Source: an uncultured Planctomycetota bacterium
Lineage (GTDB): Bacteria > Planctomycetota > Planctomycetia > Isosphaerales > Isosphaeraceae
Reading direction: 5' to 3'
Length of the DNA stretch: 64,000 bases
Assembly: GCA_963845755.1 (NCBI GenBank)
Contig: CAWJTV010000011.1
Location: 288,001-352,000, forward strand
Both the position numbers and the translations under genes were made by a program. The notes beneath the pieces are model-generated. The model did not search any database. It had not been told where the DNA came from and saw only the letters and a program-made list of their open reading frames with translations. Numbering within the stretch: the stretch's first letter is position 1; each line of letters begins with the position of its first letter. Below are positions 1 to 64,000 of this stretch, piece by piece.

Positions 1-3000
1 GCGGCCAGGCTGCACCACACCAACATCGTGCCCGTCTTCGGCGTGGGCCGGCAGGACGGCCACCATTATTTCGTGATGCAGTTCATCGCGGGCGTGGGAC
101 TCGACGTGGTCCTGGATGACCTGCGGCGGCTGCGCCAGGCGAAGTCGGAGGCAGGGCCGGCCGCGGGGCTCGTCGCGGCATCGAGCCGCATCGCCGGCCT
201 GTCGGCGGCGGACGTGGCCCGCTCGCTGCTCACCGGCCGGTTCGAGGCCGATGCCGACCTCGTGGATGGGTCCATGACCGAGCCCTTCGACGACGCGGCT
301 CCCGGCCCAACCACCGCAGTCAACGGCCCCCCGACCGACTCCTCCCCGGCGATCCTGCCCGGCTCCTCCGAGCTGTCGGCCTCGTCGGATCCCGACCGGC
401 AGTTCTACCGCTCGATCGCCCGGATCGGCGTCCAGGTGGCCGAGGCGCTGGAGTACGCCAACCGCCAGGGCATCCTCCACCGCGACGTCAAGCCGTCGAA
501 CCTGCTGCTGGACAACCACGGCAACGTGTGGGTGGCCGACTTCGGTCTGGCCAAGACGGCCGAGGCCGACGACCTGACCCATACCGGCGACATCCTGGGC
601 ACCATTCGCTACATGGCACCGGAGCGGTTCTCGGGCCATTGCGATGCGCGGAGGGACGTCTACAGCCTGGGCCTGACGCTGTACGAGCTGGTGGCGTTGC
701 GGCCGGCGTATGAGGCGACCGACCGGCATCGGCTGATGGATCGGGTTCTGCACGAGGAGCCGGAGCGGCTGGAAGAAGCTGGCTCCGAGCGTGCCGCGGG
801 ACCTGGAGACGATCGTCGCCAAGGCGACGGCGCGCGACCCGGCGGCGCGGTACGCGACGGCAGCCGCGCTGGCGGAGGACCTGCGGCGGTTCGTCGAGGA
901 CCGGCCGATCCGGGCGCGGCGGACCTCGCCGGCGGAGCGGCTGGCGCGGTGGTGCCGGCGGAACAAGGGGCTGGCGGCGGCGATCGGCCTGGCGGCGGTG
1001 GCGCTGGTGGCCGCGGTCGTCTTGTCGCTGCCTACGCCGAGCAGCAGCCCGGGACTCGCGGCTGCCCGGAAGCTCGACGCCGCCGAACAAGCCCACGCGC
1101 CGACGACAGGCTGCGGCGGCGGCGAGCACAAGGCCGCCCTGTCCGAGTCGAACCGCCGGCTGGCGATGCTCGACCTGGAGCGAGGCCGGGTCGCCTTCGA
1201 GAAGGGGCAGGTCGGCGTCGGGATGCTCTGGACTTTCGAGTCGCTGCGGATGGCGACCATGGCGGGCGACGAGGCCGGCCGGCATGTGGCCCTGGCCAAC
1301 CTGTCGGCCTGGCGCCGCCACCTCGTCGAGCCGAAGGCTGTTTTCCCCCTGGCGATGTGGTGGGCTCGGTCGCCTTCAGCCCCGACGGCAAGATCTTCGT
1401 GACGGGATGCCGATGGCAACACGGCGCGGCTCTGGGACGTCGCCATCGGCCGGCCCATCGGCAAGCCCTTGCTGCAGCCGGTGCAGTCCGTCGATAGCGT
1501 TCAGTCCCGACGGCCGGATCCTCCTCACGGGATGCGCCGAGGGCCACCTGGCGCAGCTCTGGGACGTCGCCACGGGCAAGCCCATCGGCCCGCCCCTGGT
1601 GCATTCGGGCCCGGTGACCTCGGTGGCGTTCAGCCCGGATGGCAAGACCATCCTCATCGGGGGGACAGCCAGTGACAACCTGTCCGTGGAAGCCACCCTC
1701 CCCGGGGGATCCGAGGACGGCGCGGCTCTGGGACGTCGCCACGGGCAAGCCAATCGACCCGCCCTTGCTGCATCCGGGCCCGGTGATGTCGGTGGCGTTC
1801 AGCCCCAACGGCAAGACGATCCTCACGGGAAGTACTGACACTACGGCGCGGCAGTGGACGCCCATACCGGTCGGCCTATCGGCCAACCTCTGGCGCATTC
1901 GGGCACCGTGACGGCCGTGACTTTCAGTCCGGATGGTCGGACCATCCTCACCGGGAGCTCCGACAAGACGGCACGGCTCTGGGACGCCGCCACCAGCCGG
2001 CCCATCGGCCAGCCTCTGGCCCATTCGGCCAGGTTGTGCTCCGTGGCCTTGAGCCCAGACGGCAAGACCATCCTCACCGGGGGCTTTGATGGCTCGGCCC
2101 AATTGTGGGACGCCGCCACAGGTCGCCGATGGGCAGGCCACTGGACCATCCAGGCATCGTCTGGGCTGTGGCGTTCAGCCCCGACGGCAAGACGATCCTC
2201 ACCGGCAGCACGGACTGGGCAGCGCGACTCTGGGATGGCGGGATCGGTCAGCTCGTCGGCCAGCCGCTGGACTATGGAGCTCGGTGGTGGACGTGGCATT
2301 TAGCCCCGACGGCAAGACCCTCGTCGTCGCGAGCGGTGACGGTAAAGTACGACTCCGTGACGTCGCGTCAGGCCAGCTTCGCGGCCAGACCGTGGAGCAG
2401 GGGTCCCCGATCATTCACGTGGCATTGAGCCCGGATGGCCGCACAATCCTCACATCGGGTTTCGACAAGACGGCGCGGCTCTGGGACGCCGATACCGGCC
2501 GGCCTGTCGGCCAGCCCATGCTGCATCCGGGCGGGGTGCGGGGGGTGGCGTTCAGCCCGGATGGCAAGACCATCCTCACCGGGAGCTCTTACCAGACGGC
2601 GCGGGTCTGGGACGCCCACACCGGGCGGCCGATCAGCCTGCACTTGGAGCAGGCGGAGCCCATGCCCAGCGTGGCGTTCAGCCCGGATGGCAAGACCATC
2701 CTCACCGGGGGGATCGACAGGACGGCGCGGCTCTGGGACGTCGCCACGGGCAAGCCCATCGGCCCGCCCCTGGTGCATTGGGCCCCGGTGGCGTCGGTGG
2801 CGTTGAGCCCTGACGGCCAGACTGTCCTCACCGGTAGCTCGGACAGGACGGCGCGACTCTGGGACGCCCAGACCGGCCGGCCCATCGGCCAACCCCTGGA
2901 ACATCCGGATATGGTGGGGTCGGTGGCGTTCAGCCCCGACGGCAAGACCATCCTCACCGGCTGTGCGGACCTTGCGGCCCGGTTATGGGATACCGTCACC

Positions 3001-4494
3001 GGCCGGCCCATCGGCCGGCCCATGCCGCATGCTTCATCACGACCCAGACGGAATTGCGCGGCATTCAGCCCCGATGGGCGGTTCGTGCTCACGAATGATC
3101 TCAGAACGGTGCGGCTGTGGGATGTCCCGGCGCCGCTGCCCGAGGACCTCCCACGGCTGGCGGCCTGGGTCGAGACTGCCACCGGCCTGCAGCTGGATGA
3201 GCGCGGCTCGATCCACGTGCTCGATCGCGCCGTCTGGCTGGAACGCCGGAGCCGGCTGGAGCAGCTCGGCGGCCCGCCGCCGCCCGATCCGGCCTCGCGG
3301 CTGGACCCGATCCTCTTCGGAGCGGATCCGGCGGCGCGGGGCGACGCCTGGAAGCAGCGGGGCCACTGGGACCGCGCCGAGGAAGCCTACGCCGAGGCGA
3401 TCCGCGCCCGGCCGCTGGAACGATCGGCTTGGGATGCCCTGGCCCGCCTGCACGCCGAGCGCGGCCAGCTCGACCGGGCCGCGGCGACACTCGCCGACGC
3501 CGTCCGGCGGATGCCCGAGGACACGGGCCTCCGCCGTCGATGGGGACTGGCCCTGCTGGAGTCGGGCGATCGGTCCGGCTGGCAGGTGACCGCCGCGCTG
3601 CTGGATCGTTTGGGCAGCACGATCAACCCCCGGACGGCAAGCGATGTGGCCTGGGTCTGCGCCTTGGGGCCCGACGCGACCGGCGATCCCGGCCGGCCTC
3701 TCCGGCTGGCCGAGGCCGCCGTCGAAGGCGCCGAGGAACGCTTCAAGGCCGACGCCTTGAGGACGCTCGGCGCCGCACTGTACCGCGCCGGCCGGTACGA
3801 CGAGGCGATCCGACGGCTCGAGGAAGGCAACCGACTCCCGGGCGGTGAGGGTCTGCCTTCGGCCTGGCCGTTCCTGGCGATGGCCCACCACCGCCTGGGT
3901 CACCGCGATGAGGCACACCGATGGCTCGACCGCCTGCGCGAGCATCAGCCTAGCCTGGATTCCCATGGAGGCAAAAACGGGGTAGGCTACGACGCAATCC
4001 ATAAAACGAAGCAAAATTCGTCGAAGTGGGTTTTCCCCTGGATTTCAAGTGGTTCTGGCTTGAAACGGCTCATCGAAACGCCTCTCTCGATGTTAGGTGA
4101 TCCGTAAACTGAAAAAAGAGCATCCACGGTGTCAACTCAATGCATCCACTGTGGTGAATTCGATAGATTTGTCGCAAGAACCCCTTGTTTTCCAGGAGGA
4201 AGTGAGATTCGATCGACGAACATATCATCCATGGTGATCAAGTTAACATAGTGGGAGACCCACCTTTAACTCTTGGAGGAGCATAACCAGTTCCGAGGCG
4301 AAAAGCTGAGTATCGCGGGCTTTTTTCCAATCATGCGGCAACAAATGTTAGCCCAATCTGCCTCCATGGGAATCCAGGCTAGCAACGACCCGTCGCAATT
4401 CTGGGACGAACTGGAGATCCGTCTGCTGGGCAGCGAGGCTGAGGGCGTAGTCTGTTATGATCCCGCGTTCCCGGACGACCCGTTCGCGCGTTGA
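1..4494 (+). CDS. Membrane Ser/Thr kinase with WD40 repeats and C-terminal TPRs (copy 1); 5'-truncated by the window, frameshifted, interrupted by a MITE at 3954-4378
   Basis: HRDVKPSN, DFG and YMAPE motifs; hydrophobic segment KGLAAAIGLAAVALVAAVV; many VAFSPDGKTILTG...ARLWD repeats; TPR region; C-terminus PAFPDDPFAR* matches copy 3. Confidence 0.9.
3954..4378. mobile_element. Non-autonomous IS-derived element (MITE), 425 bp, 20-bp perfect terminal inverted repeats, CTAG target-site duplication
   Basis: CCTGGATTCCCATGGAGGCA (3954-3973) and TGCCTCCATGGGAATCCAGG (4359-4378); CTAG at 3950-3953 and 4379-4382; AT-rich interior; removal restores EHQPSNDPSQFWDELEIRLL. Confidence 0.92.
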
Positions 4495-4591
4495 CCGGCG
4501 GGCGATGTCGAGTGGGGTTCCCGGCTCCGCCCTCCGCCGGACTGAAGGTCTCCAGAGACGTAGGATCCATCGAAGGACCAGGAGCCGACCC

Positions 4592-7500
4592 ATGAACACC
4601 TCCAGCGACGCAGCGCAACCCCGTCGAGCTCCTGGCCGAGGAGTTCCTCGACCGCAAGCGCCGCGGCGAGCAGCCCACGCTCCGCGAGTACCTCGACGCC
4701 ATCCCGACCTGGCCGACGAGATCCGCGACCTGTTCCCGGCGCTCCTCATGATGGAGGACCTCGGCGAGAGCTCCGGCGCCACCACCGGCTCGCTGGCCGC
4801 CGACGGCGCCGCGGTAGGGGTGCGGCTCCAGCGGCTGGGCGATTACCGCATCCTCCGCGAGATCGGCCGGGGCGGCATGGGCGTGGTCTACGAGGCCGAG
4901 CAGGAGTCGCTGGGCCGACGCGTGGCCTTGAAGGTCCTCTCGGCCGGCTCGCTGCTGGACCCGAAGCAAGTCCGGCGGTTCGAGCGCGAGGCCAAGGCCG
5001 CGGCGCGGCTGCACCACACCAACATCGTGCCGGTCTTCGGCGTGGGCCGGCAGGACGGGCACCATTATTTCGTGATGCAGTTCATCGCGGGCGTGGGGCT
5101 CGACGTGGTCCTGGACGACCTGCGGCGGCTCACGGGCGAAGTCCGAGGCGAGTCCGGCCGCGATGCCCGCGCCGGCGGCGAGCCGGATCGCCGGCCTGAC
5201 GGCCGCCGAGGTGGCCCGGTCGCTGATCGCCGGCCGGTTCGACGGCCGATGGGCCGCCGCTGGACGGGTCCGTGACCGAGCCTTCGAGGACGCCGACCCC
5301 GCCCAACCACCGCCGCCAACGGCCCCCCGGCCGACTCCTCCCCGGCGATCCTGCCCGGCTCCTCCGAGCTGTCGGCGTCGTCGGATCCCGACCGCCAGTT
5401 CTACCGCTCGATCGCCCGCATCGGCATCCAGGTCGCCGAGGCCCTAGAGTACGCCAACCGCCAGGGCATCCTCCACCGCGACGTCAAGCCCTCCAACCTC
5501 CTGCTGGACAACCACGGCAACGTCTGGGTGGCCGACTTCGGTCTGGCCAAGACCGCCGAGGCCGACGACCTGACGCATACCGGCGACATCCTGGGCACCA
5601 TCCGCTACATGGCCCCCGAGCGGTTCTCGGGCCATTGCGACGCGCGGTCTGACGTCTACAGCCTGGGCTTGACGCTCTACGAGCTGGTGGCGTTGCGGCC
5701 GGCGTATCGAGGCATCCGACCGCCATACGCTCATGGACCGCGTGCTGCACGAGGAGCCGGAGCGGTTGAAGAGGCTGGCTCCGGGGGTGCCGCGGGACCT
5801 GGAGACGATCATCGCCAAGGCGACGGCGCGGGACCCGGCGGCGCGGTACGCGACGGCGGCGGCACTGGCGGAGGACCTGCGGCGGTTCGTGGAGGACCGT
5901 CCGATCCGGGCGCGGCGGGTGTCGCTGGCGGAGCGGGCGTGGCGGTGGTCGCGGCGGAACAAGGCTCTGGCGGGACTGATGGCGGTCGTGGCCGCTTTGT
6001 TGATCGTCGTAGCCGTTGGCTCGATGCTTTCCGCTCTTCAATTCCGGGGGATGAATCGGAACCTAGAGGGAATGAACCGGACCTTGGAATCGAACCTCTA
6101 CTTCAGCAATGTCGCCCTGTGGCACCCCAGGAGTGCATCGCGGACAACCCGGGGCCTCAGCCGAGCCATTGCTCTACGGCTGCCCGACCCACCTGCGCGG
6201 TTGGGAGTGGCATTACTTGAAGCGCCAGAGTTCTACAGCCCTGCTGACAATCCCCGCGCACGACTCACATACCTTCAGCGTGGCGTACAGTCCGGACGGT
6301 AAGACACTGGCCACCGCGAGCGAGGACGGGACCGTCCGGACCTTCGACGCGGCGAGCGGCCGTCGGCTCCGCACGCTCCTTGCTCACTATCCGAACATCT
6401 GCTGGCGGGCGACTTATACCGCCGATGGGACAATGCTCGTCTCGGCCGGCCGCGACAAGACCGTAAAGATCTGGGATCCAGCGACCGGCGACTTGATTCG
6501 TGTTCTCGGCGGGCACCTGGATACGGTCTGGAGCGGCGAATTCAGTGCCGACGGCAGTCTCCTGACCTCGTCCACTCCCGGGCTCGTTCGAGTGTGGGAT
6601 ACGAAAACGTGGAGCGAGATCCGCAAGCTACCGGGCGGATGGTTCACGAGGTTCAGTCCCGATGGCTCTATGCTCGCATCGTCGGGCCTCGGCCCGGCTC
6701 GAGTTTGGATGACATCCAGCTTGCGCGACGAAGTGGACCCCCATCCGCGGACCTTCGGTGCAAAGGAGGACAACTCGCGGGTCGCCTTCAGCCCGGATAG
6801 TCGATCGATCGCCTTCGGTGCCAGGGACAACTCCGTGATGATCGTGGACCTGAAGAGCGGCCTGCCTGCCTTCAAGCCTCTGGTCGGACACACGAACTAC
6901 GTCTGGGAGCTGTGTTACAGCCACGACGGTTCCTATCTCGCATCGACCAGCGCCACCGGACCGTGAAGGTCTGGGATGCGAAGACGGGTCGCTTGCTCCA
7001 TACGTATCTGGGACATACGAATCGCACCACCGGTCTGTCTTTCGCCCCCGACTCGCGCCGGCTAGCCTCAGCCAGCGTGGACGGAACCGTGAAGATCTGG
7101 GACCTGGCCGATCTGCGAGAACCGGCGGTCCAGGCTGCGCGCACTCTCCCCCGCCACCCCGGCTCCGCACTCAGCGTGACGCATCGCCCATCCGGCCGAT
7201 TCTTCGCCACCGCCCACGGGTTCGATATCAATCACACCGCCACAGTGGGTCGGCGACAAGAACCGCCCCGGATTGAGTCGGTGACAATCTGGGATGCGAA
7301 GTCCAACAATGAGGTCCACACCCTCACCGTCCCTGATCCCGCGGCGGGTGCCTGCCACGATGTCGCCTTCGACAAGGACTTCGGGCGTATCGCGTGGGCC
7401 AGGGGCAACGGGACGATTGAGATCCGGGACGCGGCGACCGGCCGGCTGATCCACGTCCTGACGGGCCACAATGAGTGTGCCTGGCGGGTGGCCTTCAGCC

Positions 7501-8093
7501 CCGATGGGCGGTTGCTAGCCTCGGCGGGCCGCGACGCGACCGTGCGGGTCTGGGACACGGCGACCGGGCGACCCTTGTATACTCTGCCCGGAGTTAGCGA
7601 CCTGATCGTGGGTCTTGGGTTCAGTCCCGACGGCCGGCGGCTCGCCCTGGCGGGAGCGGACTTCGATCTGCTCAAACCCTCTCAATTGCGGGTCTGGGAT
7701 GTGGCGACCGGCCGGCCGCTCGGCGTACTCGGCGAGTCCTTCGACTACGCCACCATGGCGTTCCACTCCGGCGAGCCACGGCTCGCCCGATCGGTCGGCG
7801 CGGAAATCTTCGTTCTGGACGTGATGACCGGCGGAGAGTTACTCCGCCTTCGTGGGCATACCGAAGCCATCACAAGCATGGCCTACAGCCCCGACGGCCG
7901 CCGTCTCGCCTCAGTCGCGCATGACGGGACCGTCAAGCTCTGGGACTCGGCGACTGGCCGGGAAATCCTCACATTGCTCCACGGCCGCAGCGAATTGATG
8001 ACGGGCGTGAGCTTCAGCCCCGACGGCCGGCAGATCGTCACGACCAGCGAGAGCGGGACCATCAAGGTCTGGGATGCGACACCGTTACCGTGA
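4592..8093 (+). CDS. Membrane Ser/Thr kinase with WD40 repeats (copy 2; frameshifted)
   Basis: GGAG RBS before ATG 4592; YRILREIGRGGMGVVYEAEQ, VALK, HRDVKPSN, DFG, APE; TM segment; LRGWEWHYL linker; GH...WD repeats ending IKVWDATPLP*. Confidence 0.9.
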
Positions 8094-8168
8094 GCATCAA
8101 GAGCGGCGAAGACCAACGACGGCCGAGCGAATGGAGTGACAGGGTCCGCAACCGGGGAGCACAAAGCG

Positions 8169-11100
8169 ATGGCTACCTCCAGCGATGAGCGCAACCCCGT
8201 CGAGCTGTTAGCCGAGGAGTTCCTCGACCGCAAGCGCCGCGGCGAGCAGCCGACGTTGCGCGAATACCTCGGCCGCCATCCCGACCTGGCCGATGAGATC
8301 CGCGACCTGTTCCCGGCCCTGCTCATGATGGAGGACCTGGGTGAGAGTTCCGGCGATACCTCGGGGTCGTTGGCCGCCGATCACGGCGCGGCGGTGGGTT
8401 TCCGCCTGCGGCGGGTGGGCGACTACCGAATCTTGCGCGAGATTGGCCGAGGGGGCATGGGCGTCGTTTATGAGGCGGAGCAGGAGTCGCTGGGCCGCCG
8501 CGTCGCCTTGAAGGTCCTCTCGGCCGGCTCGCTGCCCGACCCCAAGCATCTGCGGCGGTTCGAGCGCGAGGCCAGGGCCGCGGCGCGGCTGCACCACACC
8601 AACATCGTCCCGGTCTTCGGCGTCGGCCAGCAGGACGGCAACCATTACCTCGTGATGCAGTTCATCGCGGGCATGGGGCTCGACCTGGTTCTCGAGGACC
8701 TGCGTCAGCTCCGGCGGGCGAAGGCCGACGCGGGCCAGGCCTCGGGGTCCGCGCCGCCGGTGTACGACCCGGCCGGGCCGACGGCCGACGTGATCGCTCG
8801 CTCGCTGATGACCGGCCGGTTCGCCGCGGCCAGCACGGTCACCGTGCGCCTCGGAGAGTCGCCCCCGGACGTCTCTCTGCTGCTCCCCAGAGACGGGCCC
8901 GGGGCCGACGCCGGCTCCCGTCCGGCGCCCTGACCGGCGCCTCCGACCTTTCGGCCCTGGCTGACTCTGACCGGCGGTACTATCAGAGCGTGGCCCGGAT
9001 CGGCGTGCAGGTCGCCGAGGCCCTCGAGTATGCCAACCGCCAGGGCGTCCTCCATCGCGACGTCAAGCCGTCGAATCTCCTGCTGGATAGCCGCGGCAAC
9101 GTCTGGGTCGCCGACTTCGGGCTGGCCAAGACGGCTGAGGCCGATGACCTGACTCACACAGGCGACATCCTGGGCACCATCCGCTATATGGCCCCCGAGC
9201 GGTTCTCGGGCCATTGCGACGCGCGGTCGGATGTATACAGCCTGGGCCTGACACTCTATGAGCTGGTGGCACTGCGGCCGGCGTTCCAGGCGACCGACCG
9301 GCACGCGCTGATCGACCGGGTGCGGCACGGCGAGCCGGATCGGCTCAAGAAGGTGGTGCCGGGCGTGCCGCGGGACCTGGAGACGATCATCGCCAAGGCG
9401 ATCGCCCGCGACCCGTCGGCACGGTATGCGACCGCCGGCGCGCTCGCGGAGGACTTGCAGCGGTTCGTGGAGGACCGGCCGATCCGGGCGCGGCGGGTGT
9501 CGGCGTCCGAGCGGCTGGTCCGATGGTGTCGGCGCAACCCCTGGATCGCCGGGTCAATCGGCGTGGCGGCGTCCGCGACGGTCGGCTTGTTCGTGCTGGC
9601 GCTGGTGTACGCCGCGGATCGAGATCGTTTCGCCAAGCAACAGACCATTCGCGTCGCCGAGCAGACGAAGGCGACCAACGAGATCACGCGGTTAGCCGGC
9701 GCCCTCGAGCGGCGCGGCAAGGCCCTCGAGTCGTCCCTGGCCGAGTCGACCCGCCGACTGGCGATGCTCGACTTCGAGCACGGGCGAATCGCCTGCGAGC
9801 AGGGGCAGATCGGACCTGGGTTGGTCTGGATGATCGAGAGCCTGCGCACCGCCACCGACGCGGGCGATCCGGCCTGGAGGCATGCCGCCCTGGCCAGCCT
9901 CTCCGATTGGCGGCGATACCACACCGACCTGAAGGGCATCTTCACTCATCAGGGCGCCGTCGCCGCCGTCGCGATGAGCCCTGACGGCGCGATGGTCCTC
10001 ACCGGGAGCTACGACAAGACGGCGCAGCTCTGGAATGCCGCGACCGGCCAACCCATCGGAAGGCCGCTCTCGCACGAGAGGCGGATCGTGGCCGTGGCCT
10101 TCAGCCCGGACGGCAAGACCGTCGCCACCGGGAGCTACGACAAGACGGCGCGGCTCTGGGACGCCAGCACCGGCCAGCCCATCGGAGAGCCGCTCCCGCA
10201 TCACGCCGAGGTCCTGGCCCTGGCCTTCAGCCCCGATGGCAAGGCCATCCTCAGCGGCTGCTGGGATCAGACGGCGCGGCTCTGGGACGTCGACACCGGC
10301 CAACCCACCGGAAAGCCGCTCTCACATCAGAGCGGGGTCGCCGCCGTGGCGTTCAGCCCCGACGGCAAATCCATCGTCACCGGCTGTCAAGACCGGACGG
10401 CGCGGCTCTGGGACGCCGGCACCGGTCAGCCTGTCGCCAAGCCCATGGAGCATCCTGACGCGGTCGTGGCCGTGGCCTTCAGCCCCGATGGCAAGACGAT
10501 CCTCACCGGCTGCCGTGACGGCAAGGCGCGGCTCTGGGACGCCGACACCGGACGACTGTTCGGCCAACCCATGGAGCATTCGGGCTGGGTCCTCAGCGTG
10601 GCGTTCAGCCCGGATGGCAAGACCGCCGTCACCGGGAGCTCGGACCGGACGGCGCGGCTCTGGGACGCCGACACGGGACGACCCATCGGCCATCCCCTGC
10701 CGCAATCGGGCGAGGTCGTGGTCGTGGAGTTCAGCCCGGATGGCAAGACCGTCATCACCGTGGATCAGGTGGGGATGACACGGTTGTGGGACCCCGCCAC
10801 GGGCCGCCCCGTCGGATCGTCCTCCGCGGGTTCGGAGGAGGCCGCTACCGTGACGCTCAGTCCCGACCATAGGACCCTCCTCATCGTCAGCGAGGACGGA
10901 ACGTTACGGCGCTGGGACGCCGCTACGGGCCGACCCGTCGGATCGCCCCTACCTTACCACGGTGTGGTCATGGATGTGGCGTTAAGCTTCGACGGCAAAC
11001 GGATACTCACCGGAGGCTATGACAAGACGGCGCGGCTGTGGGACGCTGCTACTGGCCGACCCCTCGGCCCGCAACTCCGGCATTCTGCCGCGGTCGAATC

Positions 11101-12227
11101 GGTGGCCTTCAGCCCCGATGACAAGACGATCCTCACCGGCAGCCAGGATGGTACGGCGCGGTTGTGGGACGCCGCGACCGGCCAGCCGATCGCCAGGCCC
11201 CTGGAGCATCGCGACATGGTCGTTAGCGTGGCGTTCAGCCCCGACGGCCAGACCATCCTCACCTCTGACAAGAGCATCCTCGCCAGCAACCCGAGAGGGA
11301 CGGTACGACTGTGGGAAACCCCGAAGCCAGTCCCCGACGATCTCCCGCGCCTCACCGCCTGGGTGACCACTTCCACCGGCCTGGAGTTGGATGAGCAAGG
11401 GGCGATCCGGGTCCTCGACGGTGACACCTGGTGGCGGCGCCGCGTCCAACTTCGTGAACTGGGCGGCCCGCCCGCAGCCGGTCCCGCGCAGTCGCTCGAC
11501 CCGATCCTCCTCGGTCTCGACCCGACGGCCCGGGCCCGCGCCTGGAATCCAGCGCAACCGCTGGGCGGAGGCCGAAGCCGCCCTCGACGAGGCCGTTGCC
11601 GCGCGACCACTGAACCGCGACGTTCGGACCGAGCGCGGTCGGTTCTACCTGGCCCGTGCACAGCCGGAAAAGGCCGCCTCCAACTTCGCCGAGGCTGTCT
11701 TGCTCGATCCGGCCGACCTCGCCGCCCGACATGACCTGATCCTGGCGCTGTTGGCCGCCGGCGATCGCGACGGAGTGCGGCGGGCAGCCGCCGACCTGCT
11801 CGACCGGTTCGGCACGACGGCCGATCCAGACGAGGCCAACAAGGTTGCCTGGTCCTACGTCCTGGCGCCCGACCCGGTCGCCGACTGTGAGGCCCTGGTG
11901 CGACTGGCCGAGAACACCTTGAAGACTCACGGTGCGGCCTTGTACCGGGCCGGTCGGTACGACGAGGCGATCCGACGGCTCGAGGAAGGCTTTCCGCTTC
12001 GGAACGGCACGAACGTGCCACAGGGCTGGGCGTTCCTCGCCATGGCTCATTGCCGGCTCGGTCACCAGACCGAGGCCCACCGCTGGCTCGACCGGCTGAA
12101 ACAGCATCAGCCCAGCACGGACCCGGCTCAATTCTGGAACGAGCTGGAGGTCCGCCTGCTGCGGAGCGAGGCCGAGGCTGTGGTCCTTCATGATCCCGCG
12201 TTCCCGAGCGATCCGTTCGCATCATGA
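8169..12227 (+). CDS. Membrane Ser/Thr kinase with WD40 repeats and TPRs (copy 3; frameshifted near 8930 and 11550)
   Basis: MATSSDERNPVELLAEEF start; full kinase motifs; TM WIAGSIGVAASATVGLFVLALVY; about 10-11 WD40 repeats; TPR tail ending PAFPSDPFAS*. Confidence 0.92.
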
Positions 12228-12288
12228 GCGGAAGGAATGAGTCCGATGGGGCATTCGATCCCATCCGGCCGAGGACCACGGCTCGGGG

Positions 12289-12726
12289 TCATTCGATCTC
12301 ATAGATCGCGCCGCTGGGGTCACGGGGCACCACGCGCTGGTTCTGGCAATCCACGAGCAGATCGAGGGCTTCGAGGACGATCGCGCCGATCAGGGCCGTG
12401 TCACGGTTTGGTTCGCTGATGGCCGAGAAAGTGTTATCGCGTCCCAGGAGTTTGAGGAAGACGCCCTTGGCCTCGCGGCGCTGGGCCTTGCGACCGTCGG
12501 CGTGGCGGACCTTGACCGGATTGCCCAGCGGCAGGCCCAGCCGCTTGACCACGGCCTGTGGCAACACCAGCATTGCCGCGCCGGAATCGACCACGCCCTT
12601 GATCGTCTCACGACGAACCTGGTCCGGCGGCAAGGTGCCGTCTTCAGCCCGAATCAAGTCGGCATAGTTGGCAACCTCGAACTCCACGCTGAATCGTCCC
12701 ACGCCGTTAGCTCCTCTGGCTCGCAT
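12289..12726 (-). CDS. Clan AA (retropepsin-like) aspartic protease
   Basis: VVDSGAAMLVLP active-site motif and ALIGAIVLEALDL motif. Confidence 0.82.
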   Translation of the reverse strand: MRARGANGVGRFSVEFEVANYADLIRAEDGTLPPDQVRRETIKGVVDSGAAMLVLPQAVVKRLGLPLGNPVKVRHADGRKAQRREAKGVFLKLLGRDNTFSAISEPNRDTALIGAIVLEALDLLVDCQNQRVVPRDPSGAIYEIE

Positions 12727-12901
12727 GGTCTTGCTCCCTTCGTTAGCACACAGCGTTCGCGCCCCGAGCGATTATACCAAGAAGCCGGGTTAGCCATCGG
12801 TTCATTGCATCGTGGCGGCTGATCCGATCTCGACGGTGGCGGCAGGCCCTTCGTCGTGCTCTAATGCCCAGAAATGCATCGCCGGGAAACCCTGACCCCA
12901 G

Positions 12902-14572
12902 ATGATGAGCGAATCGGGGAATTGCATCATGCCGCTCCAGACCATGACGAGTGCCCAGGCCCTGGCGTACGGGGCCCTGGTCTCCGGGGTGAAGGTCATC
13001 ACGAGCTACCCGGGCTCGCCCAGCTCCGAGACCGTCGAAGTGCTGACCACGCTGGCCGAAGGCCACGGTCTGCACGTCGAATGGTCGAGCAACGAGAAGG
13101 TGGCGATGGAGATCGGCATCGGCGTCTCGATCGCCGGCCGGCGAGCCCTGGTCGGCACCAAGAGCGTGGGGATGAACGTCATGATCGACCCGCTCATGGC
13201 GCTCAACCTGACGCCCCTGCATGGCGGGCTCGTCATCCTGCTGGGCGACGACCCCGGCGGATACGGCTCGCAGAACGACCAGGACTCCCGATCGCTGGCC
13301 CCGATGCTCGAGATGCCCTGGCTCGAGCCGGCGACGCCCGCCGAAGCCTTCGCCATGATGCAGGCGGCGTTCGCGCTCTCCGAGGAGCATCACACCGCGG
13401 TGGTCGTGCGGCTCACCCGGAGCTTCATCCAGCAGGCCGAGGCGATCGATATCCCCGACGGGCCTTATCCGCAGCCCGACCTGGGCCTGGTCCGCGAGAC
13501 CTGGCGGTTCGTGCCCGTCCCCCGCAACGTTGTGGAGAAGCACCGCGCCTTGCATAAACGCCTGGAATTCATGGAGCAGTGGGCCGGCGAGGCGCCGTTC
13601 AATCGGATTGAAGGGGACGGGGAGCGGGGGATCATCGCGGCCGGGTTTGCTTATCGGAAGCTGTGCGATGTGCTCGGTGACGAGCCGGTCGGTGCTCACA
13701 GAGCACCCTACAACCGAGATGGTGTGCGAATCCTCAAGCTGGGTGCGTGGTTTCCACTGCCGAGGGATCTCGTTTCTCGGTTTCTATCCGGCTGCCGCGA
13801 GGTGCTGATCCTCGAAGAGAACGAGCCGTTCCTCGAAACCCAGATCAAGGCGATCGCTCATGATTGCGGGTCTCGCGCTCGGATCCTCGGCAAGGCCACG
13901 GGCCACACCCGGCGCGAGGGGGAGCTATTCCGCTGGCAGATTCAACGGGCGCTGGACCGATTTCTGCCGGGGTTCGTCCCGGGGCGGGCCTATCTTGAGG
14001 AGCATGAATCATCCGAGCGTCCGCCGCGCGAGAACTATTGTGCGGGCTGCCGGTTCGGATTGATCGTGGATGCGCTGAAAGCGGCGGCTGCGCATCTCGG
14101 TCAGGACCCGGTGCTTGCCGGCGACCCGGGGTGTCTGGCACCGATCGGCGACCGGATGGATGCCAAGTTGGCGATGGGCTCGGCCGTCGGCATGGCCGAG
14201 GGTTGGAATCGGGCCGGGATCCGTGAGCGCGCGGTTGCGCTGTTCGGAGACTCCTCGTTCTTCCACGCCACGATGCCAGCCATCGCGAACGCGGTGCATC
14301 ACGGCAGCGATATCCTGATGGTGGTGCTGGACAACGGCTCAACGGTCACCACGGGGTTCCAGACGAATCCCGGCGTCCCGCGCAATGCGCTGGGCCGGCC
14401 GGCGCGGGCGCTGGACATCGCGCGGATCGCACGGGCCATCGGGGTCGAGTTCGTCCGCGACGTCGGGCCGGATGACCTCGAGCTGCGGCTTCCCGAAGTC
14501 TTCCACGAGGGACTGTCTCACCGCGGACTGGCGCTGATCGTGGTGCGCACGCCGTGCGATGCGGTGGAGTAG
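12902..14572 (+). CDS. iorA: Indolepyruvate:ferredoxin oxidoreductase alpha subunit-like (TPP-dependent)
   Basis: SYPGSPSSE, EWSSNEKVAME, SQNDQDSR, YCAGC and GDSSFFH...VLDN TPP-binding motif. Confidence 0.8.
   Translation: MMSESGNCIMPLQTMTSAQALAYGALVSGVKVITSYPGSPSSETVEVLTTLAEGHGLHVEWSSNEKVAMEIGIGVSIAGRRALVGTKSVGMNVMIDPLMALNLTPLHGGLVILLGDDPGGYGSQNDQDSRSLAPMLEMPWLEPATPAEAFAMMQAAFALSEEHHTAVVVRLTRSFIQQAEAIDIPDGPYPQPDLGLVRETWRFVPVPRNVVEKHRALHKRLEFMEQWAGEAPFNRIEGDGERGIIAAGFAYRKLCDVLGDEPVGAHRAPYNRDGVRILKLGAWFPLPRDLVSRFLSGCREVLILEENEPFLETQIKAIAHDCGSRARILGKATGHTRREGELFRWQIQRALDRFLPGFVPGRAYLEEHESSERPPRENYCAGCRFGLIVDALKAAAAHLGQDPVLAGDPGCLAPIGDRMDAKLAMGSAVGMAEGWNRAGIRERAVALFGDSSFFHATMPAIANAVHHGSDILMVVLDNGSTVTTGFQTNPGVPRNALGRPARALDIARIARAIGVEFVRDVGPDDLELRLPEVFHEGLSHRGLALIVVRTPCDAVE
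13691..13711 (-). repeat. Single GTAG-type REP inside the iorA coding sequence
   Basis: Minus strand reads GTAGGGTGCTCTGTGAGCACC: GTAG tetranucleotide plus palindrome GGTGCTC-N3-GAGCACC. Confidence 0.65.
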
Positions 14573-14844
14573 CGCGCTTCGGCGCAACCGTGTTGCTTTC
14601 GTCGTGCCTCGCGCGGGATGCTGGAGGGACGTGCGGCGACGGCGGGACGGTCGTCGAAGTCGAGTCGGTGAGGCGCGGCCATGCCGGAGATGGCGAAGAC
14701 TCCGGCCGCTGAAAGCGCCTCCCGAATGCGTTGGGCACAGCGGCGCTCGGTGTTGCGCGGGCACCGCTCGAGCGTGAGGTGCTCGAGAACCGTCCACCTG
14801 ATAACAGGTGGAATAACGTGCGGGTCAATCGTACACTAAATGCA

Positions 14845-14873
14845 TTGACGCCAATATAACTAAATAATATATT
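14845..14873 (+). promoter_or_regulatory. Putative sigma70-type promoter for the TIR gene
   Basis: TTGACG-N17-TATATT in an AT-rich patch. Confidence 0.5.
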
Positions 14874-14891
14874 TAAATCTTTGGCAATTTT

Positions 14892-15191
14892 ATGCACATT
14901 ATTTTTGAACTGACCTATGATGTGTTTCTCTCGCACGGATCGCCCGACAAGCCGTGGGTGCGCACGCTCTGCGACGAGCTCGTCAAGTTGGGCCTGAGCG
15001 CCTTCCTCGACGAGCGCGAGCTGGAGACCGGCGAGAACTGGACGCTCCGTCTCAGCCGGGAGCTGAACCAGAGCCGCGCCCTGGCCCTGGTGATCTCGAC
15101 CCAGGCGCTGGAGCGCCCGTGGGTCGATCACGAGTGGACCTCGTTCCTGGCCAAGCATGGGCCGACGTCCGGCCGGCTGATCCCTAGGTGA
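14892..15191 (+). pseudogene. TIR (TIR_2-like) domain, truncated after GRLIP
   Basis: YDVFLSH...WVRTL...AFLDERELETGENW...SRALALVIS...WVDHEW signature with the putative catalytic Glu. Confidence 0.8.
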
Positions 15192-15918
15192 GCCAGGCGG
15201 GCCGGCCTCGGAAGCCGAGTCCACGGCGAAGCGGCTCCGCCGTACCTCGCTATTGGAGCAAGTCGATCTGATGACGACGCGCGAGGGCCTCGTCCGCCGG
15301 GACACGATGCATCCGGCGACGGTCCAGTTTGTCGCCCGGCGGTTCGGCGATTATCCGGAGCTCCGACGGAAGGCCCATAACCGCGTCGGCGACTGGTACG
15401 AGATGAAGATCAAGACCTCACCCTACATCGAAGATGGCCTCGAGTCCGGTCATCACTTGTTCCAGGCCGGGGAATACGACCGGGCTTATGACATGCTGGG
15501 GTCGGCCTCTGACTGGCTCCAGCAGCATGGTCGGGTCCACGAGAGCCTCCAGGCCCTGGAGCCGTTTCTGACCGAGACGGTGCGAGGGACGATGACGCCG
15601 GACCGGGTCGGCCGGCTGCTCGGGACGGTCGGCATCGCCTACGCCAGCCTGGGCCAGGTGGACCGGGCCATCGGATTTTACGAGCAACAACTCGTCATCG
15701 TCCGTGAGATCGGCGACCGGCGCGGCGAGGGGAACGCCCTGGGCAACCTGGGCAGCGCCTATGCCAACCTGGGCCAGGTGGAGCGGGCCATCGGCTTGCT
15801 GGAGCAGGCGCTACGGATCGGCCAGGAGATCAAGGACCCGCGGATGGTTCGGATCTTCACGCCTCAATTGGAACGACTGGGCGGGGGCGGGGCGGCGGCC
15901 GAGGCCGATGAGGCGTAA
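15184..15918 (+). pseudogene. Winged-helix tail plus TPR repeats; C-terminal fragment of a STAND-type protein
   Basis: Frame open from about 15181; LRRTSLLEQ...MHP winged-helix-like motif; TPRs LGTVGIAYASLGQVDRAIGFYEQQL...GDRRGEGNALGNLGSAY. Confidence 0.72.
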
Positions 15919-16018
15919 GCCGCTCTGGCGATCGGTCCGCCTTCGGGTGGGACGTGGGGAGACCTGCGGTCGGCCTCGGAGTGGGGTCGGGAGGCCCGCG
16001 CCGCAGCGCAAGACCTCG

Positions 16019-16222
16019 TCACGGCGGCCCAAGGGGCCGCAGGAGCCCAGCCCGGGGTGCCAACCCCGGGGACCGGTCTCGCGCCCCCCCTTTGGTTGCA
16101 CCCTGAAAGGGTGCCGGCGACGGTTCCTGCGGCCCTTCAGGCCGCCGGATGTGGGTGTCGTCGGACTGGCTCCCGGGGTTCCACCCCGGGCTGGGCTCCT
16201 GCGGCCCCTTGGGCCGCCGTGA
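16019..16222. repeat. 204-bp palindromic intergenic element (REP/MITE-like)
   Basis: 41-bp perfect inverted arms TCACGGCGGCCCAAGGGGCCGCAGGAGCCCAGCCCGGGGTG; internal GCACCCTGAAAGGGTGC hairpin and a partial third arm copy near 16122-16147. Confidence 0.85.
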
Positions 16223-16289
16223 ACTCATCGTGAACCTCTTCCCATCAGCGCAACGCCGATTCCTGATATCGGGCGTTCGACATGGGGGC

Positions 16290-17202
16290 TCACTCTGCGC
16301 GGAGCAGATCGTCCCAGGTCTGGATCTCCACATCGAGGAGTCGGTCGCCCATCGCTTCCAACCGGTCAAGATCCTGGATGGCCTCGATGGCGGCGACGGT
16401 GGCGGCGTCGGGCTCGCCGAACCGCTTCGTCCCCTGACGAACCAGGAACCGCCGCGCCTCGTCGATTCGGCCCTCCACGCGTCCTTTCATGATGCCCTCC
16501 TCACGTCCAACGGCAATGCCCTCCTGCCGGCCTTCCTGCAAGATGGCCTGATAGGTCGTCGATTCTCGCATGATTTCCCGCTTTCCTTTCAGGAGTTGGG
16601 CCACCAGCTCTTCCGGATAGCGCAGTCCCATCAGGATGTACGTCGCGGTCCAAAGCTGACCGGCCTGGGTTCCTTGTCGATCCGTTCCTCCATCCGCCGG
16701 ATCAGCCCGGGGAGATCCGCTTCCGTCACGTTGGTCAGCGGAGCCAGGGGAACCAGGCTGATGCCGGCCTCGAGGTACGTCTCCGGGTCTCCGGGTCTTC
16801 TTCCCAGAGCCGCACCACCTGGAAATTATACCGATTCGTGATCCAGCCGTCCGGCATCTGACGGTCGTAACGGCCGGTCAGGCCGGGGGAGTTGGCCTCC
16901 TTGCGCAGGAGGATCAGCACGGTGAGCACCGGCAGGTTGTGTCGGTAATCGAGCGCGACCTGGCGGTACCAGAGTCGTCGAAGCAGCGTCAGGTCGTGGT
17001 ATGAGTGAGGCTCGAGGACGAGGAGGTAGGGATGGGGACCTTCGACTTTGAGGACTTTGTCGGCCTCGGCGGTCATGGTGGTGATATTGGAATCGATGAT
17101 CGTGACCGTTCCGATCGGGCCGGTCGTGAAGCGTGCCAGCCAATCGGCCGCGCCTTCCCAGCTCAGTTCCTTGGTGGTGACGTCGGACGCGTTGGATTCC
17201 AT
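16290..17202 (-). pseudogene. Rpn/DUF4351-like putative nuclease-fold protein, frameshifted
   Basis: DVTTKEL...TAEADKVLKV...LLVLE..S...YNFQVVRLWE; C-terminal MRESTTYQAILQEGRQEG...RFG...WDDLL; 8-bp duplication near 16780 breaks the frame. Confidence 0.7.
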
Positions 17203-17294
17203 CCCGGGCCTCCGGGTTCGACCAGACCAGCCACGAGCGCGACGGAGCGATCGTTGACCGATCCAGAATCGTCCTGGAATGGCCCGGCGGTCGA

Positions 17295-19197
17295 CTATTT
17301 CCGGAGTGCCTCGACCGGGCTGGCGGATTCCGCCGGCCGGTGGCCGGCGTCGCGCCACCAGAGGGCGGCCCGGTCCTGGTCCCAGTCCGGAGCGCAGCGC
17401 AGCGCCTAAGGCGCGCTCCAGGCTGGCGGCGTCCGGGAACCGCTCGGCCGGGTCCTTGGCCAGGCAGCGCAGGACGACACGCTCCAGATCCTCGGGGATG
17501 CCGGTGCGAAACGTCGACGGGGGCCGCACCGGCTCGTGGGCGTGCGCGATCATCACGCCCACGCTGCCGCCGCGATCGAACGGCGGCCGGCCGGTCAGCA
17601 GGTAATAGGCGACCGCGCCCATCGAGTAGATGTCGCTCCGCTCGTCGAGGTCCCGGTCGCCCAGGGTCTGCTCCGGCGACATGAACATCGGCGTGCCGAG
17701 GATCCGGCCCTCGCCGGCCCGCTGGGTCTCGCCGGCCTGCGCCACGGGGAGGACCAGGCCGAAATCGAGCAACTTGGCCACGTCCTCCATCTGGCCGCGC
17801 CGGGCGGCGAAGATGTTCGACGGCTTGACGTCGCGATGGATCAGCCCGGTCGCATGCGCCTCGTTCAACGCCATGCAGACCTGCCGCAGGAGATAGACCA
17901 CGCGCTCCGGCGGCAACGGGCCGTGGCGCACGACCAGGTCCGCCAGGCTCAGGCCCGGCAGGTACTCCATCACGTAGTAATAAGTGCCGTCCTCGGTGCG
18001 GCCGTAGTCGTAGATCTCGACGGTATTCGGGTGGGACAAGGTGGCGGTCAACCGGACCTCCCGCTCGAACCGCTCCAGGGCCCCTCGGTCGGCGACGTGG
18101 CCCGGCCGGATGAGCTTCAAGGCGCAGGGACGCTTCAAGAGCTGGTGCTCGGCCAGGTAGACCTCGCCCATCCCGCCGGAGCCGATCCGGCCCCGGAGCC
18201 GGTACTGGCCGAGCTGGCGGGCCTCGACGACCTGCCGGCGCAGGCTCGACATCATCTGCGCGCCGTAGGTCGAGCCGACGGCCAGGATCACCAGCAGCAT
18301 GGCGTCGAAGCTGAACAGCGCCACCGGCGTGACCTCCCGGTTCATCCACCCCCGCTCCAGCCACCCCATCGCCTCGCGGTGCCGGAGCCAGAGGGCCAGC
18401 AGGGTCGCGAACGGCAAGAGCGCCAGCGGGCCGACCACCAGCGCGACCCGTCGCCAGCTCTTGGGGACGTAGAGCCCGTTCGTGAGGATCAGGATCGACG
18501 TGATGAGCACGACGTTCTTCATGGTCAACCACGCCGACATCGGGTCGCCGGCGAGCGAATAACGGAGCATGCTCCGATACTGGGAGAACGCATATTTGCC
18601 CGCGAGCATGCCGATCATGGCCAATTCCAGGAGCCGGAGCTGGGCCGTCGAGACGGGGCGGCGGCTCCAGAGCAGGGCGGCGATGCCGCCGAGGATCAGG
18701 ATGACGGTGACGTTCAGGGCCGGGACCGTCATGTCCGCATACTGATTGACGATGCCCCGGTAGACGAACGCCATCGCGACGATCAGGATGTAGATCATCG
18801 GCAACTCGCGCAGTCGCGCCCGCACGACCGTCTGGATCTCGGAGCGGGAATGCGAGCCCTCGTCGGCCCGGATCGCCGCCTTGGGCTCGAAACCCCAGGT
18901 GTCGCCGGTCGAGCCGGCGCCGGAGTCCTCGATCGACCCGGGCCGGCGCGGGGGGTGGAAACCGTCGCGAGGCGGCCAGCTCGTCGTCTCGTCCAGAGGC
19001 CGTCTCCAGGCCTCGGGCGGCGTCAGGAACCCGTTGCGGGTGGCCCGGTCGTCCTCGGCCAGCAGGCGCCCGACCTCGTCGCGCAGGGCGTCGTCACCGC
19101 CGCACGCCTGGCGGAGCCAGTCCCCGCGCCGGGCGGGGTCGATCCGGATCGCGGCATCGAAGAGGTGGTCAATCTGTCGCCAACGGTCCGGCGTCAT
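17295..19197 (-). CDS. Ser/Thr kinase with N-terminal multi-pass membrane region (partner of the ECF)
   Basis: MTPDRWRQIDHLFDAA N-terminus; several TM segments; GSGGMGEVY, HRDVKPSN, LLDFGL, GTPMFMSPEQ; frameshift near 17400 with likely stop at 17295. Confidence 0.88.
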
Positions 19198-19810
19198 GGG
19201 CCTCGTTCTCCCGGAGCTGGCCGCGGAGCCACGCCCGCGCGAGTCGCCAATCTCGCTCCACGGTCACCACCGAGACGCCCAGCGCCGCGGCGATCTCCGG
19301 CACCGTCAGTCCACCGAAGTACCTCAAGGTCATCACCTGGCTCTGACGCGCGTTCAACAATGCCAGCCGGTCCAGGGCCTCATGGACGGCGAGGATGTCC
19401 AGATTCTGCGCCTCGAAATAGTCGACCACCGAGTCGAGCGAGACCCGCCGCCATCCGGCGCCGCGACGGCCGGCGGCCCGCCGTCGCGCGTGGTCGATGA
19501 GCACCTCCCGCATGGCCCGGGCCGCCGACGCGAGCAGGTAGCCGTGATCCGTGGCCGCGAAATCCGCGTCGCGCATCAGCCGGATCACCGCCTCGTGGAC
19601 CACCGCCGTCGGGGAAAGGGTATGGTCCGACCGCTCCTTCCTCATCAACCGGGCCGCCACCTGGCGCAGCTCGTCATACACCCGGGCGAGGAATTCTGCC
19701 TCGGACCGGTCACTCCTGCCCCGAAACCCATCCGGGACGAGGTTCCCCTCTTGGCGCGGCTTGACCCTCATCGTCCCTCCCAGCAATTCCATGAAGGGTT
19801 TTATCGCCAT
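19169..19810 (-). CDS. ECF sigma factor, TIGR02999/ECF43-like (kinase-associated); start may be 19771
   Basis: VYDELRQVA...HTLSPTAVVHEA...AMREVLIDHARRR...LRYFGGLTVPEIA...TVERDWRLARAWL; overlaps the kinase start. Confidence 0.88.
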   Translation of the reverse strand: MAIKPFMELLGGTMRVKPRQEGNLVPDGFRGRSDRSEAEFLARVYDELRQVAARLMRKERSDHTLSPTAVVHEAVIRLMRDADFAATDHGYLLASAARAMREVLIDHARRRAAGRRGAGWRRVSLDSVVDYFEAQNLDILAVHEALDRLALLNARQSQVMTLRYFGGLTVPEIAAALGVSVVTVERDWRLARAWLRGQLRENEAHDAGPLATD

Positions 19811-20021
19811 TATTCGCAGTAATTATGAGAGGACAAGACACCGCACGTTTTTCATGAGCCCGCCGGCACGGGTCGCGGTTCGTTGCGCGCGAAGAGGCTC
19901 GGTTCACCTCGGTCCGATTTCCATAGGTATGGATACCCGAAGTCCGCGGCATGGCGATCTCCCCATCCATACACTAACCCGCCCAGAAACCCTGGGACGA
20001 AAGCTCTTGAGGCCAACTCTT

Positions 20022-21641
20022 ATGCGTCCACCAATTCGTGCATTGACTGCACTCCTCGCGGCAGGATTCGTCTTCCTGATCGCCCCATCGCAAAGTTGGG
20101 CAGGCGAATCCAAGGATCAATCCCGGACCAAGGATCGTCCTTCTCAAACTCAGGACACTCCGGATATTCCCACGGTCAACCTCCTGGACGCCCTGCGCAC
20201 CAAGCAGGTCTCGGCCCAGGTTGAAGGGACCGGCGATGGCCGGGTGACCGTCTCGTTGACCAACAAGACCCCGCGCAAACTCCGCGTAGTGCTGCCACCC
20301 GGCATCATCGCCCAGAGTGCCACCGGCCAGATGGGTGGCATGATGGGTGGTATGGGCGGTGGCATGGGCGGCGGCGGAATGGGCGGTGGTATGGGCGGCG
20401 GCGGAATGGGCGGTGGTATGGGCGGCGGCATGGGCGGTGGCATGGGCGGTGGCGGTGGCATGGGCGGTGGCGGAAGTACAATGCCGCCGATGATGGGCAT
20501 GATGATGCTCTCGAACATCATCATGTACTTCTGCGGGGATTTCGATAGCTGGGACCGCCGATCCCTGATGATGGGCATGGGCGGCGGCGGCATGATGGGT
20601 GGTATGGGCGGCATGGGCGGCGGTGGCATGGGCGGCGGCGGCATGATGGGCGGTGGCATGGGCGGTGGCATGGGTGGCATGATGTCGGTTCCGCCGTCGG
20701 GCCTGCCGTTCGCTGATCTCAACTCCAAGCAGACCCGGCACTTGCCGACGCAGTTCGTGAGTCTCTCGCCGCCGGACCCCCAGTCGGGTGCGAGCCTGCC
20801 GGCGAAGGGTGAAGGGCTGAGGATCCTCGGCGACATCAGCCGGGCGAGCGACGATCCTCGGGTGCAGAAAGCGCTCCGACGGCTGGCGGCCGAGACGGCT
20901 CCGGCGACGATCACGCAACTGGTGATGTGGCGATTGGCCGCGGGGCTGGACTGGGAGACGATTTCCCGGTTGTCGGATCGCTGGGCGAACCGCTCGGAGC
21001 TGACCCTGGCCCAGGACTTCGTCGAGCGTCTGGATGCGGTGACGGTCGGCGAGAGCGGTCGGCTCTTGTTCCAGGTGCAGGGTAGCGATGCGGCGGGCGA
21101 GTTGCTGGCGGCCGAGGTGGGCAAGGCGGTGAGCGGCAAGATGGTGCTGGGCCTGATGGCCGAGATGGGAATACCCGCTCAGCCCCAGGGGCCGGCCGTG
21201 GCTTGCCAGGTCCGGATCACGGGGACCGAAGCCCTGGTCCAGGTCACCGGAAGCGACGAGACGGGCCTGCAGCTGGATCCCGTTCGGCAAGTTCACGCTC
21301 CCCATCACCCGGGAGCGGGAGAAGTTTGATGCCTCGCGGTTCGCCGATGCGATGGCCCAAGGGATCTTGAACCGGATGGTCCGGATGCAGTTGACCAAGG
21401 GCCCGCGCGCAAGGGAAGGCTGACCTACCAGATCCGGATCGACAACGCGTCGCCGTGGATCCTCAATGGACTGTCGGCCCTGGGGACGACGAGCAAGGAC
21501 AGTGAGGCTGCCAGGCTGATGTCGGGCCTCAGCATCCCGCCGCGCAAGAACATGACGGTCCCGGCCAGTGAGGACGTGGTTAAGCTGCTGGGTCTGAAGA
21601 AGGGGATCCGGGTCATGGCGGTCAACCTGAGCGGGCTCTGA
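20022..21641 (+). CDS. Exported hypothetical protein with two (GGM)n low-complexity tracts (frameshifted near 21270 and 21420)
   Basis: Signal-peptide-like MRPPIRALTALLAAGFVFLIAPSQSWA; Gly/Met tracts at about 20330-20475 and 20570-20685. Confidence 0.75.
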
Positions 21642-22446
21642 GCCCGGCTGGGTCGGATGATCGGCGCGTTGTGACCGGGTCACCGAGCGGTCTTGGCCGA
21701 GGTGCTGGATTGCGGCTTTGAGCACGCAGTTTGGCACCTCGGTTTTCGCGCGCGCACGGCCAGCTTCTCCGCATTTGCCCGACGCACCGCCGTGGCGTGC
21801 CCGCGTTCCTCTCCGCTGGTCTTCCCCTGTATTGGGTCCCACCCTATAATGCGAACCCTCTCGAGTCTCTAGAGCACCTACCGAATGGGTGGCAAGACAG
21901 CTTCTGGCTCTGGGTAGATGCTCTGTGAGCTCCGGAGAGGACCCGGCGCGGGGATCGGTGTTTACCGAACACGACGCGCCGGTGTGCAACCCCACCGTGA
22001 GGCGTTCGAGCGAGGATACCGGGCCTGGGAATTCGGCCCCGATGCCGGTCTCGATGCAACCGTCTCACCCTCTCGATCGTTACGGGTTTCCCGATCCGAA
22101 GACGATCGAGTCTTCGGCACTCGAAGGGACTTGTGGGATTCCAATCATTCGACGAATCGGGCGGATTCTCCAGGCTCCTCGCGATCACCGAATTTTCGAC
22201 GAAGGCGAATGTCGAGCTAGACTTTCCAAGGGAGCTCGTGCTCTCCCAACCCGAGCCGAGCGGTCAGGAACAACGACAGACCGGCCGCGTTCGGTCGCTA
22301 AAGTCGCGTCGATTCGCGATCGATGATGGATGGATGCCGGGTGACCGGCGAGTCTCGCGAGTCGGTGGACTCTCCGCTTGATGCAAGACGACGACGACGT
22401 CTGGAAACGTCCGCCGTCGAAACTCTGCGCCATGCCGCGCATCTGG

Positions 22447-22523
22447 GGATTCCGGACTCGAGATTGCCGATTCCCGAATCATTCCCCCTCTCGAATCCGG
22501 AATCTGGAATCGTGAATCCCGAT
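22447..22523. repeat. Short heptamer-type repeats (GATTCC / GAATC) in inverted arrangement
   Basis: ggattccggactcgagattgccgattccc...cgaatccggaatctggaatcgtgaatccc; same family as 48719-48878. Confidence 0.55.
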
Positions 22524-22589
22524 TAGGTTGCGGCCGAAGGTCGCGTCAGGGCGTGCTGGATCGAACTTCCCTGCCTCCTCCCGCCAGAG

Positions 22590-25500
22590 GTGACCTCGAT
22601 GTTATTCCCTCGCCCACGCCGTCCCTCCGTCAGGGGACGCCGGCCGATCGCGGCCCGCCGATTTCACCTTGAGGGACTGGAAGATCGGACCCTGTTGACG
22701 CTGAGTGCCATCAATCTTGGCGTCACGGTGAAGTCAACGCCGGTGGTGATGAACGGCGAGCTGTTCTTCGCCGGCTACGACGCCACCCACGGCGTCCAGC
22801 TCTGGGAGTCCAATGGGACCGCCCAGGGCACCGTCCAGCTCACCAACTCGAACGACGTTAACAACGGCATCAACCCCCAGGACCTCACCGTCGTCGGCAA
22901 TACCCTCTTCTTCGCTGCCGACGACCTCACCCACGGCGGACCAGCTCTGGAAGAGCGACGGCACCGTGGCCGGCACAACCTACGTCACCGACAGCAACGA
23001 CGGCGTCGCCAACTTCGGCATCTACCCCTCGTACCTCACCAACGCGAACGGCACCCTCTACTTCACCGGCCTGGACCTCAACGACGACACCCAGGTTTTC
23101 CAGAGCAACGGGACCGCCGCCGGCACCACGATGGTGGCCGACATCCCTGGGGCCAACAACGAGCCCGGCTGCTATCCCAGCGACTTTACCGTTGCCGGCG
23201 GCATCCTCTACTTCCAGGCCGCCAACGCGACTGCCGGCGCCAGTTGTGGGAAACCAACGGGACGGCCAGCGGGACGACGATGCTCACCAGCGGCAACGCC
23301 AGCGGGGGCGGCACGGTCCCGCAGGATCTGACGGCGGTCGGCAATACCTTGTACTTCAACGGCTTTGACGCGACCAACGGATTCCAGGTGTGGCAGAGCG
23401 ACGGGACAGCCAGTGGGACCGTGCGGCTGACCAGCGGCGGAGCCACCGGATTGGGCCTGAATCCCAGCGACCTCACGGCGGTGGGGAGCACCCTGTACTT
23501 CGCGGCCAATGACGGGACCCACGGCGACCAGTTGTGGTCATTCAGCGGTGGCTCGGCGACGATGCTCAGCAGCGGCAATGCCAGTGGCGGGGGCCTGAGC
23601 CCCACGAACCTGACCGCCGTGGGCAACACGCTGTTCTTCGTGGGTGATGACGGCGCGCACGGTAACCAGTTGTGGTCGAGCAACGGGACGGCCGGCGGCA
23701 CGGCAATGGTGGCCGACATCAACGGCACGTCCACCGCCGACGTGACCAACCTGATCAACATGAATGGGATACTGTACTTCTCTGCCTACACGACGAAGAA
23801 CGGGTTCCAGGTGTGGCAGAGCGACGGGACGTCCGCCGGCACGGTGATGGATACTGACCTCAACACCGGCGTGAGCAACGGCCCAACCAACTTCACCATC
23901 ATGGGCAACGCCCTCTACTTCACCGCCCCAGGCGCACCGATGTGGATGTGGGTGCCAACGTCGACGCAAACGACGCCGACGATCACCTGGGCCGACCCCG
24001 CGAATATCGTCTACGGCACCGCCTTGAGTGGGACCCAGCTCGACGCCACCGCCAGCGTCCCGGGAACCTTCACTTATACCCCGGCCGCCGGTACCATCCT
24101 GAATGCGGGCAACAACCAGACGCTCTCGGTCACATTCACGCCCACGGACACCACCGATTACACGGATGCTACCGCTACGGTCGCGATCAGCGTATCGCAA
24201 GCCACACCCACGCTCACCTGGGCCAACCCCGCGAATATTGTCTATGGCACGGCGCTGAGTAGCACGCAGCTCGATGCGACCTCAAGTGTGCCGGGAACTT
24301 TCACCTATACTCCGGCCGCAGGCACGGTCTTACGTGCGGGCAACGGCCAGACGCTCTCGGTCATGTTCAAGCCCACGGACACCACCGATTACACGGATGC
24401 CACGGCCACAGCCACGATCAACGTGGCACAGGTCACGCCGACCATCACCTGGAACAATCCGGCGGGCATCGTCTACGGCACGGCCCTGAGCGGGACCCAG
24501 CTCGACGCCACCGCCAGCGTGCCGGGGACCTTCACCTATACGCCACCCGCCGGCACGGTCCTGAGCGCGGGCAACGGCCGGACGCTCTCGGTCACCTTCA
24601 CGCCCACCGATACGACCGATTACGCGGATGCCACGGGGACGGCCACGATCAACGTGGCGCAAGCCACGCCCACGCTTACCTGGACCAACCCCGCGGACAT
24701 CGTCTATGGCACCGCCTTGAGCGGGACCCAGCTCGATGCCACGGCCAGCGTGCCGGGGACCTTCACCTATTCGCCGGCCAGCGGCACGATCCTCCCGGCG
24801 GGCGCCGACCAGACGCTCTCGGTCTCCTTCACACCCACCGATGCCACCGATTACACCGATGCCACGGGAACAGCCACGATCAACGTCGCGCAAGCCACAC
24901 CGACGCTCACCTGGGCCAACCCGGCGAATATCGTCTACGGCACCGCGCTAAGCAGCAGGCAGCTCGATGCGACCTCAAGCGTGCCGGGGACGTTCGCGTA
25001 TTCCCCGGCCGCGGGTACGATCCTGAGCGCGGGGAACGGCCGGACGCTCTCGGTCACCTTCACGCCCGCCGATACCAACGATTACACCCATGCCACGGAC
25101 ACAGCCACGATCAACGTGGCGCAGGCCACTCCCGTGATCACCTGGGCCAACCCGGCGAGCATCGCCTATGGCACGGCGCTGAGCAGTACTCAGCTCGATG
25201 CGGGGGTGAATGTCCCCGGGACTTTTGCCTATACTCCGGCCGCGGGAACGGTCCTTCCGGCGGGCAACGGCCAGACTCTGTCGGTCACCTTCACGCCCAC
25301 CGACACGACCGATTACACCACCGCCACGGCCACTGCAAACCTCAATGTCCTACCAACGACACAAACCACGCCCACGATCACTTGGGCCGACCCCGCGGAC
25401 ATCGTCTATGGGACCGCCTTGAGCGGGACCCAGTTCGACGCCACCGCCAGCGTGCCGGGGACCTTCACCTATTCGCCACCCGCCGGCACGATCCTGAGCG

Positions 25501-28235
25501 CGGGCGCCGACCAGACGCTCTTCGTCACCTTCATGCCCACCGACACGACCGATTACACCACCGCCAGGGCCACGGCGAGCCTCAACGTGGCGAAGGCCAC
25601 ACCGACGCTCACCTGGGCCAACCCGGCGAGCATCGTCTATGGCACGGCGCTGTCCGGGACCCAGCTCGATGCCACTGCCGGGGTGCCGGGTACCTTTGCC
25701 TACACCCCAGCCGAGGGCACTCTCCTGAGACCGGGCAATGGCCAGACGCTCTCGGTCACCTTCACGCCCGCCGATACCAATGATTACACCACCGCCACGG
25801 CCACGGCGAGGATCAACGTGGCGCAAGCCACCCCGACGATCGCCTGGGCCAACCCGCCGAGCCTTGTCTTTGGCACCGCGCTGTCCGGGACCCAGCTCGA
25901 CGCCACGGCCAGCGTACCGGGGACCTTCACCTACACGCCGGCCGCCGGCACGGTCCTTTCGGCGGGCAACGGCCGGACCCTCTCGGTCACCTTCACGCCC
26001 ACAGATACCACCGATTACGCGGACGCCACGGGCACAGCCACGATCAACGTGGCGCAAGCCAAGCCCACGCTCACCTGGGCCAACCCCGCAAATATCGCCT
26101 ACGGGACAGCCCTGAGCGGGGCCCAGCTCGATGCCACCGCCAGCGTGCCGGGGACCTTCACCTATTCGCCACCCGCCGGCACGGTCCTGAGCGCGGGCGA
26201 CGACCAGTCACTTTCGGTCTCCTTCACGCCCACCGACGCGACCGACTACACCAGCGCCAGGGCCACGGCGAGCCTCAACGTGGCGCAAGCCACGCCGTCG
26301 ATCATCTGGGCCAACCCCGCAAATATCACCTACGGCACGGCGCTCAGCAGCAAGCAGCTCGATGCGACCTCAGGCGTGCCGGGGACTTTCATTTACGCCC
26401 CGGCGGCGGGAACGGTCCTTCCGGCGGGCGACGGCCAGACCCTCTCGGTCACCTTCACGCCCACCAATACCACGGATTACACCACCGCCACGGCCACGGC
26501 AAGCCTCAATGTCCTACCAACGACACAAACCACGCCCACGATCACCTGGGCCGGCCCCGCGGACATCGTCTATGGCACCGCATTGAGCGGGACCCAGCTC
26601 GACGCCACCGCCAGCGTGCCGGGGACTTTCACCTACACACCGGCCGCCGGCACGGTCCTACCGGCAGGCGACGACCAGACGCTCACGGTTTTCTTCACAC
26701 CCACCGATACCAAGGACTACACCACCGCCAGGGCCACGGCGAGCCTCAACGTGGGGCAAGCCGCGCCCATGCTCACCTGGGCCAACCCGGCGAGTATCGT
26801 CTACGGCACGGCACTGAGCAGCCGGCAGCTCGATGCGACCTCGAGCGTGCCGGGGACGTTCGCTTACTCCCCGGCCGCCGGTACGATCCTGAGCGCGGGC
26901 AACGGCCGGACCCTCTCGGTCACCTTCACGCCCACCGACACGACCGATTACACGGATGCCACGGCCACGGCCACGATCAACCTGTCGCAGGCCACGCCCA
27001 CGCTCACCTGGGCCCACCCCGCGAGCATCGTCTATGGCACGGCGCTGTCCGGGACCCAGCTCGATGCGACCTCAAGCGTGCCGGGGACCTTTGCCTATAC
27101 CCCGGCCGCGGGTACGATCCTGAACGCGGGCAACGGACGGACGCTGTCGGTCACCTTCACGCCCACCGATACCAACGATTACACCACCGCCGGGGCCGAG
27201 GCGAGCCTCAACGTGGCGCAAGCCACGCCGACGATCACCTGGACCAACCCGGCGAGCATCGTCTACGGGACCGCCTTGAGCGGGACGCAGCTCGATGCCA
27301 CTGCCAGCGTGCCGGGAAGCTTCGCGTACACCCCGGCCGCCGGTACGGTCTTGCATGCGGGACGCGACCAGACGCTCTCGGTTTCCTTCACGCCCACGGA
27401 TACCATCGATTACACCATTGCCGATGCGACAAGTACAATCAATGTGGCACAAGCCACGCCCACGATCACCTGGGCCAATCCCGCGGACATCGTCAATGGC
27501 ACGGCGCTGTCCGGGACCCAGCTTGATGCCGCCGCCAGCGTGCCCGGAACCTTCGCGTACACGCCGGCTGTCGGCGCCGTCCTGAATGCAGGCAACGACC
27601 AGACGCTCTCGGTCACGTTCACACCCAAGGATACCACCGACTACACCACCACCCGAGCGACTGCGGCGATCAACGTTCTCTCAATACCCACACCGACTCC
27701 CACGCCGACGCCAACTCCTCCCCCATTGGTCACAGTCAGTTCGGTTTCGCCGGCCTTCGGGAAGCACCACGAGGTCAGCACGGTGCTCGTCCAGTTCAGC
27801 GGGCCCGTCAACGTGGCTCTGGCGAACTCGGTCGCGGAATACCGGCTCGCGATCGCCGGCAAGCACGGCTCGTACGATGCCAGGAACGCGCGGGTCATCG
27901 CACTGAAGTCAGCCGCCTATAACAGCGCGACGAACACAGTGACACTGACACCTGTGAAGATGTTCAACCTGAGCAAGCCCGTGGAAGTGCGGGTCGAGGG
28001 CGAGCCACCCTCGGGAATGCTCGACTCATTCGGCCGGTTGATCAGCGTCGTCCCGAATGCCGCTGGTGGTGGCGATACCAACGCAATCTTGAAGAAAGGT
28101 GGGGTGACGATCCTGGCGCGGGAAGCGGTTGTCCGGCCAGATTCGGCTCACGCAGCCGTCCGGCTGCTCCATCGTAGCCGACCGGGGCATGCCGCCATCT
28201 CCGGCCCGCGGAGTCGCCACCGTGCGCGGTCTTGA
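22590..28235 (+). CDS. Large surface/adhesin-like protein: planctomycete LEDRxLL leader, ELWxxDGT-type propeller repeats, 16 tandem ~77-aa Ig-like repeats, PT linker
   Basis: RRFHLEGLEDRTLL; QLWESNGT/QLWKSDGT/QVWQSDGT repeats with compensating frameshifts near 22940 and 23240; repeat TPTxTWANPAxIVYGTALSGTQLDATASVPGTFTYTPAAG. Confidence 0.9.
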   Translation: MTSMLFPRPRRPSVRGRRPIAARRFHLEGLEDRTLLTLSAINLGVTVKSTPVVMNGELFFAGYDATHGVQLWESNGTAQGTVQLTNSNDVNNGINPQDLTVVGNTLFFAADDLTHGGPALEERRHRGRHNLRHRQQRRRRQLRHLPLVPHQRERHPLLHRPGPQRRHPGFPEQRDRRRHHDGGRHPWGQQRARLLSQRLYRCRRHPLLPGRQRDCRRQLWETNGTASGTTMLTSGNASGGGTVPQDLTAVGNTLYFNGFDATNGFQVWQSDGTASGTVRLTSGGATGLGLNPSDLTAVGSTLYFAANDGTHGDQLWSFSGGSATMLSSGNASGGGLSPTNLTAVGNTLFFVGDDGAHGNQLWSSNGTAGGTAMVADINGTSTADVTNLINMNGILYFSAYTTKNGFQVWQSDGTSAGTVMDTDLNTGVSNGPTNFTIMGNALYFTAPGAPMWMWVPTSTQTTPTITWADPANIVYGTALSGTQLDATASVPGTFTYTPAAGTILNAGNNQTLSVTFTPTDTTDYTDATATVAISVSQATPTLTWANPANIVYGTALSSTQLDATSSVPGTFTYTPAAGTVLRAGNGQTLSVMFKPTDTTDYTDATATATINVAQVTPTITWNNPAGIVYGTALSGTQLDATASVPGTFTYTPPAGTVLSAGNGRTLSVTFTPTDTTDYADATGTATINVAQATPTLTWTNPADIVYGTALSGTQLDATASVPGTFTYSPASGTILPAGADQTLSVSFTPTDATDYTDATGTATINVAQATPTLTWANPANIVYGTALSSRQLDATSSVPGTFAYSPAAGTILSAGNGRTLSVTFTPADTNDYTHATDTATINVAQATPVITWANPASIAYGTALSSTQLDAGVNVPGTFAYTPAAGTVLPAGNGQTLSVTFTPTDTTDYTTATATANLNVLPTTQTTPTITWADPADIVYGTALSGTQFDATASVPGTFTYSPPAGTILSAGADQTLFVTFMPTDTTDYTTARATASLNVAKATPTLTWANPASIVYGTALSGTQLDATAGVPGTFAYTPAEGTLLRPGNGQTLSVTFTPADTNDYTTATATARINVAQATPTIAWANPPSLVFGTALSGTQLDATASVPGTFTYTPAAGTVLSAGNGRTLSVTFTPTDTTDYADATGTATINVAQAKPTLTWANPANIAYGTALSGAQLDATASVPGTFTYSPPAGTVLSAGDDQSLSVSFTPTDATDYTSARATASLNVAQATPSIIWANPANITYGTALSSKQLDATSGVPGTFIYAPAAGTVLPAGDGQTLSVTFTPTNTTDYTTATATASLNVLPTTQTTPTITWAGPADIVYGTALSGTQLDATASVPGTFTYTPAAGTVLPAGDDQTLTVFFTPTDTKDYTTARATASLNVGQAAPMLTWANPASIVYGTALSSRQLDATSSVPGTFAYSPAAGTILSAGNGRTLSVTFTPTDTTDYTDATATATINLSQATPTLTWAHPASIVYGTALSGTQLDATSSVPGTFAYTPAAGTILNAGNGRTLSVTFTPTDTNDYTTAGAEASLNVAQATPTITWTNPASIVYGTALSGTQLDATASVPGSFAYTPAAGTVLHAGRDQTLSVSFTPTDTIDYTIADATSTINVAQATPTITWANPADIVNGTALSGTQLDAAASVPGTFAYTPAVGAVLNAGNDQTLSVTFTPKDTTDYTTTRATAAINVLSIPTPTPTPTPTPPPLVTVSSVSPAFGKHHEVSTVLVQFSGPVNVALANSVAEYRLAIAGKHGSYDARNARVIALKSAAYNSATNTVTLTPVKMFNLSKPVEVRVEGEPPSGMLDSFGRLISVVPNAAGGGDTNAILKKGGVTILAREAVVRPDSAHAAVRLLHRSRPGHAAISGPRSRHRARS
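23972..27680 (+). repeat. 16 tandem ~231-bp coding repeats
   Basis: Counted 16 units in the translation, each starting with (T/K/A)PxxxW. Confidence 0.9.
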
Positions 28236-28253
28236 AACTCCCGCGGGGCTCGG

Positions 28254-30704
28254 TCACGGCACCATCGTGATCCTCGACTCGGTGACGGACTCGACCTTCG
28301 GGCGCGAGAAAAATGCGGGGAAATACCGGCCGTTGGCCCAGGACTCGAACAGGTCGCGGTAATGAGGGCTGTCCGGGTCGCCGGACTGGCCCGGCGCGTT
28401 GGTGCCGGCCGAGGCGTCCCAGTCGGACGTGTCGGCGATGATCCGGAAGGAGGCGCCCGACGCCTGGTTGTCGTTGTCCGACGTGCTGTTGACGGTATGT
28501 CCATAGCCGCCGCGCGGCAGTGGGCCGAGGTCCAGCTTCGCCCGAAACCCGGAGGCGACGGCACCGCTCAAGGGATGCTTGAGCAAGACATGCTTCAACC
28601 GGTCCTGGCCGTACTTCCAGTCGTTCATCTCCGGCCCCAGGCGACGATTCAGCTCGACCAAGGCCTGGTCGAGCGACCGGAGCAAGAGCGCGTCACGACC
28701 GGCGGTCGGGTCGGCGCCGAAGCGGCCGTCGGGCACCATGAGCCAGGCGATCAGCTTCTCGGTCGACAACGATCGAGCCGGGAGGATCGCATGGGCTGCC
28801 TCCGGGACCAGTAGGTGGTGCACCGAGATCTTGAGGTGCTTCTCCCAGGTGGCGTAGATCGTCGCCGCGATCGAGTCCCGGTCGAGCACGTCGTCCCAGG
28901 CGAGCAGCGTTTCGATGGCACGGGCCTGCCCCTGTCGGGCCGGCTTGCGTCCCCGGAGCAGCGGCACCAGCGCCCGGGCCGGCAGCGACAGCTCGTCGTG
29001 CTGGAGCCGCATCGAATCCATCAGCGTGAAGCGACGGCTCGCGCCGAGGACTTCCTCGATGCGGGCGAACCGGAACGGGTCGGTCCACTGGAAGCTGACG
29101 GCGAACGGGTAGCCCGGCGGGAGGTTGTCCTGGTTGGCGGTGGCGAGCCATCCGCGGGGCGGATCGGCCACATGAGGCAGGTCGAGGATCGGCAGGAAGC
29201 CGTCCCACTCGTAACGCCCGTCGCCGGGGACGGGGATGAGCCCGTTGCCGTTGGTGCGCCGGGGCGAGAGGCCCACGGCCTGCCAGCCGATGTGGCCGTC
29301 GCGATCGGCCCAGACCATGTTCTCCGAGGGGACGTGGAAGGCGCGGCACGCTTCGCGGAACTCCGTCCAGCTCGCAGCCTGGTCGAGCCGCAGGCTGGCC
29401 AGGTACGGGGCGCCGCCTTCCTCGAGCCAAGCGGCCCGGAGAGAATACGCCCGATGATGAGCCGGGTCTTCGAACACGACCGGCCCGTGCCGGGTGTACT
29501 TCAACTCGACCGATCCCGAGTTGCGCCCCTTCACCGCGATGGTCTCCCGGATCGTCCGCATGGATTCCCAGCCGTCGCGATACCGATAGCGGGACGGGTT
29601 GGCGGGGTCGGTCTCGTAGACGTAGAGATCTTCCTGATCGATCGGGAAGATCGTGAATCCCCAGGCGCCGCGCTCGTTGTGGCCGACCGAGACGCCGGGC
29701 AAGGCCGGCTCGCCGGCGCCGATGACGTTCCAGCCCGGCGCGACCAGGTGGACCCAGTAGCGCAGCGACGGCAACAGCAAGGCCCGGTGCGGATCGTTGG
29801 CCATGATCGCGCCACCGGCGAACGTCCGCGCGCCGGAGATCACCCAGTTGTTGCTCCCCTCCGCCTCGCGATCGAGATCGAAGAAGGTCGCTCCGGATTC
29901 CGGATCGATCGCGGCGACGGCCCGGTCGCCCTTTTCGAGGCCGGCCGCCTTCAGGCGGAACCCGGGCACGACCTCTTCCGGACGGAAGTGGACCGGGGCG
30001 CGCGAGGCGGTGTAGCTCTCGATGAGGGCATCGGAGATGAGCGACAGATCGATCGCTGCGTCGGGCTTCAGCTCGGGCCGACCAGGATGGAGATTGAGCA
30101 GCTCCCGCGCGCGATCGGCGCCCAGGACGTGGACAAGCTGCGCGTACTGCACCTCCTGGGTGACATTGCGATACAGCCCATTGTGTCGCGAGACCACGAT
30201 CTCGGGCGTCCACTTCCCCGGCGGGATTCCCAGGATTTCGAACTCGATCGGCAGCCGCTCCTGCTTTCGTTCGGTCCGGTCGATGTAAGCGTTGATCCCC
30301 TCGACGAAGGCCCCGACGATCTCGGCGCCCCGGGGATGGTAGTGATTTAGCTCGCGACCCAGGTCGCCGCGGAACTTCAGCATCCGCGCGCCGATGTCGC
30401 CGGAGAGGGCCCGCGGACCCTGGAGCTCGGCCAGCGTCCCTGTCGCCCGACGCCGCCACAGCTCCAGTTGGAAGAGCCGGTCGCGCGCGGCGGAGTAGCC
30501 CTGGGCCAGGAACAGGTCGTGCTCGTTGCGAGCATAAATATGAGAGATCCCCCAGCGGTCGCGCAGGATCTCGACGGGCTCGCGAAGTCCGGGGAGGACT
30601 TGCTTCTCTTCCGCCGCCCAGGCGATCGACGCCATCGAGGCGATCGCGACGACCACCGCGACGATCCGATGCGGCAGCTCAATGAGACAGAATCGATCAC
30701 ACAT
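28254..30704 (-). CDS. Penicillin acylase family (Ntn hydrolase) protein
   Basis: RDRWGISHIYA, QGYSAARDRLFQLEL, EGSNNWVISG (beta-chain Ser), ANDPH, PGQSGDPDSPHY. Confidence 0.93.
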   Translation of the reverse strand: MCDRFCLIELPHRIVAVVVAIASMASIAWAAEEKQVLPGLREPVEILRDRWGISHIYARNEHDLFLAQGYSAARDRLFQLELWRRRATGTLAELQGPRALSGDIGARMLKFRGDLGRELNHYHPRGAEIVGAFVEGINAYIDRTERKQERLPIEFEILGIPPGKWTPEIVVSRHNGLYRNVTQEVQYAQLVHVLGADRARELLNLHPGRPELKPDAAIDLSLISDALIESYTASRAPVHFRPEEVVPGFRLKAAGLEKGDRAVAAIDPESGATFFDLDREAEGSNNWVISGARTFAGGAIMANDPHRALLLPSLRYWVHLVAPGWNVIGAGEPALPGVSVGHNERGAWGFTIFPIDQEDLYVYETDPANPSRYRYRDGWESMRTIRETIAVKGRNSGSVELKYTRHGPVVFEDPAHHRAYSLRAAWLEEGGAPYLASLRLDQAASWTEFREACRAFHVPSENMVWADRDGHIGWQAVGLSPRRTNGNGLIPVPGDGRYEWDGFLPILDLPHVADPPRGWLATANQDNLPPGYPFAVSFQWTDPFRFARIEEVLGASRRFTLMDSMRLQHDELSLPARALVPLLRGRKPARQGQARAIETLLAWDDVLDRDSIAATIYATWEKHLKISVHHLLVPEAAHAILPARSLSTEKLIAWLMVPDGRFGADPTAGRDALLLRSLDQALVELNRRLGPEMNDWKYGQDRLKHVLLKHPLSGAVASGFRAKLDLGPLPRGGYGHTVNSTSDNDNQASGASFRIIADTSDWDASAGTNAPGQSGDPDSPHYRDLFESWANGRYFPAFFSRPKVESVTESRITMVP

Positions 30705-30807
30705 CGCGCAGGTTCCTCGATCTCTGGACGGCGGAATTGCCGACTCTCCTGCCTATCTTGCTGTCCGTTTCCGCTCGAGGGAAGATGCGCCTGGATCGAT
30801 CCTCGGA

Positions 30808-31179
30808 TCAGAGGATGGTTGCCTTGATATGCCAATCGTCGGGCAGTTGCGGATACTGGACTGCCTCGTCCGCAGTGATGGGACGCTTGGCCCGGATGGT
30901 GAAGTGGATCCAGCCACCGCATCGGGGGCACCGGCCGACGAATCCCGTATCATTCCACCAGGCGCGTACCAACGGATCATGGACAGCACGTCCGTGGTCT
31001 TCCAGCCGGAAATCAATCGCCTGCATCGGCTGGTCACAATCATCATGGGGGCAGGATGTCTCCGGATAGACGATTTGCGGTGCCATCTGTTGTTCCTGAC
31101 CGCCCTGCCGGTAGAGGGCATGCATCTGTTCCAATTCTTCCACTGAGGGAGTCATTGCCTCGGTCCGTACCTCGGCCAT
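30808..31179 (-). CDS. Small hypothetical protein with probable Zn-binding Cys pairs
   Basis: AGGAGG RBS; CPHDDC and CPRC motifs. Confidence 0.65.
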   Translation of the reverse strand: MAEVRTEAMTPSVEELEQMHALYRQGGQEQQMAPQIVYPETSCPHDDCDQPMQAIDFRLEDHGRAVHDPLVRAWWNDTGFVGRCPRCGGWIHFTIRAKRPITADEAVQYPQLPDDWHIKATIL

Positions 31180-31313
31180 CGCCCACCTCCTTTATCCTCG
31201 ACCCGGCATGAACGCGACTCAAGAGACACCTGATGAATAGTCTACTCGAATTCGAGGGCGATCGAAATGGCTCGATCAGATCGTCCGGCTGAAGACACCA
31301 GGACATCCCTGCG

Positions 31314-31978
31314 TCATCTCGTTCGGCCGCCGTAATCGCCGATACCGTGCTCCAGCAGGTCGAGTGCGGCCTCGGCCGCGGAGGTGAGGAAGGCGTGGAT
31401 CGCCTTCGCGCTCTCGCCGGCGCGGCGGCGGCGCTCGGCTTCGAGGAACAGGGAAGCGTAGAGCGCCAGGACCTGGCTCGCCACCAGCCGGGGAGTGGGA
31501 TCGTTCGGCCCTTTGCCGGCGTCCTTCGCCAGGGACGCGGCGAGGGTGTCCTCCGCGCCGCGGGCCGCCCCCCGTTGCCGATGCACCGCGCGGACCTGCA
31601 AGGCGGGGCTGCCCTGGAAGACTCGCCGAACGGATGCCTGGTGCCCGCGATTGCCCTGGAGCTGGGATGTCTCGTGGAACTGCTCGATCCGCTCCGACAG
31701 ATGACGGCGAGGAATACAGTCACCGGCTCGCCGGGCCGGCGGTCGCTCGCTAGTCGATCGAACGCGGACGCCATCGGCTCCTCCGAGCCGAAGAAGAGGT
31801 CCTCCTTGGTCGGGAAGTGGTTGAACACCGTGTTGATCGACACGTCCGCCGCCTCGGCCACCTGGGCGACCGTCACCTCGTCGAAGCCCCGCTCGACGAA
31901 CAGGCGCATCGCCGCCTCGGCGATGACTCGCCGCGTCTGCTCCCGCTTCCGCTCGCGACGACCCGATTGCCCGTTCAT
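31314..31978 (-). CDS. TetR family transcriptional regulator (frameshifted near 31710)
   Basis: RRERKREQTRRVIAEAAMRLFVERGFDEVTVAQVAEAADVSINTVFNHFPTKEDL HTH. Confidence 0.9.
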
Positions 31979-31998
31979 GCCCGAATTCCTGAGAGCCT

Positions 31999-32089
31999 GC
32001 AGGGCGGGTGAAACCCACCAAGAATGGGCCCGATTCTGGTGGGTTTCACCCACCCTACAAAGGCCAGATGCCGTCCTCGGATCGTTTCT
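31999..32089. repeat. REP doublet (REPIN-like), copy 1
   Basis: GCAGGGCGGGTGAAACCCACC ... GGTGGGTTTCACCCACCCTAC (GTAG-type), with a tail shared with 45544-45635. Confidence 0.8.
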
Positions 32090-32115
32090 AACAGATCCTG
32101 GTGTCCCATGCAATA

Positions 32116-32150
32116 TTGGAGTTGACTCCAAAATTAGCGTCGTCTACAAT
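32116..32150 (+). promoter_or_regulatory. Sigma70 promoter of the ABC exporter overlapped by a palindromic TetR operator
   Basis: TTGACT (32122-32127)-N17-TACAAT (32145-32150); palindrome TTGGAGT-TG-ACTCCAA (32116-32131). Confidence 0.8.
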
Positions 32151-32237
32151 GATTCTCGCCGATCCCGGCCGTTGTGAGGTCGTCGTGGCGATCGGCAACG
32201 GCCTCACCGTATCTCATGCCGAAGGGATTCTCATTCG

Positions 32238-34133
32238 ATGACTCGCCACCACGGGCCCCACGGCCGGATCGACGATGTGGCGCCGGTCCGGATCACCGCC
32301 GAGGGATTCCGGGAGACCGTCCGCCTTCTTTCCTACATGCGCCCCTATCGCCGCAAGTTCGTGGCGGCGCAGGTCTGCCTGGTGCTGTCGACGCTGGCGA
32401 GCCTGGCGTTCCCCTATTTCACGGGCCGACTCATCGACGCCGCCCAGCCCGACAGCCGGGCCACGGCCCTGGCGGCCCGGTTTCCGGCGGCCTCCCTCGA
32501 TGTCAACACGATCGCGCTGGTCCTCCTGCTGGCGCTGGCGATTCAATCGATCTGCTCCTATTTTCAGACGTACTGGCTCACGGAGGTCGGCGAGCGGAGC
32601 CTGGCCGAGCTCCGCCGGGACGTCTACGGCCATCTGATCCGCCTGCCGATGGCGTTCTTCTCCCAGCGTCGCGTGGGCGAGCTCGGCAGCCGGCTCTCCG
32701 CCGATTTGACCCTGATTCAGGGCGCCCTGACCGGGGCCATCCCGATGCTGCTCGGGCAACTGGTAGTGCTGGTGGGCGGCCTGACATTGATCACGCTGAC
32801 GTCTGGTCGGCTGACGTTGGTGATGCTCTCGTCGCTGCCGGTGGCGATCGGCCTGGCGATCATCTTCGGCCATCGCACGCGCCGGATCGCCCGGGAGGCG
32901 CAGGACAAACTGGCCGATACGAACGTGATCGTCGAGGAGACGCTCCAGGGGATCGCCAGCGTGAAGGCGTTCACGAATGAGGAGTATGAGACCAGCCGAT
33001 ATCGCGTGGGAGTCGGGTCGATGATCGACGTATCGCTGCGCGGCGCCCGATACCAGGGGGCGTTCGGGGCCTTCGTCAGCTTCGTGCTATTCGGCTCGAT
33101 CATTCCCACGATGTGGTACGGCGCCCGGCTGGTCGAGGCGGGTGCGCTGACGTTCGGCGGCATGACCCAGTTCTTGCTGTACACGACGTATCTGGGCGGC
33201 TCGATGGGACAATTCGCGCGGTTGTACGGCGAGTGGCAGCGGACCATGGGCGCGACGCAACGCATCCGGGAACTGCTGGCCGAGAAGTCCGAGCAGTGCG
33301 AGAATCATCAGGCGAGCCCACCCGACCCGCCACCTGTGATAGCCCGATCACCCCGCCGGCTCCGCGGCGACGTGATCTTCGAGGGTGTGACCTTTGCTTA
33401 TCCCTCGCGCCCAGGCGTCACGGTGTTGCGCGACCTGTCGCTGACGGTGGACGCGGGACGGCGGATCGCCCTGGTCGGGCCCAGCGGGGCGGGCAAGTTG
33501 ACGATCGTGTCGCTCTTGCTGAGGTTCTACGATCCCGATTCCGGCCGGATCCGGATCGACGGCCGCGATGCGCGCGACTATCCCTTGCATCAGCTCCGGA
33601 GCCAGATGGCGATCGTGCCGCAGGATGTGTTGCTCTTCGGCGGCACCATCGCCGACAACATCGCTTACGGACGCCCCGGCGCGACCGCCGACGCGATCGA
33701 GGATGCCGCCCGTCAGGCCAATGCCCACGACTTCATCGCCGGGTTCCCCGAGGGATACCAGACCGTGGTCGGCGATCGCGGCGTCAAGCTTTCCGGCGGC
33801 CAGCGCCAGCGCGTGGCGATCGCCCGGGCGATCCTCCGGGACCCCGCGATCCTGATCCTCGACGAGGCGACGAGCTCGCTCGACTCGGAGAGCGAGAGCC
33901 TGGTGCAGCAGGCGCTCGATACCTTGATGCGCGCGCGGACGTCGGTGATCATCGCCCACCGGCTCGCGACGGTGCGCCGGGCCGATTGCCTCTTCGTCAT
34001 CAAGGAGGGACAGGTGGTCGAGTCCGGCACTCACGAGCAGTTGTCCGCCCGGGAGGGCGGCCTCTACCGGACGCTCTCCGAACTCCAGTTCGGTCTCGAC
34101 GAGCCGGCTTCGGCCGTACCGTCCGTTGTTTGA
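32238..34133 (+). CDS. ABC exporter, fused permease/ATPase (MsbA/ABCB-like)
   Basis: Multi-TM domain; GPSGAGKLT, LSGGQRQR, ILILDEATS, IIAHRL. Confidence 0.93.
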   Translation: MTRHHGPHGRIDDVAPVRITAEGFRETVRLLSYMRPYRRKFVAAQVCLVLSTLASLAFPYFTGRLIDAAQPDSRATALAARFPAASLDVNTIALVLLLALAIQSICSYFQTYWLTEVGERSLAELRRDVYGHLIRLPMAFFSQRRVGELGSRLSADLTLIQGALTGAIPMLLGQLVVLVGGLTLITLTSGRLTLVMLSSLPVAIGLAIIFGHRTRRIAREAQDKLADTNVIVEETLQGIASVKAFTNEEYETSRYRVGVGSMIDVSLRGARYQGAFGAFVSFVLFGSIIPTMWYGARLVEAGALTFGGMTQFLLYTTYLGGSMGQFARLYGEWQRTMGATQRIRELLAEKSEQCENHQASPPDPPPVIARSPRRLRGDVIFEGVTFAYPSRPGVTVLRDLSLTVDAGRRIALVGPSGAGKLTIVSLLLRFYDPDSGRIRIDGRDARDYPLHQLRSQMAIVPQDVLLFGGTIADNIAYGRPGATADAIEDAARQANAHDFIAGFPEGYQTVVGDRGVKLSGGQRQRVAIARAILRDPAILILDEATSSLDSESESLVQQALDTLMRARTSVIIAHRLATVRRADCLFVIKEGQVVESGTHEQLSAREGGLYRTLSELQFGLDEPASAVPSVV

Positions 34134-34281
34134 GCGGTGGGCGCGTGAGGGCGATCCGGAGGGGATCGAAAGGTTCGGCCCTAGAAAACCGGCGGCGCTC
34201 CGGCGATAAACTGACAGGCACAACGACCCGTCAGGCGGCCTCCATACTGGTCTGGGCCTCGGGCGGCGAGGAGAGCGGATC

Positions 34282-34578
34282 ATGCGAATCTCGGTCTTGA
34301 TCGAGCCGGTTCCAGGTCACGGCTATCGTGCCAGGGGGGGAGAGCCGTTTGCCATGATGGCCGAGGGGGCAACGCGCGATGACGCTGTGCAACAACTGCG
34401 CAAGCTCATCGAAGGGAAGTTCTCCGCCGGCGCCGAGGTCGTCACGCTCGATGTGCCCGTGGCCGAACATCCCTGGCTCCCTTTCGCCGGAATGTTCCGG
34501 GACGATCCCTTAGTCGAGGAGTGGAAGGAAACGATGGCGGGACTTCGGCGTCAGGATGACGAATATCGCTCGGAGTGA
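34282..34578 (+). CDS. HicB-like fold putative antitoxin (orphan)
   Basis: VLIEPVPGHGYRA...AEGATRDDAVQQLR N-terminus; HPWLPFAGMFRDDP tail. Confidence 0.55.
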   Translation: MRISVLIEPVPGHGYRARGGEPFAMMAEGATRDDAVQQLRKLIEGKFSAGAEVVTLDVPVAEHPWLPFAGMFRDDPLVEEWKETMAGLRRQDDEYRSE

Positions 34579-34604
34579 ACGTGTAGCCGGAGGCCCTGGT
34601 GCCC

Positions 34605-36010
34605 TCAGGGCAGCGGGATATCCCGGAACTCGAACGGGATCTCGGCCGTGGTGCGCATGATGCTGAAGAACAGCAACTTGGCCGGAATCGCGGGATGCTG
34701 ATCAAACTGGAACGGGTTGTGATTGGGGCGAAACGTGACCAGGGCCTCCCTGGGCCCTTTTCGCACGAATTGCGGATTCCAGCCGAGGATCCGCTGTCCT
34801 TTCTCACTGACCAGGATGAACTGTGACTCCAAGAAAAGGCTCCAATCGACGACGAGGACCTTTGGATCGATGGCCGGCACGGGGAACGGTTGGACCTGAC
34901 CAACCGGATTGTCAGCGGCAGGCTCGGGGAGATCAAGCTCTTCGAACTTGGAGCGCAAGAGCAGCGCGATCGAAGGCCCCTTCGCCGCGTCGAGCCGGAC
35001 GGCCTGCATGGTCAGAGTCGCGTCCGGCCCGTCAAACGTCTTACCGTGAGAGTCGGCGAGCGGAACGATGATTGGATCGGCCTTGAACTCGGCGACCAGG
35101 ACGGGGAAAACCCCCCGGAACCGTTTGGGGACGGCTTCCGGCCTCCTAAGGGGCTTCAGGTCAACTATGTAGGACGTCGCAGCATTTGGTAATGCAAATC
35201 CAGACCTAAATGGATCTGTAAGATTACCAACTTCAGCATTTGAGGCGATCACGGTCTGGCCTTGATCGTCGATGGCTTCGAGGATCCTCGGGAGATTGGC
35301 GACCGCGAACGTCAGGCGGGGCTCAGCGATGAGCTCCATCACGAGGTAACACGTCTCATCCACGTTCCGCTCACCCTGGCCATCAGCCCGCTCGAGGAAC
35401 CTGGTCCGCTGGAGCTCGTAGTGGAGGCTGTGGATCCTTGCGCGAAATGGTCCGGATTCCGACACCGGGCCCGGGATTCCCGCACGTTCGAGGGCCAATG
35501 GGCACACAGCGGGCTTCCAGCGCTCGAGCGCCTCATCGTCACCATAATCCGGACCCAGAGTATAGCGCATCCCGCCGGCCGCACAGAGGCGGTCGAGCGC
35601 CGGCAACAGCGGAACCGGCTTCTCCTCGCGAAGCGTGATCTTACGCCGGAGGTTGTCGTGGAGTTCATCGAGATTGCCGGTCATCTCGAAATGGTGCTTC
35701 TGCCCGAGGGCCTTGATGGCGTCGCCGACCGTCTGATCGCGGACGTCGAGCGTGACCAGGGTCGGTCGGGTCGAGATGTCGTGCTCGACCTTGGCCAGCA
35801 GCTTGGCGGCGCGAGTGCGGACCTCTGCGTCGCGGGAATCGCGGCTGGCGATCCGAAGAGCCGGCAAGGCGGCGCGGCCCCTGGCTTCAGCGCGGCGGAG
35901 GCCGCGTCGCGCTCGGCGGCGCGAGCCGAGCCCAGCCGCTGGATCAGCGTCACGGTCTCGAGGTCGTCCCCCGTGAGCATGAACATTGCGAGCAACAGGA
36001 CAGTTTTCAT
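34605..36010 (-). CDS. Exported hypothetical protein with a short HEAT-like N-terminal segment (frameshifted near 35880)
   Basis: MKTVLLLAMFML signal-like; LIQRLGS..AAERDAASAAL...ALPALRIA...DAEVRTRAAKLL. Confidence 0.65.
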
Positions 36011-36025
36011 ATATTTATTAAAGTG

Positions 36026-36364
36026 TTACCAGGATGCAGCAATGTGGGCCAATACGGCGGCGGCGGATTGGCGATCGTTCCCGGTCAAGGAGCCCAAGTG
36101 CCGTCTCACGCGACTCTTGGCCAAGGTCGCCAGCTTGTGAAGACGGACGGTAGAGGGTGCCAGCAGTCCGGCTTGTTGCCAGTCTGCGATCACCACATCG
36201 AAAGGCGTGTTCTGAACTTGGGTTGTGACCCGGGCTAACAAGACATCCGCGTCACCGGTGTCGAGAATGACCAGGGCCGGGCGCGGCTTGCCCGGACCAC
36301 TGACCGTAAAGGGAAAGTCCACCAGAACAAGGTCACCCGACTGGTAGGTGGTCGTAGATGGCAT
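36026..36364 (-). CDS. PemK/MazF family toxin
   Basis: GDLVLVDFPFT...KPRPALVI...GLLAPSTVRLHKLATL...LGSL. Confidence 0.85.
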   Translation of the reverse strand: MPSTTTYQSGDLVLVDFPFTVSGPGKPRPALVILDTGDADVLLARVTTQVQNTPFDVVIADWQQAGLLAPSTVRLHKLATLAKSRVRRHLGSLTGNDRQSAAAVLAHIAASW

Positions 36365-36551
36365 CTGTGTCGGCGTATCCTCGGCCAAACTCCTCGGCCG
36401 CTTGTCGTTCCCACTCACCCTCGGTGTCGTTATCGGGGAGGAGGACCAGCACGCGGACCGTCTGGCCGATCGGAATGGCGCCGAACAGCGAGGCGGGAAC
36501 GGTCAGTGTTTGATCCGGATTCAGTTGTGACTGGAACTCGATGGCCTTCAT
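36333..36551 (-). CDS. Putative cognate antitoxin
   Basis: 72 aa, GGAGG RBS, overlaps the toxin start, acidic C-terminus (EEFGRGYADTDAIYD). Confidence 0.7.
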   Translation of the reverse strand: MKAIEFQSQLNPDQTLTVPASLFGAIPIGQTVRVLVLLPDNDTEGEWERQAAEEFGRGYADTDAIYDHLPVG

Positions 36552-36705
36552 CGTCGGTAACCTCCCACGTGCATTCTAATGCGCCCGACTCGCTGCTGTC
36601 TGTAGCGTAATGCACGGGATCGCGTGGAAGCGCATTCGGTGGGCCTCGCCGCGATGAATCGCGGCTCGACCCACCTTACACGACTGTTCTCCTCAATGGG
36701 TCGGC

Positions 36706-38235
36706 CTATGCCAGCGCCGCCCGGGTCCGCTTCACCAGGTTATTATCCTTGTCGCCCGAGGCGGGCAAGAGGAGCATGCTCGCGGCCAGGTAGCGCTCGC
36801 GATACGACGGCGAGGCGTTGAAGTAGTCCTCCAGCACGGCCGAGCTGAACTTGTAGTCGTGGGCGTCGTCCCCCTTGAGGAAGACCAGCCGTCGCGCTGC
36901 GTGGATGAGGTTCTCGGGCTCGTGGCCGGCCTGGAGGTAGGACAGCGCCTTGCGTGCGGCCGCCATCTTGTCGTGGCTGGCGTCGGCGAAGATCTCTTCG
37001 ATCGCCCCGCGGCCATCCTTGGTTGCGGATGTGCCGGTCGGCTCGAGCTGATCGATCCGCGCCTCGCTCGTCTTGCCGCGGCCCAATGCCTGGCGGAACA
37101 AGGTGAGGAACGCGGCGTTCTGGAGCATCAGCAGCCGGCGGGTCCGGTCGTCGCCGCTGGTTTGGTAGGCGTAATGCAGGGCGTTGGTCGTGGTGATCGC
37201 GTGTAACGAAACGATGTTCGCCTGGCGGAGGAGCAGCTCCCCGGCACCGTCGAAGAGGGCGTCCCAGATCGACTGGGGCGCGATGCCTCGGTTCAGGAGC
37301 TCGACGACTTGCTCGCTGGCGTCGTCGTCGGAGCCGTGGCGGAGCGTGGAGAGCAGGTCGGCCGCGGCGGAGGAGTCGCACTTGCCGGCATACCAGCCTT
37401 CGCGGATCCGGGCCGCGCGGGCCAGGTTGCGGCGACCGGGACGGTCGGCCGGCTCGTCGCTCTGGGCCGGGTTGACCTTCTCGCGCTGGAGCAAGGCGTA
37501 GGCCAGTGAGCGGAGGACGGGCTCGGCGTGCTGCCAGCCGATGCACTGGAGCGTCCGCCAACTGTTGGCCACGTAGATCGCCTTGTGGCCGATGTCGCGG
37601 AAGTCGCGGCACCCGTATCGGAAGAACAGCTCATAGATCTCGTTGGCGCCCGCCGTGCGGGCCAGGCCGGCGACCGCCGCGTCGGTGGCCGACTCGTCCC
37701 AGCGGTCCATGGCCGCGATGAACGCCTCGCGCGCCCGGCTTGGCGGCGGGACCGCGGACTCGTCCACCGGGCCCATCGTCCAGTTCCCCTCGCGGACATC
37801 CTGGGCCTGCGAGCTCTTGAAGTGGTCGAGAGCCCAGAAGATCGGCAGCCATCGGTCGGAGTCGGGCGAGCCGAGGCTCGCCAGGTGCGCCGAGTTCACC
37901 ACGAGCACCGCGTGGAACTTGAACCCGACATGGGGCCTCGGCTGGACATTACGCACGCCGGCCAGCAAGAGCGCGGCCAGCACTTCCTGATAGGTCAATC
38001 CGTGCTTGATCCGCCCGGCGACCTCCTCGAGGAGCTTCTCGCGCGGGGTGTCCTCCAGCAGCCGGACGATGGGCTCGATCTCGGGCTGGAGGCGGACGAC
38101 CTTCGGGTCCAGCTTGGCCTCGTCGGCCGAGACCGGCCGGAGCTTCGACAGGAAGCCCAGGTCGCCCAGGCCCACCAGCGCGCCGCTCGCCGCGGACGCC
38201 TGCAAGAAGCGCCGTCGATCCGTTCGCATGCTCAT
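36706..38235 (-). CDS. Tat-exported hypothetical protein
   Basis: DRRRFLQAS twin-arginine signal; His motifs FKFHAV, IGHKAI, SLHAIT, DAHDYK. Confidence 0.8.
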   Translation of the reverse strand: MSMRTDRRRFLQASAASGALVGLGDLGFLSKLRPVSADEAKLDPKVVRLQPEIEPIVRLLEDTPREKLLEEVAGRIKHGLTYQEVLAALLLAGVRNVQPRPHVGFKFHAVLVVNSAHLASLGSPDSDRWLPIFWALDHFKSSQAQDVREGNWTMGPVDESAVPPPSRAREAFIAAMDRWDESATDAAVAGLARTAGANEIYELFFRYGCRDFRDIGHKAIYVANSWRTLQCIGWQHAEPVLRSLAYALLQREKVNPAQSDEPADRPGRRNLARAARIREGWYAGKCDSSAAADLLSTLRHGSDDDASEQVVELLNRGIAPQSIWDALFDGAGELLLRQANIVSLHAITTTNALHYAYQTSGDDRTRRLLMLQNAAFLTLFRQALGRGKTSEARIDQLEPTGTSATKDGRGAIEEIFADASHDKMAAARKALSYLQAGHEPENLIHAARRLVFLKGDDAHDYKFSSAVLEDYFNASPSYRERYLAASMLLLPASGDKDNNLVKRTRAALA

Positions 38236-38280
38236 GGCTGCTCCTGTTCTCAGGTATGGTTCCTGATGTTCAAATCTGAC

Positions 38281-38339
38281 GCAGGTCAGGCTTTCCAGCC
38301 CGACATCCCCGACACGTCAGGCTGGAAAGCCTGACCTAC
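38281..38339. repeat. REP doublet of a second GTAG family
   Basis: GCAGGTCAGGCTTTCCAGCCCGAC / GTCAGGCTGGAAAGCCTGACCTAC inverted pair. Confidence 0.75.
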
Positions 38340-38549
38340 TTGCTACCCGTGGGAAAATCGGGACGCTCGGACCCCGCGCCTCATTCTGACGCGCGGTGAT
38401 CGTCGCGGCAAGCCTCGCGAATGGCCTGGGCGCAGGCGGCCGATCGTGCAGGACCGTGGAAGGCAAGCCGAAATCCCTGTATCTTGGCGAGAGAATCGGC
38501 ATGCCGTCCGGAAAATGCAGGCCGGCCGACCTTCAGACTGGGAGGATTG

Positions 38550-40692
38550 ATGTCGATACCACTCACGACTTTGTTGCTCGTCACCCTTGCTGGCCAGCCG
38601 GCCGAGGCCGCCGCGGGTGGATCATCCCCGGCCGCCGTCCGGCTGGCGATCGAGCCGTTCGGCTACCGCGGCGTGAGCCTCGACGACGGCCCGTTGCGAA
38701 GGCAGGTCGACGCCGCGCGCGAGGACTATCTGCGGATCCCCAACGACGACCTGCTCAAGGGGTTTCGCCTCCGCGCGGGCAAGCCGGCGCCGGGGGCCGA
38801 CCTGGGCGGCTGGTATTCGTCGGACGTCTTTCACGTCTTTGGCCAGATCCTCTCCGGCCTGGCCCGATTGCACGCGGTGACCGGCGATCCCGACTGCCGC
38901 GCCAAGGCCGAGGCGCTGCTCAAGGGTTGGGCCGAGTGCGTCGAGCCCGATGGTTATTTCTACTACTCGCGCAAGCCGAACGCGCCGCATTACATCTACG
39001 ACAAGATGGTCGGCGGCCTGACCGATATGATCCTCTTCTGCAAGAGCAGGCCGGCGGCCGAGTCGCTCGCCAAGATTACCGGCTGGGCGGAGAAGAACCT
39101 GGATCGATCCAACCCCTATGCCTTCGGCGGCACCGAGTGGTACACGCTGAGCGAGAACCTCTACCGCGCCCACCGCGCCACCGGCGACCCGCGGTATCGC
39201 GACTTCGCCGCAGGTCTGGCATTACCCCGAATACTGGGACATCTACGCGCGCAAGGGCGACCTCTTCGGGGACCGCGGCAATGGCCGGCGGACCGGCGTC
39301 TATCACGCCTATAGCCACGTCAACACCCTGGGCGGTGCGGCCCAGGCGTATCTTCACTCGGGAGATCGTCACTTCCTTGACACGGTCCTCCACGCCCACG
39401 ATGAGCTGCTGGCCCATCAGTGCTTCCCGACCGGTGGGTTCGGGCCGGACGAGCAGCTCCTGCCCCGCGCCGAGTGGCGGAAGAAGACCGATTACTCGCA
39501 CAACTCGTTCGAGACCCAGTGCGGCTGCTTCGCCGTATTCAAGCTGTGCAAATACCTGATGACAATCACCGGCGATGCCCGATACGGCGATTGGGTCGAG
39601 CGGCTGGCCTATAATGGGATCGCGGCCACGATCCCGATGTCATCCGACGGCCTGGTCTTCTATTACTCGGACTACAATGCGCTGGGCGGCGCCAAGCGGA
39701 ATCACTCCGTCGGCTGGTCGTGCTGCACCGGCACCCGCCCGATGGCGCTGGCCGACCTTCACGACCTGGTCTACTTCCACGCTTCCGATGACCTGTACGT
39801 CAACCTCTTCGTGCCCTCGACCGTGGTCTGGGAGCGGACCGGAGGGCCGGTCGTCCTGCGTCAGCTCACCCGGTTCCCCGAGTCCGACTCGACGCATCTC
39901 GTCGTCGCGCTGCCATCGCAACAACCGTCGGTTATCGGATTGAAGCTACGGGTGCCGGGCTGGCTGGCCGGGTCGCTCGTCGTCGCGGTCAACGGTAAGC
40001 CGGTGGATGCAGCGGTCGACGCCCACGGCTGGGCGACGGTCCGCCGCGAGTGGCGCGACGGCGACCGGCTCGAGGTCCGCCTGCCATCGAAGTTCGCTGT
40101 CCGGCCGCTCGATGATTTGGCGCCGTTGCCGGCGATGATCGTGCACGGTCCGTTGGCGATGGCGGTCCGCTCGAACGGTATTAATGTCGCCGAGCTCATC
40201 CGCGAGCCTGAGTTGGAGCACTCCCTCGTTCCCTCCGACGGCGAGCCGTTGACGTATCATCCTCGCTCGGGCGCGGACCTGCTGGTCCGGCCGTTCTACG
40301 CGCTCAAGCAGGGGGAGCCTTATTCGCTCTACCTCGACCCGAACCGCCATTCCCACCGCGCGGCGCGGTTCTCGGGCGAGGGCTGGCGCGGGTCGGAATC
40401 CTTCCGCTACAACGACCGGCCTGGGGCCTCGGTGGCGTTCACATTTTACGGAACGGGCGTACGGTGGATCGGGTTCCGGTTCGACGATGCGGGCGTCGCG
40501 GAGGTCCGAATCGATGATCGTATTGTTGCGCAAGTCGACCAGCACGGCCCACACCGCGACGAGCCGTTCGAATGGCGGACCGAGGGCCTCCCCGGGGGCG
40601 CCCATCGCCTCACGATCACGATTACAGAGACCCAGCCGGCGGGCTCGAAGGGGCGGTTCATCAATGTCGCCGGGTTCGAGGTGATGCCCTGA
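38550..40692 (+). CDS. GH127/GH146-like (beta-L-arabinofuranosidase-type) glycoside hydrolase, frameshifted near 39215
   Basis: GGAGG RBS; HAYSH, ETQCG, YGDWVERLAYNG, WSCCTGT, LYVNLFVPS, LRVPGW. Confidence 0.85.
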
Positions 40693-40705
40693 ATGCCAGG
40701 ATCCC

Positions 40706-40810
40706 CTGGGGGCATCGCCCTTCGGGCTCGACCCCGGCCACCCCCACATCTGCGGCCAAGACTCTGGGGTGGCTGGGGTCAAGCCGGCTCTGCCGGCGCC
40801 GCCCCCACGA
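40706..40810. repeat. Palindromic intergenic element between convergent genes (terminator/REP-like)
   Basis: GCTCGACCCCGGCCACCCC / GGGGTGGCTGGGGTCAAGC inverted arms. Confidence 0.55.
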
Positions 40811-40889
40811 GTGTCGCTGTCAATCACCGAGCTTCCCTTTCTTGCCTCGCGTTTTCCCAACGGGGCGAGCCGCTTCGCCGCGCGCCGCA

Positions 40890-42881
40890 TCACGGTCGAA
40901 AGCGATCGAGCGTGAGTGGCCCGGCCGTCATGCGATCCAGCATCGTCCGCATCCGATCGAGGAGGGGTTGTGCGGCGGTCTCTCCGGCGAGGTTGCGCGC
41001 TTGCAGGGGATCCCGGTGCAGGTCATAAAGGCCCTCTTCGAGGGTCTCGCCCCGCCGGACCTGGAGATAGATCGAATCCCCCTCGGCCAGAGATGCCCAC
41101 ACCGGTCGATCTCCGAGCAGGTGCGCCGGGTCCGGATCGAGGGGGTCGGACGAAGCCAATTCCGACAGCGCCGGCTCGAGACCGGGCGGGTTCATTGCGG
41201 TCGTCGAGGGCGGGCTGTCCCAGTGCCGCGCCAGCGTTGTGCCGGGGAACGGCGATCCGGCCTCGAGACCCAGTAAGTTGACGACCGTCGCCGGCAGGTC
41301 GCGGAGACTCACCGTCTCGGACACGACCCGTGGCGGCGTTCTCGCCGCCGTCGGCGGGACGATCACCAACGGCACGTGAACCTGGGGTTGATAGAGGCTC
41401 GTCCCGTGGATGAAGGCGCCGGGCTGCTCGCCGAAGCTCTCGCCGTGGTCCGAGGTGACGATCAGCCAGGTCCGCTCGAGGACCCCGCGCCGCTCCAGCT
41501 CGTCGATCAGCCGGCCCAGTTGCTCGTCGAGGTCGGCGACGCATTCGTCGTAGGCATCGCGCACGAACGCGAGCTCCCGCGCCGAGAGCCTGAGCTTATC
41601 CACGGTCCGCCAGTTTTCGAGGAGGTCCATCTCGCGGTCGGTGCGTGGCTTCGCGCCGAAGCGATGGAGGCTCCCCTCCGGGACCCGATACGGATAATGG
41701 ACGTCGTAGTAGTTCAGGAAGGCGAAGAAGGGCCGCTCCGGCTGCCGGCGGCTTGATAGCCAGTCGAGGAATTCGCGACTGACCACCGCCGCGGGCTTGC
41801 GATTGCCCGCGTCGAACCACTGGAACAGATCGGGGAGCAGGGACACCGCCGCGCGTTCCCGGAGGAACCGATAGATCGCGCGCAGTCCCTCCACCGACCG
41901 GTCGACCAGCGCGGCCGGCTTGAAAGCGCCGAGGCCCGGGAAGATGTAGTCCTGGTAGCGCGTGAAACCCCGCGCCAGGCCCGTGTCGGTCCCGCAATAG
42001 AACAAGTTGGCGACGAAGCCGGCCGTGGCATAGCCCCGCGACCCGAGATACTCGGCGAGGGTGGGATGGGTCGCGTCGAGCGGGGTGAGCCAGCCGGCGG
42101 AGAGCTCGTGCGGCCACCGTCCCGTGAAGAAGCCGGCGTGAGACGGAAGCGTCCACGACGAGGTGGCCTGCACCCGGTCGAAACGGATGCCGCGCCTTGC
42201 CAGGAGGTCGAGAGTCGGGCTGGTCGGGCGGCCGTAGCCGTGGAGGCTCAGGTGATTGGCCCCGACCGTATCCAGGACGATCAACAGCACGTTCGGGGAA
42301 CCGGACGCCGGCAGCGGCCGCGCCGCCTCGCGCCACTCCTGGACCCGATCGCCGGCCCAGACCGCCGCCGCCAGAAGCGGCGTCAGTCCCGCCAGCACCG
42401 GGAAGCTCAGCCCCACGAACCGGCGAAACCCGGCGGCATGCCGCCCCAGGACCGGGACCAGCCAGGCGGCGATCCCCAACACCAGCAGGAACCCGGCGAT
42501 CCCGTAGATCCGAGGAAAGGCGGCCCAGACCAGCGGAAGGAGGGTCAGGGCGCAGAGCAACCGGGCGGCCAGCCGGCTTCCACGACCCGGCCAAACCCAG
42601 GCGACCCCCGCCAGGACCACGCCGAGGACCAGGAAGATCAGCAGGTTCGTCAATGGGATCAACCAGACGAAATGTCGGCTCATCCAGTAGAAGTGATTGA
42701 GGTCCAGCGTATGCTTGCGCAGCACGATCGCGCCGACCTCCAGCGGACCGGCGACCAGCGCACACCAGGCCGACAGGAGGACGACGTGATGGGGGCGCAA
42801 CCGATTGTCACCGGCACCCGGCACCGGTAGGACCACCGTGCCGATTCCCTCGGAGATCGCCGTCGGACTGTTCATCGGCAT
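40890..42881 (-). CDS. Membrane-anchored sulfatase-like (alkaline phosphatase superfamily) protein
   Basis: Several N-terminal TM segments; PNVLLIVLDT, SSWTLPSH, LNYYDVHYPY, VTSDHGE. Confidence 0.85.
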   Translation of the reverse strand: MPMNSPTAISEGIGTVVLPVPGAGDNRLRPHHVVLLSAWCALVAGPLEVGAIVLRKHTLDLNHFYWMSRHFVWLIPLTNLLIFLVLGVVLAGVAWVWPGRGSRLAARLLCALTLLPLVWAAFPRIYGIAGFLLVLGIAAWLVPVLGRHAAGFRRFVGLSFPVLAGLTPLLAAAVWAGDRVQEWREAARPLPASGSPNVLLIVLDTVGANHLSLHGYGRPTSPTLDLLARRGIRFDRVQATSSWTLPSHAGFFTGRWPHELSAGWLTPLDATHPTLAEYLGSRGYATAGFVANLFYCGTDTGLARGFTRYQDYIFPGLGAFKPAALVDRSVEGLRAIYRFLRERAAVSLLPDLFQWFDAGNRKPAAVVSREFLDWLSSRRQPERPFFAFLNYYDVHYPYRVPEGSLHRFGAKPRTDREMDLLENWRTVDKLRLSARELAFVRDAYDECVADLDEQLGRLIDELERRGVLERTWLIVTSDHGESFGEQPGAFIHGTSLYQPQVHVPLVIVPPTAARTPPRVVSETVSLRDLPATVVNLLGLEAGSPFPGTTLARHWDSPPSTTAMNPPGLEPALSELASSDPLDPDPAHLLGDRPVWASLAEGDSIYLQVRRGETLEEGLYDLHRDPLQARNLAGETAAQPLLDRMRTMLDRMTAGPLTLDRFRP

Positions 42882-43183
42882 GAGCCCGCCACTCCCGCGA
42901 CCCCTTCAGCGGGTGGATGAGACGGTCCGGGGGTCCTCATCGGGTGGCGAAGGGTTCGGTCCGATCCGTCCCGCTCTTGCCACTTCCAGCCGGCCACGAT
43001 GAGAGGCGAGGGCCACCCCAACCGCCGCGCCACTCGGTGGACCTCACGCCGCCTCGCGACTCTCGGCACAACCCTACAAAAAAATACCCCCCCTTATCCC
43101 CCTGATCAAGAGAACAAGGGGGAGCCGGGGAGGATGGGAGCATCGCCGGTGATCGCAGGGAACGGGCCGGGGAATCGAGCCGT

Positions 43184-44216
43184 TCAGTAGGAGTCGGAGC
43201 TGATGACCTCGTTCCCCTTGGCGGAGGCGAGTGACTGGAAGGTATAGAGGTTGACCGAGTTCTTGATGAACCGGACGCTGCCGTCGCACATGCCGACGTT
43301 GACCCCACCGGGGTGCTTGCTGCGGACGTTGTTGAACAGTCCGACGCCGGTGTAGGTCCCGCCGCTGCTCACCGCGTAGGTCGCGCCGGTGCAGGGAGGG
43401 TTCGGGGGCACGTTGCCACAGTAGCTCGATCCCTGCAAGACGTCGGGATACGAGGAGTTCGGCGGATACAGCCCGGTGAACATCGGGGCGTAGCCCCACC
43501 ACGAGAAGCCGCGGAGATCCCAACCCTGTCCCACCAGGACCTCCGACGTCATCATGGTGACGCTCAGTCCATCCGGGATCGACGCGAAATTGACCGTGGG
43601 CGAGACATTCGGTCCCGAATACCCCGTGATGTCCGTGGCGGGTGCGCCCATGTCGGTAAACGGTGCGCCGCCGAAGGCCAGCTTGATGTTGTTCCAGAGG
43701 TAATAGGGGGTCTGGTCGCTGATCGTATTGCCGAAATTGACGACGTAGTTCTGCGACGTGACCGAGAAGGACGTCGCACCGAGGGTCATGCGTGACGCCG
43801 ACCTTGTTCAGATTATTGGGATCGGTGGGGCAGTAATACGCGTTGACCCGGCTGGAGGTGACTGTGATGTTGGCCGCGCCGCCATAGCGGAAAATGCTGC
43901 CCACCGCCTGATCGTTGCGGCTGTCCCCGTAGGAGTTCCAGGCATTGAACAGTGGCTGCTGTTCGATATAAGGCAGGACGAAGACGAGCCAGGTCCCCCA
44001 GCAGCACCCCTTGATTCCCGGCGGCAGGGAACCCTGCTGATCGTGGTAGTTGTGAAAGGCGATGCCCAACTGCTTGAGGTTGTTGGTGCACTGGGCCCGG
44101 CGGGCGGCCTCGCGGGCGGCTTGCACAGCGGGCAGGAGCAGGGCAATCAGGACCGCGATGATCGCGATGACGACGAGCAGCTCGATCAGAGTGAAACCGC
44201 GATGACGATGATTCAT
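43184..44216 (-). CDS. DUF1559 prepilin-type N-terminal cleavage/methylation protein (frameshifted near 43790)
   Basis: [35 protein letters not shown]...[10 protein letters not shown]-terminal [20 protein letters not shown] (H-X9-DG). Confidence 0.93.
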
Positions 44217-44384
44217 GGACGAGTATCTCCTTCCCAATGTCGAGATCGGAAACTACCGAGGGATGAGGCGAGGAACCGCCTCCCACACCGCTGACAGCCG
44301 GCTCCGACCGGCGGATGAGAGGATCGGACCGCGAGGGCGGCGAGATCGGGAGGAAAACAAATCGACGCCGTGCGTGGTCTTGGC

Positions 44385-44837
44385 TTACTTCGTGGTGAGC
44401 GTAAAGGTCAGGTCGTTCGAGACGCCCTGCTTGATCTCGGCCTTCAGATCCGATTGGGCATTGTATTTCGCGGGGATCAGCTCCTTGGCCAGTGCAGAAC
44501 GGCCGCCACCCCCGGGGGATTGCGGCTTCCCCTTTCCTCCGCCCCGATCGGGCGCGCTGATCGAAACATTGTACCTGCCGGGAATCAAACCATAATCGCG
44601 GGAGATCGTGAATCGGCCGCTCTTGATCGTGCTTCCTCCTCCGACCGCGCCACTCACCGGGTCCGCCGGCGCGAACTGGATCAGGCCCTCAGCCAGCGGC
44701 TGTCCATCCAACGTCACCGTCCCTGTGACCGCTTCCCGGGGCAAGCCGTCGCCGGACGCGGAGCAGCCGGGGACGGTCAAACCGGCGATGAGCAAGAGAA
44801 GCGGGAGGAAGCATCGACGGTGATATCGAATCATCAT
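44385..44837 (-). CDS. Lipoprotein with carboxypeptidase-regulatory-like beta-sandwich (DUF1559-associated)
   Basis: Lipobox VPGC; VTGTVTLDGQPL...GRYNVSI...IPAKYN. Confidence 0.8.
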   Translation of the reverse strand: MMIRYHRRCFLPLLLLIAGLTVPGCSASGDGLPREAVTGTVTLDGQPLAEGLIQFAPADPVSGAVGGGSTIKSGRFTISRDYGLIPGRYNVSISAPDRGGGKGKPQSPGGGGRSALAKELIPAKYNAQSDLKAEIKQGVSNDLTFTLTTK

Positions 44838-45543
44838 GTTCCTCGTATGTAAAGGTTCGAGTCATCGAAGTCGGGCATCGCCGGGAGTGAACCGTCCCGG
44901 GCCGGGCGACATCCGGCGGTCGGTCCTCCCTGCTCTGATGAGACCGGTGATCACCCTTCATCCGGCGAACGGTAGGATCAGAAAGGGCTGGATCTCATCC
45001 GCCGACCTCGACCAGCAACGTCCCCATACCCGACGATTGGAGGCAAAATGCCGGTGGAGTGACAAGATCTCGTCATCAACATTCGTCGGAAGAGTGCTGG
45101 TGTGTTTACAGGCGCAACCTCCTTCGGTGGATCACACAGGTTTCAGTCAGTAGGACGGATCCGAAGCTGGGCTGCGATGGAGAGGTCGTACCCGAATTGG
45201 GACAACGAACGAACCCGACCTCAGAGAGTCCGTGTGACTCCGAGAGGATTTCGGTAAAGAGAGAATCGAATTCGTGACATAGGTAACACTGCTATTCAAC
45301 CGACTTTTCCCGAGTTTGCAAGAAAAAAATCCGAAAATGGCGTATTTGGTATCCGAGGAAATTCGGAGATGCGATCGCAGTCATCCCGGTTCGGATGGCG
45401 GGGAGGGGCGCGACCCTGTCGGCACCGGGAGGCGGGGCGAGTCCCCCCAAGGTTGGACCTTGGGCCTGCTGGCCTTGCGCACGAGGGTCGACGCGCCGGT
45501 CTGACGTTTCCGGGCAACGCGCGGAGACGCTTCGATGGACCGA

Positions 45544-45635
45544 GTCGGGTGGGTGAAACCCACGAATGAAATGGCCCGATCCTGGTGGGTTTCACCCACC
45601 CGACAAGGGCCGGACGCCGTCCTCGGTGCGTTTCT
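45544..45635. repeat. REP doublet (REPIN-like), copy 2
   Basis: GTCGGGTGGGTGAAACCCAC ... GGTGGGTTTCACCCACCCGAC plus tail similar to 31999-32089. Confidence 0.8.
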
Positions 45636-45721
45636 TAGGAATTGCCGGCAACGTCATCGCCAGCACATACTACGAAAGATGAGCGAAGCGGACGCGGGCT
45701 GGGGCCGACGGGGAGACGGGC

Positions 45722-48675
45722 ATGACCAGGAGTGGGCGGCGGTGGTGGCTGGTGTGTTCGCTGGTCGTGTTCGCCGGGGGGCTGATCTACGGCGGGAGGC
45801 GATTGTGGCGTGCGTGGAGCTATCGGACCGCCGTGGTGGAGATTCAGACGCAAATCCATGCCGGCCGGCATGGAGCCGCCGCTCGCAACCTGGCCGCGCT
45901 CCTGGACTGGGAGCCGGGTTCGGATGAGGCCGCGTACCTCCTGGGCGTTTGCGAGAAGGCGCGAGGCCGGACCGCGGCCGCCGACGAGGCCTGGGCCCGG
46001 GTCCCACCCCGCTCTCGATTCGCGGCTTCGGCCATCCTGGGCCGCGCCAGCTTGCTGGTCGATGGCGGGCGGTTCGCCGACGCCGAGGGGCTCCTCACTC
46101 GAACGGCGGACGATCCGGGAATCGACGGTCTCGGCCTGCGGCGGTTCCTGGCGTCGCTCTACTGGCACCAGGGGCGGCAGGAGGAGGCGAAACGGTCGAT
46201 CGAGGCCAACTGGGACCGCCTGAATCAAGAAGGCCGCGGCGGGTCGGACCAGGCCATCGAGCTTGTGCGGCTGTACATCGCGCTGAGGGTGGGGAGCTCG
46301 TCGGTCGAATCGGTCCGCAGCTTCCTCGATCGCGCCGCGGCGCTGGCGCCGGAGGACGATCGGGTCTGGTTGGGGAAGGCCAACCTGGCGATCCGGCAAG
46401 GCGCGTTCGACGAAGCGGCCCGGTGGCTCGACGCCTGCTGCGCGCGTCGCCCCGAGGACGTGCCGGTCTGGCGAGCCCGGCTGGACTGGGCCATGGCGAT
46501 GGGCCGGGTCGCGGAGGCCCGCGAGGCCCTGAGGCATCTGCCGGTCGAGTCGACGAGCCGGGCCCAGGTGCACCGCCTGACGGCCTGGTTCGCCGCCCGT
46601 CGCGGCGATGTCGAGTCCGAGCGGCGCGCGCTGGAGCGGCTCCTCGTCGCCGACCCGGACGACGGACTCGGCCCTCGACCGGCTCGCCGAGCTGGCGGTC
46701 CGGGGAAAGCAACCGGCACGCGCCGCCGAGCTGCGCGGTCGGAAGGCCGCGCTCGATCCGCTGAAGTCTCGCTACAAGGAGTTGTTCCTGCGCGAGCAAC
46801 CCGTGCGGGATGCGCCGGAGATGGCCCGCCTGGCCGAGCAACTGGGCTACCGATTCGAGGCCGAGGTCTTCCTGGCCGTGGCGGCCCCGTCGGGAGCCGG
46901 CCGCCCGGACCTCCGGGAACCTCGGGCCAGGCCCTCGCCTCCCGATGACGATGACGCGGCCTATCGGCCCGGGCTGAGCCTGGCCGAGGCGCTGGCCACC
47001 GAGCTCGAGGCCGTCACGGCCGTCCCGATCGCGACCGGCCGGCGCCGCATCGATGGCGCGCGCCGGCTCGTCCGCCGCCGGCATCCGTTTCGAGGACCAC
47101 GCCGTCGCGGCCGGCCTGGCCCGCCGCTTCGATAGCGGCGAATCCCCGTTCCATCAGATCCCCGAAGTCTCCAGCGGTGGGATCGGACTGATCGATTTCG
47201 ACGGCGATGGCTGGCTCGATGTCTATGCGCCCCAGGGAGGCCCGTTCCCGCCCCAGCCGGGCCGGACCGGCCAGGGTGATCGACTCTTCCGGAATCGTCG
47301 CGACGGCACCTTCGAGGACGCGACCGCATCGTCGGGCCTGGCCGGCCTCCCCGGTGGCTATAGTCATGGCGTCGCGGTCGGCGATTACGATAATGACGGT
47401 CGCGCCGACCTGTTCGTCACCCGATGGCGGTCTTACGCCCTCTATCGCAATCGCGGCGACGGCACGTTCGAAGACGTGACGGTCGCGGCCGGCCTGGGCG
47501 GCGACCGCGACTGGCCGACCTCGGCCGCCTTCGCCGACCTGGACAACGACGGCGACCTCGACCTCTACGTCTGCCATTACCTGAAGTGGGATGCCGACCA
47601 TCCCCCCCTCTGCCAGAACCGGACGCGCTCGGCCACCATCAGTTGCGATCCCCGCGGCTACGAACCGACGCCCGATCACGTCTTCCGCAACGACGCCGGC
47701 CGCTTCACCGACGTGACGGCCCAGGCGGGGATCGTCGATCGCGACGGACGGGGCTTCGGCGTCGTCGCCGTGGACGTCGACGACGACAACCGCGTGGACC
47801 TCTTCGTCGCCAACGACCAGTCGGCCAACTACCTGTTCCGCAACCGCGGGCACTTCCGGTTCGAGGAGCAAGGCTTGATGGCGGGGGTCGCCTGCAATGC
47901 CTTCGGCGGCAATCAGGCGGGCATGGGGGTCGCCGCGGGGGACCTCGACGGCGATGGCCGGCCCGAGCTGGCCGTGACCAACTTCTACAACGAGTCGACC
48001 ACGTTGTTCCGGAACCTTGGCGACGGCCAGTTCGCCGACGCCACGACGGCCGTCGGCCTCGCCGTGCCGAGCCGCGAGCGGCTGGGCTTCGGCATCGCGT
48101 TCCTCGACGCGAACAACGACGGCCGGCTCGACCTCATCACGGCCAACGGCCATGTGAACGACTACCGGCCCGAGATCCCCTATGCCATGCCCGTCCAACT
48201 CCTGCTCGGGGGGCCCGGCGGACGGTTGACCGACGTCACCACGCAGTCGGGTCCCCCGCTGCTCATCCCCCACATCGGCCGGGGACTGGCCATCGGCGAC
48301 ATCGACAACGATGGGCGAGTCGACGCCATCATGGTCGCCCAGAACGAGCCCCTGGTTTATCTCCACAACCGCACCGCGGGAGGACACTTTCTCACGCTCG
48401 AGCTGGAAGGGACGGCATCCAACCGCGACGGCGTCGGAGCCCGCGTGGTCGTCGAAGCCGGCGGATTGCGGCAGGTCTCGCAACGATTCGGCGGCGGCAG
48501 CTTCCTGTCGGCCCACGATCCCCGGCTCCATTTCGGGCTGGGGCCGGCGACCCGCGTCGATCGGCTCGAAGTGCGCTGGCCGTCGGGCCGGGTTGACCGG
48601 TTCCAGGACCTCGCTGCCGACCGGAGGTATCGGCTTCGCGAGGGGGATCCGTCGTCAGTAGGCAGCAGTCCGTAG
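45722..48675 (+). CDS. TPR plus FG-GAP/ASPIC-UnbV (CRTAC1-like) protein (frameshifted near 46670 and 47050)
   Basis: N-terminal TM and TPR-like helices; DFDGDGWLD, DYDNDGRAD, DLDNDGDLD repeats; SNRDGVGARV...RLHFGLG...VRWPSG. Confidence 0.88.
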
Positions 48676-48718
48676 GATCCTCATCCGGAGGATCTCGACG
48701 CCGTGCACGCAACGTGCG

Positions 48719-48878
48719 AATTCGAGATTCCTGATTCGAGATTCCTGATTCGAGACTCCTGATTCCTGATTCGAGATTCCTGATTCGAGACTCCTGATTC
48801 CTGATTCGAGATTCCTGATTCCTGATTCTGTAAAGTAAAATTATATATTTTTGAATCTGGAATCTCGAATCTGAAATC
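48719..48878. repeat. Heptamer tandem array (16 units GATTCGA/GATTCCT/GACTCCT), AT-rich spacer, then about 4 inverted units
   Basis: Read directly: array 48719-48830; inverted GAATCT-type units 48852-48878. Confidence 0.9.
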
Positions 48879-48919
48879 CTTATCGATTGCGACCGAAGGC
48901 CTCGCCAGGACAGAGGGCA

Positions 48920-50791
48920 ATGCAACAATCGGGCACATCCCGAAGCCGGAGGATCCTGTTCCTCGCCGCGATCCTGGCGGCCGTGTTGGGATCGGCGACC
49001 GCTTTCGTGTCATGGCGCAATACTCCGGGAGTGAGCCTTCACCCGGTGGACACCGGCTCTCCCTACGAGAACACGCGGCTGGAGGTCAAATATGTCGGCG
49101 ATGCAGCCTGTACCCGCTGCCATGCGGAGATTGCCGAGACGTACAGCCGGCATCCGATGGGCCGCTCCCTCGCCCCGATCGCGTCGGAGAAAGACGACCG
49201 GGGCGGCCCCGTCCGGTTCGAAGCCCTTGGGTTCGAATACTCGATCGAGAACCGAGACGGCCATGTCATTCATCGAGAGGCGCGACGGGATGCCTCGGGT
49301 CGTCTCATCGCCCAGAATGAGGCGGAAGTCCGGTTTGCGATGGGTTCCGGGAGACAGGGGGTCGCCTATCTGATCGAGCGCGACGGTTTCCTCTTCCAGT
49401 CTCCCATCAGTTGGTACTGCGCAGCGCGGCGCTGGGGCCTCTCTCCCGGGTATGAGAAGGCCAACGTCCACTTCGACCGGCCGGTCCAGGAAGATTGCTT
49501 GTACTGCCACGCGAACCGGGCCCAGCCGGTTGCGGGCACGGTCAATCGGTATCGGTCGCCGATCTTCCAGGGGCACGCGATCGGCTGCGAGCGTTGCCAC
49601 GGGCCCGGCGAGCTCCATGTGAAGCGCCCGCGGGTGGTCGACGGGCGAGATACCACGATCGTCAACCCCGCCGCCCTGGAGCCCTCGCTGCGAGACGCCG
49701 TCTGCCAGCAATGTCATCTGATCGGACACCAGCGCGTGGTGCGGCTGGACCGTCGGGCCGAGGAGTATCGGCCCGGCTTGCCGTTCTATCGGTTCTGGAC
49801 CGTGGTGGAGTCCGCGAAAGGCCCGGCCGAGGATCGGTTCGTGGGCCAGGTCGAGCAGATGCACGAGAGTCGCTGCTTTCGCGCCAGTGCAGGCCGGCTG
49901 GGGTGCATCTCCTGTCACGACCCCCATCGGCTGCCGGCACCCGAGGAGACGGTGGCCTATTACCGGGATCGCTGCCTGGAATGTCACGCCGAGCGGGGTT
50001 GCCGCCTGCCGGCCGAGGTCCGGCTGGTCCGGAGCCGCGACGACGATTGCGCCGGCTGCCACATGCCGCGTTCGCGCAGCTCGGACATCATTCATGCCGC
50101 GACGACGAATCATCGGATCCTCCGCCATGCGGACCGGCCCGATCGGTCCTCGATCGCGACTGGGGAGCAGCACGACAATCCCCGGCCGGTCGTGAGCTTT
50201 CACCATGACCTGATGACGGAACTGGAGCGTGCCGCGGTCGAGCGGGACATCGGCGTGGCCCTGTGCCGCGACGGGCCGGCGGCTGCGACCGTCGCCTTGC
50301 CGTTGCTCGAGGCGGCGCTGGCGGCACGGCCGGATGACGTGACGGCCTGGGAATCCCGGGGGTTCGCGCTCGCCCAGCTCGGTCGGGTCGAAGAGGCGCT
50401 GGCCGCCTTCCGCAAGGCCCTGGAGCAGGAGCCGGACCGCGAATCCGCGCTGACGCGAGCCGCGTACGCCGCCGCCCGGGGGCACCTTCAGGAAGCCATC
50501 GCCGACTGGCGGCGCGACATCGCCCTCAATCCCTGGCGGTCGGATTACCGCGCCGCGCTCGCGTTCCTGTATTTCCAGGCTCGCGATTGGGCCGCCGCCG
50601 CTCGGGCCTGCCAGGAGACACTCCGCCTGAATCCTGCGAACCTCGAGGTCAGGAAGCTCCTGGTCCGTTGCGATCTCCGCCTTCAGGATCTCGAGGCCGT
50701 GCGCCGGGAATTCCAGACCCTGCTGGGATTCAATCCTCCCGACCGCGATGAGCTGATCCGATGGTTCACCCCGCTGTCGGGGACCCGATAG
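48920..50791 (+). CDS. Multiheme c-type cytochrome (7 CxxCH) with C-terminal TPRs
   Basis: CTRCH, CLYCH, CERCH, CQQCH, CISCH, CLECH, CAGCH; N-terminal TM; TPRs. Confidence 0.9.
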   Translation: MQQSGTSRSRRILFLAAILAAVLGSATAFVSWRNTPGVSLHPVDTGSPYENTRLEVKYVGDAACTRCHAEIAETYSRHPMGRSLAPIASEKDDRGGPVRFEALGFEYSIENRDGHVIHREARRDASGRLIAQNEAEVRFAMGSGRQGVAYLIERDGFLFQSPISWYCAARRWGLSPGYEKANVHFDRPVQEDCLYCHANRAQPVAGTVNRYRSPIFQGHAIGCERCHGPGELHVKRPRVVDGRDTTIVNPAALEPSLRDAVCQQCHLIGHQRVVRLDRRAEEYRPGLPFYRFWTVVESAKGPAEDRFVGQVEQMHESRCFRASAGRLGCISCHDPHRLPAPEETVAYYRDRCLECHAERGCRLPAEVRLVRSRDDDCAGCHMPRSRSSDIIHAATTNHRILRHADRPDRSSIATGEQHDNPRPVVSFHHDLMTELERAAVERDIGVALCRDGPAAATVALPLLEAALAARPDDVTAWESRGFALAQLGRVEEALAAFRKALEQEPDRESALTRAAYAAARGHLQEAIADWRRDIALNPWRSDYRAALAFLYFQARDWAAAARACQETLRLNPANLEVRKLLVRCDLRLQDLEAVRREFQTLLGFNPPDRDELIRWFTPLSGTR

Positions 50792-50814
50792 TCCTTTTCC
50801 CCAGTGATGGCGTT

Positions 50815-51852
50815 TCACGCAGAGTTCGAAACGAGCGGCAGGACGTCCTCCATCAACCGGACGAGGCTGTCGCAGACGAGCTCGTGCGCGAGTCCCGCCC
50901 AGCGGAGTTCGACGTTGGCGACATCGAACGGGACCCGGTCGTACAGGGCGCGGAGTTGACCTCGGACGGTCTCGGGCCCGCCGACGACGAAGTTGATGGG
51001 GTGGCCGCACAGGTCCTGGGGCCGCACGGGCTCGGGAGTGTCGGCGGGGATCTTTCCCTCCTGGCGGAACCGCCGCCAGAGGATGCGCAGGGCCGGCTCG
51101 GCCAGCGCGAAAGCTGTCGCGTCGTCCGGGCCGACGAACACCGGCCGGTTGGCGGCGATGAGTCCTGTGCCGCCCGACTCGCGATACGCCGAGACATATT
51201 GCCGGTATTGCTCGGGCGTGCGCAGGTGGGAGAACAGCATGTTGAACCCGAGCGACCCGGCAATCCGCGCCGAGCCCACACTATTGACCGCCTGCCAGCA
51301 TCGGCTCGCGAGGTCCGGGGCCGCGAGCGGCAACGGGCGGTGCGGCGGGATGTCGAAATAACACGGCGACGAATCGGCCTCGATCGCGCCCGCCGTGCCG
51401 ATTCCTTCGACGCTCCAGGCCGCGCGGATGATCCGCAGCGCCTCGGCAAACCGAGCGTGGCGCTCGTGCTCATCGGTCTCGGCCAGGCCGAAGAAGCCGA
51501 ACTCCTCCGGCGTGCTACCGCTCCCGAACCCGACGGCCATCCGGCCATTCGCCAGGACATCGGCGACGGCGACCTGCTCGGCGACGTCCAGCGGGTGGTG
51601 GAGGTTCAGGCAGATGATCGCCGTGCCCAGGCGAATCCGATGCGTCTGGCCGGCCAGGTGCAGCGCGAAGAGCAGGGGCGTCGGCAGGTGCCCGTGGTGC
51701 GCATGGGCATGATGCTCCGTGAACCAGGCATATTGCACGCCCAGCTCGTCGGCCAGCCGGACCAGCTCCGCCACCTCATCAAAGATCAACGACGACGAAC
51801 GATCCCGCGGTCCCTCGAGATGATCGGTCAGGCCAATGGTCAGTGAACTCAC
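50815..51852 (-). CDS. LLM-class flavin-dependent oxidoreductase
   Basis: LADELGVQYAWFTEHH, IRLGTAI, HPLDVAEQVAVADVLANGR. Confidence 0.88.
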   Translation of the reverse strand: MSSLTIGLTDHLEGPRDRSSSLIFDEVAELVRLADELGVQYAWFTEHHAHAHHGHLPTPLLFALHLAGQTHRIRLGTAIICLNLHHPLDVAEQVAVADVLANGRMAVGFGSGSTPEEFGFFGLAETDEHERHARFAEALRIIRAAWSVEGIGTAGAIEADSSPCYFDIPPHRPLPLAAPDLASRCWQAVNSVGSARIAGSLGFNMLFSHLRTPEQYRQYVSAYRESGGTGLIAANRPVFVGPDDATAFALAEPALRILWRRFRQEGKIPADTPEPVRPQDLCGHPINFVVGGPETVRGQLRALYDRVPFDVANVELRWAGLAHELVCDSLVRLMEDVLPLVSNSA

Positions 51853-52459
51853 GAAACGATCCTTAGCATCCTCGAGTCTTCAGCGTCGCCGCCCAGCTAC
51901 CCAGCATGGACACCGTACGCGAGAAACTCAAGGATGAAATCGCGCCGAGGAACCGGAGACCATCCCCGGTCCGAGGAAATCCTCGTCGATCGGGTCTCGG
52001 TCGATCGGCCGACATCCCTCGCGTTGGGGTTGACATGGAGCGAGCGACGGCTAAACTCGTGCCGCATTTCGGCCCCTCTCCGCGCCCACATTTCCTTTCG
52101 GGATCATTCATGATCACGGGAATCCTCGCCGTAGTTCCGCTCCATCCCCTCGCCGCCTTCATTCTGGCCGGGCGCGGTCGCCGCGCCTGAAGTCACGCGG
52201 TCGCTTCGCCGATAATGATGCGGGGTGTTGTGTCGACGCGATCCGGATGGTCTCGACGAGGGAGTTGGCCAGGCTGATGGTCCCCGATGACCGCATGGAA
52301 GCGACCGTCGATCCATCACGCATCCTTGCTAACGAGTGACGAGACGGGACATCAGGCCGCGCCGTCCCGACGGTGAGATCGAGCGATGTGACGCGATCGA
52401 AAGATGAACCAGGCTGGACCAATTTCTCAGAATATCTTGAACATGGACGTTCCTGTATT

Positions 52460-54106
52460 ATGAGATTCAGGCGATTATCAATTCCGCTACTCTCGAGCAT
52501 GATGGGCCTGATGTGGTCCCTTGCCGCCGCGGGGCAGGAGTCGCTCCCTCCGTTGCCCGATCCGGGGGTACCCGGCACGGCGGCTCCGCCGGTTGCGGGC
52601 GTGACGGGCGCGAGAGAAACGCAGTTGGAGGACGAGGTGCGCCAGCTCAAGGAGATGGTGCGCCAGCTCTCTACGCGCGTGGAGGAGCTCTCGGCAGCCC
52701 AGAAGCAGACCCCGCGACCGGGCGAGTCGTTATCCTACCAGGATGCCAGACCACCGGCTGGCGCCCCAACCACCGAGAACCGCGAGCGGACCCCCGAAGG
52801 CGGCGGCGGTGGCTCGCGGGCGGGCTATCAACAAGGAGTGGGGAATCGGAACCTCGGCGAGATCAAGTTGGATACCTTCTATGCCTATAATCGGGGAGGG
52901 TTCGAGTTTGCAACCGACGACAACGAGCTCACCCTGAAAGTACGGGCGCTCTTCCAGGCCGATACCAAGTACTTCGAGGGCTCGACCCAGAGCCCCGTTA
53001 GCAGCGGCTTCTCCGTCCCCCGGGCCCGTCTCTATTTCGACGGCTTCCTGACCAGGCCCATCGAATACCAGCTCTCGTTCCAGCAGAGCTACGACTCGTT
53101 CAACCTCCTGAATGCGTTTCTCAACTTCAATTACGATAAGAGGCTTCAATTACGCATGGGGCGTTTCAAGACGCCTTACACCTACGAATTCTACAAGATC
53201 AACGTCTGGGATTTGTATGCGCCCGAACGGTCGCTCTTCAGCAACAACTTCAGCCTGAACCGCCAGGTCGGGGCGATGGCCTGGGGCGAACTTCTCAACA
53301 ACTCGGTCGAATACGCGGTCGGGGCTTTCGATGGCCAGAGAAACTCCTATGCGCCCTTCAAGAACACGCCCGACGTCGTGGCATTCCTCAATATCAAGCC
53401 GTTCGAAACGGCGGCGCCCCCCTCGCGGTGGTCGTTCGTGAGGGACCTCAATTTCGGCGGCTCCCTCGACTGGGGCAATGAGAACAATCCCCTGCTCCCT
53501 GCCACGATGCGGACCTCGACGACCGGGAACAGCAATGGGCTTACGAGCACCTCCGGCGCGAATCTTACGAACCCTCCCTTCCTGAATTTCAACAACAACG
53601 TCACCGAGAAGGGGGCCAGGGCGCTCTGGGAGCTGCACATGGCTTATTACTACAAGAGCCTGTCGCTGCTCGGGGCCTGGGATGCCGGCTTCGATAGTTA
53701 TGCGGTCACGAACCAGCGGCCGGTCAAAGTGCCGGTCGACGGCTACTTCGTGCAGGCGGCCTACCTCATCACCGGCGAGACCCGGACGGCGACCGGCCTG
53801 ATCGACCCCCTCCGCCGCTTCGACCTGCGGCCCGGCCGGTTCGGCTGGGGCGCCTGGGAGCCATCGGCCCGTTTCAGCGATCTGGCGATCGGCAAGCAGA
53901 TTTTCACCGGGGGTTTTGTCGACCCGAACCTCTGGACGAATCGGGTTTACCAGGTGGACGTCGGCGTGAACTGGTATCTCAATCGTTTCATCAAGGCCTA
54001 CTTCGGCTGGGAATACTCCATGTACGGCCAGCCCATCTACTACAGCCCCGAGCACTTCACCAAGGCCAACAGCCTGTACTGGATGCGTCTTCAGGCTTTC
54101 TTCTGA
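52460..54106 (+). CDS. OprO/OprP-family porin with N-terminal coiled coil
   Basis: Signal peptide; PRARLYFDG, GRFKTPY, PERSLF, GVNWYLN; C-terminal Phe (RLQAFF). Confidence 0.8.
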   Translation: MRFRRLSIPLLSSMMGLMWSLAAAGQESLPPLPDPGVPGTAAPPVAGVTGARETQLEDEVRQLKEMVRQLSTRVEELSAAQKQTPRPGESLSYQDARPPAGAPTTENRERTPEGGGGGSRAGYQQGVGNRNLGEIKLDTFYAYNRGGFEFATDDNELTLKVRALFQADTKYFEGSTQSPVSSGFSVPRARLYFDGFLTRPIEYQLSFQQSYDSFNLLNAFLNFNYDKRLQLRMGRFKTPYTYEFYKINVWDLYAPERSLFSNNFSLNRQVGAMAWGELLNNSVEYAVGAFDGQRNSYAPFKNTPDVVAFLNIKPFETAAPPSRWSFVRDLNFGGSLDWGNENNPLLPATMRTSTTGNSNGLTSTSGANLTNPPFLNFNNNVTEKGARALWELHMAYYYKSLSLLGAWDAGFDSYAVTNQRPVKVPVDGYFVQAAYLITGETRTATGLIDPLRRFDLRPGRFGWGAWEPSARFSDLAIGKQIFTGGFVDPNLWTNRVYQVDVGVNWYLNRFIKAYFGWEYSMYGQPIYYSPEHFTKANSLYWMRLQAFF

Positions 54107-54179
54107 GGCAGTCGAAGGAAGAGCGGCAGGGACTACTGAGCACCTCCACTCCGGGGAACGCCCGATCTCGATCGGCGCG

Positions 54180-54320
54180 TGATGGCCCTCTCCGGATCGT
54201 CGGCCATTGCCTTTTGGCGATGATCGCGGCCAGAATCGGGGGAGTGGCGACTCCGCTGGTCTCCGTCGCGCACGGCGAGCGGCGGGATCGCGGATGCCCC
54301 CGCGCCCGACCCATCCCACT
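54180..54320 (+). pseudogene. Degenerate 3' remnant of a paralog of the downstream membrane-protein gene
   Basis: gatcgtcggccattgccttttggcgatgatcgcggcc (IVGHCLLAMIAA) vs gatcgtcggccattgcctcctggcattgatggcggcc at about 55552-55588. Confidence 0.65.
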
Positions 54321-54364
54321 GACCGAAGTCAACGCGAGAAGCCGGCAATGGGGAAGACCTCATC

Positions 54365-55681
54365 ATGCGTAAGTTCCGCTTCTCGATCGGCGGACTCATG
54401 GCGGTCGTGTCGGTGCTGGCGATCGGCTTCGCCGCATTGAAGAACGCCAACGAGACCTGGGCCGGCGCGATGTTCCTGTTGACGTGCGGCGTGATGGGCC
54501 TTGCGGTCGTCGGCGTCATCTGCCGGCGAGAGGCCGAGCGCGCGTGGTGGCTCGGCTTCGCCCTGTTCGGCTGGGGCTACATGGCCCTGGCGTTCTGGCC
54601 ATCGGAGTCCTTGCCGAAACTGCCGACAATGAGCCTGCTCGAATGGCTTCAATCGCTCTTCGGCGCAGCCCCCGAGGTTCAAGCCTTCGTCCTCCGTGTG
54701 GGCGGGGGATTTGGGGGCGGCTTCCCCTTGGCGGCACCTTCCGCAAGTTCCCAGATCGGCCATTCCCTCTGGGCTCTGCTGGTCGCCGTGCTCGGGGGCC
54801 TGCTGTCCCAGGCCTTGTTCGGCCCTCCAGAGAGTCGTCCCGAGAGTCCCGATTCCGCCGCACAGTCGAGAGCCCAGCCGCCCCCGAACACGTGGCTCCG
54901 GCCGGCGGTCGTCATTCTATTGGTCTCGATCCTGGCGACATCGGTAATCGCGCTCTGGGGAAGGTCGGCGGCCGGAGTCTGGGCCGGCGCCGCGTTCTTG
55001 CTGACGTGCGGCCTGCTCGGGGTGGTGATCCTCGGCGCGCTGTTAAGCACCGGGCGGCGCCGTGAGGTCTGCATGGGCGTTGCCCTGTTTGGCATCGGCT
55101 ACCTGTTCCTGGCGTTCGGCCGATTCACCTCGGATTGGCCGCGGCCGGGGCTCGCCATCGATCCGCTCCTCAACGCCATCCGACCGTGGTTTCCGCTCGT
55201 CCCCACGAGTACCGTCGCTGCGAACGCCCGCATCCTGAAGTTGCTGGACCAGCCGATCCCGATGCACTTTTTCCATGAGATACCGCTGGAGGACGTGCTG
55301 AAATACATCCAGCAGGCCACGTCATCTCCGGGTTACGCCGGCATCCCGATCTACGTCGATCCGCACGGCCTGCAAGAAGCCGAACGCACGCTCTGGTCGA
55401 CCGTCTACCAGATCGACCTCGAGGGTGTCCCCTTGAAAGCGACCTTGCGACTCTGCCTGAAACAGCTCGGCCTCGGCTTTAGCGTGAGGGACGGTTTCCT
55501 GCTGATCACCAACGAGGACGCCGTCTCATCGAACCTGGAGGATCCGTTCCTGATCGTCGGCCATTGCCTCCTGGCATTGATGGCGGCCGGTCTGGGTGGC
55601 GTGTTGGCCCCGCGAGTCTCCATCGGGCAGCGCGAGTGGCCCGGGCGCGCCGGGATCGACGATGCCGCTGCGACCGATTGA
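54365..55681 (+). CDS. Multi-pass membrane protein with internal duplication and a small soluble STN-like domain
   Basis: WAGAxFLLTCG...FALFGxGY occurs twice; LDQPIPMHF..EIPLEDVLKYI...IDLEGVPLKATL. Confidence 0.75.
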   Translation: MRKFRFSIGGLMAVVSVLAIGFAALKNANETWAGAMFLLTCGVMGLAVVGVICRREAERAWWLGFALFGWGYMALAFWPSESLPKLPTMSLLEWLQSLFGAAPEVQAFVLRVGGGFGGGFPLAAPSASSQIGHSLWALLVAVLGGLLSQALFGPPESRPESPDSAAQSRAQPPPNTWLRPAVVILLVSILATSVIALWGRSAAGVWAGAAFLLTCGLLGVVILGALLSTGRRREVCMGVALFGIGYLFLAFGRFTSDWPRPGLAIDPLLNAIRPWFPLVPTSTVAANARILKLLDQPIPMHFFHEIPLEDVLKYIQQATSSPGYAGIPIYVDPHGLQEAERTLWSTVYQIDLEGVPLKATLRLCLKQLGLGFSVRDGFLLITNEDAVSSNLEDPFLIVGHCLLALMAAGLGGVLAPRVSIGQREWPGRAGIDDAAATD

Positions 55682-55692
55682 GCCTCCGAGGA

Positions 55693-56163
55693 TCAAGCCG
55701 GTCGGTCGGCGGGCGCGAGATAGGGAAGGCTCGAGCGATCCGCCGCGGAATCCCCGTTGGTGCCGGCAGGGCTCTCCGTGACCCATTGGCGGATCAGATC
55801 GCATGCTTTTGATAGTGTCGCCTCCGTGAGTGAGCATGAAATCACGAGCTCGTGGATTTCCTCCGGTTCGCCCTTCGCGAACGTGTTGAACCAGGAAACG
55901 ATCTCTTCCGAATCACTCGTCGGCTCGAATTGAATGACGCGAACTCCGACCCGCCCGACCGGATCGGCGGCGCTGAAGATGGGGTTGGCGTCACGGCACG
56001 GTGTGCCGTCAACGAATGTGGTAGTGTAGAAAGGAGATTCCCAAGAGCCGGTCAGGCCGGCCTGTTGGACTAACTCACGCCATTTCTCAGCCCATAATGC
56101 TTCCGCCTGGTCGTATAGCCGAGGATCGCGCAAGAAATCAGGGAATAAAGGTTGGTCTTTCAT
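55693..56163 (-). CDS. Hypothetical protein (candidate immunity/antitoxin)
   Basis: 156-aa acidic ORF with lower GC, coupled to the upstream ORF by an ATGA overlap. Confidence 0.6.
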   Translation of the reverse strand: MKDQPLFPDFLRDPRLYDQAEALWAEKWRELVQQAGLTGSWESPFYTTTFVDGTPCRDANPIFSAADPVGRVGVRVIQFEPTSDSEEIVSWFNTFAKGEPEEIHELVISCSLTEATLSKACDLIRQWVTESPAGTNGDSAADRSSLPYLAPADRPA

Positions 56164-56399
56164 GATTCACTTCTCTTCTTGGTTGACTGGCCATCATCCT
56201 GAACACAAGCTCTTCCCCTGAGAATCTCGAGATTCACGCGGATCTCTCCCATGGGCGGTTGAGGGTATGATCTGAGGCAACGCCCCCAGATACCACCGGT
56301 CTTCGCCGATTGCTCGACAATCCGTCTCAATTGAGCAAATCCTTTATCTCGGACTCTCCTCTCCTTGGGCGTAAGTTGGGCCTCCCGCTCAATCCCCAT
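56160..56399 (-). CDS. Small basic hypothetical protein, possibly N-terminally truncated
   Basis: 79-aa ORF with lower GC, overlapping both neighbours. Confidence 0.5.
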   Translation of the reverse strand: MGIEREAQLTPKERRVRDKGFAQLRRIVEQSAKTGGIWGRCLRSYPQPPMGEIRVNLEILRGRACVQDDGQSTKKRSES

Positions 56400-56953
56400 G
56401 CATCGCCCGCAGCCGTGGTGAGAGTCTCAGGATGAGCTGGGCGCGTTTCGAACTCGGCCAGCCATTCGGCGATGACGGCGGCGAGGGCCTCGTCGGGGGG
56501 TGGGACCAGTCCCGTCGGGCAGGCCGGGCCGAGCTGCTCGGCGGCCATCCGCCGGTAGGTCGAGAGCGTCCGCTCGCCATACCGCGACACTTCGAAACCG
56601 TCCTCACTCAGGAAGACCACGACCGGGACACGATGGCCGCCGTTGATGGATAAGGCTTCGCGCACCTCGGGCTTGATATCGCGGTCGAGGAAGCGCAGGT
56701 CGATCCGGGATGAGGCACCTGCGAGGTGATCGAAGACCGGGCACTGGTTGATGCAATCGCCGCACCAGGCGCCGGCCAGGCAGAGCACCGGCATGTTTCG
56801 CGCGAAACCGTTGAGCAGCCGTCGCTGGTCGGTCGTGAGCGCGAATCGTTTGTGCATGGCGTCCCAGCGCGCGCGTTGCGACGGGCTCGCGTACCGGTCC
56901 AGGAATGCTGTGTAAGGCAAGGCTTCGGCGAAGAGGTTCGACCAGGTGTTCAT
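56389..56953 (-). CDS. Thioredoxin-family protein (frameshifted near 56450)
   Basis: WCGDC motif; INGGHRVPVVVF; C-terminus LILRLSPRLRAMHGD* in an alternate frame. Confidence 0.85.
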
Positions 56954-57055
56954 TTTCCGTTTTCAGTTTCCGGTGTTCCGTGTTCAGTCAGGAAGACGAA
57001 AGCGATCGAGGACTATTCTCTACGGAACACGGAAGGCCGGAAACTGAACGCTTGA

Positions 57056-57682
57056 TCAAATCCACCCCAGCGCGGCCAGCGCGGCGAGGTGCTTGCAATG
57101 CGCCTTGCGGCTGTCGCCGTTCTCGGCGATCTGGTAGATCCACTCGGCGCAGTCGCACTGGGTGGCGCCATCGGCGAGCCGGCAGACGTAATACGGCCCG
57201 TCCTCGAGCGGCGGGTGGAGGCGCGTCAGCCGCCACTGGACGGGCGCCAGCTCCGTGCCCGCAACCCGCGCGGTGCAGTAGGTCTGGCCGGCGATCGCGA
57301 TCAGCACGACTGTCGGCGCGTTCTGGGTAGAGTGCGCCGGGTCTTCACCGATTTTCAGAACCACCAGCGGCGGTTGCTTCAAGGCGGCTTCGAGAGTCCT
57401 GGTGCCCAGTTCGGCCCGAAGCCGCTCCCACGACCATCGGGCTTCGTTCAAGGCGTTGCGAAAGTGCCAGGTCGTGGGATGAAAGGCCCCGAGGGCGGCC
57501 TCGGCCGCCTCGAGATCGGCCGCCGAGACGTCCAGGATCATCCGGCCCCGTTGCGCCAGCTCCGCCGCACGGCGCTGGGGGTCGGACTCGTCGCGGTCGT
57601 GCAACGATCGCGGCCGGAATGGCGGCGCGGCCGGGACCGGCGCCGCGGCCGCTAGCGGCCGGGCGGTCTGGTCATTCCTCAT
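57056..57682 (-). CDS. SWIM zinc-finger protein
   Basis: YYVC...QCDCAEW...HCKHLAAL. Confidence 0.75.
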   Translation of the reverse strand: MRNDQTARPLAAAAPVPAAPPFRPRSLHDRDESDPQRRAAELAQRGRMILDVSAADLEAAEAALGAFHPTTWHFRNALNEARWSWERLRAELGTRTLEAALKQPPLVVLKIGEDPAHSTQNAPTVVLIAIAGQTYCTARVAGTELAPVQWRLTRLHPPLEDGPYYVCRLADGATQCDCAEWIYQIAENGDSRKAHCKHLAALAALGWI

Positions 57683-57939
57683 CGGCCCTTAACCTCCGAT
57701 GCTCGGAGCCAGATAAACGTAGTGCCGGGCGCGCCGGCCTGGGAATGCTCGGCCGCCACCGCCGCCACCACCCGGTAACCGCGTCCCTGCCAGGTCACCT
57801 CTTGACCCGCCGTCCACACCGCGCCCCGGGGGCCGTGATCCATCGCGACGAGGCAGACCTCGCGGATCGTCGGCCGGCTCGCCTTCTGACCACGGCCAGC
57901 CCGTCGCGCCGGCCGTAACGTGCCCAGTCCGTTCGCCAT
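57679..57939 (-). CDS. Small hypothetical protein, coupled to the SWIM gene
   Basis: GGAGG before MANGLG; ATGA overlap with the SWIM gene. Confidence 0.5.
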   Translation of the reverse strand: MANGLGTLRPARRAGRGQKASRPTIREVCLVAMDHGPRGAVWTAGQEVTWQGRGYRVVAAVAAEHSQAGAPGTTFIWLRASEVKGR

Positions 57940-57997
57940 CGCCAAACCCCCTCCCTGCCGCACGCGCAAGATGCTGATCAAACGAATTCCGACCTTA

Positions 57998-58034
57998 CGT
58001 TCACGAGTGTACTGAACGGCAGGATGGGATTCAA
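57998..58034 (-). promoter_or_regulatory. Sigma70 promoter with a palindromic operator over the -10
   Basis: Minus strand TTGAAT (58034-58029)-N17-TACACT (58011-58006); CGTTCA-N9-TGAACG at 57998-58018. Confidence 0.6.
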
Positions 58035-58050
58035 GGGGTACTTGGACTAA

Positions 58051-58170
58051 GAGTCTGTCCCAGAAGGGCGAGCGGGGGGCGTCAGCTCCCTGTCCGGTGA
58101 GCGACGGACCTCCAAGACAGGGGGCTGACGCCCCCCGCTCGCTCGGACCGGCCCCTTCTGGGACGGACTC
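58051..58170. mobile_element. 120-bp MITE with GAG...CTC ends and TAA target duplication
   Basis: TAA|GAGTCTGTCCCAGAAGG ... CCTTCTGGGACGGACTC|TAA (1 mismatch); internal palindrome GAGCGGGGGGCGTCAGCTCCCTGTC / GACAGGGGGCTGACGCCCCCCGCTC. Confidence 0.78.
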
Positions 58171-60110
58171 TAACGGGAATGACTGCGGGCGGTGGCGTAG
58201 GCGTCGAGGATCCCGGATCGTCCGGGGTGGATCACCTCCAGGCCGAGCTTGGAAAGGACGGGTCGGGAGAGGCGTTGATCGGTGCCGGCGAGGATGATCA
58301 GGCGCTGGCCGTCGGGGAGATTGAAGAGGTCGGCGACATCGCCGAGGTCGACCTGAGGGAGGTGGGGCAGGGCGGTCCTGAGGATGAAACGGAGGCGGCC
58401 GCCGGGTGAAGGCCCCTCCGTGAACGGTCCGGTGCCGGCTCGGGCCGCGGTGGCCGTCGACGAGGGCGGGCTGACGACGGCGACGACCTGGAACGGATTC
58501 TCGCGGTTGCGGCGGAGGATCATGGTGCGGAGCACCAGCAGGTCGCGGTCAATGCCGTGGCGGAACATCACTTCGAGGATGCCATCGACGGCGGCCAGCG
58601 CCAGGACGACCAGCAGGAACGCGCCCAGGACCGAACGCTGGCGGTCATCGCGACGGCGGGCCCAGCGATCGAGCGCGCGAATGAGACAAACGAAGACGAC
58701 CACCAGATCCAGGGCCAGGTGCAGTCCCAGCGCGGTGGCGGCATCGGCCCGGCCATGGAAAACGTGGTCGACGGCGTCGCGCACGCCGGCGCTGGACCAC
58801 CAGGCGACGGATACCGCCGTCGCCGGCGCCAGCCAGGTGAGGGTGCGGACCGGGATGCGGCGGTTGACGAGGTCGGCGATGGTTTGCGCGGCCAGCAGAC
58901 TGAGCGGCACCAGCAGGACGAGGTCGAAGGCACTGTGCGGCCCGCTGGGCCAGACCGACGGCGCCAGCGCGGCGACCGCCAACCAGACCACCCAGAGCGA
59001 GCCGCCCACCGTCTCGCGCATGTTCGACTCGTCAACCAGGGCCAACCGGGTCGCCCGCACCGCCCCGTACAGGCCCAACGGGAGCGTCACCGGCGCCAGC
59101 TCGATCAACCGCGCCGGCAGGCTCAGGCCGCGTTCCATCAGCAACTGCTCGGGGGGAATCCGCAGCGCCGCGATGGCCGACCAGCCGTAGGTCCGGACCA
59201 TCAGGACGAACCAGGGCGAGGCCACGAGCACGGCGATCGCCAGGGCCAGCAGGGCGTTGACCCGGCCCGGCGTGTCCCGCCAGGAGAGCCGCCAGCGCCG
59301 GGGCCGGGCGCCGGCCGGGGTCGGCGCGGCGATGCCCCTGAGATAATACTGGTGCAGCAGGATGATCGGGATGACGATCAGGGCCAGTCCGCCCATCGCC
59401 AGCAAGGCCACGCCCATCGCGAGTCCGCCAGCGATCGTCCAGGCGACCGGGCCGGCCCAGGGCCAGGGCCGCAACGACTCGGCGGTCACGCGTTCGTGCC
59501 AGCCGTAGGCCAGCAGCACGGCGAGGACTCCGCAGAGCGCCAGCGTGCTGGGCGTCGCCTCCTGCATGCGCAGGAGCAGGTTCTGGTTGAATCCCACCAG
59601 GACCGCCGCCGTCAGGCCGAGCCCCGCGCCCCGCCAGAGCCGGGCATGGAGATACACCAGCACGACGGCGAGCCCGCCGGCCACGTAGCTGGGCAGGACG
59701 CTGGCCATCGGGTCGCGGTCGTCGTCGAGCCAGAACAGGCCGGCCTCGAGCCAGGCGAAGAGCGGCGGCTGGAACGCCACCGCGCGATACGCCGCCGACT
59801 CCTGCGCCGGCTTGATCGCGGCCGTCGCGGGGATCTGGTCCAGCACCATCCCATCCAGCACGGCCAGGCTCCGCAGGCCCCAGAGCGGGCCCGGGGGCGT
59901 CAGGTCCCAGGCATTCAGGGCCAACATCCCCGGCAGCACCGCGACCAGTACGACCAGCGGGAAGACCATCACCGACCGCGGCGCCGGCCGGAACAGTGGC
60001 CGGGCCAACGGCGCCGCGCTGACCTTGAGCCGGTCCCAGGTACCGGCGCGGCCCCGATCCGACAGGACCACGGTCTCACCCCGCCATCGTACGGACTCGT
60101 CGGCATCCAT
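58170..60110 (-). CDS. Glycosyltransferase family 39 (PMT/ArnT-like) membrane protein
   Basis: Multi-pass TM; FQPPLFAWL motif; ASPWFVLM. Confidence 0.65.
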   Translation of the reverse strand: MDADESVRWRGETVVLSDRGRAGTWDRLKVSAAPLARPLFRPAPRSVMVFPLVVLVAVLPGMLALNAWDLTPPGPLWGLRSLAVLDGMVLDQIPATAAIKPAQESAAYRAVAFQPPLFAWLEAGLFWLDDDRDPMASVLPSYVAGGLAVVLVYLHARLWRGAGLGLTAAVLVGFNQNLLLRMQEATPSTLALCGVLAVLLAYGWHERVTAESLRPWPWAGPVAWTIAGGLAMGVALLAMGGLALIVIPIILLHQYYLRGIAAPTPAGARPRRWRLSWRDTPGRVNALLALAIAVLVASPWFVLMVRTYGWSAIAALRIPPEQLLMERGLSLPARLIELAPVTLPLGLYGAVRATRLALVDESNMRETVGGSLWVVWLAVAALAPSVWPSGPHSAFDLVLLVPLSLLAAQTIADLVNRRIPVRTLTWLAPATAVSVAWWSSAGVRDAVDHVFHGRADAATALGLHLALDLVVVFVCLIRALDRWARRRDDRQRSVLGAFLLVVLALAAVDGILEVMFRHGIDRDLLVLRTMILRRNRENPFQVVAVVSPPSSTATAARAGTGPFTEGPSPGGRLRFILRTALPHLPQVDLGDVADLFNLPDGQRLIILAGTDQRLSRPVLSKLGLEVIHPGRSGILDAYATARSHSR

Positions 60111-60325
60111 ACGCCCACCCCCATACCACGCCGGCCGAACGCCGACTGTGCCGTCGCGCCGTCTCCTTCGCGGTCCCGCGTCCTGCCGGGACCGCCCGCG
60201 CGAACCTTACCATAATTCGGCAATCCGTGGGATAGCCGTTCTCCCCGGTTGCCGCGATCGGGGAAGATCGTCGTGACGGCCCCGTTCGACCGACCACCGT
60301 GAGGCCCCGGCCCGTTCGCTCGACT

Positions 60326-60876
60326 CTACTGGAAGAACCGCCGCACGGCGATGCGGAACTCACCCAGAAGGTCGGGGACCGTCAACTCGTCATCCGGCCC
60401 CAACTCCCGAGGACGCTGGTCGGGCGGAAGACATGCGCGGTCTCGGAATCGGGATCGAGGACGATCACGACGCCGACTCCAGGTTGCAGGTATTCATCAA
60501 CCTTGGTCACGATGTCGCCCCACCGATCGTCCGGCGAACGAACCTCGACGACCAGATCGGGGGGCACGTCGAGGTAACCGCGCCGAATCGGTCCCTTCGG
60601 GACCTTCGCATAGCTATAGAAGGCGACGTCGGCTCCTCGCACGGTGTCGGGATCCCGCTCGGTGATCACGCCCGAGTCGTTACAGAGGACGTGGCCGAGG
60701 TCGTGCTGGCCAACGTGAACTCGCAGCAGGAAATGGGCCTCACCACAGATCTGTCCATGCCGTGGGGCGGGTGGAGGCATCGTCACAATCCTCCCGTGAA
60801 CGAGTTCCTCGGGATACCCGGGATCGGGTCGGCTGCCGAACTCTTCGGCAGTGAGCAAGTCCAAGGCGGTGGCCAT
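60326..60876 (-). CDS. Uma2 family endonuclease-like protein (3' frameshift)
   Basis: EELVHGRIVTMPPP..RHG, PDTVRGADVAF, PPDLVVEVRSP, DEYL. Confidence 0.88.
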
Positions 60877-60934
60877 GGTTGTGCCTCCGGTCTGACGAGG
60901 TGGGATTCTGGCTCGGACCGCGGCGTCGTCCGGC

Positions 60935-62167
60935 TCACTCGTCATCGGTGTCGGACGACTCGCGGGCGGCGGTCTCATCGCGACGGGCCTGGATCCGTTC
61001 GAGGTTGCGCCTCAGGACGCCCAGGCCGTCGTCGCCCTCGATATATTCGCGGAACGGCAGGGCCAGGCGGAGCAATTCGGGATGGGTGGTCCCGACGTCG
61101 TCGATGGCCTGTCTGAGGGTCTCGAGGAACTCCTCGAGCCCCTCCTCGGGGAGTCGCGTGCCGCACGACGATCGCCTTGAGCTCGACGAGAGAGGCCGGC
61201 GCGGGCGCGGGGCAGGAGCGGCCGCCGCGGTCGCGGGCGGCGAGGCACCGGCGCGGGAGGCGACGAGGGTCCCGGCGGCAGCGGTGCGGTCCGTGGCCGA
61301 ATCGCGATCGCGAGCGGCGTGCGATTCGGCATCCCGATTGCGCCGGCCGGCTTCGATGGCCTGGATCAATTGCTCCTGGGCCTCGGCGACATAGGCCGCC
61401 CAGTCGGTCGAGAAATCCTGGCGGAATGCCTCGATATAGCCGGGCTCGTACTGCCGGGACAGGTACTTGAGCTGGTGGAAGACCCGGTGCGAGAGGGCCT
61501 GGAGTTCCTCGGTCATCTCGGCGTCGCGATCGTGGGATGCCTGGTAATAGCGGAAGCGGCCGATCCAGACCTTGAGCCGGGCGTACTGTTCGAGCTTGCC
61601 CAGCGAGCCGTAGGCGTTCATGCCGGCGTCGACCTCGTGGGACAGGAGCTGGAGCTGCCCGCCGGGGAAGTGCGCCTCGGCATCCCAGAGCAACCGGTCC
61701 TCGGCGGCGAACTGCTCGGCCAGCTCGGGCTGGAGCCGGTCGATCTCCCGGCGGAGCTGGCGATACTGATCGGTGGCTCCCCGGAGCTCGCGCCGCGCCT
61801 CTTCCACCTCGCGCGTCACCTCTTCCACATCCAGCCGCGTCTGTCGCCGCGTTCGCTCGATCTCCGCCTGCGACGCCGCGATCAGCCGCTCCGCGTCGGC
61901 CTCGGACGCCAACGACGATTTGTACAAGGCCAGCTTGCGCACCAGCTCTTTGAGCAACTGCTCGTCGGTATCGGCCTGCTCCAGCGCCCGCATGCCGGTC
62001 GGCCGCACCACACGCAGCCGCTCCACCGCGCACCGCGCCCGCAGCTCCGCCGTACGGAACAGCTCCGCGGCATGTTGCGTCTCCCCCTCGATCTTACGCG
62101 CCCGTGTCTTCGCTTCCGCCTGGCGGACTAACTCCGAAAGCTTTTCCAAGGCTGGGGTCATGGTCAT
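60935..62167 (-). CDS. Coiled-coil hypothetical protein
   Basis: Long Glu/Arg/Leu helical ORF; probable start MTMTPALEKL. Confidence 0.7.
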   Translation of the reverse strand: MTMTPALEKLSELVRQAEAKTRARKIEGETQHAAELFRTAELRARCAVERLRVVRPTGMRALEQADTDEQLLKELVRKLALYKSSLASEADAERLIAASQAEIERTRRQTRLDVEEVTREVEEARRELRGATDQYRQLRREIDRLQPELAEQFAAEDRLLWDAEAHFPGGQLQLLSHEVDAGMNAYGSLGKLEQYARLKVWIGRFRYYQASHDRDAEMTEELQALSHRVFHQLKYLSRQYEPGYIEAFRQDFSTDWAAYVAEAQEQLIQAIEAGRRNRDAESHAARDRDSATDRTAAAGTLVASRAGASPPATAAAAPAPRPRRPLSSSSRRSSCGTRLPEEGLEEFLETLRQAIDDVGTTHPELLRLALPFREYIEGDDGLGVLRRNLERIQARRDETAARESSDTDDE

Positions 62168-62681
62168 CTCTCGTACTCTAATAGGGGATCGGAGATTATT
62201 CGGTCCTACACCGGTGCTCGACCGCGCCTCCCGTCCGGCAGCAACCGTCGTCTCTTCACTTTCCATCGCGCCACATCCTGTAATGCAATCACGTCGCCTA
62301 GCTATGGTGATTCGCATATAAGTTGACGTCAGTCTGTACGCGGATCGAGCCGTGAATGCATCATACAGCACGGGCGGTCAAAGTTGAACCCGGCGGGGAA
62401 GGCGAGGAGGTGGATTGGCATCTTGGAGTGGCCGGCTGATCCTCCCGGGTTCCGTGAGGGTGTGCGAGAAGGTGATGAGGGGCGGGGTGGGCCGAGCCGC
62501 GACTCCCCGCGGCGCGGTCCACCGAGACCGCTCAACCGGAACGCTCGTGGAATGTCGAGCAGGCGCCCGAGGTCAAGCTCAGTCTCACCAATCCGGGAAA
62601 TCGCGCCGGCGAGGCCATCGGCTTGCAGGTCTGGTTTTCGCGTCATCGACGATCCGAGGCCATCCTCCGAGCCGGCCGCCC

Positions 62682-63380
62682 TCACTGTCTCGGCACCGTC
62701 AGCGGCTTGCCGTTGTCCTTGGGTCCTAACCCGAGCAAGAACGGGATGGCGGCCCTGGCCCATTCTTCGGGGCCGGGATATTCCGATGCCGACTCGCCGA
62801 AGCAACTGCGGAGCATTTCGGTATCGATGATGCCGGGATTGAGCGGGACGGCGGCGAGCCCAGGCGGGAGTTCCTCGGCCAGCGCGCGGGTCAGGCCCTC
62901 GATGGCCCACTTGGTCGCGCAGTAGGGGGCGACCTCAGGCGACGTCGAGCGGCCCCACCCCGAGCTCATGTTGACGATCACGCCCGAGCCCCGCGCGATC
63001 ATTGCCGGCACGAGGTGGCGGATCACGTTGACGACCCCTTTAATGTTCACGTCGATCACCAGGTCGAATTCGGCGACGGGGACCTCCCAGAGTGGCGCGT
63101 TGGCGTTGATCAGCGCGGCGTTGTTGATCAACAGGTCGGGCGGTCCGTGCTCGGCGAGGATGCGATCGGCCCAAACCTGGACCGCCTCGTCGTGGGTCAC
63201 GTCGAGGGTCGCGAAATCGTGCGGACGCCCCAGCACGGCGCTGTGTCGAGCGATCGCCTCGCCCGATCGCCCGCAGCCGATGACCGTGTGTCCGGATCGC
63301 GCCAGACCCTCGGCCAGCGCGCCCCCCAGCCCCCGGGTCACTCCCGTGATCACGATGACTCGAACGGTTGCCTTTGCCAT
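62682..63380 (-). CDS. SDR family oxidoreductase
   Basis: ITGVTRGLG, LINNAA, NMSS, YCATK. Confidence 0.93.
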   Translation of the reverse strand: MAKATVRVIVITGVTRGLGGALAEGLARSGHTVIGCGRSGEAIARHSAVLGRPHDFATLDVTHDEAVQVWADRILAEHGPPDLLINNAALINANAPLWEVPVAEFDLVIDVNIKGVVNVIRHLVPAMIARGSGVIVNMSSGWGRSTSPEVAPYCATKWAIEGLTRALAEELPPGLAAVPLNPGIIDTEMLRSCFGESASEYPGPEEWARAAIPFLLGLGPKDNGKPLTVPRQ

Positions 63381-63510
63381 GCCGCATCCTCCGAAATCGT
63401 TTGAATCTCGAATCCGGAATTCCCCGGACACGCTCATCGCCCAGGGCCCCCACCGAGGTAGAATCTATACCCGGAACGCCGACCACTGACCACTGACCAC
63501 CGAGGACGCG

Positions 63511-64000
63511 ATGAGATTACGAACGATCGGGCTATCCGGCTTGCTAGCGATCGCGATCGGTATCCCGCAAACCCGCGCCGACGACCCCGAGAATGCGCTC
63601 ACGCTCGAGGAGAAGAAGGACGGCTGGATCCTGCTCTTCGACGGCCAGACCCTGGACGGCTGGAAGACCAGCAGCGGGCGGCCCAGCAAGGTGCCGGTCG
63701 AGGAGGGGTCCATCAATCCGCACGGGTGCGGCGGATACATGATGATCCCCCAGAAGACCTGGGGCGACTTCGTCCTGTCGCTCGACTTCAAGATCAGCAA
63801 GGGATGCAACAGCGGCATCTTCATCCGGACCTTCCCACTCACCCCGCGCCGGGCAAGGACGTCGGCTTCAACGGCATCGAGGTCGCCATCGACGACACCA
63901 CCACGGCCGGCCATCACGACACCGGCGCTTTCTACGACCTGGTCAAGCCGTCGCGGAACGCCATGAAGCCGGTCGGCGAATGGAATCACATCGAGATCAC
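63511..64000 (+). CDS. DUF1080 (3-keto-disaccharide hydrolase-like) protein, runs off the window
   Basis: Signal peptide; LTLEEKKDGWILLFDGQTLDGW, DFVLSLDFK, CNSGIF, GEWNHIEI. Confidence 0.88.

Follow-up and report, generated by a model that had tools for sequence, protein, structure and literature searches.

Three predicted top-face codons per blade vary in the WD40 arrays of a planctomycete receptor-kinase family, with dN/dS above one in young members

What does a bacterial WD40 array with a repetitive scaffold and variable binding-face positions do, and does selection act on it? The window, a 64,000-nucleotide stretch of planctomycete DNA, has such an array near its start. An earlier note likened it to the fungal HET-E proteins and read it as a non-self or ligand recognition module that diversifies by repeat shuffling. 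We find that the flagged stretch is the 14-blade WD40 sensor part of K1, a planctomycete Ser/Thr kinase-TM-WD40-TPR gene (TM: transmembrane). K1 is the second of four tandem kinases (K0, K1, K2 and K3) downstream of an ECF sigma factor; its upstream neighbour K0 lies outside the window, and K1 itself starts about 405 nt before it. K1 encodes a membrane kinase with an ECF sigma factor close by, and is no NLR.

Reading along the + strand, a Hanks-type Ser/Thr kinase domain (1..900; Pkinase, E 4e-28) is followed by a predicted single transmembrane helix at the kinase/repeat junction (968..1024; Kyte-Doolittle 19-residue mean 2.6). Then come the WD40 array (1348..3125), annotated as 14 blades of 126 nt and predicted from the model of a relative to fold as two 7-bladed propellers, and a C-terminal helical/TPR region (3126..3953; TPR_2, TPR_14, TPR_19). 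Blade 3 carries a loop insertion of about 42 nt (approximate limits 1660..1715, + strand; inter-blade interval 169 nt), a region that related contigs from two runs span at 1627-1741 and 1627-1785. In an intact relative (P0001, 1475 aa), kinase, one TM, 14 WD40 blades and TPR account for the full length, with one equivalent hydrophobic segment (Kyte-Doolittle mean 2.4). Pfam searches of the window ORFs, and NCBIfam and PADLOC searches of the intact relative, returned kinase, WD40 and TPR only, with no NACHT/STAND NTPase or HET domain. The PADLOC matches to PD-T4-6 and MADS6 on this relative cover the generic kinase domain only.

The K1 reading frame is not intact, being broken by frameshifts and a MITE. 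A frame map against the intact relative places one frame change near 771 in the kinase domain, where related soil contigs lack an extra base at 768-772, and the frame is shifted at 5 of 13 inter-blade intervals. The 425-bp MITE (3954..4378, unstranded) interrupts the final codons of K1; it has terminal inverted repeats and a CTAG target duplication (24-nt perfect arms including CTAG). The genome holds 20 copies, and three 2.13-kb elements carry the same ends, of which the one checked encodes a DDE-like transposase (E 1e-4). Beyond the MITE lies the detached conserved C-terminal tail of K1 (4379..4494, + strand; 78% identity to the intact relative's last 36 residues). Assembly errors may account for the frameshifts but not for the MITE. 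K1 is an older, likely decaying member of its family. Downstream on the same strand, domain searches identify K2 (4592..8093), whose WD40 region is diverged and non-repetitive, and K3 (8169..12230), a kinase-TM-11xWD40-TPR gene in which blade comparison reveals a chimeric-looking blade 5, implying a 3-blade deletion.

Where does the variation sit? The earlier note had placed it in two short segments per blade, and every motif it listed is present in the blades (8/8 after the His, 7/7 after TG and 6/6 in its 'copy 3'). With the His as position 1 and 29-38 blades per column, amino-acid entropy across K0, K1 and K3 indeed peaks there, at positions 4, 6 and 22 (3.45, 3.45 and 3.51 bits; next highest 2.76). 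The WD40 His, Ser/Thr, Asp, Trp (DHSW) tetrad and the (V)-R1-R2-(V) bulge pattern are present, here as V5-x6-x7-V8. The three hotspots match the R1-2, R1 and D-1 hotspot positions and strand positions in the model agree, bearing out the proposed top-face placement: variation is located at three predicted top-face codons per blade. Soil contigs 93-99% like K1 have 8 of 32 listed substitutions in these hot codons (p 0.0015).

The scaffold is less uniform in K1 than the earlier note's 'nearly identical in DNA', with blades averaging 71% identity in nucleotides (max 89%) and 59% in amino acids. Mean within-gene blade identity is 68% in K3, 78% in K0, 88% in C33 (another gene of the same genome) and 85% in G012. 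The repeated 50-mer is exact at 1556..1605 (end of blade 2 and start of blade 3) and 2730..2779 (blades 11-12), both on the + strand, and extends no further. After masking, the longest in-register exact tract in K1 is 46 nt, longer than in any of 300 codon permutations (max 39); the pair is likely a conversion tract. Concerted evolution is seen in K0 and relatives, and in K1 as short tracts only. At 4-fold sites, identity between K0 blades of propeller 1 and propeller 2 is 0.88; blades at matching positions reach 0.84, and the kinase side of the G012 orthologue stands at 0.74. Blades at the same position resemble each other no more than blades at different positions do (0.84 vs 0.83). In young arrays, homogenisation of the generic blades extends over both propellers, and their positional identity is gone. 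Amid them, blades 7 and 8, where the two propellers meet (2147..2397 in K1, + strand), remain position-specific, as does blade 14: the best match of 7 and 8 is the same-numbered K0 blade, and both types recur in K0-type relatives. GC-biased conversion was rejected as support for homogenisation, the kinase region being similarly GC-rich at 4-fold sites (K0 0.95 vs 0.98 in blades).

Repeat shuffling, the proposed source of diversity, found slight backing in the K3 deletion, a 14-to-11 change between species. Against it, blade number is largely fixed (14 in 8 of 11 K0-type genes; 12-13 in three with missed anchors), and reshuffling of whole blade variants was not detected, variant pairs common to genes standing at chance (10 vs 8.0 expected, p 0.26).

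Is the variation at the hot codons selected? We fitted codon models in code of our own to short alignments of 42 codons; recombination distorts the trees, and the relatives are not independent. Most young arrays come from assemblies with indels, and indel-bearing segments were masked. While scaffold dN/dS was 0.13-0.44, dN/dS at the three hot codons reached 8.1 in K0 (2dL 18.5), 7.7 in C33 (2dL 20.7) and 11.1 in the intact short-read array L080 (2dL 58.1), with 5.0 in G048b, 2.6 in G074, 1.9 in G065 and 3.5 in five young arrays pooled (2dL 59.3). M8 against M8a on 63 blades gave 2dL 35.8 and sites 4, 6 and 22, and only 4.0 (omega 1.29) on K0, K1 and K3; a scan of all 42 codons selected the same sites in 3 of 3 sets. 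FEL-type per-site fits were unstable on 33 blades. In young arrays dN/dS is above one at the three hot codons, but K1 alone (1.5, 2dL 2.0) and K3 alone (1.4) are not significant. The claims of homogenisation and dN/dS above one are thus supported for the family and the neighbour K0, not for K1 or K3 by themselves, and better examples of the pattern exist than the flagged copy, since its signal lies in younger arrays.

It could be that one blade was recently amplified and its unconstrained surface positions then drifted neutrally and decayed, with no special selection. Highly repetitive propellers, many of them disrupted, offer a precedent (PMC9218822), and K1 itself, with its frameshifts, MITE and omega near 1, would fit. 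However, blades of K0 are 88% identical at 4-fold sites and share 3% of hot residues (63 pairs), while a star-like neutral simulation at matched silent identity retained 71% of hot residues (min 55%, 22 runs) against 3-14% observed. When conversion was simulated with neutral hot sites, none of 40 runs exceeded a 2dL of 18. Moreover, the uniform blades flank the older position-specific blades 7-8, which a single amplification cannot produce. Amplification and drift is therefore contradicted for the K0-type young arrays, though it may hold for K1 alone; as a general account we regard it as very unlikely.

A more serious alternative is that each blade has fixed binding residues under purifying selection for a ligand constant per gene, and that conversion of the scaffold alone mimics positive selection. 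In simulation this yields omega about 5 and 9% hot-residue identity, as in the observed pattern; frozen blade-specific residues spared by conversion gave 2dL above 18 in 18 of 20 runs, and third-base identity of hot codons falls within this model's range in 5 of 7 young arrays. It also describes the older paralogues. Of the 14 blades of C11b, 13 match the same-numbered blade of its G001 orthologue and 25 of 40 hot residues are kept, as are 22 of 31 in the G075b/G064 pair; hot-codon dN/dS is 0.44-0.63 in 4 of 4 positional orthologue pairs, which is purifying selection. Older paralogues thus retain hotspot residues between genera, with dN/dS about 0.5. K0-type young genes, by contrast, do not keep them by position despite kinase sides 89-93% identical in protein (K0-K1 1/23, K0-G012 2/13, G012-G048a 5/12, G048a-G074 6/20). 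Silent sites beside codon 22 are as uniform as distant ones, in a test that simulation indicates has low power, and all 12 site-6 codons of L080 share one third base over 7 residues. There are two regimes among the paralogues, fast young arrays and frozen older ones, and fixed residues seem to us an unlikely explanation of the former.

Could a local mutational process, DGR-like or other, randomise the hot codons, with selection secondary? T-ending codons at hot sites before G number 54 of 67 vs 13.6 expected (20 of 71 vs 14.0 in old arrays), and an in-frame TAG occurs at codon 22 in three blades and never at Trp29, where one-step paths to stop are more numerous (609 vs 164). A neutral-but-hypermutable codon model also ties with selection in four arrays (G048b, G074, C33 and K1). 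Yet for L080 (by 9.7 lnL), K0 and the pooled arrays the selection model is the better one, and hot codons there show no raised silent rate (multiplier 0.05-1.0). Scaffold adenines are invariant, a T-ending founder codon could explain the skew with few independent origins, and TAG can be the consensus of mixed variants. No template repeat was found, isolated blade-like matches reaching at most 49 bits, and the locus gave 0 of 42 RVT_1 matches. We consider such a process quite improbable. A DGR origin was rejected: in this 88% complete genome we found no template repeat and no RT in the locus, and the variation is not adenine-only.

Assembly could also be at fault, with repeats collapsed or polished together and errors accumulating in the variable segments. 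The most uniform arrays are the most frameshifted (K0 8/13, G012 10/13 and C33 5/10 intervals), and masked indel segments concentrate in the first variable segment. Nevertheless, in-frame arrays share the pattern (G074 with 0/13 shifts, G065 and the metagenome contigs L063 and L080). These intact arrays contradict an artefact, which we deem extremely unlikely as the source of the pattern; it may explain the frameshifts and TAG codons.

What might the arrays signal to? The family's kinase-TM-WD40-TPR architecture goes with ECF linkage: an ECF gene lies directly upstream of a family kinase at 6 loci in 5 genomes, and one ECF is followed by several kinases and a STAS protein. Measured against the first locus, the ECF keeps 86-92% identity across the loci, while the hot residues change. 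It scores 179 bits against TIGR02984, just below the cut-off of 183.75, and retains acidic residues (DSSD) at the motif. A scan of 55 neighbouring ORFs found no defence genes beside family loci. Our preferred reading, which we hold to be somewhat more probable than its rivals together, is that the K1 array is a ligand sensor of a membrane receptor kinase signalling through the ECF, with conversion and selection at work in young arrays and K1 an older, likely decaying copy. The propellers would be periplasmic, because there is a single TM and the kinase comes first. A variable outside ligand would likely be bound within or on the double propeller through the three top-face residues of each blade; the receptor kinase may then dimerise and autophosphorylate, and would likely signal to the neighbouring ECF by phosphorylating it near its DSSD motif. 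Kinase-to-ECF phosphorylation has been demonstrated for EcfP/PknT and EcfK/PknS (PMC8999054, PMC13147305). The uniformity of the blade scaffold in young members is likely maintained by gene conversion, and change at the three hot residues is likely driven by selection. The ligand may be biotic, a protein of a competitor, predator or phage, and non-self recognition, as proposed in the earlier note, is an inference.

It is tempting to go further and speculate about an immune-like receptor-kinase repertoire in large-genome soil planctomycetes, in which conversion supplies a blank scaffold, template-free rewriting of three contact codons per blade leaves the G/T-ending skew and stray TAG, fresh non-self specificities are channelled into a single conserved sigma factor, receptors of stable ligands freeze and others decay. 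We rate this whole picture as rather improbable.

The blade DNA pattern occurs in 14 of 121 genomes of the bacterial family and in 0 of 400 others in a phylum sample. In metagenome contigs, a long version of the pattern had no match and a shorter one found 27 loci, 7 of them of this blade type; a contig scan with the C-terminal region returned one unrelated locus only. The window was absent from the sequencing runs searched (best share 0.16), and no RNA run was among the matches listed.

Kinase-WD40 fusions are already published, as is the diversity of hotspots in repetitive bacterial WD40s, and we found no precedent in the literature searched for codon-level evidence of selection in receptor kinases. 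The family would carry the HET-E mode, in which a uniform scaffold bears contact codons under selection, beyond fungal NLRs to membrane kinases of bacteria, and a single genome holds both fast and frozen members. Because the ECF is conserved, it offers a simple read-out for testing what the many planctomycete receptor kinases sense, and the young arrays are natural randomised binder scaffolds.

Among known systems, planctomycete STK-WD40/TPR receptor kinases are described with a cytoplasmic kinase, one TM, periplasmic WD40 and TPR arrays and lineage-specific expansion (PMC11032199). The K1 family has the same Hanks kinase, single TM and C-terminal WD40/TPR arrays, and its source genome holds 251 well-covered kinase loci; the available part of that account is without blade-level evolution. 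Kinase-activated ECFs include ECF43 EcfP/PknT and EcfK/PknS, with ECF59-62 and ECF217 proposed, and PknS has a periplasmic TPR sensor and responds to amoebal predation (PMC7826278, PMC8999054, PMC13147305). As in these pairs, the ECF gene adjoins a membrane Ser/Thr kinase with no adjacent anti-sigma factor gene; unlike them, as far as those descriptions go, it keeps the acidic DSSD and has several kinases plus a STAS protein after it. DGR-diversified antigen sensors of multicellular bacteria carry hypervariable ligand-binding domains on signalling proteins and, as here, vary mainly in codon positions 1 and 2 (PMC10907252). The K1 family differs from the sensors described there in its WD40 rather than C-type lectin fold, the lack of a template repeat or neighbouring RT, and variation beyond adenines.

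Highly repetitive prokaryotic WD40s combine high internal identity with diverse hotspot sites, and their kinase fusions have been noted in Planctomycetes (Hu et al. 2017, PMC5587647). A modelled intact array of a K1 relative has its best fold match in one of them, 2YMU (E 2.6e-41; WRAP/2YMU, PMC9218822). The available portions of both accounts ascribe uniformity to recent amplification, without site-wise dN/dS (PMC5587647, PMC9218822), whereas the data on our family suggest dN/dS above one and conversion that works around fixed junction blades. In Podospora, the HET-D/HET-E (HNWD) NLRs have 126-nt WD40 units, a double propeller and a homogenised scaffold (PMC1805685, PMC12222747). Unlike them, K1 is a membrane kinase with a TPR tail and an ECF partner and without HET or NACHT domain; going by those papers' excerpts, repeat number is mostly fixed and junction blades position-specific only on our side, and HNWD repeat identity exceeds 80%, a level that C33 and G012 surpass and K0, K1 and K3 fall below. 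HNWD sites 7, 9 and 25 correspond to 4, 6 and 22 here, a mapping taken from description rather than alignment, and the fourth (27; here 24) is not selected in the K1 family. The HET-E likeness lies in the younger arrays rather than in K1, which alone has no significant signal, as is the case for K3: the younger arrays share the 126-nt units, the predicted double propeller and the homogenised scaffold, and at three of the four HNWD-equivalent sites, in the d-a loop and b-c turn, their codons look selected.

K1, the gene whose WD40 array was flagged, starts about 405 nt 5' of the window, which lies within contig C11 of a 14.3-Mb source genome (G000) in 49 contigs. Marker families (TIGR02984, DUF1559, DUF1501) suggest that the source is a planctomycete. 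The K1 product has a Ser/Thr kinase followed by a single hydrophobic helix, 14 WD40 blades of 126 nt each and a TPR region; an intact relative of 1475 aa has the same layout. The locus runs from an ECF sigma factor through the kinase gene K0 (14 blades; G000:C11:282570-287050, just before the window), a STAS protein gene and K1 to two more kinase genes, K2 (diverged WD40) and K3 (11 blades). At 6 loci in 5 genomes, such a kinase is immediately preceded by an ECF gene with 86–92% identity to the first of the set. The anti-anti-sigma-like STAS gene (G000:C11:287040-287573) recurs at equivalent places in or near the kinase clusters of the relatives G048 and G012. The genome as a whole contains about 250 loci for Ser/Thr kinases, some 50 TIGR02984-like ECF genes of near full length and 42 reverse transcriptase matches of no assigned class.

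The 50-mer at 1556 and 2730 is exact in both copies, and every variable-window motif quoted in the earlier note occurs in the blades. Its description of the blades as nearly identical in DNA was overstated for K1, whose nucleotide identity averages 71% and reaches at most 89%, compared to 78% in K0, 88% in an array on contig C33 (G000:C33:329887-331280), 85% in the G012 orthologue of K0 and 53–62% in older arrays. The K0 and C33 arrays are thus more uniform than that of K1. Entropy along the blade peaks at positions 4, 6 and 22 (counting His as 1), which correspond to the R1-2, R1 and D-1 top-face hotspots of WD40 in the available part of PMC3419727. In a single-sequence structure prediction of the intact array of the relative G074 (pLDDT 67.7, pTM 0.47; best fold match 2YMU, a 14-blade WRAP structure), position 4 lies before strand a, 6 in the start of strand a and 22 in the b-c turn. 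The proposal that the variable residues would form the top face is based on established WD40 geometry, and these strand positions support it.

Using our own MG94-type codon code with indel segments masked, we obtained a dN/dS at these three hot codons of 11.1 for L080, an intact metagenome array, 8.1 for K0 and 7.7 for the C33 array; three further relatives gave 5.0, 2.6 and 1.9, and a pool of five arrays 3.5. Twice the log-likelihood difference (2dL) ranged from 5.0 to 59.3 in these young arrays. No such signal was seen in K1 (1.5), K3 (1.4) or the old array C11b (1.5), where 2dL was 2.0 or less, so that the suggested diversifying selection is supported for the young arrays (1.9–11.1) and not for K1 or K3 alone. 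M8 was favored over M8a across 63 blades (2dL 35.8; sites 4, 6 and 22), and by a bare margin in K0, K1 and K3 together (2dL 4.0); position 24, the fourth HET-E site, showed no selection. K0 and K1 are 93% identical on the kinase side, yet share only 1 of 23 same-position hot residues. In soil contigs aligned at ≥93%, where paralogue cross-mapping is possible, hot codons account for 8 of 32 listed substitutions (p 0.0015) and 6 of 28 codons (p 0.013).

In 40 simulations of neutral hot sites under conversion, 2dL always stayed below 18 and passed 3.84 in three. Strong values could instead arise if hot residues were frozen and conversion spared them: simulations of this kind reached 18 in 18 of 20 runs, and third-base identity of hot codons falls within the frozen range in five of seven arrays. 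It lies above that range in the other two. Hot residues of the young genes are poorly conserved by position, which argues against freezing there. Because four positional orthologue pairs give dN/dS of 0.44–0.63 at hot codons, the family contains both fast and frozen members. Selection is clearest in K0 and the C33 array (dN/dS of about 8), and these two, not K1, are the best follow-up targets. The blades of the C33 array have 7–11 gene-specific substitutions in common relative to K0-type genes.

Hot codons that stand before a G end in T in 54 of 67 cases in young arrays (13.6 expected; the excess is strong in L080, for example) and in 20 of 71 in old ones (14.0 expected), in a set of arrays that are related to each other and of which some were picked out by a single pattern. 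TAG was seen in frame at codon 22 of three blades, but not at Trp29 and not in those metagenome arrays that are in frame. The plain explanations would be founder codons for the skew and consensus chimeras for TAG; a DGR as the source of hot-codon variation is unsupported.

Frame shifts interrupt 5 of 13 inter-blade intervals of K1, whereas across the genome 25 of the 251 loci for a kinase C-lobe have a frame change. Related soil contigs show no break at 768-772, 1855 or 2275, so those of K1 are errors or recent lesions there; a search for reads of the source gave none. A 425-bp MITE (window 3954-4378) with a duplicated CTAG target cuts off the last ~36 conserved residues, and aromatics make up 10% of K1 hot residues (30 codons) compared to 25% in young arrays (244 codons). 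Given these three features, K1 is likely drifting or decaying. The MITE family has 20 mostly identical, active-looking copies. Three 2.13-kb elements share its ends (C20:745793-747918, C28:431156-433283, C9:307153-309279), one coding for a protein of 548 aa with no more than a weak match to DDE_Tnp_1.

K0-type genes have position-specific blades at 7, 8 and 14 and, in part, at 6 and 9; their blades 1–5 and 10–13 are generic. Silent identity of generic blades is similar at the same and at other positions (0.84 vs 0.83 for K0–G012; 0.79 vs 0.77 for K0–K1), and at 4-fold sites the blades of the two K0 propellers resemble each other (0.88) more than their orthologue's (0.84; kinase side 0.74). The older junction blades are flanked on each side by uniform ones, a pattern that points to conversion rather than to a single amplification. 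The homogenized scaffold described earlier applies to K0 and its relatives; K1 blades resemble each other (0.71) less than they resemble those of K0 (0.77), and K1 has only short exact tracts, five of them of at least 30 nt, the longest of which exceeds 300 of 300 permutations.

Repeat shuffling fared less well. Pairs of residues 4 and 6 recur between genes no more often than expected by chance, and eight of 11 K0-type genes have 14 blades (the other three have missed anchors). The blade order is unchanged in soil contig pieces that span blades 3-4-5 and 7-8-9. K3 has 11 blades where its orthologue in the relative G001 has 14, and the front of its blade 5 matches blade 5 of that orthologue and the rear blade 8. 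A K0-type gene on metagenome contig L064 has just four blades in one frame, which may be assembly collapse or, alternatively, a real deletion.

Other repeats were also seen. Window 22590-28235 holds an 1881-aa ORF with 16 Ig-like repeats of 231 bp, probably an adhesin; two low-complexity blocks rich in Gly-Met lie at 20334-20681 and an intergenic short tandem repeat (7/14/35 bp) at 48726-48828. Five metagenome contigs (L066, L067, L073, L083, L087; 56–61% GC) carry, in long ORFs, a related repeat of 135-nt period that is a separate repetitive WD40 family.

By analogy, the most likely mechanism is that a ligand would bind the variable faces of a periplasmic double propeller and dimerize the kinase, which would phosphorylate the conserved ECF and so turn on a response. 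The DSSD of this ECF presumably occupies the place of DAED. From the selection pattern we infer that the ligand would be biotic and fast-changing; no defence signature was found among the neighboring genes. The available parts of the papers on EcfP/PknT and EcfK/PknS (PMC8999054, PMC13147305) provide the model for kinase–ECF signaling, which PMC7826278 proposes, in the portion available, for planctomycete ECF groups.

As far as the accessible text of these papers goes, it has already been published that hotspots are diverse in bacterial WD40 proteins of high repetitiveness (PMC5587647), that repetitive propellers decay (PMC9218822) and that planctomycetes have kinase-WD40-TPR proteins (PMC11032199, PMC8567305). 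A literature search short of most subscription papers and supplements found no tests of selection and conversion at the codon level for the propellers of bacterial receptor kinases; the supplements of Hu et al. may contain examples. The likeness to HET-E holds for the sensor domain, which in HET-D/E works in the same mode as the arrays of this family, judging from the available parts of PMC1805685 and PMC12222747; it does not extend to the whole protein, as HET-D/E are NLRs and the K1-type protein is not.
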